Numbered from the stretch's first letter, positions 1 to 52,142 are shown. The stretch: DNA of 52,142 nt from a virus (IMGVR_UViG_3300000525_000005:1-52142); one strand, 5' to 3'. Made by a program: numbers and translations. The notes: generated by a model not told the origin, from the sequence alone.

Positions 1-183
1 GAGCCTTTAATGTGGAAGACTATGGAGGGTTATTTTATACAAATGACGGCTGAACTATTCAAAGAGTTTCAAGTTTTAATGATGCTAAATACTCAGCGTA
101 TTTATGAAAAAGCGGAATGGCATAAAGTAATGATGGGATCCATAGAGGATCCTTTAAGTTATGACTACTCTCAAAATTGGTAA
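1..183 (+). CDS. 3' end of DUF4376-like tail-fibre-associated protein (truncated by window)
   Basis: Frame 1 reads EPLMWKTMEGYFIQMT...AEWHK...DPLSYDYSQNW*; the WKTM...AExHK...DPxxYDYSxxW pattern resembles DUF4376 proteins; followed by a terminator. Confidence 0.6.
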   Translation, partial: EPLMWKTMEGYFIQMTAELFKEFQVLMMLNTQRIYEKAEWHKVMMGSIEDPLSYDYSQNW

Positions 184-196
184 ATGTATAAATAAG

Positions 197-222
197 AAAC
201 CCTCCTAGTGAGGGTTTTTTAT
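197..222 (+). terminator. Intrinsic terminator
   Basis: aaaccctc-ctagt-gagggttt followed by a T tract. Confidence 0.8.
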
Positions 223-234
223 TAGATAAATATT

Positions 235-753
235 ATGTACCAAGTAAGTATTACATATAGGATGTTATTTTATTCACGGGTATTTTATGGATTCTCTATG
301 AAACGAATTATACATAAACTGGGGCAAGGGAGAGCCTTCATATTTGGTTTACCAACAAAGAGTGTAGAGTTACTAAATGGTCTTTGTGCTTTCTTTTTCT
401 CAATGACGTTTCTAATAGCGGAAGCACTTACAAGCAGGTTTGAGATTTATAGAAACTTTATATATATAGACATGCCAGTAATTTGGATGGGTATGTTATT
501 AGTAAGTATTACACAGTTTAGGCTACTGTTTAGGGATACTCTTGAATCAAATATAGGTAGTGTTCTTATACTACGATTATCTTGTGTGGTGTGGTTTTCT
601 TGTGCTCTTCTATTTGGAGTTGATTCTCTTTTACTAAATACGGAATTTTTCACCTACTCTTCAATATCTTTTCTTTGTCTAATCGCTAGCTTAGAGCTTG
701 GCAATAGAAACAGTTACGAGGAATTACTAAGGAAAGAATGTAGGAATGATTAA
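235..753 (+). CDS. Multi-pass membrane protein, possibly lysis-related; true start may be ATG 298
   Basis: About 4 hydrophobic segments; coupled to the following holin-like genes and endolysin. Confidence 0.55.
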   Translation: MYQVSITYRMLFYSRVFYGFSMKRIIHKLGQGRAFIFGLPTKSVELLNGLCAFFFSMTFLIAEALTSRFEIYRNFIYIDMPVIWMGMLLVSITQFRLLFRDTLESNIGSVLILRLSCVVWFSCALLFGVDSLLLNTEFFTYSSISFLCLIASLELGNRNSYEELLRKECRND

Positions 754-1127
754 TGGAAATTTATATATTAGCAATGCAGGTATTTATAGTACCTCAAGTG
801 ATTGCTGGATTTGTAGGGGGCTTATTAGGTATAGCTTCCATTTTTAGGAGTAATAAGGAGTTATATGGTTTAGAGCTTACTATTATATTTAGTTTGTTTG
901 GAATTTTAGTAGCAGGTTCTGTAGCAGAATACGCTTTTATGGTTAAAGAATTAGATTCAGTTATTCTACATATCGTATTAGGATCCCTAACAGGATTATT
1001 AGGCTCTTCAGGTATTGATGCATTAAGATTAACAGCTCCTAAGTTCATGCAGGACTTAGTAGATGATACAGGCCAGTCTCTTATTAAAAGGATTCTGGTA
1101 TTTCTCAAATTAAGGAAAGATGAATGA
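753..1127 (+). CDS. Putative holin (3 TM, basic C-terminus)
   Basis: Three Gly-rich hydrophobic helices, tail KRILVFLKLRKDE, upstream of endolysin. Confidence 0.6.
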   Translation: MEIYILAMQVFIVPQVIAGFVGGLLGIASIFRSNKELYGLELTIIFSLFGILVAGSVAEYAFMVKELDSVILHIVLGSLTGLLGSSGIDALRLTAPKFMQDLVDDTGQSLIKRILVFLKLRKDE

Positions 1128-1318
1128 GTATGGTAAGTAATTGGAAAGAAGTATATAAGTCATACGCAGTGTTATTCCCTGCTGTGGCTGTAGCAGCTAT
1201 AAACATATTAGATGCTAGTGTTAGTGCTAACTTAGTACCAACGTCTTTAATTCCTGTTGTGGTTATATTTACAGGCGGTTTAGGTTGGGTCATTAGACAA
1301 AACAATATAAGGAAGTAA
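1124..1318 (+). CDS. Small holin-like membrane protein
   Basis: 64 aa, NWKEVYKSY start, 2 TM, ends IRQNNIRK; directly before endolysin. Confidence 0.6.
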   Translation: MSMVSNWKEVYKSYAVLFPAVAVAAINILDASVSANLVPTSLIPVVVIFTGGLGWVIRQNNIRK

Positions 1319-1319
1319 A

Positions 1320-1859
1320 ATGATTTTAGTTTCTGCTGGGCATTCAGATACTGACCCAGGTGCTGTGAACAAACATGATCGTAAAGAGGCTGATATAGCT
1401 CGTGATATGCGTAATATGGTTGCTCTATATCTTCGTAGAGATAGTAACTATAGAATTACGACTGATGGTATTAGTATGAACAACAAGCCATTAAGAGAAG
1501 CTGTACGATTAGTAGGTAAAGGGAAAGATGATATTGCTATTGAGTTTCATTGCAATGCCTTCCACAGTGAAGCTGCTAGGGGTACAGAGGCTCTTGCACA
1601 GTCAAAGGATAAAGAACTATCACAAATACTTTGTAAGGCTGTGTCAGAGGTTATGGACATTCCTGTACGTGGTAGTGATGGTGGTTGGAAGCATGAAGGC
1701 TCAGGTCAGCACAGTAGACTGGCTTTTGTTAGATCTGGTGGAATCATATTAGAACTATTTTTTATTACTAATCCATCTGAGTTAGCCACTTGGGATGCTA
1801 AGAAATGGTTAGTAGCAAAAAGAGTAGCAAAGGAAATCTTACTATTTGCTGATAAGTAG
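1320..1859 (+). CDS. Endolysin, N-acetylmuramoyl-L-alanine amidase (Amidase_3)
   Basis: SAGH..TDPGA, E, IEFHCNA and LELFFITN zinc-amidase motifs. Confidence 0.92.
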   Translation: MILVSAGHSDTDPGAVNKHDRKEADIARDMRNMVALYLRRDSNYRITTDGISMNNKPLREAVRLVGKGKDDIAIEFHCNAFHSEAARGTEALAQSKDKELSQILCKAVSEVMDIPVRGSDGGWKHEGSGQHSRLAFVRSGGIILELFFITNPSELATWDAKKWLVAKRVAKEILLFADK

Positions 1860-1893
1860 TTATAATATAATCTCTCCTGAGTTAGAATTAATT

Positions 1894-1926
1894 ATAAAGC
1901 CCATTCCTTGAAATGGGCTTTATTTT
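1894..1926. terminator. Bidirectional terminator between convergent units
   Basis: ataaagcccatt-ccttga-aatgggctttat, A/T tracts on both sides. Confidence 0.85.
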
Positions 1927-1942
1927 GTCTATAGTTTGAGTA

Positions 1943-2284
1943 TTACTGTACTGCTTCAGCACGAATACTGGTACGTACTTCATCTAATCTTTTAGTAGCA
2001 TGTCCGATAAACTCTTCATTCATATCCATATCCAACATACCAAGCATTGCAACAGCTACTTCAGTATTAAGCTCTTTATCATCTTCTTCCAAAATAGTAC
2101 GGATTAAAGCTGAGGTCATAAGTTTAATGACTTCACCTTTATTAGGACTGGCTACCCAAAACGATACTGGTTTATCTTCTTGTTTAACTAAAGAGATGAC
2201 AGTCATATTCAAATCTTTAGTTACAGCGATATCATCAAATGCACTTTCTAAATGGTCTAATAGTACTTCTTGTGTATTACTCAT
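1943..2284 (-). CDS. Hypothetical protein
   Basis: 113-aa ORF with RBS-like agagag. Confidence 0.65.
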   Translation of the reverse strand: MSNTQEVLLDHLESAFDDIAVTKDLNMTVISLVKQEDKPVSFWVASPNKGEVIKLMTSALIRTILEEDDKELNTEVAVAMLGMLDMDMNEEFIGHATKRLDEVRTSIRAEAVQ

Positions 2285-2314
2285 AATTATTTACTCTCTT
2301 CTTTGTTGGATGGT

Positions 2315-2950
2315 TTATACGTGCATTTCTTGTAGTTCGTCAATTAGAGACTGTGACCAGTTCTCATAACGGTGTTTCTCTGCTTCCATTTCAGGTAGGG
2401 TTTTCCATTCTGGTAAATGAATCTCTGAAGGATCAGGATCAACCATATCTGTAGAACTAAGCTCTATTGCATACACATAACCAGCATGCACTTGTCCTAC
2501 TTGGTTAGTATTATCCAATAAGAGTATATAATTCTCTATGAATTGAAATGGTTTAGTTAAATCAAGACGTAACTCTTCTTCAAGTTCACGCATGATACTT
2601 GGTGTTAGATTAAAGTTCTTCAAATCAATGTCACCAATATCTACATGCCCACCAAAACCACACGACAAAGAACCATGCAGACGATCTTCAGCACCTTTAG
2701 CTCTAGAGTAAGTTAGGATTTGATCACCACAACTGATCAGTACATAGGGAAGAACTTGAGGAAGTTGTTGAGCAATCCTGAATAGATCAGGATTTTTACT
2801 ATCTGCTACTTCACGAGAAAGAAAATGAAAATGTTTTTCGTCTACTTCAGCCATATTAAAGTCATAGACATTATTACCTTTAATTTTAGGAGGCATACCA
2901 ATTACTTCACTAAAAGATTTGCGTGTTACACATAATACTGGATTCATCAT
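2315..2950 (-). CDS. Nudix-family hydrolase (COG4112/YmaB-like)
   Basis: QVLPYV, RLHGSLSCGFGGHVD, RELEEEL Nudix box, VGQVH, ENWS. Confidence 0.8.
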   Translation of the reverse strand: MMNPVLCVTRKSFSEVIGMPPKIKGNNVYDFNMAEVDEKHFHFLSREVADSKNPDLFRIAQQLPQVLPYVLISCGDQILTYSRAKGAEDRLHGSLSCGFGGHVDIGDIDLKNFNLTPSIMRELEEELRLDLTKPFQFIENYILLLDNTNQVGQVHAGYVYAIELSSTDMVDPDPSEIHLPEWKTLPEMEAEKHRYENWSQSLIDELQEMHV

Positions 2951-3177
2951 TAATATTTTACCTTTGATTTGGCAACTCGTTGCCTGTTAAATGATATTAG
3001 CTCATCTACTTTTGAAGCATAAGCTAATGCGTCTTCTTTACAATGAATGACTTCATTGTTAAGTGTAATCCAACCTTTACCTCTATCAGTAAATACGGCA
3101 ACCAGTTCTCCGTTACCTACAATGATATTATCCTGTCCTGGAAATTGATCGTATTTAGCTGGATCTCTATGCCACAT
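2950..3177 (-). CDS. Hypothetical protein
   Basis: 75-aa ORF with GGAG RBS, coupled to the Nudix gene. Confidence 0.65.
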   Translation of the reverse strand: MWHRDPAKYDQFPGQDNIIVGNGELVAVFTDRGKGWITLNNEVIHCKEDALAYASKVDELISFNRQRVAKSKVKY

Positions 3178-3246
3178 AAACCTAACTCCAATGTAAACAA
3201 AAGTAATGTGAAGTTAGCACATACCTTGTTACAGAGGGGTTTTTAG

Positions 3247-3990
3247 TTACTTATTTAAGGCTAAGCTTAAGTGTTCCTTTAAATCAGACGTAGAAAGTCC
3301 ATTAGGTAGGGTTATAGGCGTTGCCCATGAAGGGTGATACAGATCCATCTCAGATTCTAGTTTGACCTTGTCATGGGCGATCTCAGGAAGTTCTTGCCAG
3401 CTCATTTCTTCTATCAAATTGTCATTGACCCATTTAAGTACATGTAGGTCATCTTTAATCATTAAATAGATAGCATCATGAATCAAAGAGACGGGGAATA
3501 TATCATAACGATATTCAGATACCCAGACCTTCTCCATGAACGCTACAGCAGCTCTATTATTCAATAGGCCATAACTCTGACCTGAGATAGCATTACCTAC
3601 GCTACGAGCCTCTGAGGAGCTTATAGTAGCTGTAGCACTATTACCTAGAATAGATCTGGCTAGTACAGGGGTTCTTACCCTTAAGCCAAATGCTACAGTG
3701 GCATATCCCAACTCACAGCACTCTTGTAGTTTACGAGCAGTCCAATCAGCAGACTCTTTATAGAGTGTGTGATAATTCTGAAAGATGGACTTGGATTCAT
3801 ACTCTGTAAAACCACAATTCTTCATAAGTCCTATGTGGGATCCTCCGTACGTAAGTAAAAAGGTAGGTTCTTTAGAAGCATCACGTACACTTTTAGAGTC
3901 CTTAACAATGCTGTTGATCTGGGATACGTTATATTCTTTGAGAGAGATTTCATTGATGGAATTAATATCACCTGTAATGAGAATCTCCAT
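3247..3990 (-). CDS. DNA polymerase family A, C-terminal subunit (motifs B and C)
   Basis: RDASKEPTFLLTYGG (motif B), AFGLRVRTP, NAISGQSYG, LIHDAIY (motif C); own AAGGAG RBS. Confidence 0.92.
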   Translation of the reverse strand: MEILITGDINSINEISLKEYNVSQINSIVKDSKSVRDASKEPTFLLTYGGSHIGLMKNCGFTEYESKSIFQNYHTLYKESADWTARKLQECCELGYATVAFGLRVRTPVLARSILGNSATATISSSEARSVGNAISGQSYGLLNNRAAVAFMEKVWVSEYRYDIFPVSLIHDAIYLMIKDDLHVLKWVNDNLIEEMSWQELPEIAHDKVKLESEMDLYHPSWATPITLPNGLSTSDLKEHLSLALNK

Positions 3991-3992
3991 AA

Positions 3993-4292
3993 TTATGTCT
4001 CCTTATCAAAACTACCCGTTAAAGGGATGACATCATAGTGAACCATACCATTATTAGTAAAGTCCTCTAAAGTGGTGGCATTACGGACAGAAGTAAGAAT
4101 ACGTTGAGCATACTCTGTTTCTTTAATGGCCCACTTATAATGTATATCATTAGAGAGGGTTTCAATTTCTTGTTCAAGACTAGTTATTAAATTATTTTGA
4201 ATGATATCAAAAGCAGTAGATGAATAAGCAGTCATTGCTGGTGATTGAATTTCTGTGTACTGGTCATACGTACCGTAGTGAATTATTTGCAT
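3993..4292 (-). CDS. Hypothetical protein within the polymerase insert
   Basis: 99-aa ORF coupled to neighbours. Confidence 0.6.
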   Translation of the reverse strand: MQIIHYGTYDQYTEIQSPAMTAYSSTAFDIIQNNLITSLEQEIETLSNDIHYKWAIKETEYAQRILTSVRNATTLEDFTNNGMVHYDVIPLTGSFDKET

Positions 4293-4756
4293 TAGGTTTC
4301 CCTATAGTAGAATTTATTTTCACATTCAATACAGTGAAGATAATTCATTTGTGAGCAATCAGATTGTGGTACAACATCATTAGGAAGATTACAGTGAGGG
4401 CAGTAAGCTACTAAGCAACTGTCAGCTACTTTATACTGGTTTAAAACCAGCATTTGATTGTACAGATTAGAAGTTTCTGATTCTACATAATCTTTACCAC
4501 AGTTTATAGGAGTATCCCCATAATGAGATGTATGAAAACCAATTATCCAATGATCATTAGGTATATCATCATGTATTACTTCTTCTCTCATGTCTGAAGA
4601 GATACTAGACCAATTAAGGCCACCATGGACTGATACAGGGATATGCTCACAACTAACACCATACCAAGGACTAGATGGCGGCAAGACTAAGTAACCATTA
4701 CCCCATCCCTGTTCCCTATGAGTATTCCATGTATTTTCTACAATGAAAGTTTTCAT
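4292..4756 (-). CDS. Conserved phage hypothetical protein with C-terminal zinc ribbon
   Basis: GNGY..LP, VHGGL, WIIGFHTSH..D motifs then CPHC...CIEC; start revised to ATG 4756 (ATGA overlap). Confidence 0.7.
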   Translation of the reverse strand: MKTFIVENTWNTHREQGWGNGYLVLPPSSPWYGVSCEHIPVSVHGGLNWSSISSDMREEVIHDDIPNDHWIIGFHTSHYGDTPINCGKDYVESETSNLYNQMLVLNQYKVADSCLVAYCPHCNLPNDVVPQSDCSQMNYLHCIECENKFYYRET

Positions 4757-4920
4757 GGCTGATCCCCGTATACAAAGCATTCAATATTCTCAGTGAACAT
4801 TCTAATGTCCTCATTATTAAAAGATTCCATGGCTTTATCTTTTGCCTCATCTTCAGTATCAGCATAAATAATGATAGTTCCTTCTTTATTCTCTGATATT
4901 AATACTTCATACTTATTCAT
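4753..4920 (-). CDS. DpnD/PcfM-like small protein, copy 3 (not in ORF track)
   Basis: MNKYEVLISENKEGTIIIYADTEDEAKDKAMESFNNEDI... 55 aa; GGAG RBS; ATGA overlaps at both ends. Confidence 0.7.
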   Translation of the reverse strand: MNKYEVLISENKEGTIIIYADTEDEAKDKAMESFNNEDIRMFTENIECFVYGDQP

Positions 4921-5093
4921 GATTCATCTCCTAGAATAAAGAATTCAACATGCTGGAAATCACCAGAGTCTAAGACATACTTCTCATCAGACCACTCATT
5001 TGAAACCATGTTCCAAGCTTCATCCCTTGATTCTGCTTCAATTTCCACTGTCTTTGAAGAAGTCTCTTCAATTAATACTGTATATGTTTTCAT
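4917..5093 (-). CDS. DpnD/PcfM-like small protein, copy 2 (not in ORF track)
   Basis: MKTYTVLIEETSSKTVEIEAESRDEAWNMVSNEWSDEKYVLDSGDFQHVEF... 58 aa; close to my recollection of the DpnD/PcfM consensus. Confidence 0.75.
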   Translation of the reverse strand: MKTYTVLIEETSSKTVEIEAESRDEAWNMVSNEWSDEKYVLDSGDFQHVEFFILGDES

Positions 5094-5096
5094 ATT

Positions 5097-5276
5097 TTAA
5101 TTGCCTTCTTCATTAATTAAAGTCACATTTCCACCATCATACGTAGCTTCCCTTAAATCCATATTAAAAGTATCTTGGTATGTTTGAGCATCATCATAAG
5201 CTTCTTCCGCAGAGTTAGCAGAAAATGTTCGTTCTACATTCCAAGTTTCTGATATTTTAAAAGTATATGTTTTCAT
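5097..5276 (-). CDS. DpnD/PcfM-like small protein, copy 1
   Basis: MKTYTFKISETWNVERTFSANSAEEAYDDA...; start revised to ATG 5276 behind AAAGGA. Confidence 0.65.
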   Translation of the reverse strand: MKTYTFKISETWNVERTFSANSAEEAYDDAQTYQDTFNMDLREATYDGGNVTLINEEGN

Positions 5277-5293
5277 ACTGTTTCCTTTTATGT

Positions 5294-5833
5294 TTAAGTA
5301 TCTGAGTATTTCCATATAAAATTACCAGCAGTTTTTAATTTACCTTTGGCACACTTAACAATAGATGGATGAGTAACACCTGTCCTTTCTGATGCAATAG
5401 TTATAGAAGCATAGGAATCTATATACTCACTATCTAAAGTGTACTGACTAACGCTACGAACAGGGTAGCTAACAGTAGATTGAATTTTAGAGCTATTACG
5501 ATTATCCCAATAAAGGTTATCTGCATGTATGTTATGTAAATTACCATCAATATAGGTTAGGTACTTATAGCTATAGGGGTTATCCATAAACTGTTCAGCT
5601 ACCAAATGGGCTACCTTTTCGCTTGATGATTTACCTAAGTAATAAAGATGAACCCTAGGAAACTTACCTGTAAAGTCTAGTTTCCTAGAATTACCATAGA
5701 AGTTAGGTGAAATAGACCTCATCTCACCGTTACGATTAATGGCATAAGCAATGGTGTACCTTTTAACATGGTAAAACTGATCGTCAGGATGTACCTGACT
5801 ATTGGTAAAATTAACGGGTCTAGAAATTATCAT
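5294..5833 (-). CDS. Free-standing HNH-NUMOD1 homing endonuclease, apparently degenerate
   Basis: VAHLVAEQF..NP, LTYIDGNLHNIHADNLYW (Y where HNH has H); C-terminal VSQYTLD..YASI..AS...KTAGNFIWKY NUMOD1. Confidence 0.8.
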   Translation of the reverse strand: MIISRPVNFTNSQVHPDDQFYHVKRYTIAYAINRNGEMRSISPNFYGNSRKLDFTGKFPRVHLYYLGKSSSEKVAHLVAEQFMDNPYSYKYLTYIDGNLHNIHADNLYWDNRNSSKIQSTVSYPVRSVSQYTLDSEYIDSYASITIASERTGVTHPSIVKCAKGKLKTAGNFIWKYSDT

Positions 5834-8105
5834 TTTATATCCTTAAACTTGTTATAGAATTCAATGGCACTATAAGTAGTACCATCATGATTTATAGTGT
5901 CTGTATCTTTAAAGGATAAGCCATTCACTTCAAAGCAGCGTTCTGTAGTAGCTTGTTGGACATTAGGAAGTTTATCAGGCCAATAGGTATGTGCTCTAAG
6001 AGCATGGCCGTCATACCCGTCAATGTAGACTTTTATCTTATTTTTATCTTTAGTTAGTAGAGCATTGATTCTATCTTCTACAATTATGTTCGCTACAGTT
6101 CGTTAGGTTGTAACCGTGGGCTAACCACTGCTATACGTCACCACATAGTTCAGACTATATCTTCACCTTCAGCATTACCTGTTTAGGTGTCCTCCGCTTC
6201 GGATCACTTGACCCTACTCCCCAATGGGATAGTCGTTAAACGTCCAAGTACTTAGTACAAGTTTCGCTTGGTATTGTCTCGTTGAGAGTTCTACCAAATT
6301 CAAAGGATTTAACACAATACATTTCTGTACTGTTCGCCTAGATTTAAGCTAGAGAAATCAGCTCCTACGAATAAATAACCCTTTGGGGGTTTAAAGCAGG
6401 ATTTAACCGCTTTTCCATATTTACTCCCTCCAGATGGTAAATTCTGAAGGTTAATCTTAGAGCTAGACATCCTACCAGAAAGTGTACCGTTGAGATTGAA
6501 GTTACCATGTAAGTAATGCCATCCACCTTTTTTAAATGATTCCTTGAATGCTGGTATGAAAGTGCTAAGAATCTTATCAACTTGGCTTAAGTTAATTAGA
6601 GACTCAAGTAATTCCTTAATCTCATCATCCTTAGTATGATTAATGAGCTTGGCTAGTATCTTAGCACCAGTAGCAGGATTCTTGGTAGGGGTGAAGTCAA
6701 TCTCAGGTAATTGTAATACCTCATAAAGAAGTACTTGTAATTGGTTAGGACTGCTAGGATTGAAAACCATATCATTAACCTTATCCATACCATGTACTTT
6801 GGTTTTTAGTTTAGAGTTAATATCTGCAAGAGCATTAACTTGTATAGTATGAATAGCATCTTTGGTATATTTACTATCTAAGACAATATCTAGATTCTGA
6901 TTACTTAAATTTAATAAGTAGGCTTCAGTTTCTTTAACTTGACCCATATCAATAGGCATACCCATTAGCTCCATCTGAACGATAAGCTTAATACTAGGTA
7001 ACATAATTTCTTCATAGATCCCTAACTGATCATCTTTGAGCATCATAGGATAGTACTTGTTGAATACATAATAAGTAGCTACACAGTCTTCTACATTATA
7101 AATTAGTAATTCATCTACTGGTATTTTAGAGATATCAGTAACATCAATACCCCAATTACCCATGTAAGGTTGGGCTAGTACTTTTAAACCAAGTTCATTA
7201 CCTGCTGTAGTATTGGTAGCTAAGTAAGCAATAATCTTAGTGTCGTGTATGTTCTTACACATAACGTCTAGTCCATGAAGCATACCTCTATAGTCTAGTG
7301 GATGTTTCATAAAACAGTTAAAGATAATCTGTTTGATATCAAAAGTTGCATTATGATAGATAACCTTACCGGTATATCTTTCAAAGAATCTCTTAATAAG
7401 GGTATGAATTTTACTGGTGTCATAAGCTTTATGTTTAATATGGGCTGATAGTCCAGACCTCTCATTCCATGCAAATGCAATAGAACCTAAACCACCTTCA
7501 TTAAGTTTTAAGCCATAAGTCTCAACATCACAAGTGATTGTAGGTTTGTTATGTAAGCCGTCTAAGGCCAGTTGAAAGGCTTCAAGGTCAGTATTCTGAT
7601 AGTACTGAGGGTCTAACAGAACATCTTCACCTAGAGGTACTAGAGTACCATTGATATGATTGGCTAATGTCTCAATAGACATATCAATTTTATGAATCTG
7701 ATTTGGATTATGTAAAAGTACACCGTAATTTAAACCATAACAAATAGATATATGAGTGAATCCTTTAACTGAGCAAGGTAATACATATCCTGTATGTTGT
7801 TCTGCTTTACGCTCACCAGTTAATACTTTGAAGTAAGCAGCATCAGCTACAAAGACTGTAGTGATACCTAGTTTAACTAAAGCTGGTAATAGGTAGGAGA
7901 GGTATTTTTTGGCTTGTGTAGCAGTAACCTTGTCGTTAGGGTAATGTAAATCAAATGCAATTAATTGATCTAAAGCAACTCCTAACTTTACAAGTGGGTC
8001 TACGTAATAGTTCTTAATCTTATCTGGTTTAAAGTATTTCTCTTTGATAAGAATAGCCACTTGGTATTCTTCTTCTAAGTTTCCTGCAAAAGTAGCATGA
8101 TTCAT
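5830..8105 (-). CDS. DNA polymerase family A, N-terminal subunit; exons 8105-6347 and 6080-5830, 669 aa spliced
   Basis: Exonuclease motifs CDVET, HNATFD, YNVED; TLSGRMSS; splicing restores GADFSSLEDRINALL...GYDGH (motif A). Confidence 0.9.
6081..6346 (-). ncRNA. ORF-less group I intron (266 nt) in DNA polymerase
   Basis: 5' exon ends in U, intron starts UAA and ends G; R element aacGACUAu and S element AAGAUAUAGUC; P1 GCU|UA with UAGGC; P10 UCUA with UAGA; removal restores the frame. Confidence 0.92.
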
Positions 8106-8112
8106 AATAATC

Positions 8113-8553
8113 CTAAAGTAATGAGTTAAGTAATTGCTCCCTAATAATGTCTCTTATTTCCTCTACAGAGTCAGGTAATTTACAATCACTCTCTGGGTAA
8201 ATAACACCTTCTAGGAAATAATGAGCATCCTTGGGGAACAGAGTATACAGATCTGAAGCTGTACTATCTCTTAAGAAATCAAATAATAAGTATTGAAGTT
8301 TCTTGTAAGAGTCCTCAATTTCAATATTATTAGTAGAGGTAGAATCAAACCATGACCTAAGATCTTTATGAAGGGGTTTAACAGATAATCCTTTAATAAG
8401 GATATAAGTTTTCCCACCATAAAAATAATTAGGGGATCCTGATTGTTCTTTTTGAGCTGAGTAAATAGATTGATACTGGTGGGTTATTTCTTTACGAGAC
8501 TGCTTAAATATAGAGGATAATATAATCATTAGAAAGGGTTTAGGCTTACTCAT
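8113..8553 (-). CDS. Hypothetical protein upstream of polymerase
   Basis: 146-aa ORF with AAGGA RBS. Confidence 0.7.
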   Translation of the reverse strand: MSKPKPFLMIILSSIFKQSRKEITHQYQSIYSAQKEQSGSPNYFYGGKTYILIKGLSVKPLHKDLRSWFDSTSTNNIEIEDSYKKLQYLLFDFLRDSTASDLYTLFPKDAHYFLEGVIYPESDCKLPDSVEEIRDIIREQLLNSLL

Positions 8554-8572
8554 AGTATTTCCTTATAAGCAC

Positions 8573-8608
8573 AAAAAAGTCCCTTATATATATATAATAT
8601 AAGAGACT
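8573..8608 (-). terminator. Intrinsic terminator with TA-rich loop
   Basis: Minus strand agtctcttata...tataagggact followed by ttttt. Confidence 0.7.
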
Positions 8609-8628
8609 ATAAGTAACTAGTTCCTTCC

Positions 8629-8656
8629 GTACACAAGTACTGACGTACTTGTGTAC
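8629..8656. repeat. Perfect 12-bp inverted repeat, loop GTCA on the minus strand
   Basis: gtacacaagtac-tgac-gtacttgtgtac. Confidence 0.9.
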
Positions 8657-8729
8657 TGCTAATAGAGACTAGTATAGGGTAGTGGTGTTGGGGTTAAGGT
8701 TATGTTTTTTGAGTGGAAGAGACAAATGC

Positions 8730-8758
8730 AGTTTAACGGTGATTTGAAAGTCTGTCAA
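8730..8758 (-). promoter_or_regulatory. Sigma70-like promoter
   Basis: TTGACA (8758-8753), 17-nt spacer, TAAACT (8735-8730). Confidence 0.7.
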
Positions 8759-8761
8759 GAA

Positions 8762-9115
8762 TTAATTAAATTTTTCTTTAATTACTTCCATTAGAGGTAA
8801 CATGTCCCTAGATACATCTGAGTATTCTTCCATCTCTTTTTCTGAGATAAATGCACGATCACCTTCTTCTGCATAATCTCCTTGGACAACTATTTCATCA
8901 CCCGCCCAACAACCAACAAGCTCATCCAGAGGGTACTCTAATCTATTAAGATCACCTCCACCTCGTCCATTACTATTAGCAAGTAGTATAAATAAGAGTG
9001 TAGAAGTAGAAGTTGGATGACCAACCTGTTCTAAGAGCTTTAATCCATTATCTAAGATATGTGGATTTAATAACTGCTTCTTCGTTTTATTATAAATCAA
9101 GTGATACTGTCCCAT
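8762..9115 (-). CDS. Conserved phage hypothetical protein
   Basis: MGQYH..N.TK...PH...GLKLLE and GCWAGDEI.V.GDY motifs. Confidence 0.7.
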   Translation of the reverse strand: MGQYHLIYNKTKKQLLNPHILDNGLKLLEQVGHPTSTSTLLFILLANSNGRGGGDLNRLEYPLDELVGCWAGDEIVVQGDYAEEGDRAFISEKEMEEYSDVSRDMLPLMEVIKEKFN

Positions 9116-9339
9116 TATCCATTCTCCTCTGGTTCTGGTGGATTAATATAACCGTTGTAACGTTCAAGTGTCTTCATTGCTTCTGAAGCCATATGAAGTT
9201 CCTCAGGATGGATATGAATCTTTTCACCATCTGATCTTGTTATCATAGCCATTAAACTTTCAAACTCATGGCTTACTGTTACTTCTGGATCACCATCACC
9301 AACAGTAATGGTTTCAAATCTATATTTTAATTCATTCAT
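9115..9339 (-). CDS. Hypothetical protein
   Basis: 74-aa ORF overlapping the helicase stop. Confidence 0.65.
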   Translation of the reverse strand: MNELKYRFETITVGDGDPEVTVSHEFESLMAMITRSDGEKIHIHPEELHMASEAMKTLERYNGYINPPEPEENG

Positions 9340-10562
9340 TGGATGTCACCTGTTAGAACCACTTGTTTGCTGGCTCGTGAAATGGCTACGTAGAGTAGTC
9401 GTGCTAGAGCTACAGGACTTCGTACATGGCTCAAGGAGCCCAAGTCAATGTAAACAGTCTCAAAGGTACTACCTTGAGATTTGTGTACTGTAGACGAGTA
9501 CATAGGGCGTAAATCAGCTAATGAATCATATAAGTAAGAAGCTTCTTCCTTATCCAAATGGTCATCAGCATCTAGAATGTCCTCAATGGCCTTTAGAGCC
9601 TTCTTAGGACTATCAGGTACATATACTTCAACTGAGGCTTTCATGGTCATTAAGAAGAACGTGGTGCCATTACAGTCAGGTATATGAGACTTGTATGGTG
9701 CTTTACCTTCAATGATAACTTCTTCATCAGTTTTAATAGATTTAACATAATGATTACTTACTACGGTATCTCCAGCAACTAACTCAGTTCTGCCATTGGC
9801 CAAACCAAATAAATGAGTATTGTGATGATTAACCACATTATTGGTTCCTGCTAGTACACGGTGATGTAGTGTAAGAGATTCATCAATGATAAATACCTTC
9901 TCAGTCATTATCTGAAACTCTTCAGAAGAGATACGAATAATCTCATCACTTAACTCTATGAGCGGGAATGGTATTGCGCCATCAGATTCAATGAATGCTT
10001 TGAACTTATTACAAATAGCAGCAATTTTAGGTGCCTTGGTTTGACGTACTGGTGTTGTAAGAGTAATGAGATCATACCCTTGTTCAAATACTGGACAAGT
10101 AGTAGATTTAACTGGTGTCAGTTGATTACGATCACCAATAAAGATAACTTTAATCTTGTCACTGATCTCATCAATAAATTTTAATAGTTTTTTATCAATG
10201 TATGAACACTCATCTACTACTAGAACACACTTTCTATCTCCTAGCTTATCTCTAGCATTTTGTGACTTGATAAGATTTCCTCTATAGGGTCTTAACCCTA
10301 AAAGTGAATGAATAGTACTGACTTCTTGGTTAGGTAAGTTGATTTGAATGGCTTGTTTGGCTTTGTTGGTGGTTGCTGTGAAGAACCAGTCTAGAGGGAT
10401 TCCTGCATTACTGTCTCGTATATCTTTCATAACTTGTACGATAGTAACGGTTTTTCCAGTTCCAGCGGATCCTGTGAGGATAATACGATTATCTGTATCG
10501 TCTCTAATAAAATTAACTAGCTCATCTCTAGCTTCTGTTTGATCTTGGTTTAAAGTAATCAT
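9336..10562 (-). CDS. SF1 (Dda/RecD-like) DNA helicase
   Basis: GSAGTGKT, VVDECS, IGDRNQL, TVHKSQGSTF, YVAISRA. Confidence 0.92.
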   Translation of the reverse strand: MITLNQDQTEARDELVNFIRDDTDNRIILTGSAGTGKTVTIVQVMKDIRDSNAGIPLDWFFTATTNKAKQAIQINLPNQEVSTIHSLLGLRPYRGNLIKSQNARDKLGDRKCVLVVDECSYIDKKLLKFIDEISDKIKVIFIGDRNQLTPVKSTTCPVFEQGYDLITLTTPVRQTKAPKIAAICNKFKAFIESDGAIPFPLIELSDEIIRISSEEFQIMTEKVFIIDESLTLHHRVLAGTNNVVNHHNTHLFGLANGRTELVAGDTVVSNHYVKSIKTDEEVIIEGKAPYKSHIPDCNGTTFFLMTMKASVEVYVPDSPKKALKAIEDILDADDHLDKEEASYLYDSLADLRPMYSSTVHKSQGSTFETVYIDLGSLSHVRSPVALARLLYVAISRASKQVVLTGDIQ

Positions 10563-10726
10563 GCCCTATCCTTAAATAATTCATTAACTATTTCAGTAAT
10601 GCTTAACCATTCATTTTTATGTATGGTTACACAGTTACTATCATTTAAATCTTTTATAACCACGTATGAACCGTATCTTGCAAAACGTAAAGGGGTGTTT
10701 TCTAGGTAAATATATTTATTTGCCAT
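10559..10726 (-). CDS. Small hypothetical protein (not in ORF track)
   Basis: MANKYIYLENTPLRF...LFKDRA* 55 aa, AAGGA RBS, ATGA overlap with helicase. Confidence 0.6.
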   Translation of the reverse strand: MANKYIYLENTPLRFARYGSYVVIKDLNDSNCVTIHKNEWLSITEIVNELFKDRA

Positions 10727-10728
10727 AT

Positions 10729-11838
10729 TTAATTCCTTATATTTATATGGATAACCTTACCGTATGGCTGTTTCCAATCAGGGTTATTAAAGATAACCCA
10801 TATAACTGGTTGCCTAGGTTTAGTTAATTGTTCTGTATGGAATCCACCATCAGTTAATACGATGAGGGCTTCTGATTTACTAGTGATAAAGTGCTGAATA
10901 ACTACTTCAGGGTAAGTACCACCATGTCCTGTAAACTTAACTTTAGATAGTTGATTAATACTCTTAATTGAATCTACGGATTGTAGTATGTGGTCAAACT
11001 GTATTAGCTCTAATTCTCTGGGTGTGGTTGTCTTGAATACACCATGTACTTCAGATATAAACTGAGTAAATTGGTTTTCAGAAACAGAGCCTGAAGTATC
11101 AATGGCAAAACTAATTTTACTAAGACTCTCTTCATCCCTGATATGTGGCATATAAATATCTGTAAACCTTTTATTAGGACGGGCCCAAGAATAATCACTC
11201 TTATCTAGTGCCATCATGAATCTTCTTAGGACTACCTTCCAATTAACTTTTGGTTTAGCCATTTGTATAATCATACGTCTGATTGATTCGGGAACAGAAC
11301 CACCAGCTTCCCTCATATCAGTTATCTGAACAGCACGTACAATCATATCTTGAATTTCTGAAGCTGTTTCAGAAGATTCATTTGGATCCCCCTCTTCTAG
11401 GTCACCATCCATAGGATTATCAATAGAATCGGGCAATAGCTCATAGACCTCTTCAGTAGACATCCCTTCATATACAGGATCTATTAAACCTACAGATGGC
11501 ATAACTAAACCTTGGTTAACAAGCTCAAGATTAATTACATAATCTGCTGCTGCATTATGTTTCATAGGATCCCTATCACCACGGCGCAGCATGTGCTGAT
11601 AAACTACATGCATAGTCTCGTGAGCAAGAAGAAAGGTACGTTGTTTTTCAGGTAAATCCATGAAAAATTTAGTCCCTAATTTAATGTATTTACCATTGGT
11701 ACAAGCAGTAGGGATGGTGTCATCATAAAACACTTCTAAAGAGCACATGACAGTAGATACGAAAGTAGTATTCTTGGCTTTCATCATGTCAATTTTTGCT
11801 TTAGACAATGCACGGTCTAAATCTTCTTGGAGATACAT
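10729..11838 (-). CDS. Metallopeptidase-like plus vWA domain protein (N4 gp25-like)
   Basis: PTACTNG, LAHETMH (HExxH), AIDTSGS (MIDAS), GGT, LTDG. Confidence 0.9.
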   Translation of the reverse strand: MYLQEDLDRALSKAKIDMMKAKNTTFVSTVMCSLEVFYDDTIPTACTNGKYIKLGTKFFMDLPEKQRTFLLAHETMHVVYQHMLRRGDRDPMKHNAAADYVINLELVNQGLVMPSVGLIDPVYEGMSTEEVYELLPDSIDNPMDGDLEEGDPNESSETASEIQDMIVRAVQITDMREAGGSVPESIRRMIIQMAKPKVNWKVVLRRFMMALDKSDYSWARPNKRFTDIYMPHIRDEESLSKISFAIDTSGSVSENQFTQFISEVHGVFKTTTPRELELIQFDHILQSVDSIKSINQLSKVKFTGHGGTYPEVVIQHFITSKSEALIVLTDGGFHTEQLTKPRQPVIWVIFNNPDWKQPYGKVIHINIRN

Positions 11839-11848
11839 GGTATTTTCC

Positions 11849-12151
11849 TTATAGGATTTTATCTAATGCTAATAATTTGAATTCATCTATTAATAATATA
11901 TGAAGGTTAGATCGTTCTATAGTGTAGGTTAAGTATTCAGAAATTGCTTTTAAAGAAGCTTTAGAACTTTTAGAAAGGATGGGATTATTTTTATCATATA
12001 AGAGTACTGACTTAGTACATCTATCATAATGAGTCAGTAAAAAAGAAGCACAAATTTCTGGAGGTGCATTAGTCATATTTACTTCATACCTATGAGCCAT
12101 TATAATTTTAACTAGCTCTGAATCACTAGGAATTACTGTTGAATGGGTCAT
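11849..12151 (-). CDS. Hypothetical protein, paralogue of 12148-12462
   Basis: Shared IP[ST]D..LV..IM, N..IL[ST], YL and L.DE patterns. Confidence 0.65.
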   Translation of the reverse strand: MTHSTVIPSDSELVKIIMAHRYEVNMTNAPPEICASFLLTHYDRCTKSVLLYDKNNPILSKSSKASLKAISEYLTYTIERSNLHILLIDEFKLLALDKIL

Positions 12152-12462
12152 ATTATTTCTTCTATTTTTTTGAGTAGTATCTCATCTCGTAATGCACGAT
12201 ATAGAGGTGATGAGTTTGAATCATGGTTAGATAGTCTGAGATATCTTTTGGTATTCCGCATAACTTTACGAAGGTCAGAAGTAAGTATACTAGTGTTTTG
12301 ATTAAATTCTAATACAGTATTAAGATGTGTTGAATATTGAGTAATACACTGGCAAATAGAGAAGTGAGGATCCTTATTATTTAAATCTGATGTGTAATAG
12401 AGCATTATGGTATAAACAAGTACCTCATCAGTAGGTATGGAGTTCCTAGGTAAATTTATCAT
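12148..12462 (-). CDS. Hypothetical protein, paralogue of 11849-12151
   Basis: Shared patterns with 11849-12151; ATGA overlap. Confidence 0.65.
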   Translation of the reverse strand: MINLPRNSIPTDEVLVYTIMLYYTSDLNNKDPHFSICQCITQYSTHLNTVLEFNQNTSILTSDLRKVMRNTKRYLRLSNHDSNSSPLYRALRDEILLKKIEEII

Positions 12463-12498
12463 AAGTTCTCTTTAATGTATTTTAATAGGTAGTACTGC

Positions 12499-12756
12499 TC
12501 ACAACAGTTCCCTTGTTAATTGGTTTGATTTCATAATAGATATGGCTAAATCTATATATTCCTTTGACATACTAGGTCTACTACCTACTGAAAAAAGCTT
12601 ACCTAACCAATCAGAATACTCTGATTTATTTCTTGGGTCTCTCGTCACATGGTATAGTCTGAATCTATCAATTACGCAGTCTTCATACGAATTTATGGGA
12701 GATTTATAAGCATCATAAAAGACCCTCTCAATAAACTCTTTTTCTTGTTCCGTCAT
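12499..12756 (-). CDS. Hypothetical protein
   Basis: 85 aa, AGGAG RBS. Confidence 0.65.
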   Translation of the reverse strand: MTEQEKEFIERVFYDAYKSPINSYEDCVIDRFRLYHVTRDPRNKSEYSDWLGKLFSVGSRPSMSKEYIDLAISIMKSNQLTRELL

Positions 12757-13046
12757 AATATTTCTCCTATTGAGTTAAGAAGAACCCTTTGAATACATAA
12801 ATTAAGTAGTTCTGTTTCTATTTGATTAAATTTATCTATGAACCTTCCCATTCTGTGATAATGAAATTTAATATCTTCAAAGGTAGCAGATTCATGGTAC
12901 TCATGATATTCCATAACCTCCACGGCAATTCTATGTTTTTCATACACTTCTAGTAGTTTTTCTTTAACGAACTCTTCTACAGAAAGGTCACCAGTTAAGG
13001 TGACCTCTGAGAATACGAAATCTACTATTATTCGTCTAATTTCCAT
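12753..13046 (-). CDS. Hypothetical protein
   Basis: 97 aa, AGGA RBS. Confidence 0.65.
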   Translation of the reverse strand: MEIRRIIVDFVFSEVTLTGDLSVEEFVKEKLLEVYEKHRIAVEVMEYHEYHESATFEDIKFHYHRMGRFIDKFNQIETELLNLCIQRVLLNSIGEIL

Positions 13047-13055
13047 AGGAAGTTC

Positions 13056-14947
13056 CTAGTAAATATGGCGGGCTAAGCTAAGTATCCAATCCTTAAGCTC
13101 CTTTTTAAGTAGATTAGGCTGACGAGCTTTGATCTCTCTTAATGCGCAGATCTGTAACTCTGGTGGGAAGCGACCAAGGTAAACAGCACAGGCTTTAGCA
13201 TTTTCTGGGAGGATGTTATGAGCGATTAGGCCCATAATAGCCCAACGAATACTCATGTTAGAGCTGATTTCAAGACCTTCTGGATCATTAATAATGTCCT
13301 CAAAGCTATGTAAGCTCTTATAAAGTGTTAAGAAGCTTAGGAACTCAGTAGCAACACCCTCACCTAATAAAGAGCTCACAAGGGACTTGTGAGTGCTGTC
13401 TAGCTTTTTACCATCAGTTGTATCAGATAGCATTTCAAGAGTGCGTGGGCAAGCGTACGGAGTTGTTGCGTCAGGATCAAAGGTATAGATGTATTTAGGG
13501 AATCGTCCAATAAATGAAGTGATACGAATATCAATGTGGCCAGCAGCCCATTCCATCCACTCTTTATGGTTTAATTCTAAATAGAAGTGAGCGAATCGTG
13601 AAATCAGTGCTGTGCTCATAGGATTAACAATCGCATTATCATCATCCATGTTACCAGCAGCTAATTTGAATAGGTTAGGATGAAGTTTATGCTGTCCAAT
13701 CATATGATCTAGTGTGAATTTATAAGCAGCAGCCTGAGTAGACTGTTTAGCTGAGTTAAATTCATCGCATTGTTTTCTATATAAGTCGCAACACTTACAT
13801 ACGTTCTCATTACTTACGTAAATGAACTGCTACATGTCGCCATGCAGAGAAGACCATATCAAGACCCTAAAGTTCTTAGGGTCGTTACCGTTTCCAACAT
13901 CATTAGCTTATGTTGTACTCCCATTTCAGGGATGGTCGTTTGGCGTTTAAATGAAATTTGTCGCATATCCAAATTGCTGTAAATTATTACTATTTACATA
14001 TTCATCATAAGCTTTAGCAGCTTGTTTTTCACAAGTAAATCTTCCTAGAGGAATGGTCTCGCCTTTGAACCCAATACATACACACCATTTGTTCCTCTGC
14101 TTAGACCATGAAACACCTACGTACTGTGAAGAGCTGTTTTTACGCTTCTTACTAGCATTAGTGAATCTGTTTTTTTGAAGTCCTGTATCCCAGGCATGTT
14201 GACAGTTCTCAGACTGTGTAACCCATTCTAAGTTAGTAGGTGAGTTATTAAGTTGATTTCCGTCTTTATGATTGACAACAGGTTTATTCAAAGGATTAGA
14301 TACAAAAGCTAAAGCTACTAAGCGATGAATCTGGAATTTATGTACTTTACTATTTCTGTATAAGTTGATACATAAATACCCTCTGTGATTGGTATATGGT
14401 TTTACGTAATTCCTGTTTTTATACTTGTATTTAGAATTAGGGCATCTTCTTACGTTTCCTAAATTAGATACATTATAAGGTAGGTCTTGAACGTCTTTCC
14501 AAATTTCATTATTTAGCACAGGATTGTCTCTTTGTATTAGTAAGTTGAACTCAAGTATAACGAGTAACCAACCATAATACAATTAAATGAGAGTTTCCCT
14601 GTTTAGGTAACTTTTGACATACAATTACTTGTATGAAAGCCCGATTATTTAAGCATCACCAACCAACCGTCATAACCATCAGGGATAGGGTCACCTTCTA
14701 ATGGGAAAGTATCAAATGGGATGAAACTAGCTACACCTTCTGAGAAGCCAGGAAGCCCATTAAAATCACTGGGGTCCATATCAGTTAATCGTAGATCAAT
14801 AAACTTAAGGTTACGTTTCTTGGCAAGCTGTCTTCCAATAGAAGATTTACCAATTCCAGGAGATGAATGCAGGAATGGGCAGATAGGTTTCTTAGCATCC
14901 CACAGCATTTCAATATGTGGTTTAACTTGTGAGATAGTAACTTGCAT
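13056..14947 (-). CDS. MoxR-like AAA+ ATPase (N4 gp24-like); exons 14947-14652 and 13767-13056, 335 aa spliced
   Basis: Walker A SSPGIGKS, IDLRL; splicing restores Walker B WLVMLDEFNSA; AAGN, ALISRF, CPRT. Confidence 0.9.
13768..14651 (-). ncRNA. Group I intron (884 nt) carrying a homing endonuclease ORF
   Basis: Exon ends ...AUGCU, intron starts UAAAUAAUCGGGC and ends AAUG; P7 GACCA/UGGUC; P10 AUCG with CGAU; AACUCUC...GAGACAAU shared with the polymerase intron. Confidence 0.92.
13947..14582 (-). CDS. Intron-encoded NUMOD4-HNH-AP2 homing endonuclease (start uncertain)
   Basis: EIWKDV..YNVSNLGNVR; HRLVA, VNHKDGN..NN...NLEWVT..EN..H; SSQYVGVSW...W..LGRF..E..AAKAYD. Confidence 0.9.
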   Translation of the reverse strand: MYYGWLLVILEFNLLIQRDNPVLNNEIWKDVQDLPYNVSNLGNVRRCPNSKYKYKNRNYVKPYTNHRGYLCINLYRNSKVHKFQIHRLVALAFVSNPLNKPVVNHKDGNQLNNSPTNLEWVTQSENCQHAWDTGLQKNRFTNASKKRKNSSSQYVGVSWSKQRNKWCVCIGFKGETIPLGRFTCEKQAAKAYDEYVNSNNLQQFGYATNFI

Positions 14948-14960
14948 AGTATTTTCCTTA

Positions 14961-15239
14961 TTAAAGTATTTTATTTATTTGATGGACTTTTAAACCATCT
15001 ATAACAAGATTAGTAAGACCGTCCCCTGAGAATTCATTTAAAGAATACTGAAGATGGAGTAGTTCATTAAGATGAGGCTCAGGAAGTCTTTCTAATAAAT
15101 CAATAGATATTCTAAGTTCATTATCTAGATCCTGTAAGGCATAAACAGCAGCAGTCTCTATACTCTTATCAGAGTAGTCTGCATTTGTGTATCCTTTGAC
15201 TGCTAATAGAGCTAGGTATTCCATTATTGGATTAGTCAT
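14961..15239 (-). CDS. Hypothetical protein, probable paralogue of 15239-15508
   Basis: Similar LA...G[YF]T...S.E..A..AL...PE pattern and IN[KR]I[LI] end. Confidence 0.6.
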   Translation of the reverse strand: MTNPIMEYLALLAVKGYTNADYSDKSIETAAVYALQDLDNELRISIDLLERLPEPHLNELLHLQYSLNEFSGDGLTNLVIDGLKVHQINKIL

Positions 15240-15508
15240 TAGATTATCCTATTGATAAGAGCCATACGAATCTGATCTTCTAGTTCCTTCTTAAGAGGTG
15301 AATGAGGATCAAGATGCATAACTTTTAAATATTTTATCATTTGTTTAGTACTTTCTGGAGGTTCACTTAGTGATCGTTTATAAGAAGATTGAGTAACGCG
15401 TGTATAACTATTAAGAGCTCTATACGCATTTTGTTCAGCGCTGAGATGATGATCTATAGTAAATCCATTGGTTTTAAGGATCATAGTAGCTAATTGAGAA
15501 ATGTCCAT
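15239..15508 (-). CDS. Hypothetical protein
   Basis: 89 aa, coupled by TAATG overlaps. Confidence 0.6.
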   Translation of the reverse strand: MDISQLATMILKTNGFTIDHHLSAEQNAYRALNSYTRVTQSSYKRSLSEPPESTKQMIKYLKVMHLDPHSPLKKELEDQIRMALINRII

Positions 15509-15756
15509 TAGCGTTCAACTAAACGATACTTACGTAATTGAGCTACAGTTGTAATTCCACCCATACGTAATAGAGAGAGTAATTCATGTTGAGCATCTGT
15601 CTTATACCAAGACAAATCAATGATATTCATATCTGCTAAAGCACGTTTAACAGATTGAACTGTGACTGAAAAACGGTTAGAGATTTCCTCATATGTAAGA
15701 CCATCTTTAAGATGTAAATCAACTAAGAATTGTTTCTCTTCTTGAGTAAGTTTCAT
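15508..15756 (-). CDS. Helix-turn-helix DNA-binding protein
   Basis: LTQEEK...GLTYEEISNRFSVTVQSVKRAL. Confidence 0.75.
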   Translation of the reverse strand: MKLTQEEKQFLVDLHLKDGLTYEEISNRFSVTVQSVKRALADMNIIDLSWYKTDAQHELLSLLRMGGITTVAQLRKYRLVER

Positions 15757-15830
15757 GGTTTTTTCCTTGAGTTAGGTATCAGACAGTATCCAGTATGAAA
15801 TTGGTTTTTGGAAGTAGTTAGATGTCAGTT

Positions 15831-16034
15831 TTAATGAATTTGGTTAAGCTGAGAGATGGATGTAAAATCAATCCCACAGTTAATAAGAGAAGTGATAACT
15901 TCAATACGATGCTCTAACATTTGAAAGTCGTGTTCACTAGCAAATTCTAAATCGTTTTCGTATTGTAGTAACAAGTCTGAGCAGTTATAAACAGGCTCAA
16001 TACTTGGACGAGATCTGCTTATAACAGTACTCAT
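15831..16034 (-). CDS. Hypothetical protein
   Basis: 67 aa, AAGGAG RBS. Confidence 0.6.
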   Translation of the reverse strand: MSTVISRSRPSIEPVYNCSDLLLQYENDLEFASEHDFQMLEHRIEVITSLINCGIDFTSISQLNQIH

Positions 16035-16048
16035 AGTTGTCTCCTTAA

Positions 16049-16870
16049 TTAGATTTCTAAATAGCGGATGGAGTTATCTTCATTTAAAGGAACAGCATAG
16101 TTCCATTCAGAATTAGTAGTACGGATAGGTAATGTATCCTCAGTATTCATAGATAGTACGCTCTGAGGACAGAACGTACGTGAAGGTCTTTTACACCGCT
16201 CTTCGGATATATCTGAAACAGCACAACGTATACTATCCTCATACATATTTTTGTCTAATAAATAACTGAGAAGTTCCATACCTGAGATAGTACGTTTAGT
16301 TACTACTGCAACAGGTACTTCTAGAGTAAGCGGTTTACCAAAAGAATCTACAGGTACAGCATAGTCCCAAGAGCAGCCACAAGTCAGAAACTCATGAATG
16401 CTGCTATGGCTGTATCCTACTACTGTATTCCTTGCCCCATTCATGATAGCTACAGAGTCACTCGTATCACTAACGAAAGAGAAAAATGGAGCTTGATTAG
16501 TATTAATAAGGTATTCAGCAAGAGATGTACCAGTTAAGCTAACGGTATCTTGATTCTCATACACACGCCTAGTTCCATCAGTATTTAGTGGAGTGGCAAA
16601 ACGATAGGGATCGTCATATGTCTCATACTTATATGGAGAATCCTCTAATCTACTAGTAACGAAAGCGATATTTCTTAAGTCAACAACGTTCTCATTAATG
16701 TCAGATACTGAGCAAAGAACAATACCTTCAGTTTCTAATAAGTAATCACAGAAAGTAGGACCTACTAATTCTTCAGTTTTTCCTTCACCTTTTAAAGTTT
16801 TGATTTCTTCCTCTGCTTCTTTTAGACGTTTGGTTAATTCTTCACGAGATAGTACTAAACTGTCTGACAT
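16049..16870 (-). CDS. Protein with N-terminal coiled coil and three tandem ~75-aa domains
   Basis: G....YL...VSD...[WY].[YF]A[VT]P repeated three times. Confidence 0.7.
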   Translation of the reverse strand: MSDSLVLSREELTKRLKEAEEEIKTLKGEGKTEELVGPTFCDYLLETEGIVLCSVSDINENVVDLRNIAFVTSRLEDSPYKYETYDDPYRFATPLNTDGTRRVYENQDTVSLTGTSLAEYLINTNQAPFFSFVSDTSDSVAIMNGARNTVVGYSHSSIHEFLTCGCSWDYAVPVDSFGKPLTLEVPVAVVTKRTISGMELLSYLLDKNMYEDSIRCAVSDISEERCKRPSRTFCPQSVLSMNTEDTLPIRTTNSEWNYAVPLNEDNSIRYLEI

Positions 16871-16886
16871 GGTAGTTCCTCATTTA

Positions 16887-17276
16887 TTAAGATGTATGGA
16901 CTAAGCCCATATGTTTATAGACAGTAGTAGATACTGTTTTATTATTCTCAACGCTATGTTGAGACTGTTTAAATGTAAATGGATAACAAGGCCTAAAACC
17001 ATTAATAGTTAGTACCTTATCTAGTACAGCATTAAAGTAAGGGGCGCCACCCAACATGATACTGTCTACCTTATACATACCAGATATACGTATGTACTCT
17101 TGGAGTACAAAAACAATATCATTAGCACGTTCAATTAGTTGGGTAACTGTAGGTATAGGTTGAAAAGTACCAAGAGCATTAATTCTACTAATATACTCAT
17201 GAGGTAGATCTATGATACCTACAGCTTTTTGATCTTCTGTAGCTTTATGGCGAGTAAGGTTAAGTATGGTTTCCAT
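16887..17276 (-). CDS. Conserved hypothetical protein, possibly CARF/Rossmann-like
   Basis: ILNLTRHKATEDQ..GIIDLP...MLGGAPY...YKH.GLV; start revised to ATG 17276, downstream of the terminator. Confidence 0.65.
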   Translation of the reverse strand: METILNLTRHKATEDQKAVGIIDLPHEYISRINALGTFQPIPTVTQLIERANDIVFVLQEYIRISGMYKVDSIMLGGAPYFNAVLDKVLTINGFRPCYPFTFKQSQHSVENNKTVSTTVYKHMGLVHTS

Positions 17277-17292
17277 AGTGTTTCCTGGGGTG

Positions 17293-17326
17293 AAAAAGAA
17301 AAAGCCACTCAAATGAGTGGCTTTAT
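17293..17326 (-). terminator. Intrinsic terminator
   Basis: Minus strand aaagccactc-attt-gagtggcttt then tctttttc. Confidence 0.85.
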
Positions 17327-17341
17327 TAGTTTTAGTTATTG

Positions 17342-17521
17342 TTAACCGTCCCAACCTTCGTTGTATTGAATACCTACCCAAGATTCATCGTTATATGGGT
17401 AGGGTACAATATCCATATCATTCATAATATCGTCTAACTCTTCTTTCCTAGCTTGGGATTTCTCCATATCTGAACGATTGAAATGGTTTTTTATTGTCAC
17501 ATAAAAGTTTGAATCTTTCAT
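17342..17521 (-). CDS. Small acidic hypothetical protein (not in ORF track)
   Basis: MKDSNFYVTIKNHF...YNEGWDG* 59 aa, AAGGAG RBS. Confidence 0.65.
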   Translation of the reverse strand: MKDSNFYVTIKNHFNRSDMEKSQARKEELDDIMNDMDIVPYPYNDESWVGIQYNEGWDG

Positions 17522-17609
17522 TGTAAATCTCCTTGGTATTTATTGGAGTATATTAGATTAGTATTACACTAACCTAATCCAAACACGGGCAGAATGCCCC
17601 ATAGTTTAA

Positions 17610-17774
17610 CTAGAGTGGTTTATATCTGTTATTGAATTCTTCTACAATACAATGATCTGATACACCTTCAGGTAAGTACTCAAACGTTACTTCCATATCC
17701 TCTATGAACAAGACACGAACATTTGAGCCATACTTTACACTAATATATACATGACCTATCTTTGGGTATTTCAT
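17610..17774 (-). CDS. Small hypothetical protein
   Basis: MKYPKIGHVY...FNNRYKPL; start revised to follow the RNAP2 stop. Confidence 0.6.
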   Translation of the reverse strand: MKYPKIGHVYISVKYGSNVRVLFIEDMEVTFEYLPEGVSDHCIVEEFNNRYKPL

Positions 17775-17775
17775 A

Positions 17776-18972
17776 TCAGGATATTCCATAGTTGGATTGT
17801 CTAACGATAGTAGCAAGCTCTTGAACATTATCACGCTTCTCTACTACAGCATCAGACTGATACAGTTGGTTTAAGATATCATCAATGATAGTACTCTCTA
17901 CTAGATCACCCATAATATCTGCGTATACTCTTCTCATTTGATTACAGTTAACTGGTGAACATGCGAAACTATCATGTATGGTAATGATTTCAAAAGGTTT
18001 ATGTTTTAAACTCATCTCAATCATACGTATAAGTGCTGCACGCATAGCAGGTGGGTAGGTAGCCATAGTACGTATATCTACTTCATCTAACATAGTCATA
18101 TCAACTATATTAGTCTCTTCATATCTACGTGATTGAACAGACTCTTCATTAGAAATATAAGCTGTCTTTAAATACTTTAATGCATCATTAAGCTTACGTG
18201 GTGAGTAGTTGCAACGTCTAATAAGTGTACGTAATACATAGGCATCAATACTGTGTACTACGTTAGATATAAGGGATACACCCTTTTCTGTAGACTCAAT
18301 GACTTGTACCCTAACTACTGGTGTATATCGTAGTTCTTCTACATGTACTTTAGTTTCTATTGTAGTAGTAACTGGTACTACTGCTTGATGACCGTCAGGT
18401 AATGCCCATGAGTTTATATCTACATCTGGATTCCAAGCATTACGTAGTAACTCTAGTAACTCATAAGCTCCTGGACACTCTCTCTCAAGGGTTTCAAAGA
18501 ATTGTGGTAGTAAGTCCCCAAAGATCTCTTTAGGGACCTTGACAGAGCCGTAGAATCCCTTCATTACCGCACTCTTAGCCTCAGCTCTTGATATTTCAAT
18601 GTCTTCGTCCATATGTTCATTCATAGACTGTGTTAGTAGAGTATAAGCATCTGTCCTCTTATTAGGTAGTACAAGCCCTGTAAGCGTACAACCTGCTTTA
18701 CAACCCATTACTGCTGACATTATCTGTAAGCCACTACAGATAGCATCTAGGGCTACTGTGTGACCTACTTCCTGACCTTGTTGGGTCTGTCTTAAAGCAT
18801 TGACTGCTTTCATATATAGATAAGGCTCATCTGCTATAGTAGATAGCAATTCTAAATCGTCTATGTTCTTTTTGACCCATTCAATACGATCTTCATACTC
18901 CATTTTGTCATGTCCGAAGTAATTTGCGATGTCTATGGCTAGGTACTGCATTGGATTGTATTCATTAAACAT
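17776..18972 (-). CDS. RNA polymerase II subunit 2 (N4 gp16-like)
   Basis: YLAIDIANYFG.DK, LDAICSGLQ, RAEAK...FYGS, NVVHSIDA, TIHDSF. Confidence 0.93.
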   Translation of the reverse strand: MFNEYNPMQYLAIDIANYFGHDKMEYEDRIEWVKKNIDDLELLSTIADEPYLYMKAVNALRQTQQGQEVGHTVALDAICSGLQIMSAVMGCKAGCTLTGLVLPNKRTDAYTLLTQSMNEHMDEDIEISRAEAKSAVMKGFYGSVKVPKEIFGDLLPQFFETLERECPGAYELLELLRNAWNPDVDINSWALPDGHQAVVPVTTTIETKVHVEELRYTPVVRVQVIESTEKGVSLISNVVHSIDAYVLRTLIRRCNYSPRKLNDALKYLKTAYISNEESVQSRRYEETNIVDMTMLDEVDIRTMATYPPAMRAALIRMIEMSLKHKPFEIITIHDSFACSPVNCNQMRRVYADIMGDLVESTIIDDILNQLYQSDAVVEKRDNVQELATIVRQSNYGIS

Positions 18973-18996
18973 AGGTATTTTCCTTTATGTATTGGT

Positions 18997-19251
18997 TTAA
19001 CTAATGCAGAAGCCTTCAAAAGGTCTAACTGAAAACATTTTTGATAATTTTAGTTTTACTGATTTATCATTTAAAACTTCTGAGGGTGTGAAGTCAGTTG
19101 AGAATTGCATGGACAGTATAAATTGCTTATTTACATGATAAGTAGTAAGTACTTCTACTTGCCATGTAGTAGTGTCCTTAAGGATAACGTTGACTGTCAC
19201 ACCTGCGGATTCTAACGCTGTATAAAATGTTGGGTAGCATATAGTAGCCAT
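18997..19251 (-). CDS. Hypothetical early protein
   Basis: 84 aa, AAGGAG RBS. Confidence 0.6.
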   Translation of the reverse strand: MATICYPTFYTALESAGVTVNVILKDTTTWQVEVLTTYHVNKQFILSMQFSTDFTPSEVLNDKSVKLKLSKMFSVRPFEGFCIS

Positions 19252-19289
19252 AAAGATACTCCTTAATATGTGTGGGTACGAGCTACCGC

Positions 19290-19526
19290 CTAACGGCTAT
19301 AGCTCTCATTCATTTGTTGTCTTAATATAGTGATATAAGCAGAGTGTGAGAAGAACAGCTTTAGGTTTAACATCCACTCTGAGTTAGCACGTGTTAAGAA
19401 TGTTACATCCCTATCGTGTAATGGAAATGAGACATAGGCTGTCACTTTCCCATCTATACCTACAGGATAGATATTATGTGTTTTTAATTTATATAGTTTT
19501 CTTACTTCTTTCCTAGTGAATATCAT
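19290..19526 (-). CDS. Hypothetical early protein
   Basis: 78 aa, AGGAG RBS. Confidence 0.6.
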   Translation of the reverse strand: MIFTRKEVRKLYKLKTHNIYPVGIDGKVTAYVSFPLHDRDVTFLTRANSEWMLNLKLFFSHSAYITILRQQMNESYSR

Positions 19527-19537
19527 TATAATTCTCC

Positions 19538-19756
19538 TTAATACTTTAATTCTCTAATTTCAAATGAGTCATATGGGAAGCGATCCTCACACATATCTTT
19601 TAATTCTTGGGCCAATTCCTTTTGATTTAAGAATGTAGCTGAACTGGGTGCCACATCAAGCATGATGATGGTTCTATTACTGGATGACATACCTCTATCT
19701 ATATTTAGTACGAATTTACCTGTACCACTAACTACACCATAGAATACATTTTCCAT
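19538..19756 (-). CDS. Hypothetical early protein
   Basis: 72 aa, coupled to the RNAP1 stop. Confidence 0.6.
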   Translation of the reverse strand: MENVFYGVVSGTGKFVLNIDRGMSSSNRTIIMLDVAPSSATFLNQKELAQELKDMCEDRFPYDSFEIRELKY

Positions 19757-20676
19757 TATAACTCTCCCGTTATTAACTCTTTCTTCTTTAGGTTAAAACT
19801 GGCCTTCTCGTATCCAGTTCCTTGGGTATTAAAATGATAACCCTGTGCGTATAGTCTCCCTCTTTTGTCGGGTTTGTGGGTTAGGTAAACTGTCCTGTCT
19901 TTGATGATATTCTTAAGATGATTAAACTGTTCTAAGTAACGGTCATAAGTGAGCATACTATTATGGTAAGACTCCCTATCTTTGTGTGACATTCTTGCTA
20001 ACTCATTAACAGCTATCTCCTTTTTATTAAATGGTTTAGTCATGTCAGTTATGAATGTATCTAGTACATACTCATTAGCATTCATAGTATTGATTACATC
20101 TAGACTGATATTCCCTGAATGGTCGTTATCCCTACCACCTAGGATTACTGTGTCCTTATTGATGGTCTTATAACCACTCTCACTATTACTAGTGAGTAGT
20201 TGTGGTCTTTCTACCATCGGAGGTAGATAACATCCCACGTATATCTGTCTCTGTAGCTCGTCAGAAGGCTTTACCAGTGATTGTATGATGTATGTACCAC
20301 CAATACTCTTATCAAGCCCATATAGCCCTACAGGAACTAATAGAGCTATTAAGTCACATACCAGTTGTATGTTATCTAATTTGGTAAGGTCATGAGATAA
20401 GTTAACCATTCCACCCACTGATATTAGTGGCAATCCTTTACTACAGTGGAGAGTAATAGTAGTGAATATTTCTACTGCTATATCCTCTAGGTGATGATAT
20501 CTAATAGCATCTTTTCTGCGTTCATGACTGCCCCACTTTGTCTCCATCATCCAGTCTTTTAGTACTAGGACTGCATGGTCTATATGAGTCATTAAGTCTT
20601 CTACTAACTCTAGTCTTACTGCCTCTTTCACATGCTGTTTATGTAGTAGATGTTCTACCTGATTTTGACTTATCAT
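19756..20676 (-). CDS. RNA polymerase II subunit 1 (N4 gp15-like)
   Basis: YLPPMV..P, SGY, ISLDVIN.MN, YLTHKPDKRGRLYAQGYH.N.QG; start revised to ATG 20676. Confidence 0.92.
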   Translation of the reverse strand: MISQNQVEHLLHKQHVKEAVRLELVEDLMTHIDHAVLVLKDWMMETKWGSHERRKDAIRYHHLEDIAVEIFTTITLHCSKGLPLISVGGMVNLSHDLTKLDNIQLVCDLIALLVPVGLYGLDKSIGGTYIIQSLVKPSDELQRQIYVGCYLPPMVERPQLLTSNSESGYKTINKDTVILGGRDNDHSGNISLDVINTMNANEYVLDTFITDMTKPFNKKEIAVNELARMSHKDRESYHNSMLTYDRYLEQFNHLKNIIKDRTVYLTHKPDKRGRLYAQGYHFNTQGTGYEKASFNLKKKELITGEL

Positions 20677-20683
20677 ACATATA

Positions 20684-20899
20684 TCACCCTTTATGTTTGT
20701 TTCTATATGAAGTGACAATGTTATATTTACTACGATAGTGTTTACCGTATTCTACTGCCACATCAATAGCTCTATAACCTTCTGAGAGTGCTTCACGAAT
20801 ACATGTGATATCAATAGCATCATATGTAAGTCCCATTAGATCTAGGTGAGATTTAATATACTCTCTCTGTTTCTTAATCTCTTTGGCTTTAGTATTCAT
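20684..20899 (-). CDS. Hypothetical early protein, paralogue of 20913-21117
   Basis: A.EI...I..HLD...L...I..I...LS.GY...DV.V.Y shared with neighbour. Confidence 0.65.
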   Translation of the reverse strand: MNTKAKEIKKQREYIKSHLDLMGLTYDAIDITCIREALSEGYRAIDVAVEYGKHYRSKYNIVTSYRNKHKG

Positions 20900-20912
20900 A
20901 AGTATTACCTTA

Positions 20913-21117
20913 TTAAGTTATTAAGTTATTAATACGTACTGTTCTAGCGTAGGCTACTACTACATCTAATACCGTGTATCCTGGACTTAGTACCATATAG
21001 ATACTACTAATTTCCTCAGGACTGTGTTCAAGGTTTAGTTGGTCTAAATGCTTGATAATATCTGTATAGTGCTTGGTTCTAATTTCAGCTGCTTGGCTTT
21101 CTAATGTGGGTGTCATA
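20913..21117 (-). CDS. Hypothetical early protein, paralogue of 20684-20899
   Basis: Start revised to MTPTLESQ behind AGGA. Confidence 0.65.
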
Positions 21118-21184
21118 CTATTTCCTAATGATTTAATCGCACACAAGGGGCACAAATGCCCCATATTTAATTAGATAAGTACCA

Positions 21185-21202
21185 CCCCAAGCCCGTCAGG
21201 GC
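21185..21202 (-). promoter_or_regulatory. Putative vRNAP hairpin promoter 3 (template on + strand)
   Basis: ccccaa-gccc-GTCA-gggc. Confidence 0.7.
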
Positions 21203-21336
21203 CAGTGGAGCAATAGGTACTGTCTGATCTCTAGTAGTGTCTGTTCCCTTCAGGCAATATAACTGACCACATCTTTTCGTGGTCACCATTGCCTTAAAGA
21301 GCAATACACGGTGTTTTGTGTATTGATTGTGGTTAT

Positions 21337-21417
21337 CTATTTAGGGTCAGTGAAGTATGCTGCTATCCCTAGAGTGAGTAGGAATGCACCAAAGACTACT
21401 AATATTAATACGAGCAT
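21337..21417 (-). CDS. 26-aa single-TM peptide (not in ORF track)
   Basis: MLVLILVVFGAFLLTLGIAAYFTDPK*, AAGGAG RBS. Confidence 0.6.
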   Translation of the reverse strand: MLVLILVVFGAFLLTLGIAAYFTDPK

Positions 21418-21420
21418 GTA

Positions 21421-21558
21421 CTACTCCTTAACTAGTAAAGGGATAACTACTAGTACACACCAGCCATCAGCACGAGCTAGACTAGATGCTTCGTATGTAG
21501 ATAGAGCATTGTACTGGGTGTAGACACCACAACGTGTTATTACGCTATATGTTTTCAT
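21421..21558 (-). CDS. Small early protein
   Basis: MKTYSVITRC... 45 aa, AAGGA RBS; start revised. Confidence 0.55.
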   Translation of the reverse strand: MKTYSVITRCGVYTQYNALSTYEASSLARADGWCVLVVIPLLVKE

Positions 21559-21585
21559 AAGGTATTTCCTTAATGATTGATAGAT

Positions 21586-21620
21586 AAAAGAATGACCACA
21601 CACCCGAAGGTATGTAGTCA
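21586..21620 (-). terminator. Intrinsic terminator with UUCG loop
   Basis: Minus strand tgactacatacc-ttcg-ggtgtgtggtca-ttctttt; G-U pairs fix the strand. Confidence 0.8.
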
Positions 21621-21640
21621 GTAGTCAGTTTAGTATCAGG

Positions 21641-21937
21641 TTATGCAATAGATGCCATAATTGAATCTAGGTCAAGTTCTGTTTTAATTTTAGAACTAAC
21701 TCCTGCTTCACGGTAATAAGCATCTGCAATGGCTGAACCAAATGCTGCTTGTGCAAACTTCTCGTTAGCTTGACATTTCTCAATGATATCGTCTTGATCA
21801 TCTATAATCATAAATCCAATCTGGTCAACTGGAGCTACTGAACCTTTACGGTATAGATTGATGTAATGTTTAGCTGGAGTACGGTCACTGTTGTTAGTAG
21901 TGGGAGTATTGGTATTATTTGAGGTTAAACGTGCCAT
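21641..21937 (-). CDS. Putative ssDNA-binding RNAP II cofactor (Drc/gp2-like)
   Basis: Low-complexity N-terminus then AKHYINLY...QIGFMII; early position with its own hairpin promoter and terminator; start revised. Confidence 0.5.
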   Translation of the reverse strand: MARLTSNNTNTPTTNNSDRTPAKHYINLYRKGSVAPVDQIGFMIIDDQDDIIEKCQANEKFAQAAFGSAIADAYYREAGVSSKIKTELDLDSIMASIA

Positions 21938-21974
21938 GATGGTATTCCTTTGATTGAAGAACAAGATTGTCCTA

Positions 21975-21992
21975 CACCAAAACCGTCAGGTT
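21975..21992 (-). promoter_or_regulatory. Putative vRNAP hairpin promoter 2
   Basis: caccaa-aacc-GTCA-ggtt. Confidence 0.75.
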
Positions 21993-22143
21993 AATCTGTT
22001 TAGATAGGTAGGCTAGGATTGGACAGAGTAGTAAGTACAGTCTCCCGCAGAAGATGGATCTGTCAAGAACCTGTAAGCTACGCTAGTGTACCTGTCCTGT
22101 CCAAGCCTTGTGTCTTGTGTCGTAGTACATTGTGTCGTAGTAG

Positions 22144-22170
22144 AACTACCACTCCGAAGAGTGATAGCTG
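22144..22170 (-). terminator. UUCG hairpin, weak terminator
   Basis: Minus strand gctatcactc-ttcg-gagtggtagt just after a stop codon; poor U tract. Confidence 0.55.
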
Positions 22171-22174
22171 ATAG

Positions 22175-22393
22175 CTATGAATCCATGAGATCATTGATGA
22201 TTTGATTGACATCTTTCTCTGGCATACCTGCATCTGAATCCATGAATATCTTGTACTTAGTAGCTGCCTCGTTACGAGACTGAGCTAGCCCTAACATGGT
22301 CTGGTCTGCGACAATTTCTAATGACTTAGATGCTTTGTTTACAACGCCAAAGATAGACATGAGTGCTGATAAGAATGCGGTGAATGCTTGCAT
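22175..22393 (-). CDS. First early gene, hypothetical
   Basis: 72 aa, AAGGAG RBS, directly downstream of hairpin promoter 1. Confidence 0.7.
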   Translation of the reverse strand: MQAFTAFLSALMSIFGVVNKASKSLEIVADQTMLGLAQSRNEAATKYKIFMDSDAGMPEKDVNQIINDLMDS

Positions 22394-22430
22394 GATATTA
22401 CTCCTTGAGTTAACAACGGATTGTTGTCTA

Positions 22431-22448
22431 CACCAAGAGCGTCAGCTC
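22431..22448 (-). promoter_or_regulatory. Putative vRNAP hairpin promoter 1
   Basis: caccaa-gagc-GTCA-gctc. Confidence 0.75.
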
Positions 22449-22700
22449 CATCTGTTAGATAGATAGAACTCTTTGAGTTGTCAGCTTGCTGGCAATGTAT
22501 TGAATTGTGGAAAGTGAGTAAGAATCATTAATTTAGATGGAAAGTGAGGGGGGGTAGTTTGGGTTTTTGGATCTGGAAGTAAGAACCACTAAACTCACAC
22601 AGTATTTTTATAATTTTGAAAAAGTTGATGAAAAGTTGAATCCCTATAAGTATCCCTAAAATTCTGAAATAATTTTGGTACTAATCCCACCATAAGGTAG

Positions 22701-22721
22701 TCTGTCTACAATACTTATAAT
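22701..22721 (+). promoter_or_regulatory. Putative late promoter -10 region
   Basis: TCTGTCTACAAT followed by TATAAT; near-identical TCTGTGTACAAT precedes the vRNAP gene. Confidence 0.4.
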
Positions 22722-22735
22722 CTCGTAGGAGAGAC

Positions 22736-23431
22736 ATGACTACGTTATCCACAGAAGTTCTAGAAAGAGCTCTACCTGATAAGTTTAAGAGCAGTTTGAA
22801 TCAGGAACTCCTAGATCTTATAAATACAACTCTAAGTGATCCAGATTTACAGGAGACTTATAGAGATAACTTTCTCAGTTATATAGATATCTTAAATGAA
22901 GGTAGATTTAAAATAACTGATTACCTAAGTGCAGTTAAATACACCACCCATAAACTCATGGGGAATACTAATATAGATTCCTACATGAAGACCTTCCCTG
23001 ATAGATATACAGATATGTTAAGAAGAGGATTATCTAATAAAGATATGTCTTCTATTATCACTGTATATAATAAATCTAAATTGGTTAATCTTATAATGGC
23101 CCAGTCTATTATACCTTCCTGGATTATTAACCAACATCACTATCAAGACGCTATTAATCATCAAGCTTATTTAATGATTCATGCTAATAGTGAGAAGGTT
23201 CAAAGTGACGCAGCCAACAGCATCATGACTCAACTCAAACCACCAGAAGTAGCTAAGGTGGAGATTGATATTGGTGTTAAAGATAATGACCTTATTAGTG
23301 AGTTAAGAGAAACCACAATTAAAATGGCATCACAACAATTGAGATTAATTGAAGGTGGTGTTATTACAGCCAAAGGTGCTGCTGAGCAGCAAGTCATTGA
23401 GAGGAGGGTTTATGAAGACGATGATGAATAA
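22736..23431 (+). CDS. N4 gp69-like protein, putative terminase small subunit
   Basis: AVKY...KLMG.., KTFP.RY, YNKSKLVN, SEKV.SDAANSI; upstream of TerL. Confidence 0.75.
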   Translation: MTTLSTEVLERALPDKFKSSLNQELLDLINTTLSDPDLQETYRDNFLSYIDILNEGRFKITDYLSAVKYTTHKLMGNTNIDSYMKTFPDRYTDMLRRGLSNKDMSSIITVYNKSKLVNLIMAQSIIPSWIINQHHYQDAINHQAYLMIHANSEKVQSDAANSIMTQLKPPEVAKVEIDIGVKDNDLISELRETTIKMASQQLRLIEGGVITAKGAAEQQVIERRVYEDDDE

Positions 23432-23612
23432 TATTATTAGAGACACAGAAGCACAGTTACTAGTAGCTTTGATGATTTCTACTTATATAATCTATGATCT
23501 AAAAGATAGTATTTTATGGTTAGTTATCTTATTAATATGGTTTATTAACTTTGCATTAAGGGCTTCTTATTTAAGCGTCAAAGCCACAGGCGGTGACGCT
23601 AATGGAGAATAA
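23424..23612 (+). CDS. Small membrane protein (start uncertain)
   Basis: Two hydrophobic segments, overlapping both flanking genes. Confidence 0.5.
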   Translation: MNNIIRDTEAQLLVALMISTYIIYDLKDSILWLVILLIWFINFALRASYLSVKATGGDANGE

Positions 23613-26202
23613 AACTGGAGTAAGTAGGTTTAAGCGTAAAGAGATAGGTGAGTGGTTAAAAGAGGTAGATTACTCTGATGACCCTAACTATATTCCTAGT
23701 AGTTTTGCACTAGAGTTTATTACTTTTATTAAATTGGTTAATGGTGGTGAAGGGGAGGAGAACGTATCCCCTGTTATCCACTTAAAGATGTTGGACAAGT
23801 TAGATGGGGATATTAGAAACGTAGCTAATATGATCTTTCGTGGTGCTGGTAAGACTACGTTAATGGCTGAGTATCTTATTCTATTCTTAGCAGTGTATGG
23901 ACGCTTGCCCGCCTTTGGGCGGGTCAAGCTAGTCCTATATGTATCAGATAGTATTGATAACGGTGTTAAGTCAATGAGAAAAAACTTAGAATCTCGTTGG
24001 GAAAGTAGTGATTTTCTACAGAAGTATTTACCTAAGAGTGGTCTTAAGCTAACTGATATTAGGTGGGAATTTAAGAACATTAATGGCACTAAGTTTGTTG
24101 TTAAAGGTTATGGCGCTAAAGCATTGCCATTATCATCTAAGTTATATACTGAAGATGGTTTCACCACTATTGGGGACTGCTCTATTGGAGATATGATTTA
24201 TAGTCCTGAGGGTGATTTGAGAGAGATTACCCAGAAGAGTGAGATATTCAATAAACCTATGTACCGCATTAAGCTTAGAGATGGTAGGTCTATTGATGTT
24301 AGTGATGATCATATTAATAGTGTGGTTTTAAACACTAATCCCAATAATATAGCTAGATATGAAGAATATGACATATCTACTAAAGACTTAATGGAGCAGA
24401 AGTTATGGCATAGAAGAGGTTACGATTTAGCATTTATTAAGAATACTGATCCAGTAAAATATACTGAGAAAAAGTTACCTATTGATCCTTATACTCTTGG
24501 TTTGTTGTTAGGTGATGGGAGTATTAAGAGTAACGGAGCTAGTGTTCTACACTGCCATAAAGATGATTGGGAATTCTATAAGACACAGATACCTTATAGG
24601 TTAGGTAGTCAATACGTGGATAAGAGAAATACTAATGTCATGTCTATCAGTATTATGGACTTAAATAAGCATACTTTAGACTTAGGTATTAGAGGTCATG
24701 GTGACTTTAAGTTTATCCCTGATATGTACCAAAGAGGTAGTATTTCACAAAGGTTGAGCTTAGTTCAGGGCTTAATGGATACAGATGGTACAGTACTCCC
24801 TAACGGTAGATGTCAGTACACAAGTAACTCTAAAAAATTAGTAGATGGTTTAGCAGAACTTGTACGCTCGTTAGGTGGTACAGCACATATTTCTTGTAGA
24901 CTTAAATACTATAAAATAGAGGTTACTTTAAATACTATGAACTGTGCTCGTATACCTCGTAAAGCCAGTCGTATTAAGCCTAAAGAACGTTATAGAAATA
25001 TGATAGGTATTGAGAGCATTGAACCTATTGAAAGTGTTCCTAGTCAGTGTATAGCTATAGATAGCGACTCTCATCAATACTTAACTGAGGGTTATACACG
25101 TACCCATAATACTGGTATTCGTGGTGTTAAGGAAATGGGGACCAGGCCACAAATGGCCATCATGGATGATTTAGTATCTAACGATGATTCCCGATCACCC
25201 ACTGTTATTCAGGCCATTAAAGATACAGTAGGTCAGGCTATTAAGTATGCACTTCATCCTAAGAGATCTAAATGTATATGGCTTGGTACTCCTTTTAATG
25301 CTAATGATCCTTTATATGAGGCAATGGAGTCTGGTGCATGGGATGTAAGTGTTTATCCTATATGCGAGAAGTTCCCTTGTAGTAGGGAGGAGTTTAGAGG
25401 TGCGTGGGAAGATAGGTTTGATTATGATTACGTAGAGCTCATGTACGAGGAGTCTCTGGCCCAAGGTCAGGTTAACGGTTTCTACCAAGAGCTTATGCTA
25501 CAGATTATGTCTGATGAAGATAGGCTGGTATTAGATAATGATATTAAATGGTTTACCTTGTCGCATCTTATGGATAATAGGAGTAGCTTTAATTTCTACA
25601 TTACTACTGATTTTGCAACCAGTGAGAAGGAGTCTGCTGACTTTAGTTTCATTAGTGTTTGGGCCGTTAATAATAAAGGAAGTTATTATTGGGTAGATGG
25701 TATTTGTAAAAGACAGACAATGGACGTTAATATAGATAATCTGTTTCAGTTTGCTGTTAAATATAAACCGTTATCAGTAGGTGTAGAAGTATCAGGACAA
25801 CAGGGTGGTTTCATTTCTTGGATAGAAAGAGAGATGATGAGTAGGAATATTTATTTCTTATTAGCTTCTAGTAGTAATGAAAGTAAAGCAGGTATTAGAC
25901 CAACAGGTACTAAGCTTGAAAGGTTTAACGTGGCAGTACCAGATTTTAAACTAGGAAGATTTCATTTTCCGATTGAAAAGAAGTTAACAGTTCCAGTAAA
26001 AGAAATGCTATTAGAAATTAGTCAGGCCTCTATTGGCGGTTTCAAGAGCAAGCATGATGATGCTTTAGATACCGTTTCTATGTTGTCTCTTATGCAAATA
26101 TGGCTACCTAGTGAGGAGTCAAAATGGAAAAGGGCAGGGGATAACATATGGGGATTAGAAGCAGAAGAATCTTATTCAACTCTAAACAGTTACATCGTCT
26201 AA
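23602..26202 (+). CDS. terL: Terminase large subunit containing an intein
   Basis: FRGAGKTT, RPQMAIMDD, GTPFN, TTDFATSE, KHDD.LDT; start revised to ATG 23602. Confidence 0.93.
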   Translation: MENKTGVSRFKRKEIGEWLKEVDYSDDPNYIPSSFALEFITFIKLVNGGEGEENVSPVIHLKMLDKLDGDIRNVANMIFRGAGKTTLMAEYLILFLAVYGRLPAFGRVKLVLYVSDSIDNGVKSMRKNLESRWESSDFLQKYLPKSGLKLTDIRWEFKNINGTKFVVKGYGAKALPLSSKLYTEDGFTTIGDCSIGDMIYSPEGDLREITQKSEIFNKPMYRIKLRDGRSIDVSDDHINSVVLNTNPNNIARYEEYDISTKDLMEQKLWHRRGYDLAFIKNTDPVKYTEKKLPIDPYTLGLLLGDGSIKSNGASVLHCHKDDWEFYKTQIPYRLGSQYVDKRNTNVMSISIMDLNKHTLDLGIRGHGDFKFIPDMYQRGSISQRLSLVQGLMDTDGTVLPNGRCQYTSNSKKLVDGLAELVRSLGGTAHISCRLKYYKIEVTLNTMNCARIPRKASRIKPKERYRNMIGIESIEPIESVPSQCIAIDSDSHQYLTEGYTRTHNTGIRGVKEMGTRPQMAIMDDLVSNDDSRSPTVIQAIKDTVGQAIKYALHPKRSKCIWLGTPFNANDPLYEAMESGAWDVSVYPICEKFPCSREEFRGAWEDRFDYDYVELMYEESLAQGQVNGFYQELMLQIMSDEDRLVLDNDIKWFTLSHLMDNRSSFNFYITTDFATSEKESADFSFISVWAVNNKGSYYWVDGICKRQTMDVNIDNLFQFAVKYKPLSVGVEVSGQQGGFISWIEREMMSRNIYFLLASSSNESKAGIRPTGTKLERFNVAVPDFKLGRFHFPIEKKLTVPVKEMLLEISQASIGGFKSKHDDALDTVSMLSLMQIWLPSEESKWKRAGDNIWGLEAEESYSTLNSYIV
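24121..25110 (+). mobile_element. 330-aa intein with LAGLIDADG endonuclease, Ala1, class 3-like
   Basis: GYGAK|ALPLSSKLYTEDG ... LGLLLGDG ... QGLMDTDG ... SQCIAID ... TRTHN|TGIRG. Confidence 0.92.
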
Positions 26203-26213
26203 GGAATAAAATA

Positions 26214-26828
26214 ATGAAAGTATCTTATATCATGGAGGCTTTAGCGTCAGGTGAGTTAGCTAACTTAAACCTAGCTGAAGACCGGATTAATATTAAACCA
26301 GACAAGATGGTTATCGTACTTAGAAATATTAATAGAGGACTGGAAGATTTACACACAAGGTTTTTGTTACGTAGGGCCAACGCTTATATAGATGTGGTTC
26401 CTGATCAGTTTGAGTATATCGTGAACACTGACGATTTTATAGAAATATTAGATGTGTATGTAAACAATAAGAGACTAGATGCTTATGAATATGGCTTAGG
26501 AGATGTTAATAAATTTAGGCTTAATAATAAATTAGGTATTACTGATGATCTGCGTGTAGAGTACAAAGCAAGTCATAAAGTACTCACTGAATTAGATATC
26601 TCACTAGACACAGAAGTTAATCTTCCCTCTTCATATCTTAATGCTCTGATGTACTTTGTGGCTTCTCGTTTATTTGCAGGTGCAGTTAATCAATTGGATG
26701 GTGACCTGAATGAAGGAGTATCTTATGAACGAAAGTATCAAGATGAAATAATGATGTTAAGTCAGCAAGGTATTGATGTTGACGGTCTTAATGAATTTAA
26801 CGGTTTCCGAAGTAGAGGGTTTGTATAA
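26214..26828 (+). CDS. Head-tail adaptor (N4 gp67-like)
   Basis: LASGELANL, INRGL.DLHTRF, LP.SYLNALMYFVASR; between TerL and portal; start revised. Confidence 0.75.
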   Translation: MKVSYIMEALASGELANLNLAEDRINIKPDKMVIVLRNINRGLEDLHTRFLLRRANAYIDVVPDQFEYIVNTDDFIEILDVYVNNKRLDAYEYGLGDVNKFRLNNKLGITDDLRVEYKASHKVLTELDISLDTEVNLPSSYLNALMYFVASRLFAGAVNQLDGDLNEGVSYERKYQDEIMMLSQQGIDVDGLNEFNGFRSRGFV

Positions 26829-29116
26829 TGGCTAGACCTGATTTATCTAAATACTCTGATGAAGAGATTGTTAGTGGTGATATCAAAATTAATAAGAGTA
26901 CCACTAAGAAAAAGAAGCAAACAAGTTGGAAGAATGAACCAACTCTAGAAGACTTGAAAGAAGATTTAGAAGGAGCTAAGAATGATCGCTCTGCTTTTAT
27001 AAGTAAGCTTGACAAGTGGAACAACTTGTACGAAGCACCTAAGTTTGGAAGTGATGACTCCAAAACCAGTCGTGTTAACGTAAAGCTTATACGTAAGCAA
27101 GTAGAGTGGCGTTGTCCTGCCTTATCTGAACCCTTTCTATCTACTAATAACTTATTTGAGGTTAAAGCTTTAACACATGAAGATGTGCCTAGAGCGTTGC
27201 AAAACTCGCTAGTGATAAATAGGCAGTTTAATACTCAATTAGATAAAGTTAATTTAGTAGATAAGGTAGTCAGAAAGGTTGTAAAGGACGGATCAGTAGT
27301 TGCTCGTCTTGGCTGGAAATTTAAAGAAGTCAAGATCAAAGAGATGGTGATGCAGTACGAGTACATGCCAGCTACAGAACAGGAGGCTGAACAGCTAGGG
27401 CAAAAGTACGAAGAACTCTCCCAAATGCAGGTCAATGAACCTGACTCCTACGAGCAACTACCCGAAGAGTTAAAAGCAGGGATGGAGATGTCAATGGAGC
27501 AACAACAGTTGCTTATTGCTATGCCGTCAGAAGAAGTTGAAGTTGAGTCAATGAAGACCATTGTTAATAAGCCAACAGTAGAAGTCTGTAATACCAAGAA
27601 TATTTATATAGATCCTACCTGTAATGGTGAAATTGATAATGCTCAATTTATTATTTATAGTTATGAGAGTTCGCTATCTGATTTAAAAAAAGACGGTAAC
27701 TTTAAGAATTTGGATTCACTAGAAAACTATGATGAGTCTGGTAGCCTAGACCATGACAATGCAAGCCAGAACAAGAACTTTAAATTTAAAGATGAGGCTC
27801 GTAAGAAGTTAGTCGTTTATGAGTATTGGGGTTATCGTGATATTGACGGTTCTGGTGAGACAACTTCATTTACTACCAGTTGGGTAGGCAGCACTGTTAT
27901 CCGTATGGAAGAGAATCCTTTTCCTGATGCCAAACCACCATTCGTAATGTTTAACTATATCCCTGAGGAAGACTCAGTGTATGGTATTCCTGATGCTGAA
28001 TTATTAGGTGATAACCAAGAAATCCTAAGCGCAATTACTCGTGGCATGATTGATATCATGGGTAAGAACGCTAACGGTCAGACTGGTGTAAGTAAACAAT
28101 TCCTGGATGTAAGTAATCAGCTTAAGTATCGTAAAGGTGAAGATTATCAGTTCAACATGGGATTTGATCCAAGAGCACATATACATACTCACGCTTTCCC
28201 TGAAATTCCACAATCTGCTATGCAGATGACTCAATTGCTACAGAATGACTCTGAATCCATGTCAGGCATCAAAGCCTTTGGTCAAGATGGTTTATCAGCA
28301 GTTAACTTTGGTAGTACAGCCACAGGTGTTAGAGGCGTATTAGATGCAGTCTCTAAACGTGAGTTAAGTATCTTAAGAAGAATATCAGAAGGCTTTAAAG
28401 AGATTGGTCGTAAGATTATCTCAATGAATGCTGAGTTCTTAGCAGAAGAAGAAGTAATACGTGTTACTAACAGTGAGTTCGTCACAGTACGTAGAGATGA
28501 TCTAGCAGGTGATTTTGATCTTACTCTTACTATTTCAACAGCTGAAGCAGACAACGCTAAAGCAGAAGAGTTGGCTTTCATGTTACAGACTATGGGTGAA
28601 ACCATGGGTCAAGAAGTAATGAAGACTATTCTGGTTGAGATTGCCACATTACGCAAGATGCCAGATCTAGCTAAGAAGATTGAAGAATACGAGCCATCTC
28701 CTGATCCATTCCAAGAACAGATGCAAGAATTAGAATTGGCTTATAAACAAGCTGAAATTGAGAAGATACAAGCAGAGTCAGCAGAGCTACAAGCTAAAGC
28801 CATGGTTTATCAGACTAAAGTGTCTGTTGAGGAAGCCAGAGCTAAATCATTAGAAGGGGACGCTAGTAATAAGGCCCTAAACTTCGCTGAGAAAGACTCA
28901 GGAATGAAGCAAGCTAATGACATGGAGAAGCAGAATGCAATCAATGAGGGGAACCTCATGAATCAGGAAGCGAAGAACCAAGGACAAGCTCAAGCTCAAA
29001 AAGATAAACATAATATGGACATTCTTAAAGGAGCAGCTGATAGTGAATTATCTGGTGGCCCTGGGATAGATTTACCTGAAATGGGTACAGAAGGTGTAGC
29101 TATAGACGTAATGTAA
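26828..29116 (+). CDS. Portal protein (N4 gp59-like)
   Basis: W.NEPTL..LK.D, KLIRKQ.EWR..ALSEPFL, IRMEENPFPD, TATGVRG.LDA.SKRE; 762 aa. Confidence 0.92.
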   Translation: MARPDLSKYSDEEIVSGDIKINKSTTKKKKQTSWKNEPTLEDLKEDLEGAKNDRSAFISKLDKWNNLYEAPKFGSDDSKTSRVNVKLIRKQVEWRCPALSEPFLSTNNLFEVKALTHEDVPRALQNSLVINRQFNTQLDKVNLVDKVVRKVVKDGSVVARLGWKFKEVKIKEMVMQYEYMPATEQEAEQLGQKYEELSQMQVNEPDSYEQLPEELKAGMEMSMEQQQLLIAMPSEEVEVESMKTIVNKPTVEVCNTKNIYIDPTCNGEIDNAQFIIYSYESSLSDLKKDGNFKNLDSLENYDESGSLDHDNASQNKNFKFKDEARKKLVVYEYWGYRDIDGSGETTSFTTSWVGSTVIRMEENPFPDAKPPFVMFNYIPEEDSVYGIPDAELLGDNQEILSAITRGMIDIMGKNANGQTGVSKQFLDVSNQLKYRKGEDYQFNMGFDPRAHIHTHAFPEIPQSAMQMTQLLQNDSESMSGIKAFGQDGLSAVNFGSTATGVRGVLDAVSKRELSILRRISEGFKEIGRKIISMNAEFLAEEEVIRVTNSEFVTVRRDDLAGDFDLTLTISTAEADNAKAEELAFMLQTMGETMGQEVMKTILVEIATLRKMPDLAKKIEEYEPSPDPFQEQMQELELAYKQAEIEKIQAESAELQAKAMVYQTKVSVEEARAKSLEGDASNKALNFAEKDSGMKQANDMEKQNAINEGNLMNQEAKNQGQAQAQKDKHNMDILKGAADSELSGGPGIDLPEMGTEGVAIDVM

Positions 29117-29179
29117 AATAAATTAGGTTATGGCCTACAGTTTAGGTTATAACTACAACAATTAAACAGGAAGGTAAGA

Positions 29180-29500
29180 ATGTCAACACGCAGTGATTTA
29201 ACTAAGCAAATTGCAACTTATGAAAGTGAAGTAGGCAATGCAGATGCTTTAGGTAGATTAATGGTCAATAAGGACTTTAAGGAGGTATTTCTTGAAGGTT
29301 ACTGTAAAGCTCATGCTTTATCACTAATTAAAGATTTATCTAATTATAGTACTGATACCTCAGATTACCGTAACATTGTTGAAGACTTAGATGCTATAAG
29401 TCGTTTTCAAACTTACTTAAACGAAACCACTATTAAAGGGCAATTAGCCAAAGCTGATCTAGTATTAGCTAAGTCAATCCCTGACAGCGAGTTAAATTAA
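29180..29500 (+). CDS. N4 gp58-like protein
   Basis: AL.RL..N.DFK.VFLEGY; synteny. Confidence 0.7.
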   Translation: MSTRSDLTKQIATYESEVGNADALGRLMVNKDFKEVFLEGYCKAHALSLIKDLSNYSTDTSDYRNIVEDLDAISRFQTYLNETTIKGQLAKADLVLAKSIPDSELN

Positions 29501-30684
29501 TGTCTGATTTATATGATTTGTCCGATGAAGAGCTAGCTAATTTAGATTTAGATACTCTGAATACTGAAGAACCTGAACCTCAAGAGGAAGAATTAGTAGA
29601 CGAAGAACCTGTTGACGAAACGCCAGAAGAAGAGGAAGAAGCATTAGAAGCTGAAGCTGACGATCAATCAGAAACAGAAGCTGCTAGTGATGAAGACTTT
29701 TCAGAGGAAACTCCTGAACAGGAAGACGAGGATACTGAGGAAGATCTTGAGGAAGATACCAATGTTGCTGACAATGTCTCTGATAAAGATACTCAGGAAG
29801 ATGTAGATGCTGAGGGTGAGGAAAAGGGCAATAAGCAGACTAAGAAAGATAAGGAAGAGAAGTCTGATAGCCAAAGCACAGAAGACTTGCAATCTTTCTA
29901 TGATGCGGTTACTGCTGAATTTAAAGCCAATGGTAAAGATATGCGGGTTACTAATCCAGCGGATATTAAAGCTTTAATTCAACAAGGCGTTAATTATAGT
30001 AAAAAGATGGCAGGTCTAAAACCTGTAATGCCTATTGTTAAGACTTTACAAGAACATGGCTTAGCAGATCCTGCGAAGATATCTTATTTAATTGATTTAC
30101 ATAATAAGGATCCTAAGGCGATTGCGAAACTTGTTAAAGATAGTGGTACAGATCTATACGAGTTTGACTCAGATGCTGGTGACAATTATGTAGCGGTTAA
30201 TAAGGTACATGAAGAAAGCAAACTTGACGAAGTTATGCAAGAACTAGATAGTTCTCCTAAGTTTAATGAAATGTTGGAGAGTTTGTCTGGGTCGTGGGAC
30301 ACTGAAAGCAAGCAGTTCATTGTTGATAACCCTGGGGTACTAAGGGTGTTAAATCAGCAAATGGACAGTGGGATGTTTGGGCAGATTACTAACGGTATTG
30401 AATATGAAAGGATGTGTGGACGTTTAAAAGATGTCTCGTATATTGAAGCGTATTCACAGGTAGAAAATGCTATGGCGCAGGCTAATCAACCTAAAGAAAA
30501 AGAAGAAGCAGCTCCAGTTCTTAAGGCACCAAGACCTAAGGCTAAAGTTGCAAGTAATAGTTCTAAGAAACGTAAGGTAGCTAGCCCACAGTCAGGTGGA
30601 TCTAATGCCAAAGAATCATTTAATCCATTAGAAGTATCTGATGAAGAGCTTCTAGACATGATGGATCAACAATCCAAATATTAA
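29500..30684 (+). CDS. Acidic scaffold-like protein (N4 gp57-like)
   Basis: D/E-rich N-terminus, FKANGK, Q.G.NY.KKM, YLIDL..K.P.AI.KL, NPL..SDEE. Confidence 0.8.
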   Translation: MSDLYDLSDEELANLDLDTLNTEEPEPQEEELVDEEPVDETPEEEEEALEAEADDQSETEAASDEDFSEETPEQEDEDTEEDLEEDTNVADNVSDKDTQEDVDAEGEEKGNKQTKKDKEEKSDSQSTEDLQSFYDAVTAEFKANGKDMRVTNPADIKALIQQGVNYSKKMAGLKPVMPIVKTLQEHGLADPAKISYLIDLHNKDPKAIAKLVKDSGTDLYEFDSDAGDNYVAVNKVHEESKLDEVMQELDSSPKFNEMLESLSGSWDTESKQFIVDNPGVLRVLNQQMDSGMFGQITNGIEYERMCGRLKDVSYIEAYSQVENAMAQANQPKEKEEAAPVLKAPRPKAKVASNSSKKRKVASPQSGGSNAKESFNPLEVSDEELLDMMDQQSKY

Positions 30685-30701
30685 TTTAAAGGAATTTTAA
30701 G

Positions 30702-31877
30702 ATGGCAGTAGCAACTAAACAAGGTCAAACATATAACGACGGTGCCAGTACTGTTGGTTCCGTACAGTTAAATCCGCATGCTTATGAGCGAAAATCCCTG
30801 ATTGAAGCACGTCATGAACAGTACTTTGGTCAGTTGGCTGATGTACGTACGATGCCTAAGAACTCAGGTACAGTAATTAAGCAGTATCATTATCTACCGT
30901 TGTTAGATGATGCCAACATTAACGATCAAGGTATTGATGCCTCTGGTGCTGAACTAGTTAATGGTAACCTTTATGGCTCAAGCAAAGACGTTGGTTTGAT
31001 TCCTGGCAAGTTACCTTTGCTTGGTGAAACTGGTGGTCGTGTTAACCGTGTTGGTTTTAAACGTAAAGAGATTGAAGGTACATTTGAGAAGTTTGGTTTC
31101 TTCACAGAATGGTCTAAAGATCTAATGAACTTTGACTCTGATGCTGATTTGATGAACCACATCATGCGAGAGCTGATGACTGGTGCCATGCAAATCACTG
31201 AAGACGCATTACAAATTGATTTACTAACCAACGCAGCTACTACTTACTACACTGGTACTGCTACTACTAACGCCACTATTGATAACACCTCTGAGCTTAC
31301 TTATTCAGATTTGATGCGTGTTGCAATTACTTTGGACAACAACCGTACACCTAAGCAAACCAAGATTATTACTGGTACTCGTAATATTGATACCAAGACT
31401 ATTCCTGCTTGCCGTGTTGCTTATTGCGGTTCAGAGATGATTCATACACTTGAAGCCATGAAAGATCTACATGGTGAGCGTGCATTCATCCCAGTCAATC
31501 AATATTCAGCTGGTACTACTTTGCTTAAAGGCGAACGTGGTTCTGTAGGTGAGTTCCGTTTCATCGTTGTGCCTAACATGTTTAAATGGTCAGGTGCGGG
31601 TGCTGGTACTCCAAACAGTGCATATCATGCAACGGGTGCTAACTATGATGCATTCCCAATCTTAATTGTAGGTGATGAGTCATTTACTACTATTGGTTTC
31701 CAAACTGATGGTAAGTCTAACAAGTTTGAAACTGTTACACGTAAACCTGGTATTGAAACTGCTGATCGTAATGATCCGTATGGCGAAATGGGTTTCAGTT
31801 CTATCAAGTGGTGGTACGGCTTTATGGGCCTACGTACTGAGCGTATTGCTGTTATCAAAACTTCAGCTAAGATGTAG
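30702..31877 (+). CDS. Major capsid protein (N4 gp56 family)
   Basis: [51 protein letters not shown]. Confidence 0.95.
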
Positions 31878-31886
31878 TTAGCTTAG

Positions 31887-31926
31887 TGGCTCAGTCCCTA
31901 TAAGGGGACTGGGCTATTCTTTTTTA
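31887..31926 (+). terminator. Intrinsic terminator
   Basis: tggctcagtccct-ataa-ggggactgggcta-ttcttttt. Confidence 0.85.
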
Positions 31927-31953
31927 TTTAACTTAATTTTAAGGTATAAGATA

Positions 31954-32481
31954 ATGGCTACAGATATTAAGAAAGAAGCGGCCCAACCAACAGAGTTGGA
32001 AAACCTGAAAACTCAAGCAGACATTCTAAAGCTAGATTATAAAGCGAACATCACCGCTAAAGATCTACGCAAACAAATTATGGCAGAACTTACTTCTTTT
32101 GATGATTCTGAAGGAACTTCAGAGAAAGATCGTGCAGATATGATTGCTGAGAATACTAAACTGGTTCGTTGTATGGTTATGCCAGTGGCAGCTCACATGA
32201 GAGATTATCAAGGTCAATTATTTGGTGCAGGTAACTCTGTATTGGGTATTGTCAGTAAATTTGTTTTATTTAATACAGAATACCAAGTACCCAATATCAT
32301 CCTTAAACAGATCCAAGCCCAAGAGATGCAATTCTTCACTACTCGTAGAGTTAATGGTCAAGATGTTCGTGAGTCTAAAATGCGTAAAGCATTTAACGTA
32401 GATATCTTAGATCAAATTACCCAAGAAGAACTGGATGAGTTAAGCCGTAGCCAAGAGAATCGTCACGCTATTGATGCATAA
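31954..32481 (+). CDS. N4 gp55-like protein
   Basis: TELE.LK..AD.L, KLVRC, GNS.LG.V.KFV.FN, T.EEL.EL. Confidence 0.75.
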   Translation: MATDIKKEAAQPTELENLKTQADILKLDYKANITAKDLRKQIMAELTSFDDSEGTSEKDRADMIAENTKLVRCMVMPVAAHMRDYQGQLFGAGNSVLGIVSKFVLFNTEYQVPNIILKQIQAQEMQFFTTRRVNGQDVRESKMRKAFNVDILDQITQEELDELSRSQENRHAIDA

Positions 32482-32498
32482 TAAATAAGGATTAGAAG

Positions 32499-33674
32499 AT
32501 GCCAGATACAATACCCATTGAAGTTCCAGTAGACTTTAATATTAATGAACTAACAGATGGTACAGTAAATGGTGCTGGTGTTTTTGATGTCCTTATGAAG
32601 TCTGTTAAAGCTCATCTAAGAGAAGAGTTTGATGCTAATAGAATAAGAGCCACAGATTACGCCAACGTTTATACTATGACTATGGGTCAGGTATTAGCAC
32701 AATCCACTCAGTACGCTACATCAAGAGCACGACTAGAGTTAGAACTCCAAGCTACTGAAGCTCAAATTGGTAAGATAAGTGCTGATACGGTATTAGTTAC
32801 TAAGCAATGTTTACTAGTAGAAGCTCAAGCAGTTAGAGAGAGCATACAAACCACTAATATTGAGGCCAATACCCGTCAGTTAGATTACATCACTAACATA
32901 CAACTACCTAGTCAAGTTGCCAGCACAGACGCGCAGACTGCGCTAACTATAAAACAACAAGCAAAACTAACTCAAGAAAATCTGAACTTAGCAGCACAGA
33001 AAGAACAGATGGATAAACAATCTTTAGATATTGTAGCTGGTACATTATTGAAAGGTGTTGAGTTGGATATGCAAACCTTTAATCGTGACTTCAAACAACC
33101 TCAAGAACTTATTTTGATGAACAAAGAAGTTGCTATTAAAGAAAGCCAATTACTAATAACTGCTAAAGAGTTGTTAGTTAAACAGGCCCAAGTAGATACA
33201 GCTAATAAAGATATTCAACTTAAAGAATCTCAACTTTCTCTGAGTATTAAAGAGTTATTAATTAAACAAACTCAAGTTGATATAGCAAATGAAGAGATAC
33301 TAATTAAGAAAGCGCAGTTACTAGTTACTAAGTATGAACTAACTAATAAACTACCTGCTGAAGTATCATTGGTTAACTCTCAATCAGATCTGTATTCACA
33401 GAAGTCAATTACTGAGAAAGCTCAAGTAGACAGTACAGTTATTGGTGTGGGTTCAGTTACTGATCTTAATAATAAGTTAATCACTGAGCAGTCTAAGACT
33501 TTCTTAAGGAGTGCACAGCAGACAGCGGCCAAGCTATTAATTGATACTTGGAACGTTAGGCATACAGCAGACCCTGATGGTAACTTGGAGGATAATAATA
33601 ACAAGTTAGAAGATGCGACCATTGGACGTGCGGTACAGGCAGTAATGGGTGGGATTGATATTATTATCCCTTAA
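32499..33674 (+). CDS. Structural protein (N4 gp54-like) with coiled-coil repeats
   Basis: LT.G.V.G.GVFD.LM.SV.AHL..EF..NRI; AAKL..DTW. Confidence 0.8.
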   Translation: MPDTIPIEVPVDFNINELTDGTVNGAGVFDVLMKSVKAHLREEFDANRIRATDYANVYTMTMGQVLAQSTQYATSRARLELELQATEAQIGKISADTVLVTKQCLLVEAQAVRESIQTTNIEANTRQLDYITNIQLPSQVASTDAQTALTIKQQAKLTQENLNLAAQKEQMDKQSLDIVAGTLLKGVELDMQTFNRDFKQPQELILMNKEVAIKESQLLITAKELLVKQAQVDTANKDIQLKESQLSLSIKELLIKQTQVDIANEEILIKKAQLLVTKYELTNKLPAEVSLVNSQSDLYSQKSITEKAQVDSTVIGVGSVTDLNNKLITEQSKTFLRSAQQTAAKLLIDTWNVRHTADPDGNLEDNNNKLEDATIGRAVQAVMGGIDIIIP

Positions 33675-33689
33675 AGGTTTTAATATAAG

Positions 33690-33723
33690 ATAGGGCATTG
33701 GAAACAATGTCCTATTTTTTTTT
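33690..33723 (+). terminator. Intrinsic terminator
   Basis: atagggcattg-gaaa-caatgtcctat followed by a T tract. Confidence 0.88.
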
Positions 33724-33737
33724 ATGGGTAAAATATT

Positions 33738-36056
33738 ATGGGTAGCAAGACGTATGTAAACTCAGTAACAGAGAGGTTACTAGAGAGTAAGAACTTTCAT
33801 AGCTCAAGTGATCTTGGTATGCAAAGATATCTATACGAGCAAAAGACTAAGACAAAACCTAACATGAGGGGGAAATCAATAAGTGATTGTCTACTAGGCG
33901 CAGCAAAAGGATCTATGCCTAAGAAGTTTAGATCAGCTTATAATCTGGCATCCAATACAGATAGATATACATATGGGTTACCTCAATCTTATCTAAGTAC
34001 CACAGCCACTCAAGATATTAATAATAGTTTTGAGACTTATTTGAATACACAAGAAACAGGTGTAGTAGAGGTTATATACAGTAAGCTCAATAGTAAAAAC
34101 ATGTATCACTATGCTTGGGGTAAGGTATTTGAGGATCTTGGTTATAGCTCTAAGTCAAATGAACTTAAAGTAGTTAGTGTATCTAAAGGCACGCCTTGCT
34201 ATCTATTCAGTAGTCAATTAACTCTCTCACAGAGGTCTTATGAAAAGTATTTATTAGACGGTAACTTAGAACAGAATGGTTTAAGTATGTCTTATGGAGC
34301 GGCCTTTGAGAGAGAAGAGAATCCGTACAGAGAGCAGCCAGATATCCTTATGGGGCTCAATAGTAAGCTAAGTGTAGTATACGCTTATGAGAAGGGAGGG
34401 GAGGTCTTAAAAGGTATACTAGACATAATCTTAGAAGATGTAAATCCAGCTATCACAGAAGCAGAAGTAGAAGAAACTCCTCCTATATTTGATTGGTGGG
34501 GAATTAGAATAGAGTCTAGGGAGCCTAATACCTTACCTACTGAGAATGAGTACATTCAAGCCATGTATTTAGTAGATGGAGTCATGAAGATATTCAGTTA
34601 CGAGTATCAATCAGGTGGTATACCAGAAGTAGATACTTCAGTAAGTTATGAAGAAAGTATAGGTCAGTATTACCCTCGCATATACATACGAGAACATGCT
34701 AGGTATACGAAGGATTTACCTAAAGATAATATTAGAAGAGAAAGCACAGTTAAAATGCTTAATAAACTTGGTTTAAAGATAGAGCAAATCACTGATCAGT
34801 TACACGAAGCAATAGGAGAAGTAGATGGTGATTACAAGTATATGTTCTTACATCTAACAGTTTCTATTAATAAAGATAAAGATGATTTAACAACAGGTAA
34901 ATATCTATTTAATTATTTTGATTCTTTAAGAGAAGTGAGTGGCACTATTCCAACCAGTCATAGGAAAGTCCCAATACTCTCTAATGAGAAAGGTAATATT
35001 AATCAAAGTGTTAGAGATGGATCATATAATCAAGAGATAAGCTTTTGGAAGACTGGTAAAAGTATTAAGAATGGTATTGCTAAAAATAATGCAGGAGTAG
35101 AACTAGAGATAGGAGATCACTGTGTTAAGTATAAATCCTTAAATTATACTGGTATACATACCATAATCAAACAGATAAATACCAGTCAGTACATTGAGTT
35201 AGAAGTTGCTGGTTTAGTTATGAGACATAAGTTCTACGGTCAAACCGTTACTGCTGGTGGTGGTGATGATAATTTAACTATACCTTTAGATAAAATAGCA
35301 GTAGAAAGTCTCGTTCTAAAAGATCAAGAATTACTTGTAAACAGGTCATTACAACTAACGATTACCACAATGAAAGTTGTTAAAACAAAGTGGTATCAAA
35401 CCGGTATTTTTAAAGTAGTTCTGGTTGTTATATCTATTGCTATAAATATAGTAATCCCCGGATCTGGACTGACACTAATGGCTTTACTACAAGCGGTGGC
35501 TACAACCATAGTGATAGGTATAGCTGTAAACTTGGCTGTGGGGTTACTAGTTAAACTTGCAGTGTCTATAGGCTTGTCTTCAGAGTTAGTAGCAGTTATA
35601 GCATTTATTGCTACATTAGCCACTTTGGCCGCAACAGGCCGTATAGACTTCAGTAAAGTAATAGATGCAAGAGCTTTAATGAATGGTTTAAATATAGCTA
35701 AAAATGCACATGGTAAGTCTGTAGCTATAGGTATAGAAACAGTTAAAGGTAAGATGGATGACTTCAAAGAATATGCTGATGACCAATGGAAGAAGTTAGA
35801 AGCTGCTCAAGATATGCTTGATACTGGAGTTATTCCCCCTAGTCTAATGATGTTAACTGGGCCCATAAACCAAATAGAAGTTTATTTGGGAGAGAGCGCT
35901 AAAGAGTTCTATACTAGATTAACCACGATAGATGTTTATGACTTTACAGTTAATATGGTTGAATACTTTGAAGAGATATACACAACCCCTCCTAAATACA
36001 AGCATATAAAGACTGTTAATTCTGTAGACATTACTGACGTATTATTAATTACTTAA
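33738..36056 (+). CDS. Virion structural protein (N4 gp53-like) with C-terminal hydrophobic segments
   Basis: KTYV.S, Y.YGLP, VVKTKWYQTGIFK followed by TM-like helices; synteny. Confidence 0.75.
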   Translation: MGSKTYVNSVTERLLESKNFHSSSDLGMQRYLYEQKTKTKPNMRGKSISDCLLGAAKGSMPKKFRSAYNLASNTDRYTYGLPQSYLSTTATQDINNSFETYLNTQETGVVEVIYSKLNSKNMYHYAWGKVFEDLGYSSKSNELKVVSVSKGTPCYLFSSQLTLSQRSYEKYLLDGNLEQNGLSMSYGAAFEREENPYREQPDILMGLNSKLSVVYAYEKGGEVLKGILDIILEDVNPAITEAEVEETPPIFDWWGIRIESREPNTLPTENEYIQAMYLVDGVMKIFSYEYQSGGIPEVDTSVSYEESIGQYYPRIYIREHARYTKDLPKDNIRRESTVKMLNKLGLKIEQITDQLHEAIGEVDGDYKYMFLHLTVSINKDKDDLTTGKYLFNYFDSLREVSGTIPTSHRKVPILSNEKGNINQSVRDGSYNQEISFWKTGKSIKNGIAKNNAGVELEIGDHCVKYKSLNYTGIHTIIKQINTSQYIELEVAGLVMRHKFYGQTVTAGGGDDNLTIPLDKIAVESLVLKDQELLVNRSLQLTITTMKVVKTKWYQTGIFKVVLVVISIAINIVIPGSGLTLMALLQAVATTIVIGIAVNLAVGLLVKLAVSIGLSSELVAVIAFIATLATLAATGRIDFSKVIDARALMNGLNIAKNAHGKSVAIGIETVKGKMDDFKEYADDQWKKLEAAQDMLDTGVIPPSLMMLTGPINQIEVYLGESAKEFYTRLTTIDVYDFTVNMVEYFEEIYTTPPKYKHIKTVNSVDITDVLLIT

Positions 36057-36065
36057 GGAAACAAG

Positions 36066-36728
36066 ATGAACAATCAATACCCAAGAAGACAGCCTAACGA
36101 GAACTATTACAATCCTCAGCCTGCTGCTACTCAATTACCACCATTAAGTTTTGACCCTAATTCTGGATTCTCTGGTGGCTATGCTGCTCCCTCAGGTTTT
36201 GGACCATCTTCTGTAGGGGGTTATATGAATGGAGGAGCCTATCAACCAAATGCTATGCAACAACAGCAGAACACGGTTGGACAGATTGCCAGTACTAATA
36301 ACTTTGATCCTAATCCTATTAAGACTTTTGGGTTAGACGGTGGATCTTTTGAATATGGAAACCAAGTAAACGGTTTATCTGGAAACTCTGATGCTTTTGA
36401 TACTGCATGGGGAAAGACTGAAGGAATATCGGACAATTATAAAGGAGAAAGTTCTTTAGGATCAGCGTGGGATAAGATGGGGTTTGGTGAAAAAGGAGCT
36501 GCTGTACTAGGTGGGGTATCCAGTGTATATGGAATGTACAATGCACATAAAGCAGGTAAGTTAGCTAAAGATCAATTCTCCTTTCAAAAGAAAGCTTTCA
36601 ATAAGAACTTTGATGCACAAGCCAAAATGACCAACTCTGGACTAGCAGATAGACAGGCAGCTAGATATGCACGTAACCCTGACCAACATAAATCAGTGAA
36701 AGATTATATGACTAAGTATGGAGTATAA
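36066..36728 (+). CDS. Internal virion/ejection protein (N4 gp52-like)
   Basis: No Cys, G/N/Q-rich; KLAKDQF.F.K...NKN...Q.K.TN..L.DRQ.AR. Confidence 0.75.
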   Translation: MNNQYPRRQPNENYYNPQPAATQLPPLSFDPNSGFSGGYAAPSGFGPSSVGGYMNGGAYQPNAMQQQQNTVGQIASTNNFDPNPIKTFGLDGGSFEYGNQVNGLSGNSDAFDTAWGKTEGISDNYKGESSLGSAWDKMGFGEKGAAVLGGVSSVYGMYNAHKAGKLAKDQFSFQKKAFNKNFDAQAKMTNSGLADRQAARYARNPDQHKSVKDYMTKYGV

Positions 36729-36731
36729 GAT

Positions 36732-38240
36732 ATGGCTGTTAATAGGTTTAATCAAATAGCTGCCCCTAACTTTAGTAATTCTAATGATTTATTAAAGTTA
36801 TCAATGGATCAAGGAAACCAAGCTCTTGCAGGTCTTACCCAGACTTGGGATGATGCTATGAAGGGGGTACAGAATAGGGTACAGGGTGACATGCAAAGCC
36901 TGATAAACAGTCAGAGTGCAGCTGACTTAAGGGATCCCGCTAAGAAACAACTGTTACAACAACAACTTTCAGATATGGATAATGAAGGCAATCTTAGGAT
37001 GGCAGACATGGCTAAGATGAATGCTTACCAAGATAATAGGTCAGGAGTACTGGTAGGTAGAGATCAAGCCATTAATCAAAACAGTCTAACTAGCGCTAGG
37101 GTTATAGGTCAAGGCTTAAACAATCAAATTACTGAAGTAGAAAATAATAGAACAGTTAAGGGTTATAATAAAGAGGATGCTGCTAGTGCAGAGGCGAAAA
37201 TATATGATGAACAGGTAGATGGTTACTTAAATGTTATTAGAAATAGAGATAGATTTGCTGAAGGTTCTCCAGAAGCGTTAGCTAATGCTCAGGCAGGGGC
37301 TGACTATTTAGCGGGATTTGGGCCTATGTCTAATGCGCAAGTTTATAGATTCCAAGAAGCTGTAAATCAAAAGTTATCTGGTAAGAACAAAGCTAATCAA
37401 GCCAATACATCTACTAATCAAAAGTTAAATGCAGGAGCAATTAATATTGCTTCCGCACAAAAGAGATTAGATAATATGGATGAAGATCAAAGTATGGAGG
37501 TTGATCTTCATGCTATAAAGGTTATGAATAATACCAACTCAACAAGAAATGATATACAAAATGCTCTTGATAAAACATCACTTTCTATTGGAGGTAATAA
37601 AAGTGAGAGGTTTTTGGATGATAACAATAATGTTGTCACTAATTGGAAAGCAGTAGCTGGAAGAGTAGCAAGTAACGCTACTAAATTAACTGAAAGTGTT
37701 CTTAACCCTGAGGATGTTCAAGACTTTGTTCAATATTCCATGGAGTCCAGAGGAGAAGATGTATCTTCTAGAGACAGAAACTCAATGGAAGCGGTTAATA
37801 GATTCTTTACTCGTCATGCTGCCAACGCTGAAAATACAGATGAAATGTTAAGTGAAAAGCAAAAGTATGAAGTATATTCAAGATATATGACAGGAGGAGA
37901 TCAGTTTAGTAGATGGGGATTATCTGTTAACGAAGCTAATAGGTTAAATAAGATTATGCCTAATCTTATTAAACAACAGCTTGACGGGGACAAGAAGAAA
38001 GTAGGGGATAAACTTAGAACATACTACTTAGATGTATTTAATGGTTTAAGTGCTGGAAAGTTTGGAGTAGCTGCTGGTAAAGCAGCTATTGAGATGGGGC
38101 TAGGTACTGACAATCCACACTTTAATTATTTCCCTAAAGGAGTACAGAATCAACTTAAGATTGTTAATAAATCCAGGGCTAAATCAGTAGCTGGAAGTCA
38201 AACATTTCTAGGGGTCTTTCAAGACGCTAAGAATAGATAA
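36732..38240 (+). CDS. Internal virion/ejection protein (N4 gp51 position)
   Basis: No Cys, N/Q-rich; lies between gp52-like gene and vRNAP. Confidence 0.6.
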   Translation: MAVNRFNQIAAPNFSNSNDLLKLSMDQGNQALAGLTQTWDDAMKGVQNRVQGDMQSLINSQSAADLRDPAKKQLLQQQLSDMDNEGNLRMADMAKMNAYQDNRSGVLVGRDQAINQNSLTSARVIGQGLNNQITEVENNRTVKGYNKEDAASAEAKIYDEQVDGYLNVIRNRDRFAEGSPEALANAQAGADYLAGFGPMSNAQVYRFQEAVNQKLSGKNKANQANTSTNQKLNAGAINIASAQKRLDNMDEDQSMEVDLHAIKVMNNTNSTRNDIQNALDKTSLSIGGNKSERFLDDNNNVVTNWKAVAGRVASNATKLTESVLNPEDVQDFVQYSMESRGEDVSSRDRNSMEAVNRFFTRHAANAENTDEMLSEKQKYEVYSRYMTGGDQFSRWGLSVNEANRLNKIMPNLIKQQLDGDKKKVGDKLRTYYLDVFNGLSAGKFGVAAGKAAIEMGLGTDNPHFNYFPKGVQNQLKIVNKSRAKSVAGSQTFLGVFQDAKNR

Positions 38241-38243
38241 GAA

Positions 38244-38276
38244 ATAAAGCCACTTTAATAAGTGGCTTTATTTTTG
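38244..38276 (+). terminator. Intrinsic terminator
   Basis: ataaagccactt-taat-aagtggctttat-ttttg. Confidence 0.85.
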
Positions 38277-38303
38277 ATACCTATACATCAATCTGTGTAC
38301 AAT
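38274..38303 (+). promoter_or_regulatory. Putative sigma70-like late promoter for vRNAP
   Basis: TTGATA, 18-nt spacer, TACAAT. Confidence 0.45.
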
Positions 38304-38333
38304 CAGTACCATTAATATAATACTTAAATAAGA

Positions 38334-41300
38334 GTGAGTCCTATGGCTACGAATAATTCCGTTACTGATATCCTCGCACAAGCTAGAATAAATGCTCCAG
38401 CTACAGTACGGGAAGCTCAGAATAGTGCTAAAAATCGTTTGGCTCAGATATCCGGTGTTGATACGACAGCTGCACCTCAGTCAAGTTTCCCTAACTATGA
38501 TGAATACGAGGCAATAACTGCTCAAGCTCAAAGTGAGGCTGTGATGCAAGGTATGCCTCTAGCTAGAAGACAGGATGAGAAACAGAAAGACTTATTAAGT
38601 GCAGTAGCAGGGGGTGGTGTTGGTGTGGCTAATACAGTAGCAACTGGTGGTGCACTTATAGGTAGTGGTTGGAGAAATATAGGAGAAGCTTTTGCAGGAA
38701 AACAAGCAACTCCTGCTGATGAATGGATAAATAATACCACTAATGCTCTAGGTATTAACCAAGCACAGGATTATTGGAATGATCAAGAATCTTCGATTAC
38801 TAAAGGTAAAAGAGCACAGCTTAGCTCTATAATGGAAAATCCTAATATAGGGGAGATTGAACGTGCCAAACAGACAGGTCAGTATTACTTAGATAATCCA
38901 GATATGCTAGGTCTAGATACTGCTAAGGTAGTACCTCAATCCTTAATGGAAATGTACATTGGCGGTAAATTTATTAAAGGTAGTAGACACCTTAATAAAC
39001 TAGGAGCAGGAACTAAAGCAGGCATTAATGCTGGTGGTTCTATATCTCTTAATACAGTAAATCAGATAGCACGTAACGAAGATGTTGAACTAACACCTAG
39101 GAATCTTGCAGTAGCTGGCGGTATTGGTTTTGCTGGTGGTGCTGTTACTAAGCTTATGGCTGGTGGTAAAGGCTTTGATGTGGATGGACTATTTACAGGT
39201 GGTTCTAATAATATAGCAGCCGCTAGTGCTCCAAGAGCTATTGCATCTGGTTTTGCAAAAGAGTTTTTAGAAGAAGCTACACAGGAAGGCCCTATTGAGG
39301 GTGGCGGTATGAACTACATTGAGGGTAATCCTCTTATGCAAGGTGTAGGTGGTAAAGCAGCTCAAGGTGGTGCTTTAGGTGCTACATCTTCTTTTGGATT
39401 GGGTCTTGGCCCCAATATATTAAATAATGTAGCCAGTGATGCTCAATTAGCTCAACAAAGAAGAGTAGAACAAGATCAAGCTGTTAATGGAAAACCTGAT
39501 GAGAATGCAGATGTAGAAAGTCCTAAGTACAATCCATCTAGATCATACAAACAAGCTATCAGAGATCAAGGTTCTAATGACCCAGAAGTTCGTAAAGCTG
39601 CTTTAGATTCAATGAAAGATATTAGTTATAAAGCTGACAAGAAGATGTTTGAATTAGATGAAGCTATCAGAGCTGAAGTTGATCCTACAGTTAAAGCTGA
39701 TTTGATTGCTCAGAAAGATGCTTTTGAAAATGAGAAATTGACTCCTCTTAAAGCTGAAATCAAGAATTACATGAACTATGTACAAAAGAACCAGAAAGAA
39801 CTTCTTACTAAGATTGGTTTAGAAATAGGTCAAGTACAGGCACGTAGAACAGCTCTCACAGAGGCTGCTAGTGCTGAGATAGAAGTACCTGAGACAAGTA
39901 CAGCTTCTATGAATAATGGTACGCCTACGGCTGCCACAGCTCCAGCTACGGCCCCAACTGTATCACCTAATAAGGGTAAATATAGTGATCTAATTGACGG
40001 GAAGGCTAAGCAGTATGGTGTGGCTCCAACATTAATTAATGCCATGGTACAAGCAGAATCAGCATTTGATCCTAATGCTAAGTCACCTGTGGGTGCTAGC
40101 GGCCTAATGCAACTAATGCCCGATACGGCTGAAGAGTTGGGTGTACATGACTCTACTAATCCTGAACAGAATATTGATGGTGGGGTTAGGTACATAAAAC
40201 AATTACAGGATAAGTATAAAGGTAATATTACCCACGCTCTTATGGCGTACAACTGGGGTATGGGTAACGTTGACCAATATATAGCTGATAGAGCTGCTGG
40301 TAAGAAACCTAGAATGCCTGAGGAAACTCGTAATTACGTTAATAAAATTAAAGCTAACGTAAGAAGTATGCAAACCAATAAAACTAGTAGTTCTAGTCCA
40401 AGTACTGCAAGGGATCCTAAGAACTATCTTAAGTATAGTAATTCTGGTGCTAGTCGTAATGAAAAACTAGATAGTAAACTAGAGAAAGCTTTAGGATTCC
40501 TACAAGACATGGGAGTCACCTACGATATTAACTCAGGTGGGCAATCAGCTACGAGCAGAGGTAAAGTAGGGAGTACAGCGCATAATGACGGACATGCAGG
40601 TGATGGTGTTCTTATATATAAAGGTAGGGAGCTTCATTGGAATAATAAAGAAGACTTACCTATTTTAGAGAAGATTGTAGAAGAAGCTGCTGCCAATGGT
40701 ATTAATGCCATAGGTGCTGGTTACATGGGTAAAAGAGGTAAGATACATTTTGGTATTCAAAAGAATGGTGGAGCATGGGGTGGTGGTGGAACTACTGACA
40801 GTCCTGGTTTTAAGTGGGTAACTGACGCTCAAGAAAGAGGTAAGAACCGTAAACCTACTACTCCTATGGACACCACTGCTGAAGTACAGGAAGAAGAGGA
40901 TGTTTGGGAAGATGTAGTTATAGAAGATATTGAAGAGCTAAATGTTGAGGAGAGTCCAGAACTAACTGCCAATACTAAAGAGATGGAAGATGTTAAGGAA
41001 CGTGGTAAAGCTGTTATTAGAAATTCATTCAGTACTCTAACTAATGACGAGATTGATAATCATCCATTAATGAGTACTGAACAAAAAGAGGCATTGCGTG
41101 TGCTATCTGGTATAAAAACTGAGATGGCTAATTTGCGTGACACAAATAAAGTCACTAAAGACATTATGGAAGGGGATCAAAAAAGTAAGAGTGGAGATCC
41201 TCAAACCAGACATTTAGGTGTTAAACAGTACAATGAAATACTAACTCAAGCTGTAGCTGTGAATGATGTAGAAACAGTTAATAAATATATGGGATTCTTA

Positions 41301-44300
41301 AATAGATTTGCTGAAAACCATGAGTCTAAAAGTGAGTTAATTCAAAGATTAATACCTAAATCTAGTCGTGCTAACCCTATTAAGATTGCCCCTAATGAAG
41401 ATGGTTTATGGGTAGATGCGACTAAGTTTACAGATGCGGAATACAAAGCTGCTAGAGGTACAGAAGTTCGTGGTAGTAATAAGATGACTACTGCTATCGC
41501 AAAAGAATCTGAAGTGTTATCTAATCTAAGAGATGCTTGGGAAACCAGTACCACTACGATGATGGAGGGTGTAACTCCGTCTGTAGCAAAGACTCCAACT
41601 AAGGTTAAAACTCCTAATGTACCTGTAAATCAGACACCTACGCCTACGGCTCCAGTGTCCTCTACTAAATACTCACCAGTGGATAATTCTCAAGCAACTC
41701 CTGAAGGTGGATTTTACTTAGGAAGAGTAAAAGATGCAGAGGGTATAACTTCTAGTATGTCTATTATAAACCCTAATAAAGATGGGTCTGCTGATAATAT
41801 TGGTAAGCCTGGTTGGTTGGGTGATCAGAATAAGAACAAACCTGTAAGTACCTATATTACTGACTTTAAAGAGTACGCCAGTAAGTACGAAAAGTTTGTA
41901 CCTCAACTTATAGAAGACCTATCCAAAGACCTATATGGCTATGTAAAACCTGCTAATAATTCAGAGACTAACTTCTTAGCTGACATGTCAGAGATGATTG
42001 AAGGAAAGTCTAAAGAAGAAGTTTCTGAACTTGTTAAACGTATCCAAAGTTATACTAAGAAGGGTGGTATTAAATTAGAAACAGCCATTACTGAGAAAGG
42101 TGGTCTAACTAATAAGATGTTAGGTTTTGATAAGGTTAATGAATTTGGTTTAAACACAACCACAGACGAAACCCTATCAGAAAATAAAGCTCAAATAGAT
42201 AATATGCTTGCTGATAATCCCAATACTGATTTCCCAAGTACAGGTCTTGGTGCCAATATACAGGCATCAGCTCCTAAGACGTTCCAGTACCTCAATGAGA
42301 AGCTTAAGAGTGAGTTAGGGGTAAACAATGCTGAACTGATTAAGAACGCTACTACAGAGCCTATAGAGAGTAAAAAACGTAGCTCTATTAAGGCAGGAAA
42401 GAAGGCTGGAAAAGCATCTGCTCCTATTAAGCCTACTAAGACTCCTAATGAGAAATCTAATAAGAGTGCAACTGGTGATAAGGAATACACAAACCAATAC
42501 ACTCACACAGAGAAGAGCACAGATGAGGTGTGGGAAATTCTTATTAATAGAAACAGTGAAACTAATGAGATTGAGGATGTATCCCTAGTACAAGGAACTG
42601 AGCCAGTTGAATCATTTACTACACCTAGTAAGACAATGAGTGATGAAGCGGTAATCAAATGGTTACAACAGGGCCCTGAGAAAGTAACTGGTATTTATAC
42701 TCAAACCAACTATAACTTAGAGTCAGTAGTTGAGCCTGAGATGAAAACTGAGTATGTAGGTAAAACACTTCTACCTACTGATGTGGTGAGTAAGGTAAAT
42801 AAATTAGTTGATGTAATGTCTAACTTTATAAATGATTTAGATATGAAGAACATTACTACCAAAGATAAGGCTCTATACACAAGTATCATTAATACATTAA
42901 ACAACTTTAACCCTAACTTAAAACTAAAGATCTCTAAACAAGGTGAGAATTCTTATGATGTTAAGACTAATACTATTACCGTTAATCCTTCTAACGGTGA
43001 ACATATACTCAAAGGGATAGCTAGACTCTCCATTGAGAGTAGTACCTCTAATGTAGTAAATGCTTTAGAGGGTACGGGTACTGATAACCTATCTTATAAG
43101 GGATCTGAGTTAGTTAAATTAAATAAGGATATCACCTATATAAAACAGATCATTAATAGAAATGGTTTATTAGGTACAGATGAAAAATTGGATATTAACT
43201 TACGTAAACGTCTGTTGAATGCGCTGAGCTCTAACAGTAATTTACTGAGTGCTGCGACTACTGATACTGAGATAATGGAATACCTTCAGTCTATTAGTTA
43301 TAACTTAGAAAATAATAAAGCTAAGAGTAGTGTATTTAAGAAGATTGTGGATTCATTACGTTCATTCTTTAAGATTGGTAATAACAATGAAATAGCAACT
43401 ATGTATGACAAGTTGTTAGAGATAACAGCCCGTGCTGCTCAAGTACAGGCCATGAATAAAGAAGTTAGTTTTAATAATACTGAGGAGGGTAAAGCAAGCA
43501 TATTCCAGAATATGTTAGAAGCCAATTCTGATGAGGAAATGGCAAAATCTTATTATTCACGGAATAACTTATTGGCTAAGTTTAAACAAGTAACCAGTAA
43601 GGGTAAACCATTATCAGGAGTGGCTAATCTTGCGTCTAAGCTCAAGTTAGACTTAATGCAGGGGATTAACACTCTTGCAAATTTAAGTCCCTCTAGAGCT
43701 CAACGAGAGCAGATGGAAGACTTCCTGAAGTTTAGAGATGAGCTTGCTATACATCTTATGGATACCTTTGTCCAAAAGAAAATCACATACAATGATGATG
43801 GGTCAGTGAAAAACGATTTCAGCTCACAAGATTTGAAGTCTCATCTAATGGATGCTGAAGGTAACATTGATGAGAATACTCTTACGGCTGCTGCTTTAGC
43901 TGCTTATGATTGGTCAAGTGAGTATGGCAATAAAACCATAAACTTAGATAAAGATATTCGTAAGTTACTTAACCTAGATCCTGAATCTAAAGATAGTATA
44001 CCTAGTCATATAAGAGATCAGTATATTGATGGGGTTATGATTAAGAATACTCAGAGTTCTAGTTTGGGTAATAAGACTTTGCAGTTATTAAATATTCAAT
44101 CAAATCTTAAAGGTAGTATAGAAGTAGAGTCTGAGCTTGCTAATAGTATTGGCGAGTGGATTGTTAACTCTATGCAGTCTGCTGACTTAATTCACATGAG
44201 AACAATGTCTTCTGATACTCACATACAGAATATAACTGATGTAGGTGGTGAGTTAGTCTCTAATAGTGGTAATGACTCCAAGGATATTAATGATAGTAAT

Positions 44301-47300
44301 GGTTTAATTACGTTCATATCTACTGTTGATAAAGACAGTAAGAATAGGAATCCAAGACTACAGGAAATAGTAGATGCAAGTAGAGGTACTCTTAACTACA
44401 TGCAGAGTATCTTTGGTAGTGAAATTGGTTTAGTCAGTCCTTTAATGAAGAAGCCAGAGGAAACCAAAAAGTCTATTAGAGGTACATCTAAGAATATTAG
44501 TGATATGCAAGCTGCTGATATGGCAGTCATGCAAGATGAGCCTATGCGTGTAAACGATGATTCTTATGATGCTCTTATGTTAGTTATGGAAAAGTTCCGT
44601 GGTGATGCATTAGTAATGATGGAAGCTGAAGTAACTGATGAACAGTTAGCTGCTGAACACGTAAGTGATAGGCATAGCGTTCAATCTGCTGCTGAAGGAC
44701 AGTTCCGTGAGATAGAGAACATGATGGACTTTGTGGGTACTCTAGGTAAGGACAGTACTGGCAACAGAGAAGAGTTCTTTGATAGTGTTTATGGTGCTAA
44801 GAATAATCGTATGCACTATGGCTCTAATATGGTTAACTTTCAGTTGAGTAAGATACATAGATCTGTTGTGGAATACGGTAACTTTAAGTCTGAGATAGAT
44901 ATCTCTCAATGGAATGAGTCTACTCCTAACTGGTTCAACGAAGATGGCACTACAAGTGATCTTGGTTTAATGTTACGTGGGATTATGGAGCAAGCTGAAG
45001 GTACTGAGAATTTAATTAGAGAGGCTTTAAAAGGTACTGCATTCTCTCAGGGATTCACTGTAGATAAATTACCTAGTGAAGTAGCTCTTGATCCGTTTTT
45101 TGATTATTTAAATTCAGATCCTCAAGTACTCAAAGCAATAGATGCTATGGATATATTGATGAACAATCCTAATAAGTTCAACCAATTGGATATGGATAGC
45201 ATAACTGAGCTGGTAAGTTTTTGGGAAGGTGGAGCTGGTTCATTCAGAGTATTATCTGAGCTAACAAAGCTAATGAAAGCATCTAAGAAAGGTGATACCA
45301 AAATTACTACCTCTATTGGTGTTGGTTCTGATGGTGTTAATAATGGTATCGCTATCAGTACTATTCAAATGGGTGTGGCTAAAGCCAGATTCTTAGCTCA
45401 GGTAGGTATTATCACTACTGCTGAAGAATACTCGCAAGTGAAAGGTTACTTTGATACACGTAAGATTAAAGATTTAGGTGATTACTACGAAGGTTTAAAG
45501 ACCATATTACTACCTTACCTAGAGTCGCAGACAGGTGTGGCTAAGTCTATGATTGATCTTAATACTAGTATCAAAGAACGTAAGTTCATGAAGGCTATAC
45601 TAATACCGTTTGGTTATAGTGCTGGTAATAAAAGATTAGAACAGATTGCTTTTAGTCAGGTACTAGAAGATATTAAAGGGTCATTTAAGAAACTTGCTGC
45701 TATGGATGAGACAAGCCAGAAAGCCATTGATCTTAAATTACAGCTGGAATCTGATTTATCTAATGTTATTGGATCTAAAGTAAACCTACCTCAAGGGAAA
45801 GCTGTATTAGAATATTGGTTTGATAACAAACAGATCAAGGCTATGAAAGAAGTGCATAGTTCAGGTATATCTGAAGCTATTCTTGAATCTATAGAAGAGT
45901 ACGCTGGTACATTCATCTTAGAACGTAATCGTAACGTGAAGATGCAAGGTGCTAACTCTGAAGCTTATTTAGTTATTAAAAGAGAGGCAGAGTATAAAGC
46001 TAAGGAAGCTTATGTAGAGTCGTTGAAAGAGTCTGACCTATACAAAGACATGCCTGATAAACAGGTTAGGGCCATTGTTGAAGCTGAAGGAATGCCTGCT
46101 GCTTATTACATGGAGAATGCAGAAAGTGTATTAGCTAAGATTAGACCAAGTGTTAGAACCCCATTCAATAATCTAACTGAGGATAGTGATTCTGACTTCA
46201 ACATGATGAGAGATAAGAAAACTCTTAAGGGTAACCCTAATAGTAGTACAGCAGGTAAGAGAGTATCTGATGGTAACTTAGAGTCATCTACAGTAGCCTC
46301 ATCTATTATGAGAATGATAGAGGAGTCTGTAGGGATCACTGTGAGCTCTGCTCAAGTTCAAGGTGTAGATGCTTTCATTGCTGCTTGGGCCAGTGCTAGG
46401 GGCGGTAAGGTAAACCGTAACATCCATGACCAAGGTGATAGTGGTGTAAGTAACTATATGACTATGGGGCAAGCACAGAACCAAGCTACCTTTGAAGCAT
46501 TGAAGATATACCATGTACAGGCAGAGTCATACTCTAGTTTAAAACGTACTCTTAAGAGTATGACAGAACTACTAGAGAACGAGGAAATAAGTAGAGCTAC
46601 CTATGAAGAGGGTATCAAGAAAATGGTGGAAGGTTTAATAGGCAATAAAGGCCTAGAAACTGCTATAAGTGAGGCAAGGGATGGAGGAATAGTTAGTGAT
46701 TCATCTACAATGAGTCAAGTATTTACAGCTGTCTATTTACCTATCTTTAGTGATTTTAATCAATCAGTTAAAGATGCTGAGTATAATAAACTAGATACCC
46801 TCAAAACTATGAGAGTCGTTCAACAGTATGCTGGTGAGAATGCTGAATATTTAGTTACTGATGCTGATAGAGCTTCAGTAGATCTAGAGTATGCAAAAGT
46901 AGATTCTAAGATACAAAATATGAAAGACACTATTTATGAAGTAGGTACATCTTTAAGTAAAGTATACGAAGATACTGATAGTAGTATTAATACAGAAGAA
47001 GATACCCAACCAAAGGTTCATGAAATTGAATCTTTACTAGCCCAATTCGTATCTAAAAGTAATAAAACTGGGGATCCAATATCTGACGTAGAGAGTAGTC
47101 TATTTCGTTATGTAATAGATGCTATGAAGTCTGTTAATCCAGACCTAAAAGTAACTATCAGTAAGGAAGAGGGTATTAAAAGTAATGGTTATTATAAACC
47201 TACTACTAATGAGATTGTCTTACTTGAAAGTATGATGATGAGATCTACTCCAAGAGAAGCAGCAGCCGTACTAGTACATGAAGTAGTACATGCTATAACT

Positions 47301-50300
47301 ACTAATAAGATGCTTTATTCTATGGATCCAGAGGTGAGAGCTGCTTTCAATGAATTGCAACTTATGCATACAGAACTAGCAGCTAAGGCACCCAAAAGAA
47401 TGACAGAGAAAGGTGGAACTCTTGAGAACGTATTTGAGATGATTGCCTACGGTATGACTGAAGCCAAGCATATGAAATGGATAGTTGCTAACCTTAATGG
47501 TAAAGACTATGCAATGAGTAATACTGTCAGTGAGAGAGCAACTAACCTTGAAAGGTTCATGGGAGCTGTTAAGACTTTCTTGTTTGGTGATAAGCAAAGA
47601 AAGAGTAAGAAGTATTTAAAGGGTGTGGCCAACTTTTCTAGAATGCAGCAGTTGATGGATATAACCATTAAAGGGTTAACTGAGCAAGAACTCAAGGCTA
47701 GTAAAGCTGGTTTAAAGGCTAATCAATACTCTAATGCTCAACAGAGTCCTCTAGAGAACCTTAAAAGTTTATCTGAGGGGAATGTATCAAGTGAGCACGT
47801 AGAGCACCTGAACGGCATCCTAGACAGTACTATTAGTGATCGTATCAATAGAAGTCCAGAGGATGAGACAATGGTACAGGGTATCATTGATAACATATCT
47901 CAGAGAGCTATAGCAGCAGGGTTCAGACTTAGCGATAAAGAGCTGTATACCATGGAGATTGTTAAAGCCATAACTAATAGCTATCTAGAGAAGAATAGTG
48001 GATCTAAGAGTGCACAAGAGCTACGTGAGGTGTTTAAGAATGTAACTAAACAGCTTACTAGAGAAAGTTTCTTAAGTGACTCTAGTACAGCTACAGCGAG
48101 TGATATTGCTATTGCCCAGCGTAAGCTGAACTATGTTATGGCTCAGGATGCTAAAAACTATAAGGAGCAAGTAGAACGTTTTACTGCTCTTGCTGCTACT
48201 AGTGAAGAGTTTAGAACATTGGTAGATAGTTTAAGTAGTGAGCGTAAGAGTGATCGTCAAGGTACGTGGTTTGATAAGTTGATGGCTGCTCTTGAGAATA
48301 TGTTCAGATTTACCACTGGCAAAGTATTAGGAACCAATGGGCCCAATAGCCAGCAAGTAGACCAATTAATGAATCACTTGTCTAAGATTAATGAGAGAGC
48401 TCTCAGTAATAATATGAGCAAAATAGACACTATGTACACGGAGTCTCTAAAGGTAATTACTACCCCCTTAAACTGGACAACTAATAAATTGATTGACGGT
48501 ATCTTCCAAGCAGTAGATATGAGTACAAGTGTCTTACCAGCTAATAGTGGATTAGCAGCAGCAACTAGAGCTATGACTAAAGCTAGAAAGACAGGTATCA
48601 ATGAGATTGGTGAACAGCTCATTAGAAATAATGCAGCAATGGGGCCCAACAGCAACACCAGCGGTAGACAGTCAGGATGGGGTGAATTCTTAAATGAGTT
48701 AGTTCGTACTAAAGGTATGAAAGCTACTGTAGAAGAATTGATCCGTATGACTAATAAGGTAGGTCAAACCAGGGATACTGTTAAGAAGAATACTGTTAGA
48801 GCTTTAATGAAAGTTTTCTCTAATAATGGAGAAGACCTAACCGTTGCTGAAAATAATTCCTTGACTCAGGTAATACTAAGAACTGATATAGGGAGTTTAC
48901 TTGGTAAAGGGTATCAAGTAGCTAGAGTCATGAAGTTAATTAGGAATCCTCAAGAGCGTGCATTAGAAGTCTCTAAATTAGAAACTCAGATACTTGGTTT
49001 CAGTAATGGTAATGACATGATCCTTCAGACTAAATCACTAGCTCTGTACATGGCTAAAGAAGAGAGTAGTGAGCACTTAGTTAAGAACGCAGAAAACATT
49101 GCTATTGGTAAGGACAGTTGGTATGAGACTGATATGTCTAATATGAATACTGATATAAGAGACGCTGTTGATAGCCTAGCAAGCCTATATGCTATTGATT
49201 ATGCAGACCAGACTCACAGAACTACTTTAATAGACTTGATGAGTAGAGAAGAAGAAGGAGTTAAAGCCATACTTCAAACTCATAAGGACATTGCAATAGA
49301 AGCTAAAAAAGGGTTTAGTGAGAACCCTTACAGCTATATCAAAGGTTACTCACCGCAGCTAACTAATCCACTTAAATCATTGGTCTTTTCAGAGACTAAG
49401 AAAGAGATTGATGAGCTAAAATTAAAAGGATGGGTTGAGGTATCAGATAGTAGACTTAAGCAAGATAGGTCAGATAATACTGATGCAAGGTCGTTAATGT
49501 TCCACGATGATATGTTATATCAAGATTATGTATCTGGTGCTTTAGATATGAAAGATACTCATGCAAAAGGTACTACAGTCTACAATCTTAGTTCTTTAAA
49601 TGATCTTAATAGAGTTCAGAGAGTCAAGATGCAGGCAAGACGTTCTAGAGTTAATAGTACTGATTATATGAGTTTTGACCCTAGAAAGGAGACTAAGAGT
49701 AATCTAATAGCTGCTTATAATAGTGAAGGTGTTGTTATGAGTTATGGTTATGAGATGGGTGGTAACTTAAGGGATACTTACTTAGAACGTAATAATAATG
49801 GTTTTGAAATGTTAGGAACCATGCAAAGTGATGCTAAGTTTAAACCAACTATTGCGGAGTCTCAAAGAGAAGTAGCAAGGGCATTACACACAGACTTTGG
49901 TAAATCTTATGGTACAGACCCAAGACAGTATGTGACATTAGACCCTAACTCTAAAGATCCCAATGTTCAGACTATGTGGAAAATGATGCCTTACGCTTTC
50001 AAAGAGGAGGCTACTAAACTGTTTGGTAAGGACAATCCTATAGTAGTAAGGTCTAACGTTTACAACGCAGTATTTGGATTTAAAGCTTACTCTATATCTG
50101 ACATGTTTGATGCAGTTAAAACAGATAATAGCAACACAGCAGAGAAACTAGCAGTTACAGTAGCCAAAGCTGTTATGGGAGAGAAAGCACAAACTAAAGT
50201 ACTTCAAGCTGAAAGGTTATACCAAAAAGGTATTGATAAGATGAAGAGCTTTATTGTTATCCGTAATCATGCAGTATTGATGGGTAACATTATTGCTAAC

Positions 50301-51107
50301 TCACTACTTCTTTCACTACATGGTGTACCACCAGCACAACAAATGAAGGATATGATTAGTGTATGGCGTAATGGTGGTAACTATAGAAAACTTGCCAGTA
50401 GAATTACAGAGATAGATACTGAACTATCAATTAATCAGTCTAGACCTAAAGAGGTTAGTAGATTGAATAGAGAGAAGAATATCGCTCTAAAAGAGATGGA
50501 ACAAAATCCTATGCACACGTTTATGGAAGCGGGATTGATGTCTACTATTGTAGAGGACATTGGAGTTAATACTGAGGATACTGGTTTCAAGTCTGATCTA
50601 GATAAGAAGATAGAGGAACTAGAAGGATACGTACCTGAGCAAGTAAGAACAGCATTTGAATGGGTTGTTATGAGTCCTGGTACTCCATTACATGATTTTA
50701 TGAAGCACTCTACACAGTTCTCTGATTTAGCTGCTAAGTACTCATTGGCTAATCATGTAATGAAAGATGGTACTTCAATGAAAGATGCTATTACTTTAGC
50801 TCAGGATAACTTCATTAATTATGACGTACCTACAGGTAAAGGTATTGACTACATGAATAGAATGGGTTTATTCATGTTTACTAAATTCTTTATTAGATTC
50901 CAACAAGTTCTTATGAATAGGTTAGATCAGAAGGCTGGTAGTACGATTGCACAGCATGTAGGTATGGAATACTTCACAGGATTATCAGGTGTCTTAGACC
51001 CATTAGCAATTACTAGATTGGGTAATAGTCCGTTAGAAGCAGGAATATTTAATTATGGTAATGCATTTGGGAATATATCTACTATTGATTTTATAACAGG
51101 TACGTAA
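38334..51107 (+). CDS. Virion-encapsidated RNA polymerase with SLT, peptidase M15-like and zincin domains (start may be ATG 38343)
   Basis: 4257 aa with no Cys seen; motif A GSDGVNNG, motif B RKFMK....FGYSAG, motif C NIHDQ; C-terminal QFSDL.AKY, FINYD..,GL.MF.KF.IR.Q typical of N4-like vRNAP. Confidence 0.92.
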   Translation: MSPMATNNSVTDILAQARINAPATVREAQNSAKNRLAQISGVDTTAAPQSSFPNYDEYEAITAQAQSEAVMQGMPLARRQDEKQKDLLSAVAGGGVGVANTVATGGALIGSGWRNIGEAFAGKQATPADEWINNTTNALGINQAQDYWNDQESSITKGKRAQLSSIMENPNIGEIERAKQTGQYYLDNPDMLGLDTAKVVPQSLMEMYIGGKFIKGSRHLNKLGAGTKAGINAGGSISLNTVNQIARNEDVELTPRNLAVAGGIGFAGGAVTKLMAGGKGFDVDGLFTGGSNNIAAASAPRAIASGFAKEFLEEATQEGPIEGGGMNYIEGNPLMQGVGGKAAQGGALGATSSFGLGLGPNILNNVASDAQLAQQRRVEQDQAVNGKPDENADVESPKYNPSRSYKQAIRDQGSNDPEVRKAALDSMKDISYKADKKMFELDEAIRAEVDPTVKADLIAQKDAFENEKLTPLKAEIKNYMNYVQKNQKELLTKIGLEIGQVQARRTALTEAASAEIEVPETSTASMNNGTPTAATAPATAPTVSPNKGKYSDLIDGKAKQYGVAPTLINAMVQAESAFDPNAKSPVGASGLMQLMPDTAEELGVHDSTNPEQNIDGGVRYIKQLQDKYKGNITHALMAYNWGMGNVDQYIADRAAGKKPRMPEETRNYVNKIKANVRSMQTNKTSSSSPSTARDPKNYLKYSNSGASRNEKLDSKLEKALGFLQDMGVTYDINSGGQSATSRGKVGSTAHNDGHAGDGVLIYKGRELHWNNKEDLPILEKIVEEAAANGINAIGAGYMGKRGKIHFGIQKNGGAWGGGGTTDSPGFKWVTDAQERGKNRKPTTPMDTTAEVQEEEDVWEDVVIEDIEELNVEESPELTANTKEMEDVKERGKAVIRNSFSTLTNDEIDNHPLMSTEQKEALRVLSGIKTEMANLRDTNKVTKDIMEGDQKSKSGDPQTRHLGVKQYNEILTQAVAVNDVETVNKYMGFLNRFAENHESKSELIQRLIPKSSRANPIKIAPNEDGLWVDATKFTDAEYKAARGTEVRGSNKMTTAIAKESEVLSNLRDAWETSTTTMMEGVTPSVAKTPTKVKTPNVPVNQTPTPTAPVSSTKYSPVDNSQATPEGGFYLGRVKDAEGITSSMSIINPNKDGSADNIGKPGWLGDQNKNKPVSTYITDFKEYASKYEKFVPQLIEDLSKDLYGYVKPANNSETNFLADMSEMIEGKSKEEVSELVKRIQSYTKKGGIKLETAITEKGGLTNKMLGFDKVNEFGLNTTTDETLSENKAQIDNMLADNPNTDFPSTGLGANIQASAPKTFQYLNEKLKSELGVNNAELIKNATTEPIESKKRSSIKAGKKAGKASAPIKPTKTPNEKSNKSATGDKEYTNQYTHTEKSTDEVWEILINRNSETNEIEDVSLVQGTEPVESFTTPSKTMSDEAVIKWLQQGPEKVTGIYTQTNYNLESVVEPEMKTEYVGKTLLPTDVVSKVNKLVDVMSNFINDLDMKNITTKDKALYTSIINTLNNFNPNLKLKISKQGENSYDVKTNTITVNPSNGEHILKGIARLSIESSTSNVVNALEGTGTDNLSYKGSELVKLNKDITYIKQIINRNGLLGTDEKLDINLRKRLLNALSSNSNLLSAATTDTEIMEYLQSISYNLENNKAKSSVFKKIVDSLRSFFKIGNNNEIATMYDKLLEITARAAQVQAMNKEVSFNNTEEGKASIFQNMLEANSDEEMAKSYYSRNNLLAKFKQVTSKGKPLSGVANLASKLKLDLMQGINTLANLSPSRAQREQMEDFLKFRDELAIHLMDTFVQKKITYNDDGSVKNDFSSQDLKSHLMDAEGNIDENTLTAAALAAYDWSSEYGNKTINLDKDIRKLLNLDPESKDSIPSHIRDQYIDGVMIKNTQSSSLGNKTLQLLNIQSNLKGSIEVESELANSIGEWIVNSMQSADLIHMRTMSSDTHIQNITDVGGELVSNSGNDSKDINDSNGLITFISTVDKDSKNRNPRLQEIVDASRGTLNYMQSIFGSEIGLVSPLMKKPEETKKSIRGTSKNISDMQAADMAVMQDEPMRVNDDSYDALMLVMEKFRGDALVMMEAEVTDEQLAAEHVSDRHSVQSAAEGQFREIENMMDFVGTLGKDSTGNREEFFDSVYGAKNNRMHYGSNMVNFQLSKIHRSVVEYGNFKSEIDISQWNESTPNWFNEDGTTSDLGLMLRGIMEQAEGTENLIREALKGTAFSQGFTVDKLPSEVALDPFFDYLNSDPQVLKAIDAMDILMNNPNKFNQLDMDSITELVSFWEGGAGSFRVLSELTKLMKASKKGDTKITTSIGVGSDGVNNGIAISTIQMGVAKARFLAQVGIITTAEEYSQVKGYFDTRKIKDLGDYYEGLKTILLPYLESQTGVAKSMIDLNTSIKERKFMKAILIPFGYSAGNKRLEQIAFSQVLEDIKGSFKKLAAMDETSQKAIDLKLQLESDLSNVIGSKVNLPQGKAVLEYWFDNKQIKAMKEVHSSGISEAILESIEEYAGTFILERNRNVKMQGANSEAYLVIKREAEYKAKEAYVESLKESDLYKDMPDKQVRAIVEAEGMPAAYYMENAESVLAKIRPSVRTPFNNLTEDSDSDFNMMRDKKTLKGNPNSSTAGKRVSDGNLESSTVASSIMRMIEESVGITVSSAQVQGVDAFIAAWASARGGKVNRNIHDQGDSGVSNYMTMGQAQNQATFEALKIYHVQAESYSSLKRTLKSMTELLENEEISRATYEEGIKKMVEGLIGNKGLETAISEARDGGIVSDSSTMSQVFTAVYLPIFSDFNQSVKDAEYNKLDTLKTMRVVQQYAGENAEYLVTDADRASVDLEYAKVDSKIQNMKDTIYEVGTSLSKVYEDTDSSINTEEDTQPKVHEIESLLAQFVSKSNKTGDPISDVESSLFRYVIDAMKSVNPDLKVTISKEEGIKSNGYYKPTTNEIVLLESMMMRSTPREAAAVLVHEVVHAITTNKMLYSMDPEVRAAFNELQLMHTELAAKAPKRMTEKGGTLENVFEMIAYGMTEAKHMKWIVANLNGKDYAMSNTVSERATNLERFMGAVKTFLFGDKQRKSKKYLKGVANFSRMQQLMDITIKGLTEQELKASKAGLKANQYSNAQQSPLENLKSLSEGNVSSEHVEHLNGILDSTISDRINRSPEDETMVQGIIDNISQRAIAAGFRLSDKELYTMEIVKAITNSYLEKNSGSKSAQELREVFKNVTKQLTRESFLSDSSTATASDIAIAQRKLNYVMAQDAKNYKEQVERFTALAATSEEFRTLVDSLSSERKSDRQGTWFDKLMAALENMFRFTTGKVLGTNGPNSQQVDQLMNHLSKINERALSNNMSKIDTMYTESLKVITTPLNWTTNKLIDGIFQAVDMSTSVLPANSGLAAATRAMTKARKTGINEIGEQLIRNNAAMGPNSNTSGRQSGWGEFLNELVRTKGMKATVEELIRMTNKVGQTRDTVKKNTVRALMKVFSNNGEDLTVAENNSLTQVILRTDIGSLLGKGYQVARVMKLIRNPQERALEVSKLETQILGFSNGNDMILQTKSLALYMAKEESSEHLVKNAENIAIGKDSWYETDMSNMNTDIRDAVDSLASLYAIDYADQTHRTTLIDLMSREEEGVKAILQTHKDIAIEAKKGFSENPYSYIKGYSPQLTNPLKSLVFSETKKEIDELKLKGWVEVSDSRLKQDRSDNTDARSLMFHDDMLYQDYVSGALDMKDTHAKGTTVYNLSSLNDLNRVQRVKMQARRSRVNSTDYMSFDPRKETKSNLIAAYNSEGVVMSYGYEMGGNLRDTYLERNNNGFEMLGTMQSDAKFKPTIAESQREVARALHTDFGKSYGTDPRQYVTLDPNSKDPNVQTMWKMMPYAFKEEATKLFGKDNPIVVRSNVYNAVFGFKAYSISDMFDAVKTDNSNTAEKLAVTVAKAVMGEKAQTKVLQAERLYQKGIDKMKSFIVIRNHAVLMGNIIANSLLLSLHGVPPAQQMKDMISVWRNGGNYRKLASRITEIDTELSINQSRPKEVSRLNREKNIALKEMEQNPMHTFMEAGLMSTIVEDIGVNTEDTGFKSDLDKKIEELEGYVPEQVRTAFEWVVMSPGTPLHDFMKHSTQFSDLAAKYSLANHVMKDGTSMKDAITLAQDNFINYDVPTGKGIDYMNRMGLFMFTKFFIRFQQVLMNRLDQKAGSTIAQHVGMEYFTGLSGVLDPLAITRLGNSPLEAGIFNYGNAFGNISTIDFITGT

Positions 51108-51176
51108 AAGTAATATTACTACTTAAGGCATGTAGAAGGTTACTATATGTCTTTCGTGGTTTATAAGGGGTTTATA

Positions 51177-51506
51177 ATGTATGAAACCATAACTATTAAA
51201 CAATATGACAGTCTTAGTATTTTATGTAGATACACAGAAGATGACGGTACTGTAACTAATTTAACAGGTACTAAAGTTGAAGTTGATGTTAAGACACTAA
51301 GCGGGATACTTATAAGTAACCTAATTGTAGATGCTAGTGATATTGGTTTAGGTGAATTTACTATTTCTTCTGACTTAGTATCTATTTACCCGGGTAAGTA
51401 CTTAATAGATATCTTATTTACAGATTTATTAAGTGAGGATAGGGTAGCTAGTGAGACTTTCCAATTACTTGTTAATCCGTCAATAACAATTCCCAGAGGG
51501 ATTTAA
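51177..51506 (+). CDS. BppU-N-like tail fibre adaptor
   Basis: NLTG..VE..VK, G.F.I, PGKY..DI.F, SETF.L.V..SIT; start revised to ATG 51177. Confidence 0.6.
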   Translation: MYETITIKQYDSLSILCRYTEDDGTVTNLTGTKVEVDVKTLSGILISNLIVDASDIGLGEFTISSDLVSIYPGKYLIDILFTDLLSEDRVASETFQLLVNPSITIPRGI

Positions 51507-51510
51507 TCAT

Positions 51511-52142
51511 ATGGCTAAGTTAGAATTAATTACCAAGAGTAAGACTGAGATAATAGAGGTAGCTAAGTCTCCCAGAGGGTTTGCAGGACTGACAGGAGAA
51601 ATTAACTCAGTATCTGTAGAAACTGGTCTAGTAGGTAGTGAAGCTTCTGTAGTGTTGTCAGGAGAGACTACCAATAGAGATATATCTTTCACTATTCCTA
51701 GAGGTAGTAGAGGCTACTCTGGTACTATTGAATCTATGTCAGTTGCAACAGGTAATGCGTATACAGAGGCAGCTTTAATTCTTGGGGGTACTCCTGAAAA
51801 TAGAATTATTGACTTAACAATACCTCGTGGAGACAAAGGAAACACAGGCACTATTAACAGTATAACTGCAACTACAGGTATTGAAGGTAGTTTAGTTAAA
51901 TCAACAGTATCTGGTGATCCTACTAATAGAGATATTGCTCTGATTATCCCAAGGGGGGATAAAGGGGCAACTGGTACCATTAACAGTATCACTGCTATTA
52001 CTGGCTTACCTTATACAGCAGCAAGTGCTGTGGCTACGGGGGATGCATCCAATAGAGATATATCCATTACTGTTCCTCGTGGTGATAAGGGTGAAACAGG
52101 AACGATTAAGAGTGTTAGTGCTACGACAGGTTTAGTAGGTAG
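51511..52142 (+). CDS. Tail fibre with 42-aa collagen-interrupted repeats (truncated, not in ORF track)
   Basis: Open frame MAKLELITK... to the window end; PRGxxGxxG every 126 nt (51571, 51697, 51823, 51949, 52075). Confidence 0.85.
   Translation, partial: MAKLELITKSKTEIIEVAKSPRGFAGLTGEINSVSVETGLVGSEASVVLSGETTNRDISFTIPRGSRGYSGTIESMSVATGNAYTEAALILGGTPENRIIDLTIPRGDKGNTGTINSITATTGIEGSLVKSTVSGDPTNRDIALIIPRGDKGATGTINSITAITGLPYTAASAVATGDASNRDISITVPRGDKGETGTIKSVSATTGLVG

Follow-up and report, generated by a model that had tools for sequence, protein, structure and literature searches.

The window analysed here is a 52,142-nt stretch of viral DNA (IMGVR_UViG_3300000525_000005:1-52142) in which the DNA polymerase locus occupies positions 3,247-8,105. 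The polymerase belongs to family A (PolA, N4 gp39-like), and the phage is N4-like. On the minus strand the locus reads exon 1, intron, exon 2, a TGA stop, six ORFs and the ORF of the C-half:

6347..8105, minus strand: exon 1 of the N-half, covering the 3'-5' exonuclease and thumb, and the palm as far as motif A (…GADFSS), from Pfam and alignment to intact polymerases
6081..6346, minus strand: ORF-less group I intron of 266 nt (Rfam RF00028)
5953..6080, minus strand: native part of exon 2, EDRINALLTKDKNKIKVYIDGYDGHALRAHTYWPDKLPNVQQ, fingers helices, from translation
5833..5952, minus strand: N-tail of 40 codons, absent from intact polymerases in alignments
5294..5833, minus strand: decayed HNH homing-endonuclease gene, 179 aa (PHROG HNH families)
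5097..5315, minus strand: gap ORF, 72 aa, no family match in Pfam or PHROG
4917..5093, minus strand: gap ORF, 58 aa, DpnD/PcfM-like (Pfam PF14207, 1.7e-17)
4753..4920, minus strand: gap ORF, 55 aa, weakly DpnD/PcfM-like (Pfam PF14207, 3.3e-4, below cut-off)
4292..4780, minus strand: gap ORF, 162 aa (phrog_2164, 8.3e-10)
3993..4292, minus strand: gap ORF, 99 aa, no family match in Pfam or PHROG
3925..3990, minus strand: C-leader of 22 codons, MEILITGDINSINEISLKEYNV, about 21 of which intact polymerases lack (alignments A1, A3 and A6)
3247..3924, minus strand: native part of the C-half, with motif B, motif C and the stop codon (Pfam DNA_pol_A)

Exon 1 matched the Pfam families DNA_pol_A_exo1 (1.7e-10) and DNA_pol_A (1.1e-24, profile positions 12-164) and ends within motif A, at DFSS. 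The native part of exon 2 shares 60-78% identity with relatives, both intact and split, and the spliced N-half comes to about 669 aa, ending at a TGA at 5832-5830. The C-half ORF runs from an ATG at 3990 to 3247 (247 aa), and its DNA_pol_A match covers profile positions 203-373. Its AAGGAG (4004-3999) lies eight bases 5' of the ATG, inside the end of the 99-aa gap ORF, and upstream of the ATG open reading continues for only 4 codons. From the N-half stop to the C-half start is 1840 nt; counting ORFs of 40 aa or longer, this gap holds exactly six on the same strand. A sequence-only reading of this DNA had already placed the exonuclease and motif A in the N-half after intron removal, a true stop at 5830 (the last base of the TGA), motifs B and C 1.84 kb away behind an AAGGAG of their own, and six ORFs in between; each of these was found as described.

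Taken together, the two halves carry the 3'-5' exonuclease and motifs A, B and C of PolA, and they align end to end with the intact polymerases of Pokken, P184 and Vibrio phages. In C-half numbering, motif B contributes R36, K40 and F44 and motif C contributes H171 and D172, while Y48 and G49/G50 of motif B were read by eye; the motif names assigned to residues of either half are those we take to apply. The break is in the loop directly before the O-helix (motif B), a loop presumably exposed on the surface, as we picture PolA structures. Logan contigs covering 3200-4763 and 4828-8150 bridge both junctions; they come from the single DNA run that holds the stretch, probably the source sample and so not independent support.

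The intron within motif A (DFSS-L/EDR) matched RF00028 over the full model length, scoring 73.1 bits (gathering score 50; E 1.2e-17). Joining 6347 to 6080 yields DFSSLEDRINALL, as in relatives, and exon 2 read from 6080 restores DFSSLEDRINALLTKD, a pattern that agrees with relatives letter for letter. Thus, a group I core is detectable and the exons rejoin to native sequence. The intron that Vibrio phage JA-1 has at the identical site bears an HNH gene.

The second break is of a different make. Alignment to five intact N4-like polymerases showed native sequence up to about ...LPNVQQ and again from about V-SQINSI, leaving about 36-40 extra residues at the C-terminus of the N-half and about 21 at the N-terminus of the C-half. 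The extra tails that had been proposed for both halves, of about 40 aa and about 20 aa, are therefore real.

The ATG of the first gap ORF overlaps the N-half stop (ATGA). This ORF matched phrog_959 (2e-11) and phrog_59 (4.4e-11) and reached 21.3 bits with Pfam NUMOD1, just below the 22.8 cut-off, and so shows similarity to the HNH (I-HmuI-like) family together with a NUMOD-type DNA-binding end. It had no match to Pfam HNH_3, for which the sole match in its own genome at E<=1 was at 14205-14330. At the position of the catalytic N-H, present in 11 of 11 compared relatives, it has T-Y, so that it lacks the His of N-H…N…N, which we take to be the catalytic residue; the alignment also shows a loss of about 95 aa from its middle region. 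The first gap ORF is thus a recognisable yet decayed HNH endonuclease gene, a small correction to the earlier reading. The 162-aa ORF found only three tblastn matches, all distant, among 50,697 phage records.

In relatives, the same gap holds an intact HNH gene, a truncated one, no gene, or a Tad2-like gene, which fits the earlier suggestion that it has become an insertion site for cargo. It is gene-free and 110 nt long in L127, contains only HNH remnants in L148 and L151, and carries the Tad2-like gene (8.6e-25) in L086. The split thus appears to outlive the endonuclease. Tail and leader are retained in L127, L148 and L086, where the endonuclease has been lost or replaced.

The split proved widespread in other N4-like phages. 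When 1503 candidates were scored, 939 proteins of 135-433 aa matched the C-half at E<=1e-10, many of them exactly 247 aa long with 100% coverage and encoded on 65-75 kb contigs, and the N-halves of relatives (639-685 aa) bear the tail. Both halves are 53-72% identical across many relatives with all catalytic motifs retained; R36, K40, F44, G50, H171 and D172 are invariant in 34 relative C-halves, a list of columns that excludes Y48 and G49. In pairs free of a frame break in motif B, the native parts gave pN/pS of 0.05-0.46. Some relatives have inserts of 5 or 10 nt in motif B; the window has no such insert. An intact polymerase elsewhere, which the earlier reading had set against a split enzyme, was seen neither in three split genomes that are 99-100% complete, where PF00476 matched polymerase pieces only, nor in the window's own record (about 70% complete), where the only polymerase A matches were the two halves. 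A second polymerase could in principle lie in the missing 30% or so.

From sequence comparison, we consider it probable that the only family A polymerase of this phage consists of two polypeptides that assemble unjoined, in the manner of Aeh1 NrdA/mobE, with an HNH cassette as the origin of the break and tails that help assembly. The N-half supplies the exonuclease, thumb, motif A and first fingers helices, and the C-half the O-helix (motif B) and motif C. To judge from the relatives, a free-standing HNH homing-endonuclease cassette would have made the break, its gene since decaying in this phage; the split would be stable enough to outlast the endonuclease, and the space between the halves would have acquired other small genes. 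The N-tail and short C-leader would most likely help the halves to find or hold each other, as experiments have demonstrated for the tails of NrdA-a/NrdA-b in phage Aeh1. The sequence-only reading had likewise proposed an active site built from two polypeptides with the tails as a docking module. The first part is well supported, given the conserved split, the catalytic residues kept and the lack of a second polA in the three 99-100% complete genomes; the mutual docking of the tails is a plausible hypothesis.

A rather unlikely alternative is that the two-piece polymerase needs no more than its large native palm/fingers interface to work and that the tails are passengers, read through from cassette DNA, made up of upstream signals of the endonuclease and the start context of the C-half, and without a role in assembly. 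In the window and most relatives, the tail end does overlap the ribosome-binding site and ATG of the endonuclease, over its last 6-8 codons, so its conservation may be partly at the DNA level. The leader pattern M-E-I-x-I…I-K-E-I…E-Y-N recurs among the 247-aa relatives, yet its conservation is weak, it was modelled as coil (pLDDT 62-73), and no homology was detectable between the leaders of the two split classes (E 0.09). Some pN/pS values are near 1: over only 21-40 codons, the leader reached 0.92-1.02 in two of eight pairs and the tail 0.66-0.79 in two of eight (range 0.14-0.79). In addition, heterodimer formation itself is described for Aeh1 as not needing the tails (PMC3045599).

Other properties of the N-tail argue against a passenger. 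A second split site, that of coliphage Pollock, lies 25 residues upstream, and its tail is homologous to that of the window (hhalign probability 98.1%, E 1.2e-13); the fold pattern persists at 17-34% identity across lineages and both insertion sites. Third codon positions are the most variable in both classes (identities by codon position 0.44/0.45/0.35 in 14 class-1 tails and 0.74/0.74/0.47 in 5 class-2 tails), indicating that the N-tail is conserved as protein. In a single-chain AlphaFold2 model of relative P0124, the tail forms a compact unit of four strands, as a small beta-meander, and a helix with high confidence (pLDDT 77-89), whereas the motif A region, lacking its partner, fell below 50. 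The persistence of tail and leader where the endonuclease is gone or replaced also speaks against passengers. A profile built from 18 tails matched 82 cluster representatives at E<=0.001; of the 81 sequences retrieved, 57 were flagged as polymerase by a motif screen, and the other 24 were inspected together with flagged sequences up to 140 aa. Six inspected matches were unrelated repeat or intein proteins; in the rest the tail was the extreme C-terminus of a polymerase fragment, as it was, by match position, in the long flagged sequences. The N-tail thus looks like a conserved, compact mini-domain of about 35 aa that may travel with the cassette. How it might dock is another matter: mean net charge is -1.5 for the tail and -2.1 for the leader, and since both are mildly acidic, pairing by charge, as proposed for the tails of NrdA, does not apply here.

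An extension of the two-polypeptide explanation, which we put forward tentatively as a possibility short of an even chance, is that the N-tail and a matching leader form a portable docking module, maybe an intein stump, that moves with the HNH gene, lands at different points and in different lineages, and leaves a working two-piece enzyme. If so, selfish elements could make their insertion harmless by a third route in addition to introns and inteins, and the permanent gap would be a slot for other genes, anti-defence genes included.

We think it very unlikely that the halves are still joined into one polypeptide by trans-splicing, with the tails acting as a split intein of degenerate or very small form. 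The second half of the N-tail is similar to the N-terminal motif of inteins, the profile of the tails matched P0260 (E 1.2e-4) in a stretch where an intein begins (Pfam Intein_splicing 4.4e-19), and the leader ends in a nearly invariant Asn; Crona et al. raise the same origin where they discuss the NrdA tails (PMC3045599). However, among relatives the tail starts with C, T, A, V or F, so a conserved Cys/Ser/Thr nucleophile is absent, and the leader Asn (Asn21, in at least 90% of relatives) is followed by a nearly invariant Val (V22, alignment A1) instead of Cys/Ser/Thr. Tail and leader sum to about 58 aa, whereas the minimum HINT domain is well above that size; blocks B and F are lacking, and no Pfam intein or Hint match was obtained at E<=10. 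The tail profile also matches TPR and carbohydrate-binding repeat proteins, and the intein match may be a chance similarity of pattern.

It is scarcely credible, too, that RNA splicing removes the 1.84-kb gap as a large or degenerate intron, even with a real group I intron 250 nt upstream in the same gene and a JA-1 polymerase break that is an intron with an HNH ORF. The genome announcement of Pollock terms its HNH gene 'intron-encoded' (PMC4319500), and the assumption of splicing extends in this literature to JA-1. Against this, a permissive Rfam scan of 2500-9000 (E<=1) matched the motif A intron only and nothing at the second break, the Pollock split site had no Rfam match at E<=1, and eight split loci had none at the gathering score. 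The flanks are tail and leader under coding selection, with their own stop, ribosome-binding site and start, and in L127 only 110 nt separate the halves. The earlier observation that neither a group I core nor an intein C-terminus lies at this break was therefore borne out. A dead gene, with replication by the host polymerase or by a polymerase encoded in the 30% of the genome that is missing, would suit the incomplete record and the decayed endonuclease but is barely believable against the retained motifs, the identity across relatives, the low pN/pS of the native parts and the lack of another polA in complete split genomes.

Experimental knowledge of genes that homing endonucleases break and short tails rescue comes essentially from a single case, Aeh1 NrdA, whose authors predicted that such tails would be general but hard to detect by similarity (PMC3045599). 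Here, many uncultured N4-like phages share this layout in a replicative family A polymerase, whose N-tail is recognisable by sequence across lineages and two insertion sites. Natural variants are at hand for comparison, with the endonuclease present, absent or decayed and with two split sites. With this system one could ask what keeps a split enzyme together, whether the tails descend from inteins, and by what steps a break turns into a lasting site for cargo genes. Genome notes have assumed that HNH genes of this kind in N4-like polymerases lie in introns, an assumption that these results correct.

Among known systems, the split family B polymerase gp43A/gp43B reportedly was described by Petrov and Karam with an endonuclease gene between the parts in one case; we know of no conserved tail module there. 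Like the window, these T4-related Aeromonas phages have a replicative polymerase as two genes (cited in PMC2677866). The polymerase family and the split site differ. Bonocora and colleagues are said to have reported in 2011 on T4 topoisomerase gp39/gp60 with mobA. As discussed in PMC3045599, that split is likewise linked to an endonuclease and has tail-like extensions, and a short untranslated insert bypassed by ribosomes adjoins the cassette. The enzyme is a different one, and its 50-nt gap has elaborate signals, whereas the window has no insert; the bypassed insert is comparable to the 5- and 10-nt motif B inserts of the window's relatives.

Fractured genes with split inteins, as presented by Dassa et al. 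2009 (PMC2677866), share phage replication genes in two parts, an endonuclease in the gap and short extra peptides, and intein-less fractures are noted there as well. The window differs in intein residues and size, and ligation is not expected. Vibrio phages JA-1 and VchO139-I, in the description of Fouts et al. 2013 (PMC3670811), also have an N4-like DNAP with an HNH gene inserted in it. There, however, the polymerase is broken at motif A (DFNSL|), with group I signal flanking the ORF (29.6 and 17.6 bits), and the break corresponds to the ORF-less intron of the window, not to the second break. Closer is Escherichia phage Pollock (gp44/HNH/gp46, KM236242), N4-like in its announcement (PMC4319500), with two polymerase ORFs around an HNH gene and a homologous N-tail. 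Its split lies about 25 residues upstream of the window's, after KVY and before GYDGH ('class 2'), and its gap holds the HNH gene alone, compared with six ORFs here.

Friedrich and colleagues reportedly described in 2007 how mobE splits Aeh1 NrdA-a/NrdA-b. The comparison with nrdA/mobE made in the sequence-only reading is apt: in both, an essential replication-related enzyme, continuous in homologues, is broken close to the active site into two ORFs of one operon that are translated separately and flank a free-standing HNH gene (decayed in the window, intact in relatives), each half has a unique tail absent from unsplit homologues, and RNA or protein splicing is absent. The Aeh1 tails are essential according to Crona et al. 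2011 (PMC3045599) and oppositely charged, whereas those of the window, on a family A polymerase, are both acidic and putative in function. The window further differs in its decayed endonuclease, in five further ORFs in the gap, and in an N-tail that appears to be a conserved folded module of many lineages and two sites.

The phage represented by the window is N4-like (Schitoviridae), and the window is the entire IMG/VR record of 52,142 bases, with an estimated completeness of ~70%. Its polymerase pieces share 49-57% protein identity with the polymerases of N4-like Vibrio, Klebsiella, Acinetobacter, Erwinia, and other phages. No close relative was found in the phage collection, where blastn gave just short matches of 64-70% identity. 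Among contigs from IMG/VR and metagenomes, C-terminal halves (C-halves) were at most 62% identical at near-full length, with one partial match, locus L136, at 69%. The features that define the split polymerase gene are as follows.

8105-6309, minus strand: ORF encoding the exonuclease and the initial portion of DNA_pol_A, reaching a stop just past ...GADFSSL
6361-6131 (Rfam match), minus strand: complete group I intron, 73.1 bits, E 1.2e-17
5832-5830, minus strand: TGA that ends exon 2
5833-5831, minus strand: ATG of the next ORF, overlapping the exon 2 TGA
3995-3993, minus strand: TAA at the end of the sixth gap ORF, which contains AAGGAG eight bases ahead of the ATG at 3990
3990, minus strand: ATG of the 247-aa C-half ORF with the remainder of DNA_pol_A

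Splicing, with the 5' site after U6347 and the 3' site after G6081, yields DFSS-L-EDRINALLTKDKNK, a sequence that is uninterrupted in both split and intact relatives. The first gap ORF is followed by five more, closely packed. Because just four open codons precede the C-half ATG, there is no hidden exon upstream of it. The intron itself (6081-6346, minus strand) is ORF-less; in Vibrio phage JA-1, an intron with an HNH gene (locus L178, 5191-5990) occupies the same codon of motif A. By eye, the two have core sequence in common, and they look like members of one intron family, without and with an endonuclease.

The sequence-only reading held that the polymerase is split into two genes with extra residues on both halves. 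We compared the pieces with five intact polymerases (Pokken, P184, and Vibrio phages 1.026.O, SBP1, and 1.245.O), which read without a break through ...GYDGHxLRAxxYxxxxMPDIxxxxVESINSIxxxYxxLRxxSKAPTFALTY. The N-terminal half (N-half) of the window tracks these proteins to LPNVQQ and then continues for ~36-40 further residues, the tail, before its stop. The C-half begins with ~21 residues, the leader, that have no counterpart in the intact polymerases, and its native sequence starts at V-SQINSI. Since both tail and leader are absent from the intact alignments, the description of the extra ends was correct, and the split itself is confirmed. Some BLAST rows (e.g., Pokken) that seemed to span the tail in intact polymerases were rejected, since these alignments had merely been extended without gaps across unrelated residues.

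The split is old and widely distributed. A C-half search confined to proteins of 135-433 aa gave 939 matches at E<=1e-10; among the best 120 of these, many are exactly 247 aa, with full query coverage and 62-69% identity, on contigs of 65-75 kb. The first 21 residues of these 247-aa relatives follow the pattern M-E-I-x-I...I-K-E-I...E-Y-N. Searching with exon 2 recovered N-halves of 639-685 aa covering 91-96% of the exon, tail included, one of which is a Moraxella marmotae DNA polymerase in the NCBI annotation. Their tails share the pattern R/K-C-F/Y...N-G...F...D-x-I-x-Y-x-G-x-x-Y-x-G-x-E/D-F-Y. We then classed 173 rows with a usable C-half match, comprising 167 loci on contigs of IMG/VR and public metagenomes and six GenBank phage loci (L001-L006): 134 are intact, 19 are split at the site seen in the window (class 1), 10 are split between KVY and GYDGH, ~25 residues further upstream (class 2, which includes coliphage Pollock), and 10 were left unclassed. 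In this count some loci duplicate one sequence, and L011, with one in-frame stop, is doubtful. Three split relatives that are 99-100% complete (two with terminal repeats) contain no PF00476 match beyond the pieces.

On a FastTree phylogeny of 279 C-half rows and 191 columns, the distribution of split and intact genes requires no fewer than 25 changes; the well-supported branches by themselves imply at least 12 for class 1 and at least 10 for class 2, in a tree that recombination near the split site may blur. The changes counted on this unrooted tree may be gains or losses. The scatter fits repeated homing or repeated loss rather than a single ancient event. Some N4-like polymerases are cut more than twice: the complete genome G002 (locus L013) has three separate PF00476 pieces, and P0211, a 124-aa database protein, has a C-terminal intein end at its start (...VYDLEIEEDHCYIANDIYVHN|S; Pfam Intein_splicing 0.0017), directly ahead of ...PNLTNLP, and a class-2 tail at its other end.

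No second intron emerged from a permissive Rfam scan of 2500-9000, and a gathering-score scan of the whole window returned only the motif A intron; these results agree with the earlier remark that no group I core was seen at the break. Intein features are also lacking, as that remark noted for the intein C-terminus. The conserved Asn of the leader is followed by Val, the first tail position among relatives is C, T, A, V, or F, and Pfam at E<=10 on tails and leaders, which together amount to ~58 residues, gave noise only, with no intein or Hint match. Among sequencing runs containing the stretch, no RNA run is listed and one DNA run is, probably the source sample. A contig "joint" from 3438 to 7201 was discounted, as a foreign contig of high depth supplied its entire support of 22 letters. 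A promoter and terminator scan of 3000-8400, which is not informative for N4-type promoters, found promoter-like sites to be rarer than in shuffles. As far as sequence can tell, nothing joins the two halves.

Several observations support the N-half tail well as a functional module. Although attached to the polymerase at different places, the tails of the two classes show homology across 39 columns (hhalign probability 98.1%, E 1.2e-13). Conservation by codon position is lowest at the third position, both in class-2 tails (n=5; 0.47 vs 0.74/0.74) and in class-1 tails (n=14; 0.35 vs 0.44/0.45). In eight pairs of ~40 codons each, tail pN/pS was 0.14-0.79 vs 0.06-0.40 for the native flank. The synonymous distance of the tail was below that of the upstream native flank in seven of the eight pairs, with small site counts, which would fit a cassette whose movement is more recent than the divergence of the host gene. 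An AlphaFold2 model of P0124, a 667-aa N-half relative (15-row alignment), shows residues 634-665 as four short strands and a helix with pLDDT 77-89. In the same model, pLDDT falls to <50 around motif A and the fingers, which are without their partner.

An 18-tail profile searched against 1.84 billion representatives gave 82 matches at E<=0.001, and a motif screen placed a polymerase flag on 57 of the 81 retrieved. Inspection covered the 24 without a flag and those flagged matches no longer than 140 aa. Six were unrelated, namely repeat proteins (TPR, carbohydrate-binding, and others) and a polymerase B fragment bearing an intein, and in the remainder the tail is the extreme C-terminus of a polymerase fragment; it is C-terminal in the long flagged matches too. 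No unsplit polymerase was seen to contain the module.

The first ORF (179 aa) of the gap between the halves matches HNH endonuclease families at 2e-11 and is decayed: it is without ~95 residues of the middle region, and the catalytic N-H, kept in 11 of 11 compared endonucleases, is T-Y. Pfam gave no HNH_3 match for this ORF, and an HNH_3 search of its own genome at E<=1 found 14205-14330 only. Of the small gap ORFs, one has a strong match to DpnD/PcfM and another a weak one, and the 72-aa ORF resembles them by eye; a 162-aa ORF matches an unnamed PHROG, and a 99-aa ORF has no match. By eye, adjacent small ORFs of 72, 58, and 55 aa (4753-5315, minus strand) all have an M-K-T-Y-T...EEA-like layout, and they look like a tandem gene triplication within the gap. 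At 4734-4857, the contigs of the run fork into two 124-nt variants with 5 differences and depths of 35 and 25, suggesting that the sample contains two strains with differences within the small gap ORFs.

In other split loci, 212-881 nt separate the BLAST matches of the halves. Some relatives have an intact HNH gene there, of NUMOD4-HNH-NUMOD1 or HNH-AP2 architecture; the L151 gap has a NUMOD1-only remnant, the L148 gap a 36-aa remnant, and the 110-nt L127 gap no gene. In L086 (9532-9999), a Tad2-like Thoeris anti-defence gene (8.6e-25) sits where the endonuclease gene is otherwise found. The split thus persists after loss of the endonuclease, and the gap accepts other genes, which fits the proposal that it serves as an insertion site. 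The 1.84-kb gap of the window, with six ORFs, is the largest seen.

An insert of 5 or 10 nt interrupts motif B of the C-half in 8 of the 19 class-1 loci (seven distinct cases, as L123 and L124 are one sequence).

~8001 in L012 and ~8001 in L018: motif B insert
~10127 in L047 and L051: motif B insert
~10001 in L065: motif B insert
~6144 in L123/L124: motif B insert
~1153 in L125: motif B insert

The first codon of the insert is a stop, directly after a Thr codon, and in five of the seven distinct cases its last codon is a second Thr codon (e.g., ACT-TG-ACT-TTC or ACT-TGAGTAA-ACT-TAT); removal of the insert restores ...SKAPTF(A/L)LTYGG. None of the 10 class-2 or 134 intact loci has this break, nor does the C-half of the window. 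The insert has the look of a place where ribosomes make a short hop between a take-off and a landing codon, much as in T4 gene 60, beside mobA, and it may protect the target site of the endonuclease. Judged from their protein ORF starts, at MKNCGF or just before TYGG, the database ORFs P0098, P0121, P0045, P0101, and P0002 (96% identical to the window) fit as further cases.

A second gene of the window is also interrupted (13056-14947, minus strand), an AAA-type ATPase with Walker A GIGKS that by eye reads as N4 gp24-like.

~14650, minus strand: end of ATPase exon 1, ...GWLVML
14582-13947, minus strand: intact NUMOD4-HNH-AP2 endonuclease ORF

The open frame upstream of 13703 (DEFNSAKQ...) restores the Walker B motif LVMLDEFN, and a weak group I signal covers 14602-14487 (22 bits, E 0.005); the interruption is probably an endonuclease-bearing group I intron. 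The same kind of interruption is reported for the gp24 homologue of JA-1 (PMC3670811).

The leader is weaker evidence than the N-half tail. Its pattern is kept within class 1, no homology to class 2 leaders is detectable, it is modelled as coil in the C-half alone (pLDDT 62-73), and its pN/pS is near 1 in two pairs. An uncontrolled complex prediction of tail (residues 41-82 of P0001, alignment A2) and leader (C-half 1-30, alignment A3) scored 0.29 against a mark of 0.32, which weighs on neither side of the question of binding. It is a reasonable inference that the tail would dock on the leader, and most likely the polymerase works as two subunits, assembled non-covalently.

HNH genes that interrupt N4-like polymerases are noted in the Pollock report (PMC4319500) and by Fouts et al. 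(PMC3670811), where introns were assumed. For JA-1, whose break is at motif A, that assumption is right; at the Pollock break Rfam finds no intron, and the Pollock tail is homologous to that of the window. A literature search, mainly outside subscription journals, turned up no account of a split family A polymerase with conserved tails. Dassa et al. describe fractured genes with split inteins and note intein-less fractures as well (PMC2677866), and Crona et al. report that the tails arising from mobE insertion are essential for the split NrdA of Aeromonas phage Aeh1, predict similar tails elsewhere, and raise a degenerate-intein origin for them (PMC3045599). The Aeh1 NrdA tails carry opposite charges, whereas tail and leader here are both mildly acidic, and charge complementarity of that style was not seen. 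The split polymerase belongs with the Aeh1 NrdA kind of endonuclease-fragmented gene.
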